From the NCBI RefSeq assembly GCF_000142905.1, contig NW_013657650.1, positions 131,388 through 195,387 of the forward strand: a DNA stretch of 64,000 bases, written 5' to 3'. The position numbers and the translations under genes were made by a program. Positions 1 to 64,000 of this stretch are shown one piece after another. This stretch comes from Thecamonas trahens ATCC 50062. Taxonomy: Eukaryota; Protista; Apusomonadida. Below the pieces are notes generated by a model. The model had not been told where the DNA came from, searched no databases, and saw only the letters and a program-made list of their open reading frames with translations. Position 1 is the first letter of the stretch. Each line of letters starts with the position of its first letter.

Positions 1-264
1 GGGGGGGGGGGAGGGGGTGCGTTTGATGTGAGCAGGTAGCAAGCAGCCCGTGTCGCAGTCAGAGTCGAGTGCTTCACCGTCCGACCGCTAGCACATTGTC
101 AAGGCGCTGCTCTCGAACCCCCCTCCCCCCTCCTCTGCCGTGACCCACATAATATTTTCCCCTCTACTTCCGCAATCTGTCCACCGGCACTCAAACTGAC
201 TTCCCACCACAGTCTGCCATCACAACGGACAACCGACGGAGCACTCGTCGCACCTCCCGCCAGC

Positions 265-527
265 ATGGGAGTAACGTACTCGTCGGCGCTTCCGCCCAGC
301 TCGCAAGTCAAGCGACTCCAGAAGAGCGCGCTTGTGTCGAGAAAGGACCTCTTTGCCCTCAAGGAGGAGCTGCGTAAGATCCAGCTCCGTAACAAGGGTG
401 TTACCTGCGAAGACTTTGTCACCGTCGTCGACGAGCTCAACGTCGCCTCACCGCCGTTTGCCCGCCAGCTCTTTGCCCAGTTTGACGTCCACTCTGCCAA
501 CTGGGTCGATGCCAAGGACGTTGCCGT
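265..527 (+). CDS. 5' exon of an N-myristoylated calcineurin-B/NCS-like EF-hand protein (partial; downstream partner uncertain)
   Basis: MGVTYS myristoylation consensus; PPFARQLFAQFDVHSANWVDAKD resembles the CNB/NCS EF2 region; GTACGT splice donor at 528, followed by GT repeat and poly-C. Confidence 0.6.
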
Positions 528-662
528 GTACGTACTCTCCACCACCCTGTGTGTGTGTGTCCTTCCCTCCCTCGGTCACCTGCTCGTCGAGCCGCATCAC
601 CGTGAGCCCCCCCCCTCCCCCCCCCCGCACCCCCCAGTACCCCACCCTTCACTCCGCTACCC

Positions 663-1909
663 ATGACTGACACCCCCGCCCTCCCGCTGGACCTGCTCAC
701 GGAAGGCCCCTTCCTCAGCCACACCCCGCACACCGCCACCCATACTGCCCAGCTGGCAGGTGGCTTTGTCGGCGCCCTGCATGCCTACGTGGTTTCCACG
801 AGTCGGAAAGAAAGTACCGAGCCACCTACGTCGGACGACTCGATCGGCGACGTCATGGTGGCGTACAAGCTGCTCAACGACAACGAGTTTGGCCGGGCTG
901 GATCCATCAAGCACGGCTCGGCCCGCGAGGCTCTGTTCTACGCTGGTATCGCCAACGAGCTCCGCCCGGCACTCGGCTTCCTCATCCCGGCTGTATACGG
1001 CGCCCGCGGCGTGATGGAGTCCGGGGACTACGAGATTGCGCTTGAGTTTCTTGCTCCGGACACGGCCTTTCTTTCCGTCGTTGCCATGGGCAATCAGTTC
1101 AAGGACATGCCGGCTCCAGGCGTCGCGCCAGCCCACGATGCCTACCTCGCCGATCACAACCTCGGCGACCTGTTCAGCCTCGTTGCCCGCGCTGCCGCCA
1201 AGCTCCACGCCGCCACCTGGCGCGACGCCTCGCTGCTGAAGGTCCCCTACCTCCGCGGCGCCCCGTACTACGGTGACGATGAAGCAGAAGCCGGTCGCGT
1301 CAAGTGGGAGAATGTCATGGCCGACGTTGCCCGCGGTTGGGCCTCGGCCCGCGAACCGCTCGACGCCAGCGGCCTCTATCCGCGGCTCATCGCTGCCATG
1401 GACGCCTCGCTCGCAGCCTCGTCCTGGGATCGCTTCCGCACCGCATATGCCAAACTCATTGACGACGGGCCTTTTGCCCTTGGCCACGGCGATTTTCACG
1501 GCCACAACGTCTTTGTCCGCAACGACGTTGGCTCTGGCGAGTGGGAGGTGACCCTCCTTGACTGGGCTGTCGTCGGCCCCACCCATCCGATGGCCGACCT
1601 CACTCAGCTGGTCATTTCTGATGCCCCACCAGCGCTTCGCCGCGAGCACGAGCACGCCTACGTTCGTGCCTACTGGGAGGCTCTCACCGCTGCTGGTGTC
1701 GATCCCGCTGCGTTTACCTTTGACGACGCCTGGCTCGCCTACCGTGCCGGCTGGGGCGTCGGCCGCTGGCTGTGGATGATCGGCGTCCTCGGCCTCTTCA
1801 GCCTTCCAGATGCCATCTATGGTTACTTTGCCGCCCAGGTCGAGGCCTTTCTCGCCGACCACGCCGACGTCGCCCCGCCGACAACGTCTATCTTATTCAC
1901 TGCCTGTAG
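663..1909 (+). CDS. Aminoglycoside/choline/ecdysteroid-kinase-like (APH/EcKL) phosphotransferase
   Basis: HGDFHGHNVF catalytic loop and LLDW metal-binding motif. The raw ORF runs to 2783 antisense through the next gene; the true stop is probably TAG 1907-1909 after a 1-nt under-call. Confidence 0.8.
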
Positions 1910-1915
1910 CTGTCG

Positions 1916-2774
1916 TCACTCGCTCACACACTTGGCGCCGCACTTTTGCTCGAGGCAACGATCAAAGCCGGTGCACGAGAGTGGGTTGCCGGAAAAGTCG
2001 CAGTTGGAGAGGCCCTCTAGCTGGCACAGGCAGCCAGGCGCCGAGGTAAACGCGTTGTCGCCGGCGTGGATGATGATCACGTCTTTCCACTCGCACGCCG
2101 CTTCTGGGAACGCACCCGAGAACTTGTCACCTGCCCCGCCCTGCGAGCCGGCAATGGTGAACAGCTGCATCGACGTCCACGATCCAACTGTCGCCGGCAG
2201 TGTCCCGCTCAGCGAGTTGAAAATGTCGGCCGCAAACCACACCAGATCCTTCAGGTTGCCGATCGACGCCGGCACTGTTCCCTTCAGGTTGTTCTGCGCA
2301 ACTTCCAGCGCATACACATGCTCGTATCCGTCCGCTCCAGCCACACCCGGGTTGTGGCACTTGACACCAAACCAATGGTTCCTGCATCCCCACCATCGAC
2401 AACCACCCGCTTATCAGTCGCTTGCTTCATCGGTCTTGCTTGAAAAAAAAAGCCGCCAAAAAAAAGCGTCACCCTCTCCTCCGCACGTGCGCCAGCCAGC
2501 CACCACCCTCCCCCCTCTCCCCCCCCTCCCCCCACCCTCCCACCAACTGCACAACCTACCCACACGGGTCACCCTTCAACCACCCGCTGTTCGTCGACCA
2601 ACTAGGCCCTCCCGTGGCGTTGTAAAAGTCGACCAGTGCAGCCACCTCCTGCGGGTCCGTCACCGCATCGGCACCTGTCGCCAAGAGCAGGAACACGACC
2701 AAGACAGCCAGGGCAACCAGAGCAGATTCACGGACGACGCGGGCGAGACCAACCGCACAGGTCATACGAGTCAT
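1916..2774 (-). CDS. Secreted plant-type LRR protein (LRRNT cap), 2 exons: 2774-2560 and 2381-1916
   Basis: Hydrophobic signal peptide; ALVDFYNATGGPSW...W..GDPC-GNHWFGVKC cap; NNLKGTVPASIGNLKDL repeats; GTAGGT...CAG intron 2559-2382 joins the exons in frame. Confidence 0.85.
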
Positions 2775-2866
2775 GCGAGATGATGCACTCCAAGTCAAGC
2801 AGGACCAAGCGTCGAGTGCAGACTGCCTTGCTGCCGACTTGCATTTTTCCGTGCACCTTTTTTTCT

Positions 2867-5800
2867 TTACGCCTCCGTCACACGCTCAAAGTCACTCTCA
2901 CTGGTGTCGAGAATGAGCTCCACGGCAGTTGACATCTCCACCCGATCAGACGGCCGGGTGAGCCAACAGGCTGCCAGCAGGCGAGAGAGTCGATGTGAGG
3001 CAATGCCGGTAGTCTCCGGAAGCTCGTTCTTGGAAATCTTGTGCGCCACCTGCATGGTCGACTCGCCTTCAAACGCCGGCTTGCCCGTCAGCATTTCATA
3101 CAGCAGAGAGCCAAAAGAGTACACGTCCGACGGTGGGCCCTCGACTCCGCCAGTGAGGATCTCGGGCGCGAGGAAGGCCACCGACGGCGACATGGTCATT
3201 GTCGCCACAGACACCTTGACTCGCGTGAGGCCGACGTCAGAGAGCGCCACAGACGAGCCGCCTGAGTTGCTCAGAAGTACATTCGTCGGCTTGAGCGCTC
3301 CGTGGTACTTTCCGATGCGATGGAGGCCCGCCACGGCGCGCCCCGTCGCCAGCGCCACAGTCCGCAGGAACTTGGGATCTGTCCGCCCGTTCTGCATCGC
3401 CGCTGCAAGCGAGCCGAGCTCGTAGAACGGGACTGCAAAACTAATGTACGGCCGCAGGCACGAGATCGCCACCGGCGCTACCACAGAGCCGACTGCAGCA
3501 AGCTGCGACGTCCGCATCACCTCCGCCAGCCCGCAGGCCAGTGTAATGAGCGATTCCTGCGACGGCGACTGCTCCATCAGCACCTTGACCAACACCCGCC
3601 GCCCGTTGAGGTCTGAGACCAGAACACGCGTAAACGACCCGCTTCCGATGTGCATTCCGCGCTGGATCATCGCCCGGGCTTGCGGGACAGACATCAGCAC
3701 CCCCTGCGACTCGTTCGACATCATCATTCCCACTTTCTCCGTAAACTGCTCGACCCCAGCAGACCCAGTGCCCGAACCTGACGAGCCGACAGGCATTGAT
3801 ATTCCCACCAGTTCCAAATTCGCCGCCGGCGGAAGCAAGGGCGGCGTTGCGCTGGAATCAATCGTCGGAATACTGCCATACTCCCTGTTGCCGCTGCCGC
3901 CGCCGGGCAGCGAAGCGCCTAATCCGCCCGAGGCCGGTAGTGAACCTGACGATGACGACGATGACAGGCTCAGTAGCTCCGCCGACGACATCGACGCCGC
4001 GCGACTCTTGTGCTCTCTCCTCACCGTCAGCGAGTGTCGCATCGCACGCTGCGGCACAGCCTTGGACATATCCATGTTCCGCTGCTCGGGCGCGCTCTGC
4101 ATTGCTGTCGACGACACTGACGCCAGCGCATCTACGGTCACAATCCGTGCCATACCGCTCGACCCAACCTTTGCAAGCGTCACCTCACAGCTGCGATCGG
4201 CCCGGATCACCCCCCGAGCTCCTTGACAACGCTTGGTGTCACATACAAGCCTGGTTCTCCCCGGAGCGCCGCCTTGCTCCGCAGCCCATGTACAAGTCGC
4301 TCCACCGCCGAGCCGGAGAACACCAGCTGCTTATCCATCACCCCCTGGCCCCGCACCACGCGCGAGACAATCGAGCCTTGCGCCACAACCAGCCTCGTCG
4401 CCTCCAGGAGCTCAGACTCGGACTCGGTGAGAAAGTACTGCGCAAAGACCGCCACCTGCGACGCCACCTTGAACGCAATCAGCACGTCGGTCAGGGTTGT
4501 CTCCAGCATGTGCGCAGACGCCATCGTTGCTGCCTGGCGCATTGCATTGTGGAACTGGCCCAGGATCGTCTCCGCAACCTTAGGCGCCTCAAAAAGGAGC
4601 GCCGCCCCGTTGACCAGCGATGCCCGCGCGAGCACCACATGGCCCGACGGCAGCGCTGCCACAGACGGCGTCACCACCTCACTCAGCGAGTACTTGCTCG
4701 CCAGCTGCTGCGCAATCTCGGCCATGGTCGGCCGCTCGCTAGCGTCCTGATGCCACCCGTCCGTAAGCAGCGGCACATACTCGTGCGCCCAGCCCGGAAT
4801 GACCGACAAAATCGGCCGCGCCAGCCCAACAGACACCTCCAGTGCCACGGACACAGGATTCCGCCCCGAGTACGGATCGCATCGTGAGAGCAGTTCCCAC
4901 AGCGTCACTGCAAACGCGTACACATCGCTTGCACTACTCGCCGCCGCGACACCGTCGTCCAGCACCTCGGGCGCGGTCCACAGCAGTGAGCCCAGGTTTT
5001 TGTTCGCTCCAGCACCGCGCTTGCGGAGCGCAAACCGCTTCCGAATAGACTGCGTGTTGAAACCACCGGAGCCCACCTGTGTCACGATGCGCGCCTCAAA
5101 CGGATCAGACGAGGCCAACGTCTTGTCCAGCCCGTCGCCCTTGTCTGAGACTGCCAACGAAGGTGACTCGAACAGCCCTCGCCGCGTCGACCGCGCTCGA
5201 TCCACGCCTCGCTTCTTGTCCCCGTTCCTTGCCATTGTAGACTTGGGCGAAATGACCGCAGAGAGGCCAAAGTCACAGATCTTTGGCACCCACCCAGCGT
5301 CGAGGAGCACGTTCAGCGACTTCATGTCGCGATGGACCACTCCCGCAGAGTGTAGAAAATCGAGCCCGAGCGCAATGCAGTGCGCCCACCAGAGCACCAG
5401 GTCGCGGCCGAGCGCATACTCAAAGTTGTGCAGCGCAGAGTAGAGCGATCCGTTCGGCATGTACTCGGTCACAAGTCCAGCAGGCTCCACCACAATGCCC
5501 ATGAACAGCACAATGTACGGATGCCGCAGCTGCATCAACATCTTTGCCTCGCTCACAAACGCGTTCAGCCGCGTCGCGTCCTTGTCGAGATCGTGCACAT
5601 GCTTCACCGCCATTGGCGCGCCGCGCCACTTCACCAAGTACACCGTTCCGAACGAGCCGGCTCCAACTGCGCTGCACACCTCAAGCTCGTCAAGCTCGAT
5701 GGCAACTTCCTTGGCCACGTCCAGCTTGAACACAACGTCGCGCGCTCGACAGTGCCATACCATCCCAATCGCCGCAACACAGCAGATCACACCAGTAGCG

Positions 5801-8087
5801 CCAAGCACCACGTAGAGCACGACCAGCCCCGTTGGCGATAAACTCGGCGCCACACGGCACTCTTTTCCGAAACAGCCACCAAACACAGGCACGCCATTGC
5901 ATGTGGCCGTTCCGAGCAAGGCAAGCGCGTCCGCAACCGTCGTGTTCGGAAGCGGGGCCACAGCTGCCCGCGCCATCGCAAGCGGCGCATCCTCCGAGGT
6001 CAGCAGCCATGAGTAAAACTCTGCAAAGACATGTACCCCGCTGCACTCGCCCGACGATGCTAGCTGCACTGTAAAATACACATACGTGCAGATCGGCCAC
6101 GTCTGCTCGCCTCCCATGTTGACGAGTCTCCTCACGAGAGAATGCGGCTCACTGACTGCCGCCTGCTTGTCGGCCTCGCGCATCGCCGACACCACGTTGG
6201 CAACCCCGGGCTCCACAACTCGCCCCGCCGCATTGAACATCCGCGCCGTCACAAGATTGTGAGTCCGGACGTGGGCATAGTCACTGGCCCCGATCATATT
6301 CTGCGAGTTGGCAATGCCGCTGGCAAGGTCCGCTTCCGACCCGTACCGAACCACGCAACCGCCGCGGTCCTCCGCCGGCCACAGCCCCGGCGCCACGTAC
6401 GCCACCGCGCCAACCCGGTTACCAAACTCGGGCGAAAGCGCCGAAAGGGCAGACGTCAGGGTGTACGTTGTCCCCGAGCTTGTGTCGAGCACCGCCAAGC
6501 AAATCGTGGCGTTGGGCAGGTGCCCGGCGAGTCCTGGGTTGAGCAATGAAATCGCGGCATCGTCCCACCGCGTCACTCTGCCAAGAAAGAGGTTTGCGAG
6601 CAGCGTGCCGTCGAGCTGTAGGTGCGGTACAACTTGCGGCGCGCCCGGCCCGAGCTCCAACGTGTACGGCAGTGCAATGCTGATGCCGGCGGCGGGAACG
6701 ACCACAACCTGGTCCAGGGCTTGTGCATCCGTCTCGGTCACCACGTCGACGCCGCCAAAGACCGAGATGCCACCAACTACGTCGGCCATGCCCAAGCCGT
6801 GGCTCTGGTAACGTAGCTGGCGCCCCTTGAGCTCGTTAAACAGGGCCATCGTCGAGAGATACAGCGGTGCTGCAACGGTCTTACCAGATCCACGTACCGA
6901 GCCAACAGACGGAGCGGCAAAGGTGCCTCCGCACTTGATGGACTCGAGCGACGCCAGCGCATACTCGACAATCGACGGTGGGAGCGGGACATGGCCGTGA
7001 TCCCATGCATGCGCCTGAACAAATCGCGACGAGACAAGGTGCATCGCCCCGGCGACCGTGCTCTTAATCGCCTCGCATCGCGCGTGACTCACGTCGCTAA
7101 GGTCGCGAGGGATCATCAGCCATTCGGCATAGACCAGCGGCCATCCGTCTGTGACACCCGAGGCCAGTGCCGCAAGATTGCTAATGTCCATGCCGTTGGC
7201 CCCCACCTCGACAGTGTGGCGCGAGACGGCAATCGCGGCCCCGTGCATCGGCAGCATCCGGGCCACCGTAACCGAGCCGGTGAACCGAACCGCAGTCTCC
7301 GATGTTACAACTGTCAGCGTGTGCACTGTTGCCATCACTCGCGTCATGGCCTCGTCCATCGATGCCACGGCAATCCGCATTCCCTCTCCCACCGCTGGCT
7401 CGTCCATAGACGACCCCAGCCGTGTCTGCAGCCGCGCCACGACCACATCGACACCGGCGTCGCCGTGCGCCACAATCGCAACTGTGGCGTTCGGTAGTGT
7501 AACACCAGGATTGGCCGCCACTATTCTCGGATCGTTCCATCGTGTGATGCGACCTTCCCAAATCCAAACAAGCAGTTGCGGTGTGAGCGCAAAGTCATGC
7601 ATGAGGCCCGGGAGATGGACCACAGGCACCAGGTACGAGATGACCACCGGCGCTGCTGCCACATACGTCTCGCACTGCCTGCCCTGCGCCAGTAGCTCTT
7701 GTGGACATTGCTCTCCCAAGTATGCGCCCGGATCGACAATCTCAAGCGCCACAGCGCCTGACAACTCCTCCACCGTACCGCCTTTGCTGTCAAGCCCCGA
7801 TGGGGGATTGACGCCATGAGCGCATGCATGGCATCGCGAGGCGACGACTCGGTCACCGCCACGTCCCAGTCACGCTTGCGGGTCCGTAACACACCGGCTG
7901 CCATGCTTCGCGCACCGAATCGAATAAACTCTCCCATCGAGGTCGTCCCCACTAGAACGGCGCTCGCCTCAACCGCTTGCCGGGGGTTTCGGCTCTGGGC
8001 CGCACCAGCGACGTCTGCGGGAACGGCCGATGGCAGGAGCGCCACCATGACGACAGCTCCCAGCAGAGTCACACAACCGAGCCACAT
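2867..8087 (-). CDS. Receptor TKL kinase: signal peptide, 2x PstS-like PBP domains, TM, kinase, degenerate class III cyclase, pseudokinase (3 ORFs joined by 2 frameshifts)
   Basis: IWEGRITRWNDPRIVAANPG and LFLGRVTRWDDAAISLLNPG PBP motifs; TM LVVLYVVLGATGVICCVAAIGMVW; GAGSFG/VK/HRDMKSLN/DFG/APE kinase; second kinase has HGALKPTN/DVG; frame breaks near 7816 and 4210-4215. Confidence 0.85.
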
Positions 8088-8299
8088 GTGGGGTATGCTT
8101 CGAACTCGACAAGTACAGCGGGTGTGGCGGTGTGTTTGGGGGGGGGGGGGGAGGAAGGTGTGGAGTTACAGGCGTCAAGTGACTTGCCCTCTGCCGCCTG
8201 CTTGCTGAGAGGAGCGGGTGACAGGGACACAAAGTATCAGAGAACGTTCGAGATTGGGTCAATATCAAACTGAGCAAATTATTCCAGCTTTGTACCGGG

Positions 8300-9848
8300 T
8301 CATGACGCTGTTAGTTCGGCCACGGCGGCAACAACGCCATCGCGTGCAACTTCGACTTGCGAGGCAGCATCTAGGTCGCGCACAACGATCCGATCCGGAG
8401 AATAAACGAGGACTACAAGACGAGCGCCGGCCTTGGCGGCCCGGCGGAGCCGCTTCGAGACGGCCGAGGAGGAGAGCGGCTTGACTACGCCGTCATAGTC
8501 GTGGACTACAGGCAGAGATGAACAATGAGCCGACACCCGCAGCTCGCGCGCGATGTCCGTCGCACTCGCCACCGCATCACCGCTGGTCGAAATGACCGCC
8601 ACTGGTCGGGCCGCGCCGGGGCCCCATCCTTCGCTCCCATGGGTCTCGTCGAGCGCGAGGACAAGCCGCTCGAGGCCGGCGGCCCAGCCGAGGCCGGGTA
8701 GGCTCGCCGGCCCACCCATGACAGTTGCAAGCTCGCCGTAGCGCCCACCGGCGAGCAGCGTCGCCTGCGACGCGCCGAGTGAGGTTGCCGAGCCCACAAC
8801 TTCAAACACGGTCTCGGTGTAGTAGTCGAGGCCGCGGACGAGCGTCTCGTCGACGACGTAGTCGATGCCAGCGGCTGCGAGACCGTCGCAGAGCGCATGG
8901 AACCGCGCCTCGGCCGCAGAACTCAGCAGCCCCGAGCCAAGTAGCGTCGGCGCGCCGGCCACAGCGGCGGCGTCTGCCGGATGCTTCGAGTCGAGGATGC
9001 GCAGCGGTGCACCGCGCTCCAGACGCGCCACAGACTCACCCGAAAGTCCACCGTCGGCCGCCGCTGAGTTAAAGTACTCGCGCAACACCTCGGCGTACGC
9101 TCCCTGGCACGCGCTCGTCCCAAGGCTGTTGATCCGGAGCTGGTAGTCGCTGCCAGACTGGAGCCCGATGTCGGCGAGGAAGCCCGACGCAGCTTCGAGC
9201 GCCTCCAACTCCCCCTGCACACTAGCGTATGCCCCGCCGTCCTGCACCTCCTTTCCGAGGCCAAAGACCTCGATGCCGAGCTGGGTGAACTGGCGCTCCC
9301 GCCCGCGCTGCGGCCGCTCGCGGCGAAACATCGGCCCTGCATACGCCAGCCGCAGCGGCGCTGTCGGCCCGATAGTACTCGCCGCGCCAAAGGTGGAGGC
9401 CACCACCTCGCGCACCAGGCCCGCTGTGCCCTCGGGACGCAGTACGAGCTTCTGCCCACCATCGCGCCCAGCACTCGCCTCGCTAGCCCTTGCCCCAGCA
9501 AGTTCAAACATCTCTTTCTGCACAATGTCCGAGCTGTCTCCGAGCGAAGCCGTAAAGGTACCTGCTGGCTCGACAAGCGGGCCCTCCACAGGGCCGTAGC
9601 CGAACCGCCACACCGCCGCCCAGAAGGCATTGACCACCGCCTGCCGCTGCCTCGCCCGCTCGCCCCAGTGGACCGCCATCCCACGCACCCTCTGCATCCC
9701 TGACACAAAGCCCTTTTATACCGGTGCCCTCGAAGTAGAGGTGGTGGTAGTGGGTGAGAGGGGGGGGGGGCGTGTGAGGTGGTGAGGTGGTGCCGTCCCG
9801 ATCCGGATCAGGACATACTGCTGCGGCGGTGACGCGCCCCGCAGCCAT
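8300..9848 (-). CDS. hisS: Histidyl-tRNA synthetase, bacterial/organellar type (probable exons 9848-9819 and 9691-8300)
   Basis: LRPEGTA, GPMFRRERPQRGRERQFTQ, VRGLDYYT and GGRY motifs, plus C-terminal anticodon-binding domain; the 5' exon (GTATGT donor) is tentative. Confidence 0.92.
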
Positions 9849-9918
9849 CGGCCCAGCACTCCCCGCCCCCCCCTTCCTTCATGTCTCGGCCTTTTATGCC
9901 TTCTTCATGAATCTTCAA

Positions 9919-10848
9919 TCAAAACCACACAAGCGCAACGGCATACAGCGTGCCGTGGAGAAGTGCAGCGGCGATGGTGAGCGGGATGGCCCGCGCGAGC
10001 TTGGACGGCTCATCGGCAAAGGCAACGACGTCGAGTCCGGCGCGGAGGGAGAGGGCGAGCGGGAGGCCGGCTAGCATCTGTCCGGTTGCGCCCATCTCCT
10101 CCGGCATCGTGGCCCAGAGCCAGCACAGCGCAGCAGAGGTCGAGCCGACGTAGAGGTACGAGGCCCGCGCGGGGCCAAGCCGCACCACAGACGTCCGCTT
10201 GCCCACAGCGGCGTCGGCCTTGGCGTCAGGAAACATGTTGATGACCAGCAAGTTCGAGACGAGGAGCGCATACGGCGTGCCGATCACTAGCGGGCTCGTG
10301 CTCCATCCCGACGTCTGTGCATAGTAGGTACCGACCGGGATGAGGAGGCCGAACGAGGCCGCCACCGCAGCCTCGCCGAGCCCGCGTGCCGCCAGATTGA
10401 GCGGCGGCGCCGTGTAGCCCCATGCAATAACAAGGCCCAGCACGCCGATGCCCACCAGTCCGACCCCGGCCACCGCCGTCAGCGCCAGACCGATTGCAGC
10501 CGTCGCCGCCAGCAGCGCCAGGCCGAACTTCAGCATGTTCTCCTTGGCAATGACCTTGTTCTGGATGAACCGCGAGCCGCCGGTGAACGGGAAGATTCGC
10601 CCGGTGTTAATCTCATCCGTCCCGCTCTCGGCATCGTAGTAATCGTTGAGGATGTTTGCTCCCGCAAGTGCGAGTACCGCTCCGATCGCCGTTGCCAATG
10701 CCCGCACCGCATACACTGCCGCGCCGTCGGCTGCCACCGCTGCCAAGCCCAGCGCCACCGGCACCGCAGCCGCCAGCAAAAACGGCGGCCGCGTCGCCGC
10801 AAAGTACACCACTGCCCGTGGTGTCGTCGAGTCCGGTCTTGGCTCCAT
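9919..10848 (-). CDS. menA: UbiA-family prenyltransferase, MenA/UBIAD1-like (DHNA prenyltransferase)
   Basis: ATRPPFL, NDYYDAESGTD and NMFPDAKADAAVGKRT motifs; multiple TM helices. Confidence 0.85.
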   Translation of the reverse strand: MEPRPDSTTPRAVVYFAATRPPFLLAAAVPVALGLAAVAADGAAVYAVRALATAIGAVLALAGANILNDYYDAESGTDEINTGRIFPFTGGSRFIQNKVIAKENMLKFGLALLAATAAIGLALTAVAGVGLVGIGVLGLVIAWGYTAPPLNLAARGLGEAAVAASFGLLIPVGTYYAQTSGWSTSPLVIGTPYALLVSNLLVINMFPDAKADAAVGKRTSVVRLGPARASYLYVGSTSAALCWLWATMPEEMGATGQMLAGLPLALSLRAGLDVVAFADEPSKLARAIPLTIAAALLHGTLYAVALVWF

Positions 10849-10865
10849 GTTCAATCCCTACCTGC

Positions 10866-10883
10866 TGTGTGTGTGTGTGTGTG

Positions 10884-10914
<31 letters not shown>
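10866..10914. repeat. (GT)n microsatellite
   Basis: Directly visible. Confidence 0.95.
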
Positions 10915-10962
10915 CGTCAAAGAAAGAAAGAGGCCTGACTGCGAGCAATCTTGCCCGTCGGC

Positions 10963-13900
10963 TCATTCATTGATGACATCGTCAACTAGCCGGCACAGTC
11001 CATCTATCAGCCCGCTTCGTGTCGACTCTTGCGCCACGTCCCAAGAGAGCTTGAGTGCACACGCCGCCCGAGGCCGGCCGCAGAGGACAAGGCCGGCCAC
11101 CATCACATCGAGATCGGCACGGGCCACGTCGCCCAATGACGGCTGCGCTCCCGCGATTTGATCACGGAGGGGAGGCGGCAGCGTCGGGGGGTTCAGCGCA
11201 TCGCGCGGCAGCGCCCGCTCCACCAGCAGCGCTACCGCAGCCTGGATTGCCGCGCGGGAAATCGGCTTGAAGAGGCAGAGGTCCATTCCAGACCGCAGCG
11301 CCTCTTTCTCGGCTCCCGTGTCTGCCGTCACCGCAGAGATCGGCAGCCGCCTGTCGCACTCGCCATCGCACTCAAGCATGCGGAGCTCTGCTGCCGCTGC
11401 ATAGCCGTCCTTGACAGGCATGTGGCAGTCGAGGAGAACAAGGTCAACCGCGTGGCAGTCGGCGTTCAGCTGGCTCAGCATCTCGTCGCCGTCGCACGCC
11501 TCGGCAACCTCGGCTGACATGTTCGCGAGCAGTGCGGAGAGAACCATTCGGTTCACCTCGATGTCATCCACAACTAGCACCTGAAGCTTGCCGCCAGGAA
11601 GCTGCGAGAACTGGAGCATGTGTTCGACCTCGGCCACCTTCGCTCGCACCAGCGCCCGACATGCCGCGTCCATCAGATCGTCGCGGTCCACAGGCGGTGC
11701 CAGAACCTCGTCAAAGCCATCAACATTGCCGAACACGTCGTAGTCATCAACCACCGCAGCCAGGGTGATACCATCTGGGTTGCCGAGCGCTGTTCGTGCC
11801 GTGTGTGCCAGTTGCGGGAGCCCGTTGCTCCCGTGCGAGCCATCGATCATCACCAGATGCGGCAGCTGGTGTTGTGCCCGCGCCCGCCCCAATGCCAGCA
11901 TCATCTGCGCCCCGCTTCGGCATGTCACGACTTGCGTCACACCCATAGCGGCGAGTGTCGCCACTAGACCAACCTTATCGCTGACGCATACCACCGAGAC
12001 CGAGGCTGCCAGGCCGCCGTCGCCACACGCGTCTAGCACGCTCCGATGGGAAGGCCACGAAATGACGGCATCAAGTTCGGATCGGCTTAGTGTCGCTGAC
12101 GCTGACTGTGACGTTGACACAGTCGACTGATCTCCGAGCGACAACTCGCGCGAGTACGACAAGTGTCGTACGCGATGCCTCGCCCGCTGCCGTTTCTTGC
12201 TGACGCTGTGAGCATGGGCCGGTACACCGTCGAGCACTGCAAGCGCGGCCTGCAGGACTCGCAGCCGCCCGACGTCCGATGCCACCGTTGCCACCGTGCT
12301 CTTCAGCCCACTCTCAGTAGCACTTGCAGCATTGCCTGCCTCGCTTTCGCCAATCACAATGAACCGCGTTCCGAGTGCGAGCGGACTTGGGTTGTACCGC
12401 CCCAGCGAGTGCAGGACAGCCCACGCATCCAAAATGGTCTCATCCGGATCGAGGATGACGAGACTATATGGATCGCCAAATGAAGCGGCGTCGCGGATTT
12501 CGACCAACGCGTCGAAAGGGTCTGCCAATCTCACCACGTCGGTCGCCCGGACTGGTGCCTCTTGAAAGTGTTGGGCTAGCCACGCCGCCCGTTTGGCATT
12601 TGCCCCCACCACCAGAATCGACGCCTCCTGCAGCGGCCGCACATCTCCAAGCACGCGCGCGTGTTGCGCTGCCGTATCTTGCACCGCACCAAACACAAAC
12701 GTGGCGCGGAACGCCGACCCAAGGCCCGGTGCAGAGTCAACACTCACATCTCCGCCACAGAGCCGGGTCACCTCCTTGACAACCACTAGGCCAAGCCCAG
12801 CACCGCCGTGCTTGCGCCTGATGCTGCCATCGGCCTGCTCAAACGGAGCAAAGACTCGCTTCACGAGCTCACTGCTCATCCCGATTCCAGAATCGGCCAC
12901 GGTCACCGCAATCTCCACAGGCAGCACCGCCGCCCACGGAACGTCAGCCTCGCTGGTAGTCGCCGGTGCATCATCGTCGTCAGGCTCAGAGTCAAAGAGA
13001 TGCGCGGCGTCGTTGCAAGGCACTGCCCCAGGCAGTTTGACACCGTCACCGGCCGGCTTCACTCGCACCGCAAGCCGAATTTGGCCGCGCTCGGTAAACT
13101 TGACCGCGTTCGAGATGAGGTTCATGAAGACTTGCCGGATCCGTCGCGAGTCGCCAACACACAAAGGCGGCAGCTCGAGGTCCGCGCTCACCCGCGCGAT
13201 GGATACCGCATCTTTGCCCGCCGCCACAAGGGCATTCGAGAGCATAATCTCCATGTCGTCAAGCAGCGCCTGGATCGAGAAAATCTGGTAGTGCAGCGCG
13301 AGATTGCCCGAGTCGGCCTGTGCAAACGTGAGCAGGTCGTCGAGGAGTGAGAGCAGGGCGCGCGCAGACTTGTCAATCACCGTCATGTTCTCACGCTGGA
13401 CCGTCGTAAGCGCAGTCGACTGCATCGCCGACGTCATGCCGAGCACCCCGTTGAGCGGCGTTCGGAGCTCGTGCGAGATGTTGGCGAGAAACTGCGCCTT
13501 GGCCATGACTCGCTTCTCCATCTCGCGCCGGGCTGCAGCCTCCAGCGACGCCCGCATCCGCTCTGACACATCCACCAACGTCGTGGTAAACCGTGGACAC
13601 CCATTGGCATCCATCTTGCGTTCCACAACAACGTCGACAGGCACCAGGGTCCGTCCATCGTAGCATGCCCGCGCGTTGCGGACCACCACAGCCAATCGAC
13701 GGCCATCTGCCAGCCGTGAGTCCGAGTCACTTCGCTGGAGCTGCATGCTTATGCCCTTGGGTGCGGCTTTCGGCTTCTCATGCACATCCGCCGAAGCAAG
13801 CGTCTCGATCCGCAGCGCAATCTCGTCCGAAAGTCAAACGACGATTCTGGCAAAGTGTCTTCATCGTCGTCCGAGGGCAGCTCTCCGCCGTCGAGTGCCT

Positions 13901-14824
13901 CGAGCCGGGCCGTGACTTGAGACCACAGTGAGTCGAGCGAGGGGACAAGGCCGGCCAGTGGCGAGCCAACCAGGTCTACAGACTCGGTCCGACCGAGCTG
14001 GCGGAGCGTAGCCATGTTGCAGCTTAGGACGATACCGTCCTCGGCGCACTCGAGGTAGGCATCACCCGAGGCTGAGAGAACTTCACGGAGCTTGTGTTCC
14101 GACGCCGCCAGCGCAGCCTCGCGCTCGGCCATCTCGGTGATGTCGCGCGCCACGCAGTACTTGTAGTTGTGATCGGACGAGATCGACCACAGCAGTTTCT
14201 TGTACGTCCCATCCTTGGCCATGATGCGATTGGTAAAGGTGACGAGCTTGACGCCGCCCTGGTTAACCTTGCGAACCATGGCCATCGTCTGCGCTTTGTC
14301 GTCAGGGTGGTTGCGCTCCACAAGCGGAATGGCCTTTAGCTCCTCCTCGCTCCATCCCAGCACCTCGGTCCACATCGGGTTGATGATCTCCAGACATCCG
14401 CGGTAGTTGATGAGGCAGAGCATGTCGAGCGACTGCTCAAAAACTGGTGGAGCGGGCCGCGAACAATGTCGACCGCCCGGCTCTCGCCGACGACCACCAC
14501 CAGCCGGGGCTCGTCCACGCACGCATCAAGTCTAAACTCGAGCTGGCCCTTGTGACTCTCGATCGCAAACTGTGACTCGCCAGTCTTCCTGCAAGCTTCT
14601 TGGATGTCGCCTGCGTTGACATCCCACTCGGCAGCGGCGAGCAGGTCAATCATGGCCGTGTTCGCCACAACCAGGTCAGAGCCGCAGGTCGCCACCGCTT
14701 CGGCAGACAAGCCCGTGCCGGTGAGCCATGGGCTTTCGGGCGGAGTCTCGTCCGGCGGCACCGGAACAAGGGCCACAGGGAATGGTGAGAGTCGTGCAAA
14801 GGCCAGCGCCCCCTCCACATTCAT
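10963..14824 (-). CDS. Cytoplasmic hybrid histidine kinase: PAS-PAS-HisKA-HATPase-REC(x3, last intact); 3 ORFs joined by 2 frameshifts
   Basis: FLANISHELRTPLNG H-box, NLISNAVKFT, DSGIGM, FEQAD, GAGLGL; terminal receiver VLVVDD...LDCHMPVKDG...TA...KP; PAS (F)FEQSLDMLC...INPMW..VLGWS; breaks at A5 14439-14443 and A3 13830-13832. Confidence 0.9.
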
Positions 14825-15085
14825 TGTCGCCGCCAGGTGGTAGGGGTGAGGGGGGGGTGGGGGGGTGAGAGCCGTGTGACGAACGAGCCATGGCACCGAA
14901 CGTCTTGGCCGCGGTAATTGGCGCAAACGCTATCACGTGTCAAATTGTAGTCAGATCGCGTCCACGTGTGGTCCACCACTGGTCACAGCGAGTCAGCTAC
15001 TGTGGCCGGTGCCCCCAACGGCGACCCTGCCTTTGTTGGAGCTGCAATTGGGGCAGTTGGGGGAGGCGAGAACCGGCTGCTGGCG

Positions 15086-16438
15086 CTACGGCTCGGGCTC
15101 GTCAAAGCGGAGCACAATGTCGTACTGCGAGAGCTCGGCGCGGAGCTTGACAAGGTCAGAGTAGAGGTCGGCGAGCTGGGCCTCAGTGGCCGTGAGCGAG
15201 ACCTGGCCACGCATGGTGAACTTCTCGCCGTAAGACGTCGAGGCGTGGGCGGTGTCCATATCGTCGATGGCAAGGGCGTGCTTGGCAAAGAACTGCGCCA
15301 GGTCGCGGACAAGGCCCGGACGGTCTGGCCCGTACAGCGAGAAGAAGGCGCGCCGGATGGCTGCGCCGGGTAGTGGTGCGGTGCTCGGCAACGCGTCGAT
15401 GCGCTCTATAAATTGCGAGACATCCGCGGTTGTCTCGGGATCCGACGCGTCCGACTCGGTCGAGCCTGCAGCCTCAGCCGGCCACTCGCTCTCAGGCACA
15501 CGCACGACGACGTTGAGGCCCGAGGCGAGGAGCGCCTCGCGCAGCTCGTCGTAGTGGCCGCGATCGACGGCCACCATCATGATGTACGCAGCCTCGCCGC
15601 CGAGCTGGATCATCTTGGACTCGTAGCAGTTGCCGCCAAAATCATGGACCATGCCAGCAATGCGCGGGAGGAACGAGACGTCGGCGCCTGGGCCGACGGC
15701 TGAAATGACCACCCGCATGTTGTGGACCGAATCATACTGGAAGAGCCGGATCGAGTCCTGCAGCGCCCGACCCTGGTTGCCCAGAAAATCGGCGTCATCG
15801 TCGACAAGTGACTCGGCCTCCATGGCCCCGCGCATGGCCGAGAGAATGCATGTCCACACCAGTGAGGTGCACGCCACAAACGGGATGCGGAACCAGAGCG
15901 GCGAGACGGTAAAGTTGATGATGGTGGCTGGGACCCAGATCTTCCACAGCGCAACCATGTCGCTCGGCAGGTTGCCCACGTACTCGGCCCGAGCCTGGGC
16001 CACCGACCCGCCGTTGACCAACACCTTGGTCCCATAGAAGGCTGGAAAGTACATCAGCGGATGGTGGACACACTGATCCAGGCCGACCTGGGCGAGCATG
16101 GTCCGCAACCCGCGGGTGTCCTTGAGCCGGGCCCGGATGGGCTTGGCCAGCCACTGGGTGGTGTACGGGAAGATCCGCTGGAAGACCGGCACGTACAGCG
16201 CGTACTGGATGGCTCCGAGATAGACAAAGCCAAAGAGCGCAAACGAGGCGTTCCGCCTCCAGTCCATCGTCTCCCTCTTCTCCACCACCTTTTGGATCAG
16301 GCCGTCAGCAAACGAGGTCTTGCAGCCGGAAAACACCATACCAAAGGCAAACGGCCGCTCTTTGGGCACTCGCAGCGCTCGCGCAGCAACCGCACGCATC
16401 CCTGCCCGGCTCAGCACACTGCTCGCTGCTGCCGCCAT
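15086..16438 (-). CDS. Mpv17/PMP22-family membrane protein fused to two C-terminal GcvR-like ACT domains
   Basis: N-terminal Arg/Ala-rich presequence; ADGLIQ...DWRRNASFALFGF...DQCVHHP...WKIWVPATIINF..PLWFRIPFV..SLVWTCILS; ACT1 VVISAVGPG...GGNCYESKMIQLGGE; ACT2 LYGPDRPGLVRDLAQFFAKH. Confidence 0.88.
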   Translation of the reverse strand: MAAAASSVLSRAGMRAVAARALRVPKERPFAFGMVFSGCKTSFADGLIQKVVEKRETMDWRRNASFALFGFVYLGAIQYALYVPVFQRIFPYTTQWLAKPIRARLKDTRGLRTMLAQVGLDQCVHHPLMYFPAFYGTKVLVNGGSVAQARAEYVGNLPSDMVALWKIWVPATIINFTVSPLWFRIPFVACTSLVWTCILSAMRGAMEAESLVDDDADFLGNQGRALQDSIRLFQYDSVHNMRVVISAVGPGADVSFLPRIAGMVHDFGGNCYESKMIQLGGEAAYIMMVAVDRGHYDELREALLASGLNVVVRVPESEWPAEAAGSTESDASDPETTADVSQFIERIDALPSTAPLPGAAIRRAFFSLYGPDRPGLVRDLAQFFAKHALAIDDMDTAHASTSYGEKFTMRGQVSLTATEAQLADLYSDLVKLRAELSQYDIVLRFDEPEP

Positions 16439-16819
16439 TGCTGCCCCACACCACTCCTCGCTGTGAGTTGGGTGCCGTTCCAGCTGCCAAGCCGTGCGCG
16501 TGGGCGAGCGGTGGTGGTGACTCACCAACAGCACTCGCACACGTAGTCATGATGGGGGGGTGGGGGGTGGGGGGTGGAATAAAAATTGTTTGGACATGGG
16601 GGGAGGATGACGGGAGGCTGAAGGGGGTGGTTGATGCTGTTGGATCCCTCGCCCTCGCCCAAGTCACGCACACACTCGCTCCTCCTTCCCCCCTCCTCCT
16701 GCTCACTCTGCTTTCGGCTCCGTTCTCTCGTACTGAACCACCACTCTTCACCACCACCACCACCCCCGCCACCACCACCACTCTCTCTCTCTCTCTCCCC
16801 TCCCCCCTCTACCATCACC

Positions 16820-18082
16820 ATGCACCGACCGGCGTCTGCAGCTGGGTGGCTGCTGGTCGTGGCTCTGCTCGCACAGGCGGGTGTGGTGCTTGCGGCGACG
16901 GGTGGTGCCACAAGCGGCGGGCATGTGAGCGGGACAGGACTGGTAGTGCTCGCCAACATGACAAGTGCGACGGCAACAAGTTCGTCGTCTGGATCGACAT
17001 CGGCTGCGAGCCCGCCACCACCAGCACACAATGCGACGACGACGGCGACGGCGACAGCGACGGCGACGACGACGGCGACGGCGACAGCGACGGCGACGAC
17101 GTCGGGCGCGACAGGCTCGACCGGCGGGCCGGGTTCGCCGCGATTCGACGTCAGCACGCTGGACATTGTGGTCATTGCCTGTATCACTGGCCTCTGTCTT
17201 CTTGTGGTTGCCCTCGCCATTTTCAAACTCATCACTACCTCGCGCCGCCGCGAGTACATCCGCCTCCGCAACTCGCTCGACATCGACGCTGCCCACGGCG
17301 GGGTGCCGAGCCGAGCCGTCGGTATCGTGGCCAAGGCCACCGGTGTTGGTGCGAGCCATGGCTCGCCACGCCAGTACTCCTCGGGCGACCCTCTCGCTGG
17401 CAATCAGCGCGCCATTACTGCACCGCTGTATGGAACGACCGAGTCGGTCGACATCAACGGCGATGCGTCTGCGGTCGAGGTCCTCCGCGACTCGGGCGTG
17501 GTGTACTCGGTGGGAACGGTCCGCGACCCGGCACGCGGCTCGGTCAACCAGTCGATCATGCGCACGATGTCTGCGTACGAGCTCTCGCGCGGCATGGTTG
17601 GCCCGGCCTTACCCGCGCCGTCGGCGCCCAACTCGGGCCCCGGCTCGTCGGCTGCGCCCTCGCCGCGCCACTTTCTCCTTGCGCCCAATGCTCCTCTTGC
17701 TACTGGCACCGACTCTGACTCGGCCCGCACCTTTGAACCCGATGTGTTTGACGGCGCCGACATGGGCGAGGGCGGCCGGCTCATTGCCACCGAGACCTCG
17801 GCCCTCATCTCGCCGCGCCGCAAGAGCAGCTCGCGCTCGTCATCGCGCGTCGTCTCGCGCCAGGGCTCGCGCCAAGGTTCGCGCCAGAGCTCGCGCCAGG
17901 GCTCGCGCCAGGGCTCGCGCCAAGGTTCGCGCGATCCGTCGCCGACCTCACGTATCCCGACCGTCGTCACCATCCCCACCATCAGCGAGGTACCCGACTC
18001 GCCGTCCCCTGCCACTCATGCTGTTCCCGCTATTCCCGCCATTCCTAGCCCCGCCGCCGCACCGCAGTCAGGCCCGACATAA
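16820..18082 (+). CDS. Type I single-pass membrane protein with mucin-like Thr/Ala ectodomain and SRQG-repeat cytoplasmic tail
   Basis: Signal peptide WLLVVALLAQAG; N-glycosylation sequons NMT and NAT; TM IVVIACITGLCLLVVALAIF followed by basic RRR. Confidence 0.7.
   Translation: MHRPASAAGWLLVVALLAQAGVVLAATGGATSGGHVSGTGLVVLANMTSATATSSSSGSTSAASPPPPAHNATTTATATATATTTATATATATTSGATGSTGGPGSPRFDVSTLDIVVIACITGLCLLVVALAIFKLITTSRRREYIRLRNSLDIDAAHGGVPSRAVGIVAKATGVGASHGSPRQYSSGDPLAGNQRAITAPLYGTTESVDINGDASAVEVLRDSGVVYSVGTVRDPARGSVNQSIMRTMSAYELSRGMVGPALPAPSAPNSGPGSSAAPSPRHFLLAPNAPLATGTDSDSARTFEPDVFDGADMGEGGRLIATETSALISPRRKSSSRSSSRVVSRQGSRQGSRQSSRQGSRQGSRQGSRDPSPTSRIPTVVTIPTISEVPDSPSPATHAVPAIPAIPSPAAAPQSGPT
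17033..17100 (+). repeat. Coding Thr/Ala repeat (GCGACG-based)
   Basis: Encodes ATTTATATATATTTATATATATT. Confidence 0.85.
17855..17932 (+). repeat. 12-bp coding tandem repeat (TCGCGCCAGGGC) encoding (SRQG)x6
   Basis: Directly visible. Confidence 0.9.
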
Positions 18083-18163
18083 CAGTCGCATCTCCACGTG
18101 CCCACATCTCTCTCACACACACTCTCTATCTCTCTATCTCTCTCTTGCTCAAGCCTCCTGCAC

Positions 18164-18703
18164 ATGGCGGTCGATGATGATGCGAGTCGCCTCGTCGCGC
18201 GTATACCAGACGGCTCGCCTTGGGAGAACCAGCACAAGCTCGCGTGGAATGATACATCGATCGTCTCACACGGCTGGTCGGCGACTTGCATCACCGCTTC
18301 GGGTGTCCACACGCTGTGGGCCGAGGTCATGGCAGTCCCGTCCAAGTGGAGCAACGAGCTCCATGTTGTCGCGGGGGGAACCAATTGGCGCAAACACCAG
18401 ATCGCCGCCTATCTCGACTCGGGCCACGTCTACGCTGGCTACGGCGAGTGGATCGCTGACTCGGCCGCGCCGTGGGCCAACGTCGGCACCATCGTCGGCG
18501 TCACCATCGCCGACACGCCTGGGACCAACAGTCTGACGGGCCGTTTCTGGAGAGTCGAGCAGACCGACGACGGCCCGTCTCCGACGCCCGTCGCCACCTT
18601 TGCCGTCCCAAGTCCGTGGGATGGCGTCCTCGGCATCCGCGTCCATCCCCATGGCGCCCTCCGCCTCGTCGATCCGCCGCATCGCCTCGACATCGAGCCC
18701 TGA
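18164..18703 (+). CDS. Hypothetical protein, possibly a degenerate SPRY/B30.2-like beta-sandwich
   Basis: Coding-like codon use; TLWAEV...GTIVGVTIAD loosely resembles SPRY YWEV...GDVIGV. Confidence 0.45.
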   Translation: MAVDDDASRLVARIPDGSPWENQHKLAWNDTSIVSHGWSATCITASGVHTLWAEVMAVPSKWSNELHVVAGGTNWRKHQIAAYLDSGHVYAGYGEWIADSAAPWANVGTIVGVTIADTPGTNSLTGRFWRVEQTDDGPSPTPVATFAVPSPWDGVLGIRVHPHGALRLVDPPHRLDIEP

Positions 18704-19168
18704 GCCCGGAGCGTCATCGCCTCTGCTGCAAAGCATTAGCCTTGCACATAGCTCGTTCACGCATTATGTCTGCCGCAGTTCATCGCGGGTCACAGTCCAG
18801 CGGCCATGCCTGACTCGGGCTCGCCTCGTGGCCATCGCCCCGCATGTAGGCCGCGTGTCGGCCGCGAGCTGGCCCCCATCTCATCGGCTAGACCTCTAAC
18901 CGCACGCCCCCCCCCCCCCCCCCCTCTCCGCCTACCTATGACAGGTCATTACTGGTATGGACTTGCCTGTCTCCCACCCCATCGCCGGACAAGGATAATG
19001 GCGCGATGGCCATCAAGCGCGTCATGGCACGGTGCGGGAGAGGCGGCGACGCGACATGGTGGCAGCGACAAAAGAGAGCCGCTGCCTGAGCGAGGCCATC
19101 AGATGGAGTGGGGAAGGACAAGGAAGCGTACTACGACATCACTCAGAAGAAAGCGACAGTAGCAAAAC

Positions 19169-20596
19169 ATGCTTGTGCGGAGAGTAACGCATGTTGTAGG
19201 CAGTGTAGGAAGGGCAGCTTTGGCAAGCGCAAGCGTAGGCAGCGTGCGGAGCATACTGGACGTGGCGAACAAAGCGACAAAGAGCGGGCGGAAGCGGATG
19301 GTGATCCTCGGGACCGGCTGGGCGTCGTACGCGCTGGCAAAGTCAGTGGATCGCGAGCTGTTTGACGTCACAGTGGTCTCGCCACGGAACCACTTTCTTT
19401 TCACTCCGCTCCTCGCCTCGACCTGCACCGGCACCCTCGAGCACCGGTCGATCATCGAGCATGTGCGCCGCATCGGGTTCCGCTCCGGTGCCGACTTTCA
19501 CCTCGCCGAGGCGACCGATGTTGATCCCGAGGCCAAACGGGTGATGTGCGAGCCTGTTGTTGGGACCGGCGAGCCGTACACTCTCGGCTACGACGTGTTG
19601 GTCATGGGCATCGGCTCGGATCCCAACACCTTTGGTCTCGAGGGCGTCCAAGAGCACGCGCTGTACCTCAAAGAGCTCGCGCACGCCCGCACCATCCGCA
19701 CCCGGGTCCTCGACAACCTCGAGGAAGCGACGGGTGCAATGGCTGGCCGCCTCTCGGCCGCGCGCCGCGACGAGCTGCTCAACGTGGTGGTTGTCGGCGG
19801 CGGGCCGACCGGCGTCGAGTTTGCCTCCGAGTTCTACGACATGGCCGTCACCGATGTCGTCAAGTACTACCCGTCGGTGGCCGACTCGCTCAAGGTCAAG
19901 CTGGTCACCGGCGATGGCCTACTCTCTACCTTCCACGCCTCGCTCCGCGCGTACACCGAAAAGGCGATCACGTCGCGGGCAAACATGGAGCTGGTCAAGC
20001 ACAATGTGACCGCAGTCAAGGCCAATGGCGTCGTCCTCGACAACGGCGAAGTCATTCCATCGGCCTGCATCGTCTGGGCCGCCGGCATCGGCGAGCGGCC
20101 GCTCACCACCCACCTCGAGGCCACCCGTGGCTTCCCGCTCCTCCGGCGCCGGTTCAAGGTCAATGGCCAGCTCCAGCTCGACGGCTTTGACGACATCTAC
20201 GCCCTCGGCGACTGCGCCGCCATCGAGGACAACGTCCACCCACAGACTGCACAGGTGGCCGAGACCCAGGCGTACTACCTCGCCGACCACCTCAAGAACG
20301 TGGTCTACGGTCGGCATGACGCTTCTCAGCCGTACCACTTTCAGTCCAAAGGCGCGCTGGCCTACATCGGCTCGTACCGCGGCGTTGCTGACTTTTCCAT
20401 GGCCCAGCTCAACGCCAAGCCCAAGCCCGCCTCTTCCGAGTCTAGCGCCTCGGTTGGCGCGTTGTCTGGCTTTCACGCCTGGCTCGTCTGGCGCTCGGCA
20501 TACCTGACCAAGCTCGGCTCGTGGCGCGCGCGGATGCAGGTGCCTATCGACTGGATGAAGACCTTTATCTTTGGCCGCGATCTCTCGCGGTTCTAG
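19169..20596 (+). CDS. NDH2: Type II (alternative) mitochondrial NADH:quinone oxidoreductase
   Basis: VILGTGWA, SPRNHFLFTPLL, VVVGGGPTGVEFA, IYALGDCA, TAQVA, FGRDLSRF; N-terminal presequence. Confidence 0.95.
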   Translation: MLVRRVTHVVGSVGRAALASASVGSVRSILDVANKATKSGRKRMVILGTGWASYALAKSVDRELFDVTVVSPRNHFLFTPLLASTCTGTLEHRSIIEHVRRIGFRSGADFHLAEATDVDPEAKRVMCEPVVGTGEPYTLGYDVLVMGIGSDPNTFGLEGVQEHALYLKELAHARTIRTRVLDNLEEATGAMAGRLSAARRDELLNVVVVGGGPTGVEFASEFYDMAVTDVVKYYPSVADSLKVKLVTGDGLLSTFHASLRAYTEKAITSRANMELVKHNVTAVKANGVVLDNGEVIPSACIVWAAGIGERPLTTHLEATRGFPLLRRRFKVNGQLQLDGFDDIYALGDCAAIEDNVHPQTAQVAETQAYYLADHLKNVVYGRHDASQPYHFQSKGALAYIGSYRGVADFSMAQLNAKPKPASSESSASVGALSGFHAWLVWRSAYLTKLGSWRARMQVPIDWMKTFIFGRDLSRF

Positions 20597-20613
20597 GTTG
20601 TGAGGATGCACCA

Positions 20614-21681
20614 TCACACCACCGCGCACCAGGATGCTGCACTCACTGCTCGTTTTTCAGGGTACATGCTGTCGGCAAGCTCACGCAGCGGCCCGTACAG
20701 CGCGGCCCGTGGGTTGTCGGCCGGGCCGGACCGGATTCGCCACACCACCTCGCCGCCGTCGCCGCCTGAGCAGAGGAGCTCAGCGTCCGAGGCCCAATCA
20801 AACAGCGACGATGAGGTCGTCGCCGCCCAGTGGTTGAGCTCGACAAGATAAAAGTGGTGATCGCCGGTGTGTGGCGTGAAAATGCATCTCGGGAGGATGT
20901 CGACAACGCAGGTGTCGACCTCGGGCGGCAGGCGCGGCAGGAGCTCTGTGGCAAACCAGGCCTCGAGGGCAGGCACGAGCGAGGCCCTTGCGGCGTCCAA
21001 CGCCGCCAGATACGGCGCCTTGTAATACTGGGTCACCGCCGTGAGTCGGCGCGAGTATACCCAGCACCTGAGCTCCTGCTCGTGGAATACGTCGTCGGCC
21101 CACGCCCTGACTAGGACCGCTAGCTCGAGCGAGTCGTCGTCGTCTGCCATGAGCAGCCGGCCGATGAGATCCTGGAAGACCCGCCGTGAGCTGCCAAGCA
21201 GCTCGACAGCCTCGCTCCCGCTTGCGACCGCGTTGACCTGGGCGCACGCCCGAATGACCGACGCCACCACCGCGTCGCTGTCGCCCGAGGCGTCAAAGCC
21301 GTTGTTCTCGGACGCAAAGTCGCACAGCGCCTCGTCGATGAGTGCCGACATGGCCTCACCCGACTGGATCCGGGCATCCTTGGGTGACCGCGTCGAGAGC
21401 CGGACAAAGGCGTGCTTGATGCCCATCTCGGTCATGGCGCTGTCGACGGCCTGCGCAAGTGCGTCTAGGACACAACCATCATCCTCGTCGACGAGCTCGC
21501 CGCGGCCGAGGCTGTGCCGGCTCTCCTCACATCTGCGGCGGAGCGCGTTGGCGGTCGCCAAGTCCAGCCTAATCATCCGCGTATCAAACGTGATCTCCGC
21601 CAGCATTGGGTACGTCCGCTCGAAATCAAGCGCATCGCACTGTGTAGCCGACGGCGCCGACCGCGGGATGCGCGAATCCAT
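20614..21681 (-). CDS. Cdc123/R2K-clade ATP-grasp protein with C-terminal CaaX (CAVV)
   Basis: AFVRLSTRSPKDA, ELRCWVYSRRLTAVTQY, VVDI, YLVELNHW and SSLFDW motifs. Confidence 0.8.
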   Translation of the reverse strand: MDSRIPRSAPSATQCDALDFERTYPMLAEITFDTRMIRLDLATANALRRRCEESRHSLGRGELVDEDDGCVLDALAQAVDSAMTEMGIKHAFVRLSTRSPKDARIQSGEAMSALIDEALCDFASENNGFDASGDSDAVVASVIRACAQVNAVASGSEAVELLGSSRRVFQDLIGRLLMADDDDSLELAVLVRAWADDVFHEQELRCWVYSRRLTAVTQYYKAPYLAALDAARASLVPALEAWFATELLPRLPPEVDTCVVDILPRCIFTPHTGDHHFYLVELNHWAATTSSSLFDWASDAELLCSGGDGGEVVWRIRSGPADNPRAALYGPLRELADSMYPEKRAVSAASWCAVV

Positions 21682-22019
21682 GTCGAGGCGCAGCACACGA
21701 GCTGGGGACGAGTGTCCTACTCTTGACCGCGTCAGAGGCCTGCACGCTGCGCCGTTTCTACACCTCGCCAAGACATGGGATGAACAGTCCCCTCCGTCAT
21801 TCCCCCCTCATCCCCATCACACCGATCACACCGATTGCACCGATGGCACTCATCCCTTCCCCCCACCCCCCTCCCTCGCGCAGCCCGCATGTCCGCCCAA
21901 CGACACCAGTCGGCCATCCATCCGCAACGACAGTGCCCCCCCTCCCCTCCCCCACCCCCACCCACCACCAACCAACCAACCCAGGTACCACACCTCTTTA
22001 CTCATCAAAGCACTGCAGC

Positions 22020-23012
22020 ATGGCTTCCTCACCCGGCGTCCCTCCGTTCTCGCTCACCTCACCCAGGTTCGACCAGTCGACCTTCTACGGGCGGTGGAAG
22101 CACTTTGTGTCCATGGTGAACCCGGCCAACATGCTCATCACCTCGTCCCAGGTCGATGACTCGATGGCTCTGCTCGAGGCCTACCGGGCTGGGCATGTCG
22201 ATTCGACCAAGGTCTCGGATGCTGAGCTGTGGGAGGCCCGCCGGATCAAGGAAGCTGTCATCCACCCCGATACCGGCAAGCCCATCCCGCTCCCGCTGCG
22301 CATGGCCGCCTTCATCCCCATCAACATCCCGCTCATTGTGTGGATGACCTGGCCAGGCGCCTCGGCCGCCATGACGGTGGCTGGCCAGATTGCCAACCAG
22401 TCGCTCAACGTCGGCGTCAACTACGCCAACCGCAACGCCTCGTCCGAGCAGTCGATGACCTCCATCGCCGCCGCCTACGTCGGTGCCACCTCGGTGGCCC
22501 TCGGCGTCTCTCTCAGCGGCCGGTCGTACATGCTCAAGCACGGCGCCAAGCTGCCGCCGGTCGTTGGCCGCCTTGTGCCGTACGCTGCCGTTGCCACCGC
22601 CGGTGCCGCCGGCATGGTCATCATGCGGTTCAAGGAGCTGACTGACGGTGTCATGCTCAAGGACCACACTGGGACCGAGCACGGCCTCTCGCGCAAGGCC
22701 GGCATCATCGGCGTGGCCAAGACCGCCCTCTCCCGTGCTGTCTTCTTCCCCATCTTCCCCATGGTCCTTCCGCCGCTCATCATGGACGTCATTGCCCGCA
22801 ACACCTCCATCCTCAAGAAGTTCCCCAAGGCTGCCCTTCCGCTCGAGGTTGTCACCATTGCCACTTGCATGATGACCTTCCTCCCCATGGCCATCGCCAT
22901 GTTCCCGCAGGACGAGTCGGTTCCGGCCTCCATCCTCGAGCCCGAGTTCCAGGGCAAGGTCGATCTCACCGGCAAGCCCATCGAGTACTTTACCTTTAAC
23001 AAGGGCCTCTAA
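22020..23012 (+). CDS. SFXN: Sideroflexin (SFXN/Fsf1) mitochondrial transporter
   Basis: PRFDQSTFYGRWKHF, HPDTG..IP..LRMAAFIP, NQSLN..VNYANRN, AIAMFPQ, FNKGL*. Confidence 0.96.
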   Translation: MASSPGVPPFSLTSPRFDQSTFYGRWKHFVSMVNPANMLITSSQVDDSMALLEAYRAGHVDSTKVSDAELWEARRIKEAVIHPDTGKPIPLPLRMAAFIPINIPLIVWMTWPGASAAMTVAGQIANQSLNVGVNYANRNASSEQSMTSIAAAYVGATSVALGVSLSGRSYMLKHGAKLPPVVGRLVPYAAVATAGAAGMVIMRFKELTDGVMLKDHTGTEHGLSRKAGIIGVAKTALSRAVFFPIFPMVLPPLIMDVIARNTSILKKFPKAALPLEVVTIATCMMTFLPMAIAMFPQDESVPASILEPEFQGKVDLTGKPIEYFTFNKGL

Positions 23013-23255
23013 CCACGATCACAACCACCCCACGTCGATCGAGACGCAATCAGCATTGTCAACCAGTCAACCAGTTAGCCCGCCCGCCAGCTAGCCAGCT
23101 AGCTACCAAGCCTGCCAGCTAACGAGCTCATGAATCCATCGTCTCCTTGCTGGTAAGACCTCCCCCCCCCCCTCCCCTCCCCTCCCACCCACCCACCCAC
23201 GCACTCACCACACTCAACGACTCCCCTCACTTCTCCCACTTCTCCAACACCCACC

Positions 23256-23734
23256 ATGGTACGACAGCACCCCCCCCCCCCCCCCCCCTCCCTCTTCCCC
23301 ATCCCCACCACCGCTTGCTGCTGCCTGCAAGTAGTATCGCCGTGGCAGGCCTGTCGCAAGCCCCCGCTCCCCCCTCCCTCCTCCCTCCCAAGACACACTC
23401 CAACTCACACCTCGCATTCAACACGTTCATCCAGTCGCACACCATCGTCCTCGTTCAGCTCAACCGCAAGCCGTCGTCGCGAACGTACTCGGACTTTGAG
23501 TCTGTGGCATCAGCCATGGACGGCGTGTGCAAGCTGTACGAGCAGCGGCTGCAGCAGCTGAACCCGGACGAGGACATCCTCTCGTACGACATCTCGGACC
23601 TGCTCAACTTTATCGATCAGCTCGGTGACATCTCGTGCCTCGTGGCCTCGTCCGCCACGGGCCAGTACGTCCCGCACGACCGCGAGTGGATCAAGGCCCG
23701 CCTCCGCAAGCGCCTTCGCCAGATCGCGGCCTAG
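23256..23734 (+). CDS. ERH: Enhancer of rudimentary homolog; exon 1 = ATG only (23256-23258), exon 2 = 23435-23734
   Basis: M|SHTIVLVQ...SRTYSDFESV..AMDGVCKLYEQRL..LNP....YDISDL..FIDQLGDISCLV...YVPHDREWIK; GTACGA...CAG intron. Confidence 0.95.
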
Positions 23735-23754
23735 TCAGCTCCTGCTGCTGCTCC

Positions 23755-24692
23755 CTAAAAGTCGACCACCAGCGCCGCCCACTTGCCACGCTTCTTCTTC
23801 TTCTTCTTCCCCCCCGCCACAGCAGGCGGGATCGGCGCCCCGCGCGAGGTCTCAACCCGCCCGCCAAGCGCAAAGAGCGAGACAGTGCCGTTTGCGGCCG
23901 ACGGGCCGACGTCCTGCTCGCCGTCCATCGGCACAATGTCCATGCCCGAGCCGCCTGCAGTCGACGTGCTCGCTCCGGCGGTGCTAAGCATACCAGGCTC
24001 GTAGTTGACCGGCTTGACGCCAAGCTCCTTGGCAGCTGCCTCCCATGCCGCCATCTCGGCCGCGTGACGCTCCTTCACCTCCTTGGACATCTCCTTGATC
24101 TTGCGGGCGATGTTCTTCTTGGCCTGCTTCTCTGCAAGCACGTGCTTGTCGAGCCGCTTGGATGCTGCACGGAGATCGGCGATCTCCTCGCGGACCCGCT
24201 TCCACTCTGACCGGTGCTTGTGCATCAGCGCGCCCTTGGTCACCTTGGATCCGCTGCGATACACTGCAGCCTCCTCCACCTTGCCACCCTCGGCGATACC
24301 AGCCGCGGCGGCAAGGTCGGCAGCATCCTGTCTGATCCGCTCAGCCCTGGCCATCTCCTCCATGGTCAGAGCAACCTCACCCCGCTCTTCTTTGCCTTGC
24401 CCTTGCCCTTGCCTCCCGACCCGCCACCGCCGTCCATGGCTACCACCTCCATGCTCATGCCTGCATCGGTCGGATCGGTGCCATCCTCGCCCATCCGCCG
24501 GTCGGCAGGGGCATGGTCATGGAAGGAGCGGACACGGCCACCGGTAACAGCTGAGAGCGCCTGCCCGGCAAGTACATCAGCAGACGGAATGGTGCTCTCG
24601 ATCTCCACGCCTTCTGCAGTGTACACCCGTTGCCTGATGCGGTACGGCTGGTTGGCTCGCTCCTCACGCCGGCTCCGCTTGGACTTGCCCAT
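23755..24692 (-). CDS. Basic coiled-coil protein with an OTUD6/Otu2-like N-terminal helical motif (frameshift at C4 24380-24383)
   Basis: MGKSKRSRR start; HKHRSEWKRVREEI...KKNIARKIKEMSKEVKERHAAE; poly-Lys NLS-like tail; adding one G joins the two ORFs. Confidence 0.6.
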
Positions 24693-24994
24693 GACTGGCG
24701 AGTTGAGTGGCAAGGAGAGGGGAGAGGAGGGCGAGGCAGGGGCCGGGGGGGGGGGGGGGGGGGGGGCTGATCTCGGGCGTGGGATAACATTCCGATCGTC
24801 CTTCTCCAATCTCATACACCAGATGGAAGCATATGAGGGTATGGGCGCAATGGTGGAATGGTGGAGGAGATCGGATGTGTGGTAGTCTGTCGTCTTGCAG
24901 CACCCAGTCCGTCAGCTGCGTTCCCCTGTCAGTCCCCCTCACCCCCCTCCCTCCCCCCACTCACGGCAAACACCCAACTCGATCGATCTCTAGC

Positions 24995-25837
24995 ATGCTC
25001 CGGCTCGCCACGACAGTAGGCGGACTAGGCGCACTCATTGCAGCCAACAAAGTCCATGAGAGCCTGTGGTACTCGCCCACTCCGCCTGCTCGCCTCTCCT
25101 CGGAGGGCATCCCCTGCCACGCGTGTGCCTCCTTCCGCCGCTCGCTCATCGTGGCCGCTGTTCTCGGCGCTGGCTCGCTGGCTACAAACGCTGCAGTGGC
25201 TGCTACCGCTGCTGCTCCCTGGACTCTGCCACTACCGCCTCCTGCCCGACTCATGTCCTCGGCGTATCTTGGCTTTGTCGTCGCCATCTGCGCACATCAG
25301 GTCATCGAGAACCATTTGATCCCACGAGCCGTCCGGGGCCGCGCCGCCGTACGTGCTGACAAGGCGGGCATCCGCGTCCCGGGCGAGGCTGCGGCTCCTT
25401 CACGCCCATCGCTGATGACAATACCGGACGTCTCTAACGTTCCATCCGACGACGATGCCGCACATGCCACGCTCTCTCTCGACGCCATCGAGTCGGACGA
25501 TGCCTCCGGCGATGACACCGGTCAGTGGCTCGCACTGCTCGACGCGGAGCTGAAGCGTCCACAGTCGTGGATCCTGTCGCCTTTTGAGCTTGGCTGCCTG
25601 AGTGTTTTCACTGTCCTTGCCACAGACGCAGTCATTGTTGCCAACGCCCTTATCTGGCCGCCGCGCGCCCGTCGCCCCACTCTCTTCCGTCGCGCCCGCA
25701 AGCTGATGCTCCCGCGGACCCGCGCCCGAACTGTGGCAGCCTTTATCGGCGGTGCTGTTGTCGCGCCGCTTGTCTCGCTTGTGCAGGACCTCGTTCACTC
25801 GCTGCCAACCGCTCCTTCACCCACCAAGAAAGAGTGA
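24995..25837 (+). CDS. Hypothetical multi-pass membrane protein, possibly mitochondrial
   Basis: Long ORF with several hydrophobic segments; MLRLATT start. Confidence 0.55.
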   Translation: MLRLATTVGGLGALIAANKVHESLWYSPTPPARLSSEGIPCHACASFRRSLIVAAVLGAGSLATNAAVAATAAAPWTLPLPPPARLMSSAYLGFVVAICAHQVIENHLIPRAVRGRAAVRADKAGIRVPGEAAAPSRPSLMTIPDVSNVPSDDDAAHATLSLDAIESDDASGDDTGQWLALLDAELKRPQSWILSPFELGCLSVFTVLATDAVIVANALIWPPRARRPTLFRRARKLMLPRTRARTVAAFIGGAVVAPLVSLVQDLVHSLPTAPSPTKKE

Positions 25838-28330
25838 AGCCGACGTGGCGTGTTCGGTGAACCGGGTGAGGAGCATTTCGAGCTCAGCCTCGGTCGCTGT
25901 TGCCTCGATGCGGTCAAAGAGCTTATCCGACATCCGCGATTTGGACTTGCGTCCGTTCTTGCGTTCGCCCTTGGCGCTACCTCCACCGGTGCTCGGCTTG
26001 AGAAGACTCTTGCCGAGGGCAGCGACCTCATCCGGCGTCGCGCTCAGCCGTGTCGTCTCTGACGCGTACCGCGCGCCAAACTCCGACAGTGCCGCCAGCG
26101 CATCCGCCGCGTCGGCCATCAGCGCATCCACCGACGGCAGCTGACGCAGGACCGGCACACCTCCACTTGCCGTCCGCTGGAGAAACCGGTGGATGAGATT
26201 GGTCTGGCCCGCCACCCCTGCCACGTCGAGCGGCTCGCTCGCGAGCATGCTCTCCAGCCGCGCCCTGAGCCGAGCCAGATACGCCTGGAACGTCCGCCGT
26301 GCCTGGAGGATCGAGAGCAGTGGGCCCGGAAAGGCCAGCAGCTGCTTGACGCGCAACCGCTCGCCGCTGGCCCGCGTCGATTTGGCTGACTGCGGCCGGC
26401 CACCGTCCCGCCCGCTCGTGGACTCGGAGCAACGTTTTGCTCTGGACCTTGCTGGCGAGCGTGCCGTCGCCGGGCGTGCCGCCGCTGACCGCATCGGCTT
26501 GGTCAGCTCGGTCTCTACTACCGCGGCCGATGGCGGTTCGAGGACCCGAAGCTCGCCGGGCCTGCGCCACAGCGCGCGGACAACCCGCGACGGCACCGCC
26601 GTTGACTTGTCGTCAAAGAATTTGACGTACGACGGCGCGTCGGCGGCTGGGTAAAGAATGCGAAAGGAAGTTGTTGCGGCGCGGGCGAACTCGTCCGCGA
26701 GGAGTGCCTCGAGCGCCGCGTGGGTCACGTCACACGCCGCCGCCGGAGGACGCATCGATTTGGCGGCTTTGGGGTCGACAAACCCGACGAGGTTGAACAT
26801 GTCTGCCACCAGCTCGCCCTTGATCTTAAGATCGAGCGGCGAGCCGCAGGCGAGCGACGGCGTGAGGTTGACCTCAATGAGCCACGGCTTGAGCCCCTCA
26901 TCAAGCAGGATGTCGAGGCCATACAGCTCGAAGCAGTTGCCGACGTGCGGGACAAAGGAGCGTTCGGCGTTGCCCATCGGCCCCTCGACCGCCACAAACG
27001 TCTTGACAATGAGGTCGTCGATCGCACTTGCCACGGCGTCAACATCAACCCTGTCAGCTGCCAGCCGCGCGTACAGCGCCGAAAGCGACCACTTGGACCC
27101 GACTCCATCAGCGGCCGCTGAGGTGTTGGCCACAAACTTGGCAGACGACTTGTTGACCGAGTAGTTGGTGAGATGCATGAACAAATTGTCGCACTGCGCC
27201 GGATCCGCAGAGTACTGCTCGGTGCAGAACCGTGCGAGGCCCTCCTCGTACACATACACCCGCAGTGGCGAGTACGAGGTGACAACGACGTAGATTCTGA
27301 GATCAAACTTGAGCCCGTCAATGAGGTACGGGTTGGCGATGTACTCGGACGCCACACACGCGTGCTCGAGCACCGCAGCATCAACCTGCCGCAAGTCCGA
27401 GACCAGGAAAATCCCGCGCCCGCGCGAGAGCGTTGTTGGCTTGACAATAAACATCCGCCGCCGCCGTTGCGCCCGATAGTGCGCCGTAAACGCATCAAGC
27501 TCGCGCGGCAGCGCAAAGGTCGCAGGCATGAACCCGTACGACTCACCAAACCGCGCTGCCATCCGCGCCACGTTGTGATACAAACGGTCCTTGCGCGTGA
27601 CCTCAAACGCTCGTGGAAAGTGGTTGATCCGCTGGTACGAAGCCATTCGTCGCATCGCACCCGGCCGGATGTGGCACCCGCTCCACTGCAGCGACCACGT
27701 CGTCTTGGCCTTGGGCAGCGGCGGCAGCGGCGGTGCTGCGCCGGTGCCCGGCCTCACGCCTGGGCCCGACCTTGCGGCGGCGCCCGACCCTCTAGCAGCA
27801 CAGATCTGCTCCACATCCGTGTCCGATCTCGACGCCGCTCGCCCTCCCGCCGCCCGCCCGCTCACCACGCGTCCGCTCGGTGCCTGGCTCTTTGTCTCGA
27901 TGCAGTGATAGCCATGCAGCATGAGCGTCGACCGAATGATGCGAGTCTCAGTATTAAGGAACCGAAAGGCGAGCTTGTGCCCTTTGCCATCACCGCCACC
28001 TTGATCTTGGTCTCCATCATCACCGCCGCTGCCATCGCCACTGCCATCACCATTGTCTGGGTCATCTGGCACCCGATAGTCCTTGGCCACCATGGCAACT
28101 ACCGGAGAAAACCGGTAGACCGGTCCACGGATGGAGCTCTGGGTGGCCAGGACCCGACCAGCGTCATGCTCGCCCGCCTTGCTCGCACGCGTCGCCGCCG
28201 CCTTGCGGACTCGGACCATGCGCTTGCCTCCTACCGCCGCCACCACACGCTTAGCCTTGAGCCTTTGCACCTCGCCCCTAGCCTTGCTCCCCCTCTCTTC
28301 CTCGTCGCCCGCCTCGGTGGCCTTGGTCAT
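25817..28330 (-). CDS. TTLL5: Tubulin polyglutamylase TTLL5-like
   Basis: INHFPRAFEVTRKDRLY, IVKP...RGRGI, KFDLRIYVVVTSY.PL..Y.YEEGLARF, MHLTNYSVNK, PWLIEVN; TTLL5-type C-terminal LSILQARRTFQAYL and TEAELEMLL...SASLFLG. Confidence 0.9.
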   Translation of the reverse strand: MTKATEAGDEEERGSKARGEVQRLKAKRVVAAVGGKRMVRVRKAAATRASKAGEHDAGRVLATQSSIRGPVYRFSPVVAMVAKDYRVPDDPDNGDGSGDGSGGDDGDQDQGGGDGKGHKLAFRFLNTETRIIRSTLMLHGYHCIETKSQAPSGRVVSGRAAGGRAASRSDTDVEQICAARGSGAAARSGPGVRPGTGAAPPLPPLPKAKTTWSLQWSGCHIRPGAMRRMASYQRINHFPRAFEVTRKDRLYHNVARMAARFGESYGFMPATFALPRELDAFTAHYRAQRRRRMFIVKPTTLSRGRGIFLVSDLRQVDAAVLEHACVASEYIANPYLIDGLKFDLRIYVVVTSYSPLRVYVYEEGLARFCTEQYSADPAQCDNLFMHLTNYSVNKSSAKFVANTSAAADGVGSKWSLSALYARLAADRVDVDAVASAIDDLIVKTFVAVEGPMGNAERSFVPHVGNCFELYGLDILLDEGLKPWLIEVNLTPSLACGSPLDLKIKGELVADMFNLVGFVDPKAAKSMRPPAAACDVTHAALEALLADEFARAATTSFRILYPAADAPSYVKFFDDKSTAVPSRVVRALWRRPGELRVLEPPSAAVVETELTKPMRSAAARPATARSPARSRAKRCSESTSGRDGGRPQSAKSTRASGERLRVKQLLAFPGPLLSILQARRTFQAYLARLRARLESMLASEPLDVAGVAGQTNLIHRFLQRTASGGVPVLRQLPSVDALMADAADALAALSEFGARYASETTRLSATPDEVAALGKSLLKPSTGGGSAKGERKNGRKSKSRMSDKLFDRIEATATEAELEMLLTRFTEHATSASLFLGG

Positions 28331-28816
28331 CCTCCTGCAGCCACCGCACCTCGCGCCGCCCGCTCCTTCCGCCCGTCCGCACGTTGCGGCAGAGAGGAGT
28401 GCCACTCGCCGCTTGGCGCCAATGCGAACCGCTGCTCACTCACCAGCCGCCGCCTTTGCTCTGTGACGCAACCATCACAACATGACGAAGCTTCACAGCC
28501 ATCCCGCATGTACTCCCTCACCCATCACCCCTTTCTTTGCATCACTACTTCTCTGTCGTTGTTGTACTGCTACCTCACGTGAGCGGCCGGTATCTAGCCG
28601 TCTCGAATTGGCACTGCCCGAACTAAAAAAGAAGCACGAGCCGTATGCGAGCAAATGACCGACCGCCGGCTGCCTCCAGCCGAGCCCATCCCCGCCCCCT
28701 CCCCCCCCGCAGGACGCCGGCCTTGCAGGGGGTGGTGACCTTTCTCACGAGGACAGACTAGACGACTCTCGCATAGGTCAAGAAGACAAAGGCGAAAAAG
28801 ACGAGCACTTCGGACG

Positions 28817-28853
28817 GCAGGCAAGCAAGCAAGCAAGCAAGCAGGCAGGCAGG
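28817..28853 (+). repeat. (GCAA/GCAG)n tetranucleotide repeat in a divergent intergenic region
   Basis: Directly visible. Confidence 0.85.
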
Positions 28854-28874
28854 CGAGCGCGCGTGATACTAAGC

Positions 28875-29465
28875 ATGTCCAAGGTGTCCCTTCCGCCGGG
28901 TGACGGCTTTGACGTGGCAGGCTTGGAAGCGGTGGCGACGGCGGACAATGTCGGGGCGCCGGTCAAGCAGTTTGCGGTCCAAATCCGTGATGTGGTCTTC
29001 GGCGAGCGATGTGCGCTTGTTCAGCCGTGTAATCTGTACGAGTGCCGTCTTGGCGACGATGTTTTTGTCGGCCCGTTCTCCGAGATCCAGGCCGGCGTGG
29101 TCATCGGCAATCGGACCCGCGTCCAGTCGCACACCTTTGTGTGCTCGCTCGTCACCATCGGCGATGACTGCTTTATCGGCCACGGCGTCAAGTTCATCAA
29201 CGACGCCTTTTCCGACATGCGCGTCGCTTTTGCCGACGAGGCCCACAAGTGGGAGGCGACAACTCTCGGCAACAACGTCCTCATCGGCACGAACGCTACC
29301 ATCATGCCCGTCAACATCTGTGACAACGCCGTCATCGGTGCTGGCTCGGTCGTCACCTCGGACATCACAGAGCCCGGATTTTACATGGGTGTCCCGGCCG
29401 TCCGCATAGGCGACCCGCCTCCGGACGACAAGCGCCGCAAGGCCATCGACACCGACGACCACTAG
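28875..29465 (+). CDS. Left-handed beta-helix (hexapeptide) acyltransferase, WxcM/WbpD-like
   Basis: LGDDVFVGPFSEIQ, IGNRTRVQSHTFVCSLVTIGDDCFIGHGVKFIND, IGAGSVVTSDI, YMGVPA. Confidence 0.9.
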   Translation: MSKVSLPPGDGFDVAGLEAVATADNVGAPVKQFAVQIRDVVFGERCALVQPCNLYECRLGDDVFVGPFSEIQAGVVIGNRTRVQSHTFVCSLVTIGDDCFIGHGVKFINDAFSDMRVAFADEAHKWEATTLGNNVLIGTNATIMPVNICDNAVIGAGSVVTSDITEPGFYMGVPAVRIGDPPPDDKRRKAIDTDDH

Positions 29466-29613
29466 CAGGCCACGACCCCCACACTCCCATACATAGATAG
29501 GTGTATCTGCTGAACAGGCACAGTACAGAATCGCCCGGACAGCTATCCATCCCCTTTGCTTCCACGAATGTGACCTGATCATACTCGTCTCTTCAGCTCG
29601 CTCCCTTGGTCCC

Positions 29614-30597
29614 ATGTCCCTTCCGATCGCCGCTGCTGCCTTTCTCTTCGGCATCGTCTCCGGAGTAGTGGCGGCCATCGCGATTAGGCCGCTTCGGACA
29701 CTCATCCACCTTGCTGCCACGTCGCGGTCGCGGTATGATGCCTCGCATCGGCTGCTCAACGTGGCGGCGAGCGGTCCGACGACGGCGTGGATGAATCTCG
29801 GGCTGTGGACCGGGCTCGCTGCCTCGCCGTCGGCAGCCAACGCCTTTGTCGCCGCCAACGAGCGACTCGCCGATGCGCTGGCGGCAGCGGCCGGTCTCAG
29901 TGAAGGCATGCACGTTGTCGACGTCGGCTGCGGGTGCGGCGATGCACTCGAGCGGTGGCTCTCGGTCCACGGCGCGTCGAGCGCCCTTGGCATCACGGCT
30001 GCGCCCCAGCAGGCCGCCATTGCCAGCGCGCGGCTTGAAGCAAGCGGAGCAACGGCAGGTCGTGTCGTCCTCGCCCGCGCCGAGGAGCTCGAGGATGTGG
30101 TCGCCGGTGATGGCCGCCGCCCGCACGCCATCCTCGCCCTCGATGCCGCTTACCACTTTGCCACCCGTGAGGCCTTTGCCGCCGCCGCCGCCCGGGTTCT
30201 CGCGCCGGGCGGCGTGCTCGCCACCGCCGGCCTCATGGCTGCTGTGCCGTGGGACGAGCTTTCGGTCTGCCGCAAGGCTCTCCTCGCATGCGTCCTCGCT
30301 GCCGGCGGTGTCCCGCGCGCCAACTTTGCCTACGACGCCGCCGGCTGGCGGTCCAAGCTGGAGGCACTCGGCTTTGTCAGCGTGGTGGTCGACGATGTGA
30401 CCGATGGCGTCTTTGCCGGCTTTGACCAGTTTATGGCGGGACATGCCGAGGCGCTTGCGGCCGCCGGCGTGTACGACACGTACGTTGCAGCCAAGTTCCG
30501 AGTCGCCGCCGCAGGCTTTCGTCGCCTCGCCGCCGGGGGTCTTGTCCGCTTTGTCATTGCTCGCGGTCGGCTGCCGCAGGCAGCCGACCCGGACTGA
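29614..30597 (+). CDS. Class I SAM-dependent methyltransferase with N-terminal hydrophobic anchor
   Basis: WMNLGLW, VVDVGCGCGD motif I, ILALDAAYHF, LAPGG. Confidence 0.88.
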   Translation: MSLPIAAAAFLFGIVSGVVAAIAIRPLRTLIHLAATSRSRYDASHRLLNVAASGPTTAWMNLGLWTGLAASPSAANAFVAANERLADALAAAAGLSEGMHVVDVGCGCGDALERWLSVHGASSALGITAAPQQAAIASARLEASGATAGRVVLARAEELEDVVAGDGRRPHAILALDAAYHFATREAFAAAAARVLAPGGVLATAGLMAAVPWDELSVCRKALLACVLAAGGVPRANFAYDAAGWRSKLEALGFVSVVVDDVTDGVFAGFDQFMAGHAEALAAAGVYDTYVAAKFRVAAAGFRRLAAGGLVRFVIARGRLPQAADPD

Positions 30598-30611
30598 GAC
30601 TCGGCTCAAAC

Positions 30612-31493
30612 TCACAAGCCCTGACGCGCTCGATCGGCCAGCAGCCGCTCGGCCTCGATGATGAGGTCGTGGACGAGGAAGAACTTGGCCTCCTCGAGAA
30701 CGCCGGTCAGATCCGGCTGCGGCATGCCCGGAGCGGCGTCGAGAATGAGGCGCCCGTAGCGGAGGTAGTTGAGGACCGGGCGAAAGTGGACCGGGTCGCG
30801 GTCGATGTAAAACAAGTCGTCCTTCTCCTGCGAGATGAACTTGAGATTGGCCACAAAGCGGAAAACTTCCTGGATGTCATCGTCGCCCTGCAGAAACGAC
30901 TTTGCAAGCTGGGCGTCCTCGCGGGCGTCCAGCTTGCGGATGCGGGCATTGACACTGTCGCGTTCACGCATCTTGCCCTTCCGCGCCTCGTCGACCTCCT
31001 TCAGTTGGATCTTGATCTTCTTGGCACTCTCGCCGCCGACGTCCGACTCGCTCTTGAGCGCGTCGGCGAGGCGGGCCTCGAGGGCGAGCCGCTCCTTGGC
31101 CAGCTTGCGCTCGGCCTTGTCGATGTCCTTGAGCTGAGCGTTGACCTGAGCACGCTCGGCGGCAGCGGCAGCTGTCTGGGCCAGCGACGGCAGCTTGGTC
31201 TTGCCGAGCAGATGCATTGCCGACGCGCCCTTGGGCAGGCCCTGATCGTAGAGCTTGGGTGGCGAGGCAAAGAGGACGGCGACCTCTGGCGAGTACGGGC
31301 CGTACCACACGGCCTTGAGCTTGTAGTTCCAGCTCGCCTTGACCGCTTTCTCGCCCTCGAGCGACTCGGCATGGGCAAAGAGCCGGCCGAAGAGCGACTT
31401 CTTGTCCTGCGTCAGCGAGTGCTTGGTCGTCAGGAACTGCGTACCGCCCACGTCCAGCCGAATCCACCTGGTCTTGCGTGACGAGGCGGGCAT
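30612..31493 (-). CDS. KCTD-type BTB/POZ protein whose BTB domain is split by a coiled-coil insertion
   Basis: WIRLDVGGTQFLTTKHSL...SLFGRLF, then ~185 aa, then FYIDRDPVHFRPVLNYLRYGRL...GVLEEAKFF. Confidence 0.85.
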   Translation of the reverse strand: MPASSRKTRWIRLDVGGTQFLTTKHSLTQDKKSLFGRLFAHAESLEGEKAVKASWNYKLKAVWYGPYSPEVAVLFASPPKLYDQGLPKGASAMHLLGKTKLPSLAQTAAAAAERAQVNAQLKDIDKAERKLAKERLALEARLADALKSESDVGGESAKKIKIQLKEVDEARKGKMRERDSVNARIRKLDAREDAQLAKSFLQGDDDIQEVFRFVANLKFISQEKDDLFYIDRDPVHFRPVLNYLRYGRLILDAAPGMPQPDLTGVLEEAKFFLVHDLIIEAERLLADRARQGL

Positions 31494-31735
31494 GATTTTG
31501 GCCTGAAGATTGGCGGCCTTGACAAACAGATCCAAGCCCTTGATGGCTGTGTACACAAGCGATCCCGACTTGGCTAGCAACGCAAACATCTCATGCACTG
31601 TACGCTTCCACTCCCGAGGTCGGCTGAGGCAAGCGGGAGTGAGATGTTGGTCGCTGATAACCAGCGCCGCTCACCAGCGTCGGCCGGTCCGGTGCTCATG
31701 CAGTCCCAGATTTACTCGCCGCACCCGAGCCACCG

Positions 31736-32755
31736 CTACCGATGTGGATCATAGCGTCGCGAAAAGAAGGCCATCTGGGCATGCTTGTCCAAACCCGAGC
31801 CAGAACTGGGGTCGTCCGAGTCCGAGCTGGAACTCACAGATGCTGAGCTGCTGGTGGCGTGGCTACTGCAGCTACTCCTCGAGACAGATGAGTGTGACGA
31901 CTCGCTCGCCGACGCCGAGTAGGAGATGGACTCACCCCAGTAGAGGAGGGTGAGCTCGACAACGTGGACGAGAAGGTTGAGGAACTCGACAAACTCGAGT
32001 CGTCCATTGTCGTCGAGATCAAAGCGATGCATGAGGACCGACATGTCCGAGTAGTGCGGGATGCGGAGGCCGCGCCAGATGTTGACGGCGCGCAAGGCAA
32101 CTTCGGTCTGCTCCATACTCAGCCAGCCGCGTCCACGCCGGTCCATGCGATCAAACACAAGCCATGCGACCTCGTGGATCTTGGCAGGCACGTCGAGGAG
32201 CTCGTGGCAGATGGCAATCTGCGCCTCGATGTCAAGCTCATCCGACATCACCTCGAGCGGCGTCTCGTCGTGCCGGATGCCCATCTCGTGCTCGAGGTAA
32301 GCCACTACTCGCCGCCGTTGCTCCGCCGTCTTGACTCTGCCGTGGATGCCATTGCCAGATCCAGAGCCTAGACTTTCGCCATGCTCATGACTGCTTTCAT
32401 CGGTGCTTGCAATACCACTGATGATGCTGCGAGACGAGCTGCTGTTGCTGCTGCCGCTGTTGTTGCTGCTGTTGCTGCTGCCGCTGCCGCTGCCGCTGCC
32501 GCTGCCGCTGCCGCTGCCGCTGCCGCTGCCGCTGCCGCTGCCGCTGCCGCTCGCCTCTGCATCAGGCTCGTCTGTTGGAATCTCGGGCACTTTGGTTACC
32601 GGCACTCCATATCCCGCCTTTTCACGCGCTCTTCGCATGGCCTCTTCAAGCCCGAGCGAGCCGACAGGCTCTTTCCCAGCCCCAGCCCCAGACCCAGCCC
32701 CAGCCCCAGCCCCGGTCCCCGCCCCGACTCCCACTTGGCCCGAGTCCTCAGTCAT
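31736..32755 (-). CDS. EF-hand protein with (GS)n and Ser-rich low-complexity regions
   Basis: FDRMDRRGRGWLS and FDLDDNGRLEFVEFL EF-hand pair; start codon uncertain. Confidence 0.7.
   Translation of the reverse strand: MTEDSGQVGVGAGTGAGAGAGSGAGAGKEPVGSLGLEEAMRRAREKAGYGVPVTKVPEIPTDEPDAEASGSGSGSGSGSGSGSGSGSGSGSGSSNSSNNSGSSNSSSSRSIISGIASTDESSHEHGESLGSGSGNGIHGRVKTAEQRRRVVAYLEHEMGIRHDETPLEVMSDELDIEAQIAICHELLDVPAKIHEVAWLVFDRMDRRGRGWLSMEQTEVALRAVNIWRGLRIPHYSDMSVLMHRFDLDDNGRLEFVEFLNLLVHVVELTLLYWGESISYSASASESSHSSVSRSSCSSHATSSSASVSSSSDSDDPSSGSGLDKHAQMAFFSRRYDPHR
32478..32550 (-). repeat. (GGCAGC)n coding hexamer repeat encoding Gly-Ser
   Basis: Directly visible. Confidence 0.9.
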
Positions 32756-33183
32756 CTCCTGCTCGACTGCGCTCCATCGCCAGACCCTCGATCGCCGGCG
32801 ACCCAGTCCCCCCATCCTCAGTCGTTTTCTTCTCGACCGGTCTGTTTTCAGGCCACACTGGCGAAGCCCACCCGATGTCGATCCCATTGTCGCGGCCAAC
32901 CCAGTTGATGCACTCGCGCCACGCGCCCTTGCCCTCCCACGACTGCTGCCACGACCACCATACCCAGCGTCACCCATCCGTATCCCCTGCCTCTTTCTCT
33001 CTCTCCTCCTTCTCAGCACCATGCCCACACCCACTCAATCCGTCCCTTTCTCTCCACGAGCCGATGCAGAGTAGTGTTCGCTGGGCAATGGCTGTCCCCC
33101 CCCCCCCCCCCACCCCCCTCCCCCCCTCACCCTCCAACAACCAACCGCCAACCAACCCACCCGTCTTTGCCACCTCCCTGACA

Positions 33184-36100
33184 ATGGGAACCACCGTGTC
33201 CAAGACGCTCACCACAGCGGTAGGAACAACCGCTGCCGAGAAGCGCTCGTCCAATGCAACATGGGAGAAGAGGCTGGCTGCGTGCCGTGATGATGACCTC
33301 AAATGGTACACCCATACCCTCCCTCCCCCCCCCCCCCTCCTTNNNNNNNNNNNNNNNNNNNNNNNNNNNNNNNNNNNNNNNNNNNNNNNNNNNNNNNNNN
33401 NNNNNNNNNNNNNNNNNNNNNNNNNNNNNNNNNNNNNNNNNNNNNNNNNNNNNNNNNNNNNNNNNNNNNNNNNNNNNNNNNNNNNNNNNNNNNNNNNNNN
33501 NNNNNNNNNNNNNNNNNNNNNNNNNNNNNNNNNNNNNNNNNNNNNNNNNNNNNNNNNNNNNNNNNNNNNNNNNNNNNNNNNNNNNNNNNNNNNNNNNNNN
33601 NNNNNNNNNNNNNNNNNNNNNNNNNNNNNNNNNNNNNNNNNNNNNNNNNNNNNNNNNNNNNNNNNNNNNNNNNNNNNNNNNNNNNNNNNNNNNNNNNNNN
33701 NNNNNNNNNNNNNNNNNNNNNNNNNNNNNNNNNNNNNNNNNNNNNNNNNNNNNNNNNNNNNNNNNNNNNNNNNNNNNNNNNNNNNNNNNNNNNNNNNNNN
33801 NNNNNNNNNNNNNNNNNNNNNNNNNNNNNNNNNNNNNNNNNNNNNNNNNNNNNNNNNNNNNNNNNNNNNNNNNNNNNNNNNNNNNNNNNNNNNNNNNNNN
33901 NNNNNNNNNNNNNNNNNNNNNNNNNNNNNNNNNNNNNNNNNNNNNNNNNNNNNNNNNNNNNNNNNNNNNNNNNNNNNNNNNNNNNNNNNNNNNNNNNNNN
34001 NNNNNNNNNNNNNNNNNNNNNNNNNNNNNNNNNNNNNNNNNNNNNNNNNNNNNNNNNNNNNNNNNNNNNNNNNNNNNNNNNNNNNNNNNNNNNNNNNNNN
34101 NNNNNNNNNNNNNNNCCCCTTCCCCCCCCCCCAAACCCCCGCATGCGTGTCACACCATCCTTCCTTTTTTCCCGCCGGCCTTTCTTCCACATCCCGACTC
34201 ACCACCACCATGACCACCACCATTTCTATCACCATCCTCTCGTATCAGGCTCTCGGAAGATCTTCTGCATCGCATTCTCGAGTCGGAAAACATCCTGCGC
34301 GAGCATGTGCCCGAGGCCGAGTCGTCGACGAGCACTTCGGTCGATGAGCTCGAATTTGAACGTGTACGGGCGGTGAGCACTAGTGATGGAAGTGACGGAG
34401 CTGGCCTGCCTAATCTTGTGGGGCTAGTGGCGAGCTCGGGTGTGACCAACATCATCGATGCTCAGCTGGCCCGCCTGGTGGCCCATGCCGCCACCTGGTC
34501 GTCTGCCTTTCAGGAGGTGACTCAGGCCCGGTACGCCATCGTCCTCCGTGTCCTCACCTCGGTCACCAACCAGTCGCGTCGTCTCGAGCTGGCCAATGAC
34601 TCGGACGGAAGCGGCGAGGGCGGTGAGGGCTCGCCGGAAGACGCGGCGTCCAAGCTCAACCCGCTGCCGGACGCCAACCGTCCGCAGGCCAACCTTGGCA
34701 TGCAAATCGCCATCAAGGTCTTCCTCTCGGTGGTGGCCAACACCGATCCGTCTGGCGCGGCTCCGGCAGTTGAGCAGCTTCTCGCCCTTGTCTCAGGCTC
34801 CAAGGTTCTCGACCTCGCCAACGAGGACGACGACTTTCTCGATGCTCTGGTTGCCTGGCTCGTTGCCGTCCTCGATGCCGACGCCGTGCCTGAGGCGCTC
34901 GCCACCGGCGCCGCCACTGCTCTTCTCACCCTCGCCGCCTTTACTGGCTTTCAGGGCCGCATGCTTGACGCGATGGCTCGCCTCGTGGCCCACCCAGCAG
35001 CATCGGACGTTGCCCCGGCGTATGTCGATGCGCTAACCAAGATCTCGGCTTTCAAGACCTCGCTGGAGCTCGGTACTCTCGCCAACTCCTCGCCGCTCGC
35101 GCATCTGGCCTTCAACGCCGACCTCGCCTCCGAGCTCAAGGGAAAGGCGCTCTCGGCCGACGCTCGAGCGTCAGTGGTCTCGGACGGCGCTTATCTTTAC
35201 ATCCACGACGCACGTGGCTTGCTCAAGGTTGGCACCGGCCTGCAGGGCTCGGCGCCCGGTCACGTCTACTACGCCGACCGCAAGTTCTACCCCGACGCTC
35301 ATCTTTGGCTTTCCGTCATCGCAGGCTCACTCTACGTCCGCTCTGCTGCTCTCTCGGACAACGCCGTCTTTGAAGTGTACGACACGGCCGACCTTGCTTC
35401 GCCACACCGCATCGTCACTCCGTCTGATCTCCTCATCACCACCTCTGATCCACAGATGGCAACCCTCGCTTCGTCCGCGTTTGTCCCCGAGTACGACTGG
35501 AAGACTGCTGCGCTCGCCGCCAAGAATACCACCTGTAGTTCGTCTACTGGGGGTTTCGGCATGCACTTTAACTGCCAGTCTTGCAACTACGCGAGGGTCT
35601 GTGCCGCCTGTGCCGCAGAGTGCCACAAGGGCCACAACCTCGTCATGGACGCCAATGAGTCATACTCTTACTGCAACTGCGCTGCCCGCGCGCTCGACGC
35701 GGACCCCAGGCCGTGCCGTACCCGCCCCCTGCCACATTGGGGCACCCTCTCCGCCGCCTCGCCGTCATGGTCCGACGGCCGCTATCTCTACATCCTCACT
35801 CTCCGCCCCAAGCCCGACGACCTTGTTGCCCGCGAGGAGCGGCGCCTTGCCAAGTGGCGCGCAAAGCGCGCAAAGATTTTTGCCAAGGCTGATGCCAAGC
35901 TCGCCGCGTCTCGTAACGCTGCTGCGGGCACTGACGCCGGCGCGTCGTCGTCAGCCGCTGCCGCTGCTGCCGCTGACTCCGACACTGCCGACTTGCCCGC
36001 AGACACCGACGCCGCCGACGACATCGACGACACCGCGTCGGATGGATCGCTTGACCGCTTCGAGATCGACGGCAGTCGTGCCCGCCCTCGCCGCGACATC

Positions 36101-39100
36101 ACTCTTGCCCGCAAGGCCGGCAACGACCTTTCCGCGGATCAGCAGGAGCTCGAGCTGTGGGAGTCGGGCACCCGTTACGTCATCGTTGTTGTTGACCCGC
36201 TCGACAGCTTCCACCTCGTTGACGTCAAGCGCCTCGACATTGAGCGTGCAGGCAGCAATCTACCGCTCGAGAGTCTCGGCCGCTTCTCGTTCTACTCCAA
36301 CGGCTCCATCCTCGTTGTGCAGCAGGTGGCCGACTTCAATCCGCCCAAGCCACCGACAGGCGCGTTCAGCAACTCGCTTGGAGGCTTTGGTGGTGGAAGC
36401 AGCTCGCAGCCCAACCTCACCATCACAAGCTTTGACCTCTCATGCAAGGGCGTGACGCTCGGTGCACCCGACGAGGTGAACAAGTTCTCCAACGCGCTCC
36501 TGACTACTGCGAATGTGCCGACGGATGCAGGCTTGAGCGCCTCTGCCTATGATTATGTCAACAACATGATCTGGGCCTACTCGTCCATGCACCTCCGCTG
36601 TGTGCCATACAAGAACGCGACGCCACCGCCGCTTTTCCGCTTCCCGGCTCCACCGGCAGAGGGCCACAGCCACGACTTTGTCCACTCGTCCGACGACGCC
36701 CTCGCGCACCCGGCCTTTGCCCTCCCGTCCGACCAGCAATCTTCCATCCGCACTGGCACTGCCATCGTCCGCACGCTTGCGCTCCTCGACCAGCACGCCG
36801 CCGACCATGCCCAGCGCCTGGCACTCACCGGCTCGACCGCGCTCTCGGCTGCGGCACTCTCGGCCCCGTTTGCCCTCCACATTGCGCCAGCGACCTTTGT
36901 CGCACTCCTTAACCTCGCCCGCGCTCTCCACTCCTCCATTCTCGAGGCAGCCCCCGGTCCGCGCTCTGCCCTCATTCAGCCGGTCTACGGCCTCGGTGCC
37001 ACGCTCCGCCTCCTTGCCGCAAACCTTTCCCGCCTCGTCGAGCTTCAGATCGACCCTGCCGCCGTTGGCCTCGGTGCCCCGAGCTGGACGTCGGCCGCCG
37101 TTGCCCGGCGTCGACGCCGAACAACATTCTCGTTGACCTCCATGGCCTCCTCCTCGCCATGCTCGAGACCACTCTGTCGGATCCGGAGCTTCACGCTGAC
37201 GCCTACGTACCCATCGCATCTGCCGTCTGGGAAGTCTTTGCAGCTGGCCTCGACGCTTTTACCCGACTGAGGACCAGCAGCTCTTCCTCCTTCTGGCCGT
37301 CCTCGACCCAGCGTCGGTCGAGGACCGCGAGCTGCCGGTCAACCTGCCGACGGACAACGCCCATGCCACAGGCTCTGCGCTCCGTGCCTTTGCCGGCGCA
37401 GTCATTGCCTCAGACTCAACTGCTGTCCTCAACGCGCTTCTTGGCCGTCTTGCCCTCAACTCGAACGCATCGCTCCTAATCTGCCCCGCTGGCGCATCAT
37501 CTGGCGCCGCCATTGATCGCACCATCATCATCAACTTGGTTGAGCAGGCCCTCGCCTCGTTCGACGACTCTCTTGCTGCCGCCATCGCCGCGGGCCCTCA
37601 TGCCTCGCCTGCCGCTGCGCCGCAGCCAGCGCCGGCCGGCCGAGCTCTCCTAGCCTTCCTCAAGGGACTCATCCAGCGCGTGAGCTCGTTTACTACACAG
37701 CTGGCCGATGCTGCTGCCAAGCTCAAGACTGCGAAGGAAGCTGCCGCGTCGGACAAGAGTGCTAAGGCCAAGGCCGATAGTGGAGCCGAGAGCGGGGCTG
37801 ATGCCGCTGCTTCAAGCGAGACCGCCGACGACGACGCTCCGCCCTCGCTCGCCGAACGCGCTGCTGCCCTCGAAGACGCCGAGTACGAGAAGAATGTGCT
37901 TGTTGACGCCTGCGTCGGCGTTGTGGCATCCGTCCTTGACGCTGGCACCACCGCCCTCCACAAGCTTCGCACCAGCCTCGACTCGATCTCGCTCGACGCT
38001 GCCGAGGCTGTTCTTGCGGCTTCGCTCGTCGGCCGTGTCTTCCCGGTCCTCACCGCCTTGCTCGGCACGCTCAGCTCAACGATTGGCGTCCAGGCTCCGC
38101 TCATGGCCCCGCTTGTCCGTGTCCTACGCGAGTTTAGCCCCGTCGCCGCCGCTTTTGAGGCCAACACGGCCGCCGAGGCCGAGTACAACGCTGGCCGTGC
38201 GTACCGCCAGTCTGGCGGCGCCGTCCGCGTCGTCGAGTCGGCGCATCCCTACACGGCCAACACCGACGAGGACTTCTCGGTCCGCATTCCCGGAGCCCAT
38301 GCTCTCGAGATCACCTTTTCCTCGCAGTCGAACCTGCAGTACAACGACATGCTCACCCTCTACCTCAAGCGCGGGCACAAGTCCCGCTTCCGCCGCTTCG
38401 AGTCGTACGGTGCCTTCCAAGAGACGCGCGTCATTGTTCCCGGCGACGCCGTCTACTTTCATTTCAAGTCGCAGTCGCAGTCGTACGGCGACTATGGCTT
38501 CAAAGCCACCGTCACGCCGCAGCTCAAGGCCGAGGCCCCGCTCGAGCTCCCGTGGATGCTTGACACGTTCAAGAGCCTCGGCTACGTCGCCGGTAAGTAC
38601 GCCGCCATGCTGGTGGCAGCCAAGCCACAGATGGAGGTCCCGCCGTCGCTCGCCCACTGGCGCGCATCGCCGCTACTCTCGGGTGGTCTCTCGTCCATCA
38701 TGCTGCGCGCCAACCCGGACGCCGCCCGTGGCGACGCCCGCTATGACCTCGCCCCGCTCCGCGCTGTCCTAGAGGCCTCGACCGCCCAGCTCCCTGCTAT
38801 CCCGCCGGCCTTTGCCGAAACCCCACAGGCCGAGACCGATGTCTTTACCTCGTTCCTTGGTGCGTTTGTGGCACAGGGCGAGCTCCCGCTCGGGGCCAAC
38901 GCCACGCCTGATGCGCTTCCAGCCAAGCTCAACGCATGGATCCTCAACAACTCGTCGGTTCAAGTCTTTCTAGCCCGCGAGCCACGCGCCGCCGCCTACA
39001 ACCGCGCTACCCGCGCCATCATCGCCGGCATCCTCCGCCACTCGGGACTTGTCAAGGAAGTCCACGCCCTCGCTACTGCTGTCGAAGCTGGCGCCGATAC

Positions 39101-42100
39101 GTTTACTGCCACCAAGCCGCCGCAGCACCTGGTCATGGTGTGGAAGATTGCATCCAAGGCCCGCCGGTTCCTCATGGGCCTCGCCCGCCCGCAAGCCGAG
39201 CTCCCGTCAGCCATGGTTGCTGCCGCCGCCTCGTCGCCGGCCGACGACGCCGCACCCGCCGACGGCGACGCCGCAGCCGACAAGGCCAAGGCTGACGCCG
39301 CCGCCAAGTCCAACGCCCGCGTTTCCTTTGACTCGTATGTCGAGGCCATGGCCGCAGTCGAGGACCGCATGCGCTTCCTCCTCGACGCCGCCCCGGCCGC
39401 AACCCACCTTCTGTACGCCCTCTCGTCGCGGCCCGAGACGCCCAAGTCGACCGCGGCCAAATCGCGGTGGGACGCGCTTCGCACCTCAGTCACCTCGCGG
39501 GTTGGCGCCGTCGGCACCGAGTCAGACTCTGTTGTCGCCGCCCTCAAAGACCTCGCCAAGCTCTCCGAGTCGGTCGTCGAGTTTGCTAAGACTGCGCAGC
39601 TTGCCGCTCTCCCGCTCTCCATCTTTGTCGATCTCCTCGCCGACGCCCGCCAGTGTGGCAAGGCTCGGGTTTTTGGCATTTCCGCCTACACTGCCCTCCT
39701 CGCCGACGGCGGTGAGTTTGGCTCGGTCTCGCAGGACGTGCTCTCGCACCTCTCGGCAGCACTCAACACGACGGCCATGCCGCAGTCGGGCGCCGCCCAT
39801 GGCAAGACCTACCCGCACTACCTCAACAGCGTCGAGATCGCCGGTACCGCCATCGCTACCCAGATTGGCACCGCATTCTCTGCCCTCCTCGCCACGCTTG
39901 TTGCCATGCTCCGCAACGTCAACACGCCACCGGCGACCAAGCTGCTCATCCTCGACGCGCTCGCGCTCGAGTACAAGCGCGCCGACTACCCCATGCTGGT
40001 CAAGGCGCAAGTCTTTCCGGCGCTTGGTGAGGTGATGAAGGCAACCCGCAAGTATCGCGGCTACACTCCGCCGCCTGATGCTGCTCGCGGCGCCTCGTCG
40101 CTACCGGCCGTTCTCCGGCGGGTCAACGCCTCGGCCTGGGCTGTCTTCCAGCTCATTTCGCTCCTGGTCTTTGCGCCTAACGACCGCGCTGCTGCCTCGG
40201 GTGCCGCCTCGGCACCGGCCGGTGGACTCGGCCTCGGCTCCAAGCAGCTCCGCTCGGCCGCCTTTGACGCCGTCCTTGCTGAGCTCAGCTCGTCGGCTGA
40301 CGAGATTGAGGCTGCCGCCACGACCGGCAGTCACGACCCCGAGCTCAACTCGTCGGTCTACGACCTGCTCACCCTCCTTTTCACCTGGGCTGACACTGCC
40401 TCGCACCAGCTCATTCACCCTCGGCTGCAGCGGCTGCTAGCGCGGATCATGGCTGTCGGCGCGCCGGCGCTCCAGCGGATGACTCTCCGGCTCTTCCGCA
40501 AGGTCCTTGCCCGCCACAGCCCCGACGATGTGGTCGAAAACCTCTTTGCTGCCGACGAGCATCTGCTCGACTCGCTCCTTACCACTGCTGGTCAGTCATT
40601 TGTCCTTGCTCCGGCTGGTCCGCCAGCCCCGGGTGTGGCCGATGTGGCACCTGCCGGCGACGGCGTCGCTGCCGACTTTGGCTGGCGCTCGGGCTTTGTC
40701 CACTTTGTGGTCGGTCTCGAAGCCATGTATGCGCTGCGCACGTTGCTCGCTGCTCGTCCCTGGGCTGCTGCGCTGGTCCCGCGCCTTCTTGCTGCGCTCG
40801 ATGCTGACTCGGAAACTGCCCCGCTCGCTGCCCTCGCCGTCCTGGGTGGGAGCCTGGACGTTCCGCGGATCGGCGCTCGCATCGCCGTTGCTATTGGGGC
40901 CGGCATTCGTGAGTTTGGCACCATTGTTACTTGTGCACCCGAGTCACCGACGCTCACGGCAGTCCTCGACTCTGACGTCGAAGCTGGCAAGCTTAGCAAG
41001 TATTCCATCAACGACGTCGAGCTTGTGCCCGAGACTGAGCTGAGCCAGGCGGCCCTCGGCTTTGTGGACGCCAACGTCACGGTCGATGCCATTGCGCGGC
41101 TTGCTCTCGCGCCGCCAGCCTCTGACGCCACACCCGCAGCCGCACTTACCCAGGCGCTGGCGCTCAAGGCGCTTGGTCGTCTGCTTTCCGACTCGCGGTT
41201 CCTGACCGCGTTTCTGAGTCAGCCGTCGCGCCTCGCGGCGCTCCTCGACGTCATGCGCACCGCCGATGGCGACCCGCGATTCTCGAGCGTCGAGTCCGAG
41301 GAGCGGCTCCTCACCAGCGTGCTGCAAGCTGTCCAGTCGGCCGACGCGAGGGTGGTGGGCTCGGCAACGCAGGATCCGTCTTCCGATCCTCCGCCCACCT
41401 TCCAGCCGCGCTACGCCTTTGTCCCGCACTCTAAGTTCCCGCAAGGCATCGACATGGGCGCCGCCAACGCCGATCTGGTCCAGATCAGCGCCGACGGCGT
41501 GGTCGAATACCTTGGCTCGGGCCGCGGACAGACAGACATTGGTCTGATCAAGGGCGATGCTGTCGTCCCGCACGCCGTCGACATGTACTACTTTGAGGTC
41601 AGCATTCTTCACGAGGGCGCTGACGGGCGCGTCTCGATTGGCCTAGTGCCCGACGGCAAGACAGTGCCCGGCACGCTTGGTGCGCTCTACGGCTCGTACG
41701 CACTGCAAGGCGAGTCGGGCAAGAAGATGTCGTACAAGTGCAAGGGATACGATGGGACCGGCAAAGAGTACGCCAACGCCGCGTCGTCCGGCGACGTTCT
41801 CGGTCTGCTCTACGATGTCCAGAACGGCTGCATTCACTTTACCATTTCCGGCAACGACTTTGGCGTCGCCTTTAAGCAGCTCAAGGGCCGGTTCCGCCCC
41901 GCGGTCGGCATTGCCTCGCCTGGCGCTCGGGTCCTTGTCAACTTTGGTCAGCTGCCGTTCCGCTACGCCGCCGACGGTCGTACCATGCCCACCAAGAACT
42001 CGCTCGGAACCGCACGGACTCGCGAAGACAAGGCCGCCATTCTGCTGGCCGTCGGCTTTGAGCCGTGGCTTGTCGACGCCGCCCTCAGCCAGTCGGCTCT

Positions 42101-45100
42101 CTTCGACGAGCCGTCTGACGCGCTCTACTGCTGGTGTGCCGAGCGGTTCGGTCGCTCCCGGGAGGCAGTCGAGGCCGAGGCTGCTGCTGCTGCTGCTGCT
42201 GCCACCGCCGCTGCCGCCGCCGCCGACAGCGATGGCGCCGATGGCGATGTCGGTGATGGTGTCGACGCCGACGCCGACGGCAAGGCAACGCCACCAACTG
42301 CAGTCAAGACAGCATCAGACGTCGACACCCTCTCCGAGTACTCTGACGAAGACGCCGAGCCGGCCGTCAACGAGGGCGACAACCGGGCGAATAACTACCG
42401 TCCGCTGTACGAGGACGCTGACGACGATGAGACCATTTCCACTGGCTATTGGGCGCGCCGGCAGTGGTGAAGGAGGTCAAGCCGCAGCTGCTCATGGCAG
42501 ACGTTGTGCCTGGTATGTACTTGAGTGTGGATCCTGACTACGAGGTCGATGGCGAGGACGACGACGACAAGGACAGCGACGGAGATGCCGAACTGGTCGC
42601 CGCTGATGACGCGATGCTCGGCCAAAGTGGAGGCTCTGAGCCCGGCAAGGGCAAGGACGAGGTCGGCGACACCGACGCCGGCGCTGGCAACGCGCTGGCT
42701 CAGCTGCCATTCGAGAGCACCCGCGGACAGACCGGAACGGTTCTGGCAGTTGACTCGGCCAGCCGCGGCGTTCTACTGGCAGTCTACCAGGTCGAGACTG
42801 GGAGGATGCTGCTGGGATGGTACCCTGTGCGGTCGCTGGTGTACCCGAGCCCGCTGGTGGACGATCCACTGACGTGGGTGCTGGCTGGCGAGGGGGCGGC
42901 GCTTGCTGCCGGCGCCGCGCGGCGGCTGCAAGGCCTCTACGCGCGGTCGGCGGTGGTGGCAGCCATGGTGGCATGGGAGCCGCAAGTGAGTCCGTTGACG
43001 ATGGATGCTGGCGTCGGCTCGGACGAGAATTTGCTCGCGCTCCTCAGCGCCACCGCGTACGCCGACCTTGCGGCGATGCCTGACCAGTCGAGCAGTGACC
43101 CAGGTGCGTACCTGTATGCCGACGCCGAGTCGTCGGACGCGATTGCGCTACGCGAAGCGACCGCAAAGCTTGTGAAGAACTGCGTCGCCGCTATGGACGG
43201 ACCGTCGGCCCGCAAGCTGTGGGGTTGGTTGGTGGTGCAGGCACACCAGCTCACGGCCGACCGACTTGACCTGGAGATCGGCGCGTGGCTCTACCTGTAC
43301 CTCTTTGATGCGCTCAAGGTATTTGAGGCCAAGCTGGCCGGCGCGGACAACCTTGCCGAGGGCGACGAAGCTACAGGTAAGGGCAAGGCCGACGTCGAAA
43401 CGCCCGCTGACGACGCCGACGCCGGGGCCGCAGATGACGCGGCCGAGCTGAGCGAGGAAGATGCGCGAAAGGCTGCGACAACGCTGGCCGAGTTTGCGGC
43501 GCTCGATGAGGCGTATACCTTGCCGCCTGTGGAGAAGACGCTGGCCCAGCTCGGGCTCGACAGCGTCGAGCTGGAGGACAAGGCTAGCCGGCGGAGCGCC
43601 GAGGCGCTGCGGCTGCTGCGTCTGCTTGTGAGCCGGCGGCGTGCGATGCGGCTGCTGGCGCAGGTGGACCAGATTGCGCTGGCGCGGACGCGTGCGCTGA
43701 TGTACCGGACGCTGACGCTCATGTTTGAGGCCGACGAGGTGTTTGGTCGTCTCCCGCGGGTATCTGTGCTCCAAAAGGCCATTGCGTCGCTTACGCAAAG
43801 CTTCTACAACTCGTCGCAGATGACGCTTGAGCAGCAGGCCAAGTCCGGTATGAGCGCGACGCTCGCGGACCTGCTGCGGCGGGTGCGGGAGAAGAACGAC
43901 GCAGTCTCACGCGCCGAAGCATGGCTAGCCAATGTCAAGTCGATGAAGGAACGGGCCAAGGCCGGGGCCAAGGTCGAGGTCGACGAGTGCGTGGCGGATC
44001 AGCAGGTGCGGGATCTGGCGCGTGTACTTGGCGTCAACGAGCTTGTCTCGTCGCGGTACGCGTCTACGGGGACGTCGCTCCATCTTCTCGGCGAGCTTGT
44101 GGACGTTATGTACGAGCGCCGCAAGGTGCCGGTCAAGTTTGCACTGCGAGCGTGGCCTGCGGCGCAGCTGGTGGAACGCAAGGTGGTGAGCTCAAGCCAT
44201 CCGTACGAAGCCGGCCGGGTGAAGGACATGGTGGTGATTGCGGACGCGTCGACGGTCCAAGTCAAGTTCCATCCCAAGTGCGCGACAATGCAATCGGATG
44301 TGCTGCAGTTTTCCGAGACGGCGCATTTTGGCCCGTATGGCTCGACGTACTCGGGCAAGTTTGGGCAGTACGCGAGCTCGGGCGTGGCGTTTTCAGCCAA
44401 CGGCGACCGGATGTACTACCAGTTCAACGCCGCCGCCGGCTCACAGCTGCATGGGCAGTCGTGCCAGGTCTGCTCGTTGGGCCAGATGCGCGGGACGCGG
44501 TACTCTTGCATCTCGTGCCGGAGCTGCGAGCTATGCGAGGAGTGTGAGGCCAACCTCGAGGAGACGCAGGCGCACCCGACCTCGCACATGTTCCTTAAGA
44601 TCCAGCGGCCGACGACCAACTGGTATGCGCGCGAGTCACTGCCGTGCCCGCCGATTGACACCGAGGCGCCGCGGACCCACACCGGCATTGCGTGCGACGG
44701 GTGCGGGGCAAGCCCAATCGAGGGCGACCTGTACAAGTGCGCCCAGTGCGGGGCGTACTACCTGTGCTCGGCTTGCGAGGAGCGGGCGACCGAGCTCGAC
44801 CACGACGTCGACCACGTGTTTATCAAGATTCGCATGGCGCGGACGTCGCCCGAGACGTACTCGTTCTTCCGGGCGCTGCCCAACATGTACGAGGACGGCA
44901 TGACGTGGGGCTACGAGTTTGTGGTCAGCGGCATCCTCAAGCAGCGGGCGCTGCTCAACTCACTGGGCACGGCCATGCCCGACATCTTGGCGTGGCTGGA
45001 GACGGATGCGCAAGAGTGGAAGCCCGCTCTGGATCACGAGCTTGTACGGTATGCCGTAGCTGTGGCGGAGAAGGCCGATACCAATGTGAGTATGCTTCCG

Positions 45101-55000: not shown

Positions 55001-56069
55001 CCTTGAGCAAGTTGTCGGTGAGAATGAGAACGCGAAGCTGATCTAGGAGCCCGATGGCTGGCGGCAGGACCGCAAGGTCGTTGCGCGCCAGGTCCAGATG
55101 TGTCAGCGACGCTAGCCTCCCACTCGCAGCTGCTTGCCAGATCGGCTGCAGCTTGAACTTGCGCGAGAGCCGGACTTGCGCCACCAGCGCGGAGATCTCG
55201 CCGGGCGTCAGCGGCTGGTCCTTGAACGGCGACGATGCCTGCTGTCGCCCCGACGGCGACCGTGGTGGGCTCCACCCGGCCGCGCCCGGCGGGCTTCTCA
55301 TCCGCGGCGAGACACTCAGCGACGGCGTGTACGGCCCGACCGGCGTCGTCGGCGACGTCGGCGCAACAGACCACGCGGTCGGCGTGAAAATAGAGTCTGG
55401 CGACGACGCAAGGAGCCGCGGCGACATCAGAGGCGACCGCGCCACAGAGTTTGCTGCAGCGGCTGCCGCAGCCTCAGCGGCTGCAGCCTCGGCGGCCACT
55501 GAGAGCATGTCCAACGCCAGTCGCGAACGGGCTCGCGCTGCCATGCTCACATAATCCGAGTCCGACCGACGCCGAGCATGCTCTCCAGACCCGCCAGACC
55601 CGCCAGACGACGCGTGTCGCGCCTTGGGACGCCGCACCCCGCGTCCACCCGCACGCCCGGACGAAATCGGCCTCGGCTGCGTCACAGATGTAGGCGGCGC
55701 CGGCGACGTCGGCTCAGACGCCGGCAGCCCCAAGCTTGGCTTTGCCGCTCCAAGCCTTGCCCGCCGCGTCACCGCCACCGGCGCCGGCGAGTCGGTCGGC
55801 GTCGGGTTCGACGTCACGTTGGGCGTAGGCGGCGCCAAGAGCTCATGCTTGCGCCCCGCCCGCTCTCTGCGAGCCCCAAGGTCAATGTGCTTCAGCAGCG
55901 AGAGCAACTCGGCCACCACCGGCCGCGACGACGACAGTCGGTGGTCATTAACCACCAGCGAGCCCGTGGCTATGGCCTTGGCCACCAGCTCCGCCAGTTC
56001 CTGCTCGCCCACCGGCCCCACGACCCACACACATACACACCACACACAGCCGCACACAACCATGCCCAT
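52017..56069 (-). CDS. LRR-containing TKL (MLK/Raf-like) protein kinase; 5' exons unresolved, probably extending to ~56565
   Basis: Long array of LxxLxLxxNxLxxLP repeats; GEGAFG, AAK, IHRDLSSHN, DFG, WIAPE; GTAAGT donor near 56508 after MGDAGS... Confidence 0.88.
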   Translation of the reverse strand: MGMVVCGCVWCVCVWVVGPVGEQELAELVAKAIATGSLVVNDHRLSSSRPVVAELLSLLKHIDLGARRERAGRKHELLAPPTPNVTSNPTPTDSPAPVAVTRRARLGAAKPSLGLPASEPTSPAPPTSVTQPRPISSGRAGGRGVRRPKARHASSGGSGGSGEHARRRSDSDYVSMAARARSRLALDMLSVAAEAAAAEAAAAAAANSVARSPLMSPRLLASSPDSIFTPTAWSVAPTSPTTPVGPYTPSLSVSPRMRSPPGAAGWSPPRSPSGRQQASSPFKDQPLTPGEISALVAQVRLSRKFKLQPIWQAAASGRLASLTHLDLARNDLAVLPPAIGLLDQLRVLILTDNLLKVLPGEMAVLGELTRIDVSHNQLTGVPEVLALCRELRVIDLSSNAILGFDGLNEPVARRLSFQEAACGSTENEVHGSICSLPKLEVLKLHATKLTSLPEFVGALDGVRQLSLQYAGLTSLPEAVASWCSLECLNLEGNKLNALPAGVGGWRGLRFISLANNKLQKLPEEVSAWASVEVVNLANNALTTLPLGLGACSVLVELNASGNRLAHFPAELCALGALQEMNLNSNVLTRLPEELGRLTGLHTLHVSDNKLRELPRSIGALTGLKVLTLRNNVLRTLPCEISALERLVQLSLDNNALRELPEDIGSLRSLQELYVSNNSLSTVPLSIGSLSFLKYLYLNNNQVRSLPSSLGHCRALSRLDLYSNPLKATLREVWVMGVSSTLEYLRNPSSYDMLRQYHYGRSYADPPKVAFTALAGASSLDLDAHGYVDAAGAADVRPASAYEAPAGLYGPASASAVLGAEAPVTPSSRASTPTSPREPCFAPQALYDAEYAEVYVAQQRSRAASEASERGSDVGSWSTSEVADDDGDDVEDGDDEGDADDDGLSVPFQRMSFGTCAYSKAVTGAIHVLDDEHSGGHTGSSSGSMSASPPSLLPVAGGRSVCAVSQPGLGVTPSTSPSTPFLMIPRGRSAAMAASAAAAAAASAPSISSFLRILPRDRDVASSVPLGGGPSRDSFSGGSYQSSPSAVDPSPQNQAVSDMTGPLSEYEIDPNDIELGVKLGEGAFGAVFKGDWNGVTVAAKVLKYDTLPTRAVIAGLRREVAILSKLHHPNVVSLIGACLQPPFLCIVTEFIGGGSLYSLLHVEHQRVYLTWLLRIALDVARGMSYLHGSQPKIIHRDLSSHNILIAYPISGANFTAKIADFGLAFVKESNESICAGVTGKVRWIAPEVLLNQEYDEKADVYSYGIVLWEILTSQKPFAEVQPTSSIPDVVAGGGRPALPKDAPGFLAKLIRECWHREAARRPSFDDIVRRLTKADRASRRKSLGELLVDYL

Positions 56070-56883
56070 GGTGAGTCCCTTGCCCTCTGCTACCTCTCAC
56101 AGCTGGCCTCGCCCACACCCACAAAGAACACCACCACGCCACGGTCGTGCAAATTTGCCCGCTCCCGCTCCGCCCTGCCTCACTGGCAAGCAAGCCCATT
56201 GAGACACCATGCATTATTCGGGAGGGCGGGGGGGGGGGGGGGGCAGCTCTCAATTAACTCTCGTTCACCATAATGGTTTGGTCGTAACGGGGGAGGGGGG
56301 GGGGGGCGACGCGTCCAGCTGTGACCATATATATGCATTGCCCAACATAAAGTGAAACGAGCCCCAACCTATGGGGGGGACCAAGAAACCCCGGGGGATT
56401 GACGTGCCAGAACGCGGGGGCCCCCCCCCCCCCAGTGGTCCCCGGGGGGGGGGGGGGGGGGGGGGGATTGCTGTGATGGTCTGACAACGATATATAGGAC
56501 TAACTTACGCATGTATGGTCTTGGGAGAGGTCAAGCGGCCCCGTGACCGAGCCGGCGTCCCCCATGCCAACGGCTGGAAGAGACGTGTTGCCTCGCCTGT
56601 CCGCCTGTTGGCTTGTCTTGCTTTCCTCCGTCCAAAGAGCGACTTGGGACTCACGTGCCGAAAGGGCCGAGACAGGTTTTTTCAGCAATTTTTGTCTCGA
56701 ATAGCAGCACCCTCCTCTCTGGCCGCTCCATCTGTTGGCTTCCCCACGCCTACAACGACGCACGAGTGTGTATCAACGTGTTTGCCAGAAGGCTTCAAAA
56801 TATACTCAAGCGCTCGCTGCTTAGTAGTTTAGTAGCGGCCGCCGGCAGGGAGCGGCCTCGCCGACGACACTTTGCCGGCCGCT

Positions 56884-58182
56884 TCACTCGCCCGACGCCG
56901 GAGCACGGAGCTGGAGCGTGTCGGCGGTGACGACGGCGGCACGCGGGGTGTTGGGCATGGATGGCGTCTGCGCCCCAGATCGGAGTCGCGGCGTGCCCGA
57001 GCGCGAGCCGCCGGCTGAAGGCGGCAGCACGACCGAGGTCGGCGCCGCGCGGCGCCGCTGCCGACTTGCGCTGCCGGCCGATGACGAGCCACGCGCCTGG
57101 ATCGACGACGACGCCGCCTCAAACGCCGACAGCGCTCGGGTATTGCTCGCTTGGTTGCGGGCCACGGCAAGGTCGTCTAGTGCGTCGTGAGTGGCGAGCG
57201 GCAAGTCGTCGTCGATCATCGACAGCGTCGGATCCGACAGCGAGCACCCGGCCGTCCGCTTGGCCGACTGGTACCGGCTGTGTGCGTCCTCGACGCCCGA
57301 CGGGTCGAACACGTTCATCAGCGTGTCGGCCGTCTGTAGCGGACGAGGTGGTGCGGCACCCGGTGCCACAGCCACCGCCCTCGCAACCTCCTCGACCTCG
57401 CCGAGCGCGAGAACTGCGTGGAACGAAAACGCGTCGCGGGTGAGCCAGAGCGAGCGGAAGACGTGAAACGGGTCGTCGAGCCCTAGCGCAGACGCGCTCA
57501 CAGCAAGCTTACGAATGGCTGCAAAGATCGGGAGCGTGACCTTGATCCGACACGCGTCGAGCTCGTTCTGCGTCGCGTACAGCAGATACATCAGATACAG
57601 CATGGTGATGCGTGTGTGGAGCGGATGGTGCGGGAGGACAAAGTACGGAAGAATGTACGAGAACAAGCCGTCGATAAAGTCCTCATTTGGCAGTGCATTC
57701 GGTCGCCCGTGATGGATGTACGACATCTGCAGCGTCCGCCATGTCTCCTTGAACAGCCCGAACCGGAGACTCAGGATCCGCGACCGCGCATCGTCCGTCT
57801 CCTCGCCCTTGCCCTCGCCAGACTGACTTCCCAATCCACCAAGCCTGGCATCCATGCCCCCGCCCACCACGTCCATGCCCATGTCCAGGCCCGTCGGGCT
57901 CGCCTCGGTCCCCGCCTCGGTCCCGGCCTCGGTCCTGGCCTCGGTCCCGGCCTCGACTCGGGCCTTCACCGCCGCCAGATACGTGGCCACACACCGGCGC
58001 AGATCACCGATGTGCGGCTCTAGCTGCTTGGTATCAAACCGATACAACACCATCCTCCGTGCCCGGTTCTTGGTAATGGCCGCTCGCCGCTTCTTGGCCT
58101 GTTGGACCTGCATCCGCCGCTGCGCCGCCGCCTGAACAGCCGCCTCGGACAGCCGCGGTACGCCTCCACGTCCTCGCGACAT
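56884..58182 (-). CDS. SNAPC1: snRNA-activating protein complex subunit 1 (SNAP43)
   Basis: SLRFGLFKETWRTLQMSYIHHGR...TRITMLYLMYLLYATQ...IKVTL...DPFHVFRSLW...AFSF matches the SNAPC1 N-terminal domain. Confidence 0.8.
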   Translation of the reverse strand: MSRGRGGVPRLSEAAVQAAAQRRMQVQQAKKRRAAITKNRARRMVLYRFDTKQLEPHIGDLRRCVATYLAAVKARVEAGTEARTEAGTEAGTEASPTGLDMGMDVVGGGMDARLGGLGSQSGEGKGEETDDARSRILSLRFGLFKETWRTLQMSYIHHGRPNALPNEDFIDGLFSYILPYFVLPHHPLHTRITMLYLMYLLYATQNELDACRIKVTLPIFAAIRKLAVSASALGLDDPFHVFRSLWLTRDAFSFHAVLALGEVEEVARAVAVAPGAAPPRPLQTADTLMNVFDPSGVEDAHSRYQSAKRTAGCSLSDPTLSMIDDDLPLATHDALDDLAVARNQASNTRALSAFEAASSSIQARGSSSAGSASRQRRRAAPTSVVLPPSAGGSRSGTPRLRSGAQTPSMPNTPRAAVVTADTLQLRAPASGE

Positions 58183-58555
58183 TGCTCCTCCCTCACGTAT
58201 ACCCGCTACCCTTTGGCTCTGGCTCTGGCTCTGGCTGTGGCTGTGGCTGTGGCTGTGGCTAACAGCTCTTTCTCCTTGCGCAGAGCGACAAGTGCCGCTG
58301 CTATCGCTGCTGGGGCTGGGGCTGGTGCCCTCTGCCGCTGCCGCTGCCGCCGGCGAGCAGACGAGTCGCCCAATTTCGGGCTGCGCAGCACGGAGCGCAG
58401 TGAGGTTCGCGCGCGTGGGCAACCACCACGGTCTGTTTCATTGAGCGCTACTCGCCTGCAGTATGCTTGTCATCGTCGACGATTCTGTCGGGCGGGTGCG
58501 GCTTTCGGTTGATCACAGGCACAGCAATGCCTCATCCAATCGCGGGTGGGGTGGG

Positions 58556-59956
58556 CTAGACATGGACTTCGACAGGCTCAAACTTGGTCGAGCGCGGCCT
58601 GATCATCATGTCAACAAGATCGTCAACAGCGACAAACTCCGACGGGTTGGCACGGGCTTTGGCGGCCGCCGACGGCGGGGAGGTCGGACTCGTGGCGGGC
58701 AACGCTTCCGGGAGGAGGACCGAGGCTGGGACCAAAGTCGAACCCGAGCCTGCTGCGGCGAGCCGCGCCGACGCGACCTCGTTCTCGATGGTCGTCGGCT
58801 GATAAGGAAAGTCGACAAGGATACGCCGGCGCTCGCCCGAGTAAGTGAGCGTCGGTGGGCGCGGGCGGACGTCGTGTCGGAACCGCAGCTTGGTGAGTCC
58901 GTCGTCGAGATGGGCCTTGTAGCCGGCGTTGGCATACAGCGCGTTGTCGTCCATGATGTCGACAAGCTCAGCCGGCGCCTCGGCGTGGACGGTGCCAGAG
59001 TCTGCTGCGTCGGCCTGAGCCACCGATGCCGCGGCCTTGACGGCGGCCACGGTGGCGGCGGCGGTCGAAGGCCGGATGCCGCGGGCGGCTGCTGCTGCTG
59101 TTGTCGCCTCCACACGGTCGAGAATCCGCTGCCGGCGATCGGGAATGGCCGACGCTGTCGCCGGCCGCGCCGACACTGTCTCTCGCCATCTACGCCGGGC
59201 CCCATCCGACTGCCGCATCACCCGATCGACGGCAGAGTCGAGCTCGGTCGTCGAGCAGTGGGTATTGGGCTTACCCTCGTCAGAAGGGTGGCCTGCGTCG
59301 TCGCCATACCGGCGAGTATACATGGTCATCAAATCGTCGGGCGTCACGTCCGGTCCGAGGTGGCGCTTGAGGACAGCGTCGGGCACCTTGCCTGACACCA
59401 TGGCGTCAAGGATGCAGTACGCGTCTGGCGTCATGTTGTACTCGCCCATCGACCGCTTGAGGCGCTCGAGAATAACGCCCTCGACCCCGTAACGGTCGCC
59501 GCGGACCGAGAACTTGCGGCTCGCCAGCGACGCTGCGTGCAAATCGGGCGCAAGCCGCGCCCGTGCCACAGAACCCGAGTATCCAAAGGCGTGCACCTTG
59601 GGCAGCTTGGGCGTGACAAACTGCGAGCGGACGCCACGCGCGAGCTCGTACGCTTGAATGTGCATCTCGGCCGCCGACTGGGTGACGTCGGCATTGAACC
59701 GGGCTGATTGCTCGCGGACATGTGCCGTCCGCCGGCCCGAGGCAAACAGCTCGTGTGTCCCGTCCGCAAACTGCGCCTCCCACGCCGACCGGATCGCCCT
59801 CTTGTTCGATCCGCCGCCGCATGAGCCCATCATCCTCGCTCCCGCCGTGACTGGTCGCTTTCGCCGCCGCCGGGCCTGGCCCTGCTGCTGCCCCGCCGCC
59901 ACCTGCGACGGCCCGGACTTCCGTGAGGAGCTCTTCCGCTTCTGCCGCGGCGCCAT
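58556..59956 (-). CDS. Hypothetical protein (start uncertain)
   Basis: ~470-codon ORF with coding-like codon usage; no recognised motif. Confidence 0.55.
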   Translation of the reverse strand: MAPRQKRKSSSRKSGPSQVAAGQQQGQARRRRKRPVTAGARMMGSCGGGSNKRAIRSAWEAQFADGTHELFASGRRTAHVREQSARFNADVTQSAAEMHIQAYELARGVRSQFVTPKLPKVHAFGYSGSVARARLAPDLHAASLASRKFSVRGDRYGVEGVILERLKRSMGEYNMTPDAYCILDAMVSGKVPDAVLKRHLGPDVTPDDLMTMYTRRYGDDAGHPSDEGKPNTHCSTTELDSAVDRVMRQSDGARRRWRETVSARPATASAIPDRRQRILDRVEATTAAAAARGIRPSTAAATVAAVKAAASVAQADAADSGTVHAEAPAELVDIMDDNALYANAGYKAHLDDGLTKLRFRHDVRPRPPTLTYSGERRRILVDFPYQPTTIENEVASARLAAAGSGSTLVPASVLLPEALPATSPTSPPSAAAKARANPSEFVAVDDLVDMMIRPRSTKFEPVEVHV

Positions 59957-60500
59957 CGGACGGGAAGCCGGCGCGCCCGACGACCTCGCTATAGTGTTCG
60001 ACCTCGCCGATGCTGCCCGCTTGCCCAACTTTGTCCCCGCCTGCCCGTACTGTTTTGGACACCACCGCTGCGCTTCTGTCTCCGACCTGCTGCCGATGTG
60101 CCACTTGCGCCCGTTGCGCCGCTTGCGCCGCTTGCTCGTTCTGCCGACGACCGTTGACCCGACCTGGCTGCGGACGCCAAAGCCGCTGGCGAGTTGTCTT
60201 TGCCACGGCTAGGTGGAGCAGTACATGGCCGCTGTGCATATGGTCGTTGACTTCCGTAGGTCTTTCCGCGCGTCTCGATACGCGACATCCCCGCCCCTGT
60301 AGCGAGCGTCGAGTGTGGTGGCTGGTCGGCAGCGGGTGGCGAGCGGCAATGGTCATCATCACACGCCAAATTGACATCTCAAGTACGGTGCGGCGCGTTG
60401 CTTGCGAGCGCGAGAGGTAAGATCGGCGACATTTGATCACACCAGAAGCCACCCTTGTATGATGGCTATGTGGCTCACGTTGGCTGTGAGGGGTTTTTTG

Positions 60501-60502
<2 letters not shown>

Positions 60503-60557
<55 letters not shown>
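60503..60557. repeat. (GT)n microsatellite
   Basis: Directly visible. Confidence 0.95.
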
Positions 60558-60562
<5 letters not shown>

Positions 60563-60737
60563 GAAGGGGTCGGGGACAATGGTCCGGTAGACTGCGCAAC
60601 CTACTGCTACAGGCAAATGCAATTGTGGCTGCGATGTGCCAGCATGGGACGCATGCTGATCAAAGCAAGAACAGGAGTGTTGGCGCATGGGGTGGGCACA
60701 TCATCGGGTCGGGCGATGCAGCTGGTACCAGGCTGGA

Positions 60738-61484
60738 TCAAGAGCTCGACGGCTCGAGCGAGTGAACCACAGTGGCCATGCGGAGGCCAAGAAAAAACAC
60801 CAGGACAAGCACAACCACAAAGGGGAGCCATTGGTAGCACGAGGCCGGTGGCGGCTTGCGTGATCTCAGCTGCGATGAGCGAATGTGCGCGGTAACCGGG
60901 TGGCTCGCGGCAATCTCATCAGCCACGGCACGGAGATCTGCAAGGAGCATGGCCTTGGACGTCCGCGGTTCGGCGTAGGCGTCTGCAACGTCGAGCAGCC
61001 GGACGCGAACAGCAGCCAGCGAAGCGATGGCGCCAGATGAGGCGTCGTCGCTGCTCCCTCCACTCTCACTTGCGGCAACCTCTGCCGCACGATCTGCAGC
61101 CTCCTGCACAGCCTTCTCGGCTGCAACATGGGCCCGCTCGAGCTCAGCCTCACGTGCAAGGACAACCTTGCGCAGGGCATGGATCTGCTTGTTAGCGACC
61201 TCGACCGAGGTGGCGAGGTGATGAGCACGATCATCCAAGTCGGCATAGGCTCGATTGGCTGCGTCGAGCTTGGCCTGCAGCTCCATCGCCTGGGCTTCAA
61301 ACGCGTGGGCCATCTTGGTCGCCTCAAAGGTAGCGTGCTGCGCCCCCGTCCGCAGCTCGCCGATGACCGCCAGAAGGAACTCGCGCTCGGCCTCGCGGTC
61401 TGCCAGCTGGCTGCACTGCGCAACGAGCACAGACATGGGCTCCTCCACCAGTCCCTCTCCGCCCGACATCTTGCTGTCGTCCAT
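60738..61484 (-). CDS. Coiled-coil tail-anchored membrane protein
   Basis: Heptad-rich core; C-terminal TM WLPFVVVLVLVFFLGL. Confidence 0.65.
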   Translation of the reverse strand: MDDSKMSGGEGLVEEPMSVLVAQCSQLADREAEREFLLAVIGELRTGAQHATFEATKMAHAFEAQAMELQAKLDAANRAYADLDDRAHHLATSVEVANKQIHALRKVVLAREAELERAHVAAEKAVQEAADRAAEVAASESGGSSDDASSGAIASLAAVRVRLLDVADAYAEPRTSKAMLLADLRAVADEIAASHPVTAHIRSSQLRSRKPPPASCYQWLPFVVVLVLVFFLGLRMATVVHSLEPSSS

Positions 61485-61726
61485 GTCTCGAGGGCCGGGT
61501 GTCGTCGCCGTGGGGGATGAGTGCGGTGGAGGTAGCGCTGTCTGCGGCGAGTTGCGGCGAGTCGGGGGGGGAGGCCGCAGCCGACGAGATGGGCGCGCGG
61601 CCTGATGCGGTTGCAGAGGGCAAGGTGGATAGAGCGCTCGAAAAGGGAATGACTGGGGGAGGGGAGGGGAGGAGAGGGGGGGAGGGGGGGGCATCTTTGA
61701 CTGCTGCTCGTCTACAGAGGTGGGGG

Positions 61727-62666
61727 TCATGCCGAGGCGAGGGCGGCGGTGAAGGCCGACATGATGGCCGGGCGGTCAAAGGCAAAGTTGAGGAAGGGGT
61801 TCGGCCGCTGGTTGGCAGGTGCAGCCGGGGAGGAGACCGCCAATGCGGAGGTGGACGGCGACGGTGTTGCAGGGCTCGCAGACTTGGTCGAGCGGGCGGA
61901 GGACGGGAGAAGGAGCGAGCCAGAGGCGGCGCGGGCTTTGATGATCTTGCGAATACGCTTCTTGTTGGAGCGGATCCAGGCGCGGAGCTTGTTGGAGACG
62001 GCCGAGATGGTGAACATGCGCTTGGACGAGATGCCATGGACCTCCTTGTTCTCGCCGTACATGGGCAGGTCGGCGACAGGGAACCACTTGATCTCGGAAA
62101 TTTCCTTGCGAGTCATGGTCTCGAACACAGTGTCCATGGGAATGCCCGCAATGACGAACAGGCGCATCTCCTTGCCACGGATGACGCACTTGACCAAGTC
62201 GGTCTCGGAAATGTACGGCGCAATGTCAAAGCCGATCTCCTCGTAGACCTCACGGATGGCGCACTCGACGTCACTCTCGCCCTCATCAATCTTGCCCTTG
62301 GGGAACATCCACGAGCCCTTCGAGCCCCAGCCCTTGACAATAAGGCAGTGCTTGAGCGTCGGGTCGAGCAGGATGGCTCCACGCGTCGGAATCTTGGCCT
62401 TGTACTCGGAAAACCCGGTCATGATGTCCGACAGGAAGCTGTGGTACGGCTGAAGCAGCGGGCAGTGGTGGAACATGACAGCAGAGAAGGCGCGGAAGCC
62501 CATCGACGGCAGGAACTCATGCTGCTCGCAGAAGTAGTCCTCATAGAACCAGTGCGCCTGCTCGATGGCGAAGCAGATGCGCTCAAACGACGACAGCTCC
62601 TCATCCGGCAGATTGATCAGGAAGCGGCTGTGGCGAGAGCAGTAAATCACCGCACGTATGTGAGTA

Positions 62667-62718
<52 letters not shown>

Positions 62719-62964
62719 GTGGGGGTGGTTGGTGGTGGTGGTGATGGTGCGCCTTGGCCATGACCCCAGCCTCGGCCATGACCACGACAGCAACGACAGA
62801 CAGAGACAGCCCCCCCCCCCTCCCTACCACACAACAACGTACGAACTCAGATCATCCAGTAGCTCAGACAGCAATGCCACCTCGTCCACCGACAGCTTCT
62901 TGTTCGAGTGTGACTTGAAGACGGCACGGAGCTCCTTCAGCGGTGTGCTGGGAGAAGAAGACAT
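61727..62964 (-). CDS. DCP2: mRNA decapping enzyme DCP2; exons 62964-62843 and 62627-61727
   Basis: LDDLSS|RFLINLP..EL..ERICFAIEQAHWFYED Box A; Nudix PKGKIDEGESDVECAIREVYEEIG; GTACGT...CAG intron. Confidence 0.96.
62669..62717. repeat. (GT)n microsatellite in the DCP2 intron
   Basis: Directly visible. Confidence 0.95.
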
Positions 62965-63459
62965 GGCAGGGGACGGGACGGGAGAGGGAGGGAGAACGGA
63001 GAGCGGGGAGGAGGGGGGGGAGGGGAGGAAGGGGGGAGGAGGTGTAGGGGAGGAAGAGGGCTGGTCTTCTCTGCCACCGCTGCTGTTGCCCGCTGCATAC
63101 CGCCCCCCCCCCCTCCCCTCCCCGTCAGGTCGCACTTGGTCGCCGCCCGCCCACTCGCCCGCTCGCCCGCTCGGCCGCCCGCCCTACGCCATGACGATCA
63201 AGCCAAAGGTGATCAACGCCACCAAAGTCGATCACACGCTACATGGAGATACCCATGGCAATTGAGATCGTCTCATTGGTGACATGCGCGGTTTCATCCA
63301 TCCTATCTCCCATCCTGACGGCATTTGACGTTACGTAGCCATCGGCAGACGGCGTCGGTTGGCAGGAGACCAGTGGGGGAGGGGGGGGGGGGGGGGGACA
63401 AGGAGTGGGTGAGAGGGGTGCGAGGAGCGAGTGTAGCAACCACCCAGCTCGCGACTGAC

Positions 63460-64000
63460 ATGTCTGAGTCCTCGTATGATGCGTATGACGAGGATGGCTC
63501 GTACGCCGAGGGTTCGTCCTATGGCTATGGGGGCACCCCAGAGCCAGACGGTGTGGACGGTGCCGGCAGTGCTAGCGGCGACGAGCCGACCGAAAGCGAG
63601 CCGGAGCCGGTACGTACAGAGCTGGCTGATGCGACATTTTGGGCTGCCATGGAACTGAGTGTGAGTATGGAGGGAGATGGGACGTGTACTTGGGGATGTA
63701 CTTACTCTGGGCTTGGTCATGTGCCTCGTCGGGCTGGGCTGCTGGTTGTGGTTGCCTGAATGGGGGGCGGTTGTCGTTGACCCCCAACTGCCGCTCGCTT
63801 CACGGCCAATGCCATGGTGGATGGTGGGTGTGGACGGATGGATGCTGGTGGCGATGGATGGGGTGGATGTGGACGTGGGCGTGGACGTGGGCGTGGTGTT
63901 GCATGTGTGTTGCTGCTCGATTTGGAGGACAGATCAGCAAACCGCTGGCCAAGGACGATCTCACCGACGCGCTGTCTGTCTTGGCCAAGACGGGGACGGG
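63460..64000 (+). CDS. LRRC23: 5' part of an LRRC23-like axonemal protein; exons 63460-63609 and 63933->64000 (runs off the window)
   Basis: Acidic N-terminus, GTACGT...CAG phase-0 intron, then ISKPLAKDDLTDALSVLAKTG resembling LRRC23 PLTEDMMKEGLSLLCKTG. Confidence 0.6.

What the first reader, a model, noticed from the sequence alone, without database searches (positions are those of the whole stretch)
15086..16438. Mpv17/PMP22 channel fused to tandem GcvR-like ACT domains: candidate amino-acid-regulated organellar pore
Seen: one uninterrupted ORF with no intron or frameshift. It encodes an Arg/Ala-rich presequence, a complete Mpv17/PMP22 membrane domain, then two ACT domains (~15718-15090; VVISAVG..GGNCYESKMIQLGGE and YGPDRPGLVRDL). 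Known: Mpv17/Sym1/PXMP2 are small stand-alone channel-forming proteins of the mitochondrial inner or peroxisomal membrane with poorly defined substrates. The two-ACT layout matches bacterial GcvR, the glycine-cleavage regulator, and ACT domains bind amino acids allosterically. Inference: a Rosetta-stone fusion suggesting a ligand (Gly/Ser?)-gated Mpv17 channel, which would hint at what this family transports.
Basis: partly seen in the sequence, partly recalled or inferred. Interest (0 to 1): 0.85.

Follow-up and report, generated by a model that had tools for sequence, protein, structure and literature searches.

The report
Mpv17 pore fused to ACT sensors
A real single-exon gene of the protist Thecamonas trahens joins an Mpv17/PMP22-type organelle membrane domain to two ACT small-molecule-sensor domains. 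The fusion is conserved in many algae, and sister proteins carry calcium or cyclic-nucleotide sensors at the same place, which suggests ligand-controlled Mpv17 pores that no paper I could find has described.

Summary
Window 15086-16438 (-) is one open frame of 450 aa. It has an Mpv17_PMP22 membrane domain (aa 29-204), a linker, and two ACT domains (aa 240-313 and 360-445). The window is Thecamonas trahens.

More than 100 homologues have the same architecture. They come from haptophytes, diatoms, a pelagophyte and a green alga, and include complete transcripts, so the fusion is not an assembly or annotation artefact. A family profile matches the two solved GcvR-like tandem-ACT proteins (1u8s, 2nyi) at E about 1e-19 across both ACTs, and AlphaFold2 gives two confident beta-alpha-beta-beta-alpha-beta units.

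New here: the membrane part belongs to a distinct Mpv17 subfamily (156 clusters at E<=1e-30). In other lineages this subfamily carries EF-hand pairs, tandem cyclic-nucleotide-binding domains, PP2C or a RING at the same C-terminal position, or nothing. A slot that takes different sensors is the best comparative argument for a ligand-regulated Mpv17 pore.

Not supported:
- a conserved cleavable presequence
- any assignment to mitochondrion or peroxisome
- glycine or serine as the ligand

Gating itself remains inference, and the domain-docking prediction gave no verdict. I found no paper on this architecture, although databases already hold it under automatic names. I rate it a new variant of a known kind, of moderate to high interest.

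The parts
15086..16438 (-). Complete single-exon CDS: 450 aa plus a TAG stop at 15086-15088, starting at ATG 16438
   Evidence: 99% identical to NCBI Thecamonas trahens protein P0001
16355..16438 (-). N-terminal basic Ala/Arg/Ser-rich segment, aa 1-28. It is predicted helical and is not conserved in length among homologues.
15827..16354 (-). Mpv17/PMP22-type membrane domain, aa 29-204. It has five long hydrophobic or amphipathic helices. Polar residues K40, D45, Q49 and R62 are invariant, and E53, D160 and R184 are nearly invariant, across the subfamily.
   Evidence: domain-only model pLDDT 93.4, pTM 0.84
15839..16021 (-). Pfam PF04117 Mpv17_PMP22 match, aa 140-200
15722..15826 (-). Acidic linker, aa 205-239, with a short helix before ACT1. 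Model confidence here is low.
15500..15721 (-). ACT1, aa 240-313 (ACT_6 match at aa 243-305). The beta1-alpha1 loop is degenerate compared with the family's GPDRxG motif.
   Evidence: aligns to the SerB2 ACT domain: Z 7.1, rmsd 1.5 A over 76 residues
15362..15499 (-). Acidic, disordered insert between the ACT domains, aa 314-359. It is specific to the apusomonad-like sequences.
15104..15361 (-). ACT2, aa 360-445, with a canonical GPDRPG loop
   Evidence: 2nyi: Z 8.3, rmsd 2.4 A over 89 residues; PurU ACT: Z 7.7

Best explanation
The gene encodes a member of a conserved protist and algal family. In this family an Mpv17/PMP22-type organelle membrane domain is covalently joined, through a flexible linker, to a GcvR-like pair of ACT domains.

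Shown here:
- the architecture
- its conservation
- the ACT folds
- the strong constraint on the membrane domain
- the existence of sister proteins of the same Mpv17 subfamily with EF-hand, cyclic-nucleotide-binding, PP2C or RING modules at the same C-terminal position

Inferred:
- The membrane domain forms, probably as an oligomer, a solute or ion pore like PXMP2, MPV17 and Sym1.
- The ACT pair binds a small metabolite, most likely an amino acid whose identity is unknown, at its beta1-alpha1 loops. Through the linker or through ACT-mediated oligomerisation it changes the open probability or assembly of the pore.
- The C-terminus probably faces the cytosol or the intermembrane space, where Ca2+ and cNMP signals act.

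The organelle (mitochondrial inner membrane or peroxisome) is not determined.
For: Architecture.

Conservation: of the 120 best homologues, 115 carry PF04117 plus PF13740. They come from Diacronema, Pavlovales, Chlamydomonas eustigma, Seminavis, Pseudo-nitzschia, Nitzschia, Chrysophaeum and Attheya, and include MMETSP transcripts marked 'type:complete'. ESM Atlas clusters show the same architecture.

GcvR-like ACT pair: profile E 1.5e-19 and 2.8e-19 to 1u8s and 2nyi over both domains. Foldseek ranks the same two first. The packed pair resembles the Ile/Val-binding regulatory domain of threonine deaminase (Z 12.3). The family conserves the GxDRxG and GxDxPG loops.

The membrane domain is the most constrained part: mean pairwise identity is 65%, against 38% and 29% for the two ACTs. 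Its intramembrane polar residues are invariant and shared with the stand-alone and other-fusion members.

Sensor slot: in the same subfamily (E 1e-31 to 1e-42 to the window's membrane domain) there are EF-hand fusions (Amorphochlora, Bigelowiella, complete transcripts), two-cNMP_binding fusions (a Gymnodinium smaydae transcript), and PP2C and RING fusions.

Phylogeny: ACT fusions form one clade (SH-aLRT 98). A single origin is not rejected (p-AU 0.80). The cNMP clade is separate (SH-aLRT 100).

Literature: MPV17 is described as a non-selective channel whose gating depends on voltage, phosphorylation and redox state (PMC10558772). Pxmp2 is a size-selective pore of about 0.6 kDa (PMC2662417).
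Against: There is no functional data for any member. Docking of the ACT pair onto the membrane domain was not predicted: the whole-protein pTM is 0.50 and the linker is disordered, and complex prediction scored 0.00, which is no verdict.

In Thecamonas and its nearest relative P0002 the ACT1 ligand loop has lost the DRxG motif. A Thecamonas paralogue has let its ACT part decay to a remnant, so the module is dispensable in some contexts.

PP2C and RING partners are not ligand sensors, so the C-terminal slot may simply be permissive for fusions.

Channel activity of Mpv17 proteins is itself debated, and this subfamily is distant from MPV17/Sym1. The other Thecamonas Mpv17 paralogue that gave a BLASTP hit is only 26% identical.

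Topology (4 or 5 membrane passes) is unresolved, so the side on which the ACT pair sits is unknown.
Confidence: 0.5

Rival explanations
1. Membrane-anchored regulator. The ACT pair is the working part. As with bacterial GcvR and GcvA, it binds and controls another protein in a ligand-dependent way, and the Mpv17 domain mainly places it on an organelle membrane.
For: GcvR works by ligand-sensitive protein-protein contact (Heil et al. 2002, cited in PMC4894688). No contact between the ACT pair and the membrane domain was predicted. PP2C and RING fusions in the same subfamily look like enzymes tethered to a membrane.
Against: The membrane domain is the best-conserved part (65% against 29-38%). 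It keeps invariant charged and polar intramembrane residues also found in stand-alone members, which is more than an anchor would need. No partner is known.
Confidence: 0.2
2. Structural or oligomerisation module. The ACT pair dimerises subunits and sets the stoichiometry or stability of the Mpv17 complex, without physiological ligand control.
For: ACT domains commonly form dimers (general knowledge; the PDB entries 1u8s and 2nyi each hold two chains, which does not by itself show a biological dimer). MPV17 and Sym1 act in high-molecular-weight complexes (PMC6166979). The ACT1 loop is degenerate in Thecamonas.
Against: Most family members conserve both glycine-rich ligand loops. The alternative partners, EF-hand and cNMP-binding domains, are classic ligand switches.
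Confidence: 0.15
3. One reading: a glycine- or serine-gated mitochondrial Mpv17 channel linked to the glycine cleavage system.
For: The best solved sequence relatives include a putative GcvR (1u8s). ESM Atlas neighbours are named GcvR family. Glycine binds E. coli GcvR (reference in PMC4894688).
Against: The resemblance is to the broad ACT_6 family. 2nyi, a protein of unknown function from a red alga, matches equally well. The ACT pair alone has no detectable close relative. No residue-level ligand signature could be tested. The organelle is unassigned, and N-termini are short in most homologues.
Confidence: 0.1
4. Artefact: two adjacent genes merged by a missing stop, an assembly error or read-through.
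For: No Thecamonas RNA read was found that crosses from the membrane domain into ACT1. Metatranscriptome contigs cover only 15033-15321 and 15536-15817.
Against: The frame is uninterrupted. More than 100 independent homologues have the same order of domains, including complete transcripts and annotated genomes. A contig from an independent run of the same organism spans 15559-16351 without joints.
Confidence: 0.02

Closest known systems
MPV17 / Sym1 / PXMP2 (Pfam PF04117 Mpv17_PMP22) channel-forming organelle membrane proteins
   Same: Both match the family HMM above the cut-off and have a compact helical membrane domain of about 180 aa. Neither has a long cleavable presequence; MPV17 and Sym1 lack one too (PMC10558772).
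   Different: This protein belongs to a distinct, divergent subfamily: 156 clusters at E<=1e-30, and only 26% identity to the one other Thecamonas Mpv17 paralogue that gave a BLASTP hit. It carries a C-terminal regulatory module of about 245 aa. The known members are small stand-alone proteins whose gating is ascribed to voltage, redox state and phosphorylation.
Bacterial GcvR and GcvR-like tandem ACT proteins (PF13740 ACT_6; PDB 1u8s, 2nyi)
   Same: Both have two ACT domains in tandem with the same motif pattern in ACT1. The profile match covers both domains at E about 1e-19.
   Different: This one is fused to a membrane protein and is eukaryotic. There is no GcvA-type partner. It has a long acidic insert between the two ACTs, and its ACT1 loop is degenerate. 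Its ligand is unknown.
Channels and carriers with appended cytosolic sensor domains: CLC and MgtE with CBS pairs, CNG/HCN with a CNBD, the mitochondrial carriers Aralar and SCaMC with EF-hands, and AmtB with GlnK (from general knowledge)
   Same: The logic is the same: a membrane transport domain plus a soluble ligand-binding module on one terminus. The sister EF-hand and cNMP fusions of this subfamily use the very same sensor types.
   Different: The membrane folds are unrelated. Regulation here is inferred, not measured.
Threonine deaminase and aspartate kinase regulatory ACT-like pairs
   Same: The modelled ACT pair packs like these amino-acid-binding regulatory domains (Z 11-12.3 over about 150 residues).
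   Different: Those pairs regulate a fused soluble enzyme. Sequence identity is only 10-15%.

Membership tests
Mpv17/PMP22 (PF04117) | Match to the family HMM above Pfam's gathering score | tested here: met
   49.9 bits against 27, E 3.3e-13, aa 140-200. All 36 aligned homologues match too.
Mpv17/PMP22 (PF04117) | Compact polytopic helical membrane domain of about 180-200 aa (4-5 passes) | tested here: met
   The AF2 domain model has pLDDT 93.4 and long helices at 29-52, 60-89, 108-141, 146-178 and 181-210. The number of true membrane passes is not resolved.
Mpv17/PMP22 (PF04117) | Pore or channel activity in a membrane | not testable with these tools
   This needs reconstitution. No solved structure resembles the domain (best Z 6.9, within noise).
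Mpv17/PMP22 (PF04117) | Location in the mitochondrial inner membrane or the peroxisomal membrane | not testable with these tools
   The N-terminus is basic but short and not conserved. The diatom homologue P0038 (Seminavis robusta), read by eye, starts about 25 residues before the first membrane helix and shows no obvious signal-peptide-like hydrophobic stretch, which argues against a secondary plastid. No prediction tool was run.
GcvR-like tandem ACT (PF13740 ACT_6) | ACT_6 HMM match above the cut-off | tested here: met
   ACT1 scores 35.5 bits against 23. ACT2 alone is below the cut-off in Thecamonas (PF01842, 16.8 bits against 27), but all 36 family members match ACT_6.
GcvR-like tandem ACT (PF13740 ACT_6) | Two beta-alpha-beta-beta-alpha-beta domains in tandem, alignable to solved GcvR-like proteins over both domains | tested here: met
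   Profile A1 against 1u8s residues 5-180 at E 1.5e-19 and 2nyi residues 3-174 at 2.8e-19. Z is 7-8 per domain and 12.3 for the pair.
GcvR-like tandem ACT (PF13740 ACT_6) | Binds glycine | not testable with these tools
   No ligand-bound GcvR structure was available for comparison. The ACT1 loop is degenerate in the window protein.
GcvR-like tandem ACT (PF13740 ACT_6) | Soluble stand-alone protein of about 170-200 aa acting on the LysR-type regulator GcvA | tested here: not met
   The pair is covalently fused to a membrane domain. It is the only ACT_6 match in the whole genome. The organism is a eukaryote. It is therefore GcvR-like in fold, not a GcvR.

The most novel reading that the evidence does not exclude
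A whole subfamily of Mpv17-type organelle pores in protists and algae is gated by soluble signals through interchangeable C-terminal sensors: an ACT pair for a metabolite, EF-hands for Ca2+, and CNBDs for cAMP or cGMP. This would be the first evidence that Mpv17/PMP22 pores can be ligand-gated. It would also give experimentally tractable members with known ligands for defining what this disease-linked family conducts.
Probability: 0.35. Interest if true: 0.8.

Novelty: new variant of a known kind. Interest (0 to 1): 0.62.

Why it matters
MPV17 is a human disease gene (mtDNA depletion syndrome). Its molecular function, and that of PXMP2 and Sym1, is still disputed: what passes through the pore and what opens it are open questions.

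Natural fusions to sensor domains are Rosetta-stone evidence that relatives of these proteins are regulated by soluble ligands. They also supply test systems. The EF-hand and cNMP versions have known ligands, so gating can be tested directly in bilayers. The ACT version is abundant in ecologically dominant phytoplankton (diatoms, haptophytes), and it could link amino-acid status to organelle permeability.

The limits are that the subfamily is divergent from human MPV17 and that nothing has yet been measured.

Tried and rejected
- The ACT pair alone (aa 234-450) was searched against 5.8 billion proteins. No hit reached E<=1e-3, so no close stand-alone donor was identified.
- A single-sequence search against PDB sequences gave only noise. 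The family profile was needed.
- Complex prediction with the Mpv17 domain against the ACT pair scored 0.00. That is no verdict and is not evidence either way.
- The membrane-domain model was compared with 48,161 PDB chains. The best Z was 6.9 (glypican, an ECF S-component, Tim22), within the noise for helical bundles, so no fold assignment was made.
- RNA evidence in Thecamonas: only three short metatranscriptome contigs, 99-100% identical (0-1 mismatch), lie within the CDS, and none crosses from the membrane domain into ACT1. Runs X4-X7 are of unknown library type and look genomic, because one of their contigs runs on past the 3' end of the CDS beyond the start of the laid stretch.
- Literature searches for Mpv17 with 'ACT domain', EF-hand or cyclic nucleotide-binding found nothing relevant. 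A plastid-localised Mpv17 protein of ochrophytes (PMC5462543) is probably a different paralogue.
- The notes of this scan held nothing on this locus.
- Rejected: that the hits of about 340 aa are a one-ACT class. They end exactly at the start of ACT2 and look like gene calls cut at an intron.
- Rejected: the NCBI upstream exon.

Full report
**What is there.** On the minus strand, window 15086-16540 is one open frame. The first ATG is at 16438, in a good initiation context. An in-frame TGA lies further upstream with no other ATG between, and the stop is TAG at 15086-15088. The product is 450 aa.

It is 99% identical to a Thecamonas trahens ATCC 50062 protein that NCBI names 'peroxisomal membrane family protein' (P0001). 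The window is therefore from this apusomonad, whose assembly is 28.7 Mb with about 64% GC in the window.

The NCBI model is 489 aa. It replaces the first seven residues with a spliced, low-complexity Val/Ala-rich exon taken from the antisense of a GC-rich repeat upstream. All 35 aligned homologues start about 10-25 residues before the conserved PFAFG motif.

**Domains.** Pfam finds the following:
- Mpv17_PMP22 at aa 140-200 (E 3.3e-13, above the cut-off)
- ACT_6 at aa 243-305 (E 9.4e-9, above the cut-off)
- a weak ACT match at aa 369-396

NCBIfam gives only weak ACT-type matches to the second domain.

AlphaFold2 with a 36-sequence alignment (mean pLDDT 81.8) gives these segments:
- a helical membrane domain to aa 203 (pLDDT about 90)
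- a disordered acidic linker
- ACT1 at 240-313
- a disordered acidic insert at 314-359
- ACT2 at 360-445

Both ACT units have the beta-alpha-beta-beta-alpha-beta order and pLDDT of 85-95.

Structure comparison supports the ACT assignment. Foldseek ranks 2nyi (a Galdieria tandem-ACT protein) and 1u8s (a putative Vibrio cholerae GcvR) first. VIA-align gives Z 12.3 for the packed pair against the Ile/Val-binding regulatory domain of threonine deaminase, and Z 7-8 with rmsd 1.5-2.4 A for each ACT alone.

A profile of the family matches 1u8s and 2nyi over both ACT domains at E 1.5e-19 and 2.8e-19. Its own refutation test, 'the C-terminal half does not fold as ACT', fails to refute.

**Is the fusion real and conserved?** Yes. 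A search with the whole protein found 232 homologues. Of the best 120, 115 carry PF04117 plus PF13740. Named sources are:
- haptophytes (Diacronema lutheri, Pavlovales sp.)
- a chlorophyte (Chlamydomonas eustigma)
- diatoms (Seminavis, Pseudo-nitzschia, Nitzschia, Cylindrotheca, Attheya)
- a pelagophyte (Chrysophaeum)
- a dinotom
- several MMETSP transcripts marked 'type:complete'

ESM Atlas holds clusters with the same architecture. Hits of about 340 aa stop exactly at the start of ACT2 and look like gene calls cut at an intron.

For Thecamonas itself the RNA evidence is thin. Three short metatranscriptome contigs from three studies are 99-100% identical (0-1 mismatch) to 15033-15321 and 15536-15817. 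None bridges the last membrane helix and ACT1. A contig from an independent run of the same organism spans 15559-16351 without any joint, but that run is probably DNA.

Single-transcript status therefore rests on the uninterrupted frame and on the orthologous transcripts.

**A distinct Mpv17 subfamily with a C-terminal 'slot'.** I searched with the membrane part alone (aa 1-211) against 1.84 billion cluster representatives. It gave 2593 hits at E<=1e-3 but only 156 at E<=1e-30. These 156 share 35-70% identity with the query.

By contrast, the only other Thecamonas Mpv17 paralogue that gave a BLASTP hit (L001) is just 26% identical.

I classified these 156 with a local ACT HMM and with Pfam. 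They fall into these groups:
- tandem-ACT fusions
- many stand-alone proteins of about 200-250 aa, for example from Chlorella ohadii and Astrephomene
- EF-hand-pair fusions: Amorphochlora amoebiformis, Bigelowiella natans, and complete MMETSP transcripts
- fusions to two cNMP_binding domains that resemble PKA regulatory subunits: a complete Gymnodinium smaydae transcript and two metagenomic proteins, one of which also carries an EF-hand
- single PP2C and RING fusions

A tree of the membrane domain (120 rows, quick IQ-TREE) puts the ACT fusions in one clade with SH-aLRT 98. The non-ACT rows inside that clade look like truncated calls. An outlying pair sits elsewhere. Forcing all ACT fusions into one clade gave a better likelihood (p-AU 0.80), so a single origin is not rejected.

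The cNMP fusions sit in a separate clade (SH-aLRT 100). The EF-hand fusions are scattered over three or more separate places outside the ACT clade. The same C-terminal position has therefore been filled repeatedly, mostly by classic ligand-switch domains.

**Constraint.** Within the ACT clade, mean pairwise identity differs sharply by region:

| Region | Mean pairwise identity |
|---|---|
| Membrane domain | 65% |
| Linker | 26% |
| ACT1 | 38% |
| ACT2 | 29% |

Polar or charged residues inside the helices are invariant or nearly so across the whole subfamily, whatever the C-terminal module. These are K40, T41, D45, Q49, E53, R62, Q78, D160, R184, S200 and R203.

The DQxVHHP motif is tightest in the ACT clade. 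This is what a working transport domain would show, rather than a mere anchor.

In the ACT part the family conserves the glycine-rich beta1-alpha1 loops, GPDRxG in ACT1 and GxDxPG in ACT2. These are where ACT domains usually bind ligands (established knowledge).

Thecamonas and its closest relative P0002 have lost this motif in ACT1 and carry an extra acidic insert of about 45 aa between the ACTs.

Thecamonas also has a close paralogue (L005:1108-2007, 299 aa). It is sister to the window protein in the tree, and only a degenerate ACT1-like remnant survives in it. PF13740 occurs nowhere else in the genome.

**How it most likely works.** The literature describes Pxmp2 as a size-selective pore of about 0.6 kDa (PMC2662417). 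It describes MPV17 as a non-selective channel whose gating responds to voltage, phosphorylation and redox state, with no cleavable presequence (PMC10558772).

GcvR is the model for the ACT pair. Glycine binding changes its contact with a partner protein (Heil et al. 2002, cited in PMC4894688).

Putting these together, my best explanation (about 0.5) is a pore whose opening or assembly is controlled by a metabolite bound to the ACT pair.

Three steps are inferred, not shown: pore activity, ligand binding and coupling. Whole-protein pTM is only 0.50, and the docking test of the two halves gave no verdict.

The sister EF-hand and cNMP fusions suggest that the C-terminus faces the cytosol or the intermembrane space. 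Charge bias puts the N-terminus and the 86-112 loop on the positive side. The region 160-203 may cross the membrane once or twice, so the side of the ACT pair is open.

The organelle cannot be assigned. The N-termini are short and basic, with no conserved presequence. The one diatom homologue I read by eye (P0038) shows no obvious signal peptide.

Glycine or serine as ligand is only a family-level guess (about 0.1).

**Rivals.**
- A tethered ACT regulator acting on another protein (0.2).
- A purely structural oligomerisation module (0.15).
- An artefact (0.02).

**Comparison and novelty.** It is a member of PF04117 by sequence and predicted fold, but in a divergent subfamily.

It is GcvR-like in fold and profile but not a GcvR. 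It is fused, it is eukaryotic and it has no GcvA system.

It resembles in logic the CLC-CBS, CNG-CNBD, Aralar-EF-hand and AmtB-GlnK systems (general knowledge).

Full-text searches of about 8.4 million papers and preprints found nothing on Mpv17 joined to ACT, EF-hand or cNMP-binding domains. Databases, however, already contain these proteins under automatic names. The membrane domain has no convincing solved structural relative.

I therefore class it as a new variant of a known kind. The architecture is not unique to this genome and not categorically new, but it is uncharacterised, and together with the sensor-slot pattern it gives a testable handle on a long-standing question.

Noticed in passing
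window 16438-17403 (-) and NCBI protein P0001: The public gene model (489 aa) splices a 45-residue Val/Ala-rich exon from the antisense of a GC-rich repeat onto residue 8 of the ORF. No homologue supports it. ATG 16438 has a good initiation context and matches the homologues' starts.
   Followed up: partly
L005:1108-2007 (+) = G000 contig C23, about 347188-348087: This is a close paralogue (54% identical in the membrane domain; 299-aa ORF, annotated as XP_013757892 at 273 aa). Its C-terminal tail aligns to the linker and ACT1 of the family profile but no longer scores as ACT, and it lacks the DQxVHHP motif. It looks like a lineage-specific duplicate that is losing its sensor.
   Followed up: yes
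proteins P0159, P0187, P0190, P0196, P0236, P0245, P0258 (EF-hand); P0163, P0189, P0316 (cNMP_binding); P0249 (PP2C); P0328 (RING): The same Mpv17 subfamily carries other C-terminal modules in chlorarachniophytes, dinoflagellates and uncultured eukaryotes. P0316 combines cNMP-binding domains and an EF-hand. P0168 (501 aa) has a 263-aa tail with no Pfam match.
   Followed up: partly
window 10963-14926 (-): Directly downstream on the same strand lies a hybrid histidine kinase (HisKA, HATPase_c, receiver) preceded by PAS domains. It is spread over three overlapping ORFs in different frames, so it probably contains introns or frameshifts.
   Followed up: partly
window 16631-18082 (+): A 483-aa Ser/Thr/Ala/Pro-rich ORF with one hydrophobic segment and a repeated SRQG tail has no Pfam match. 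It overlaps the antisense stretch used for the doubtful NCBI exon.
   Followed up: no
window 33343-34115: A run of 773 N (assembly gap) explains the apparent low-GC block in the composition profile.
   Followed up: yes
window 15011 and 15058: A contig from an independent run of the same organism has single-base insertions (C, G) relative to the window, just 3' of the stop codon. These are either assembly errors or strain differences in the 3' UTR.
   Followed up: no
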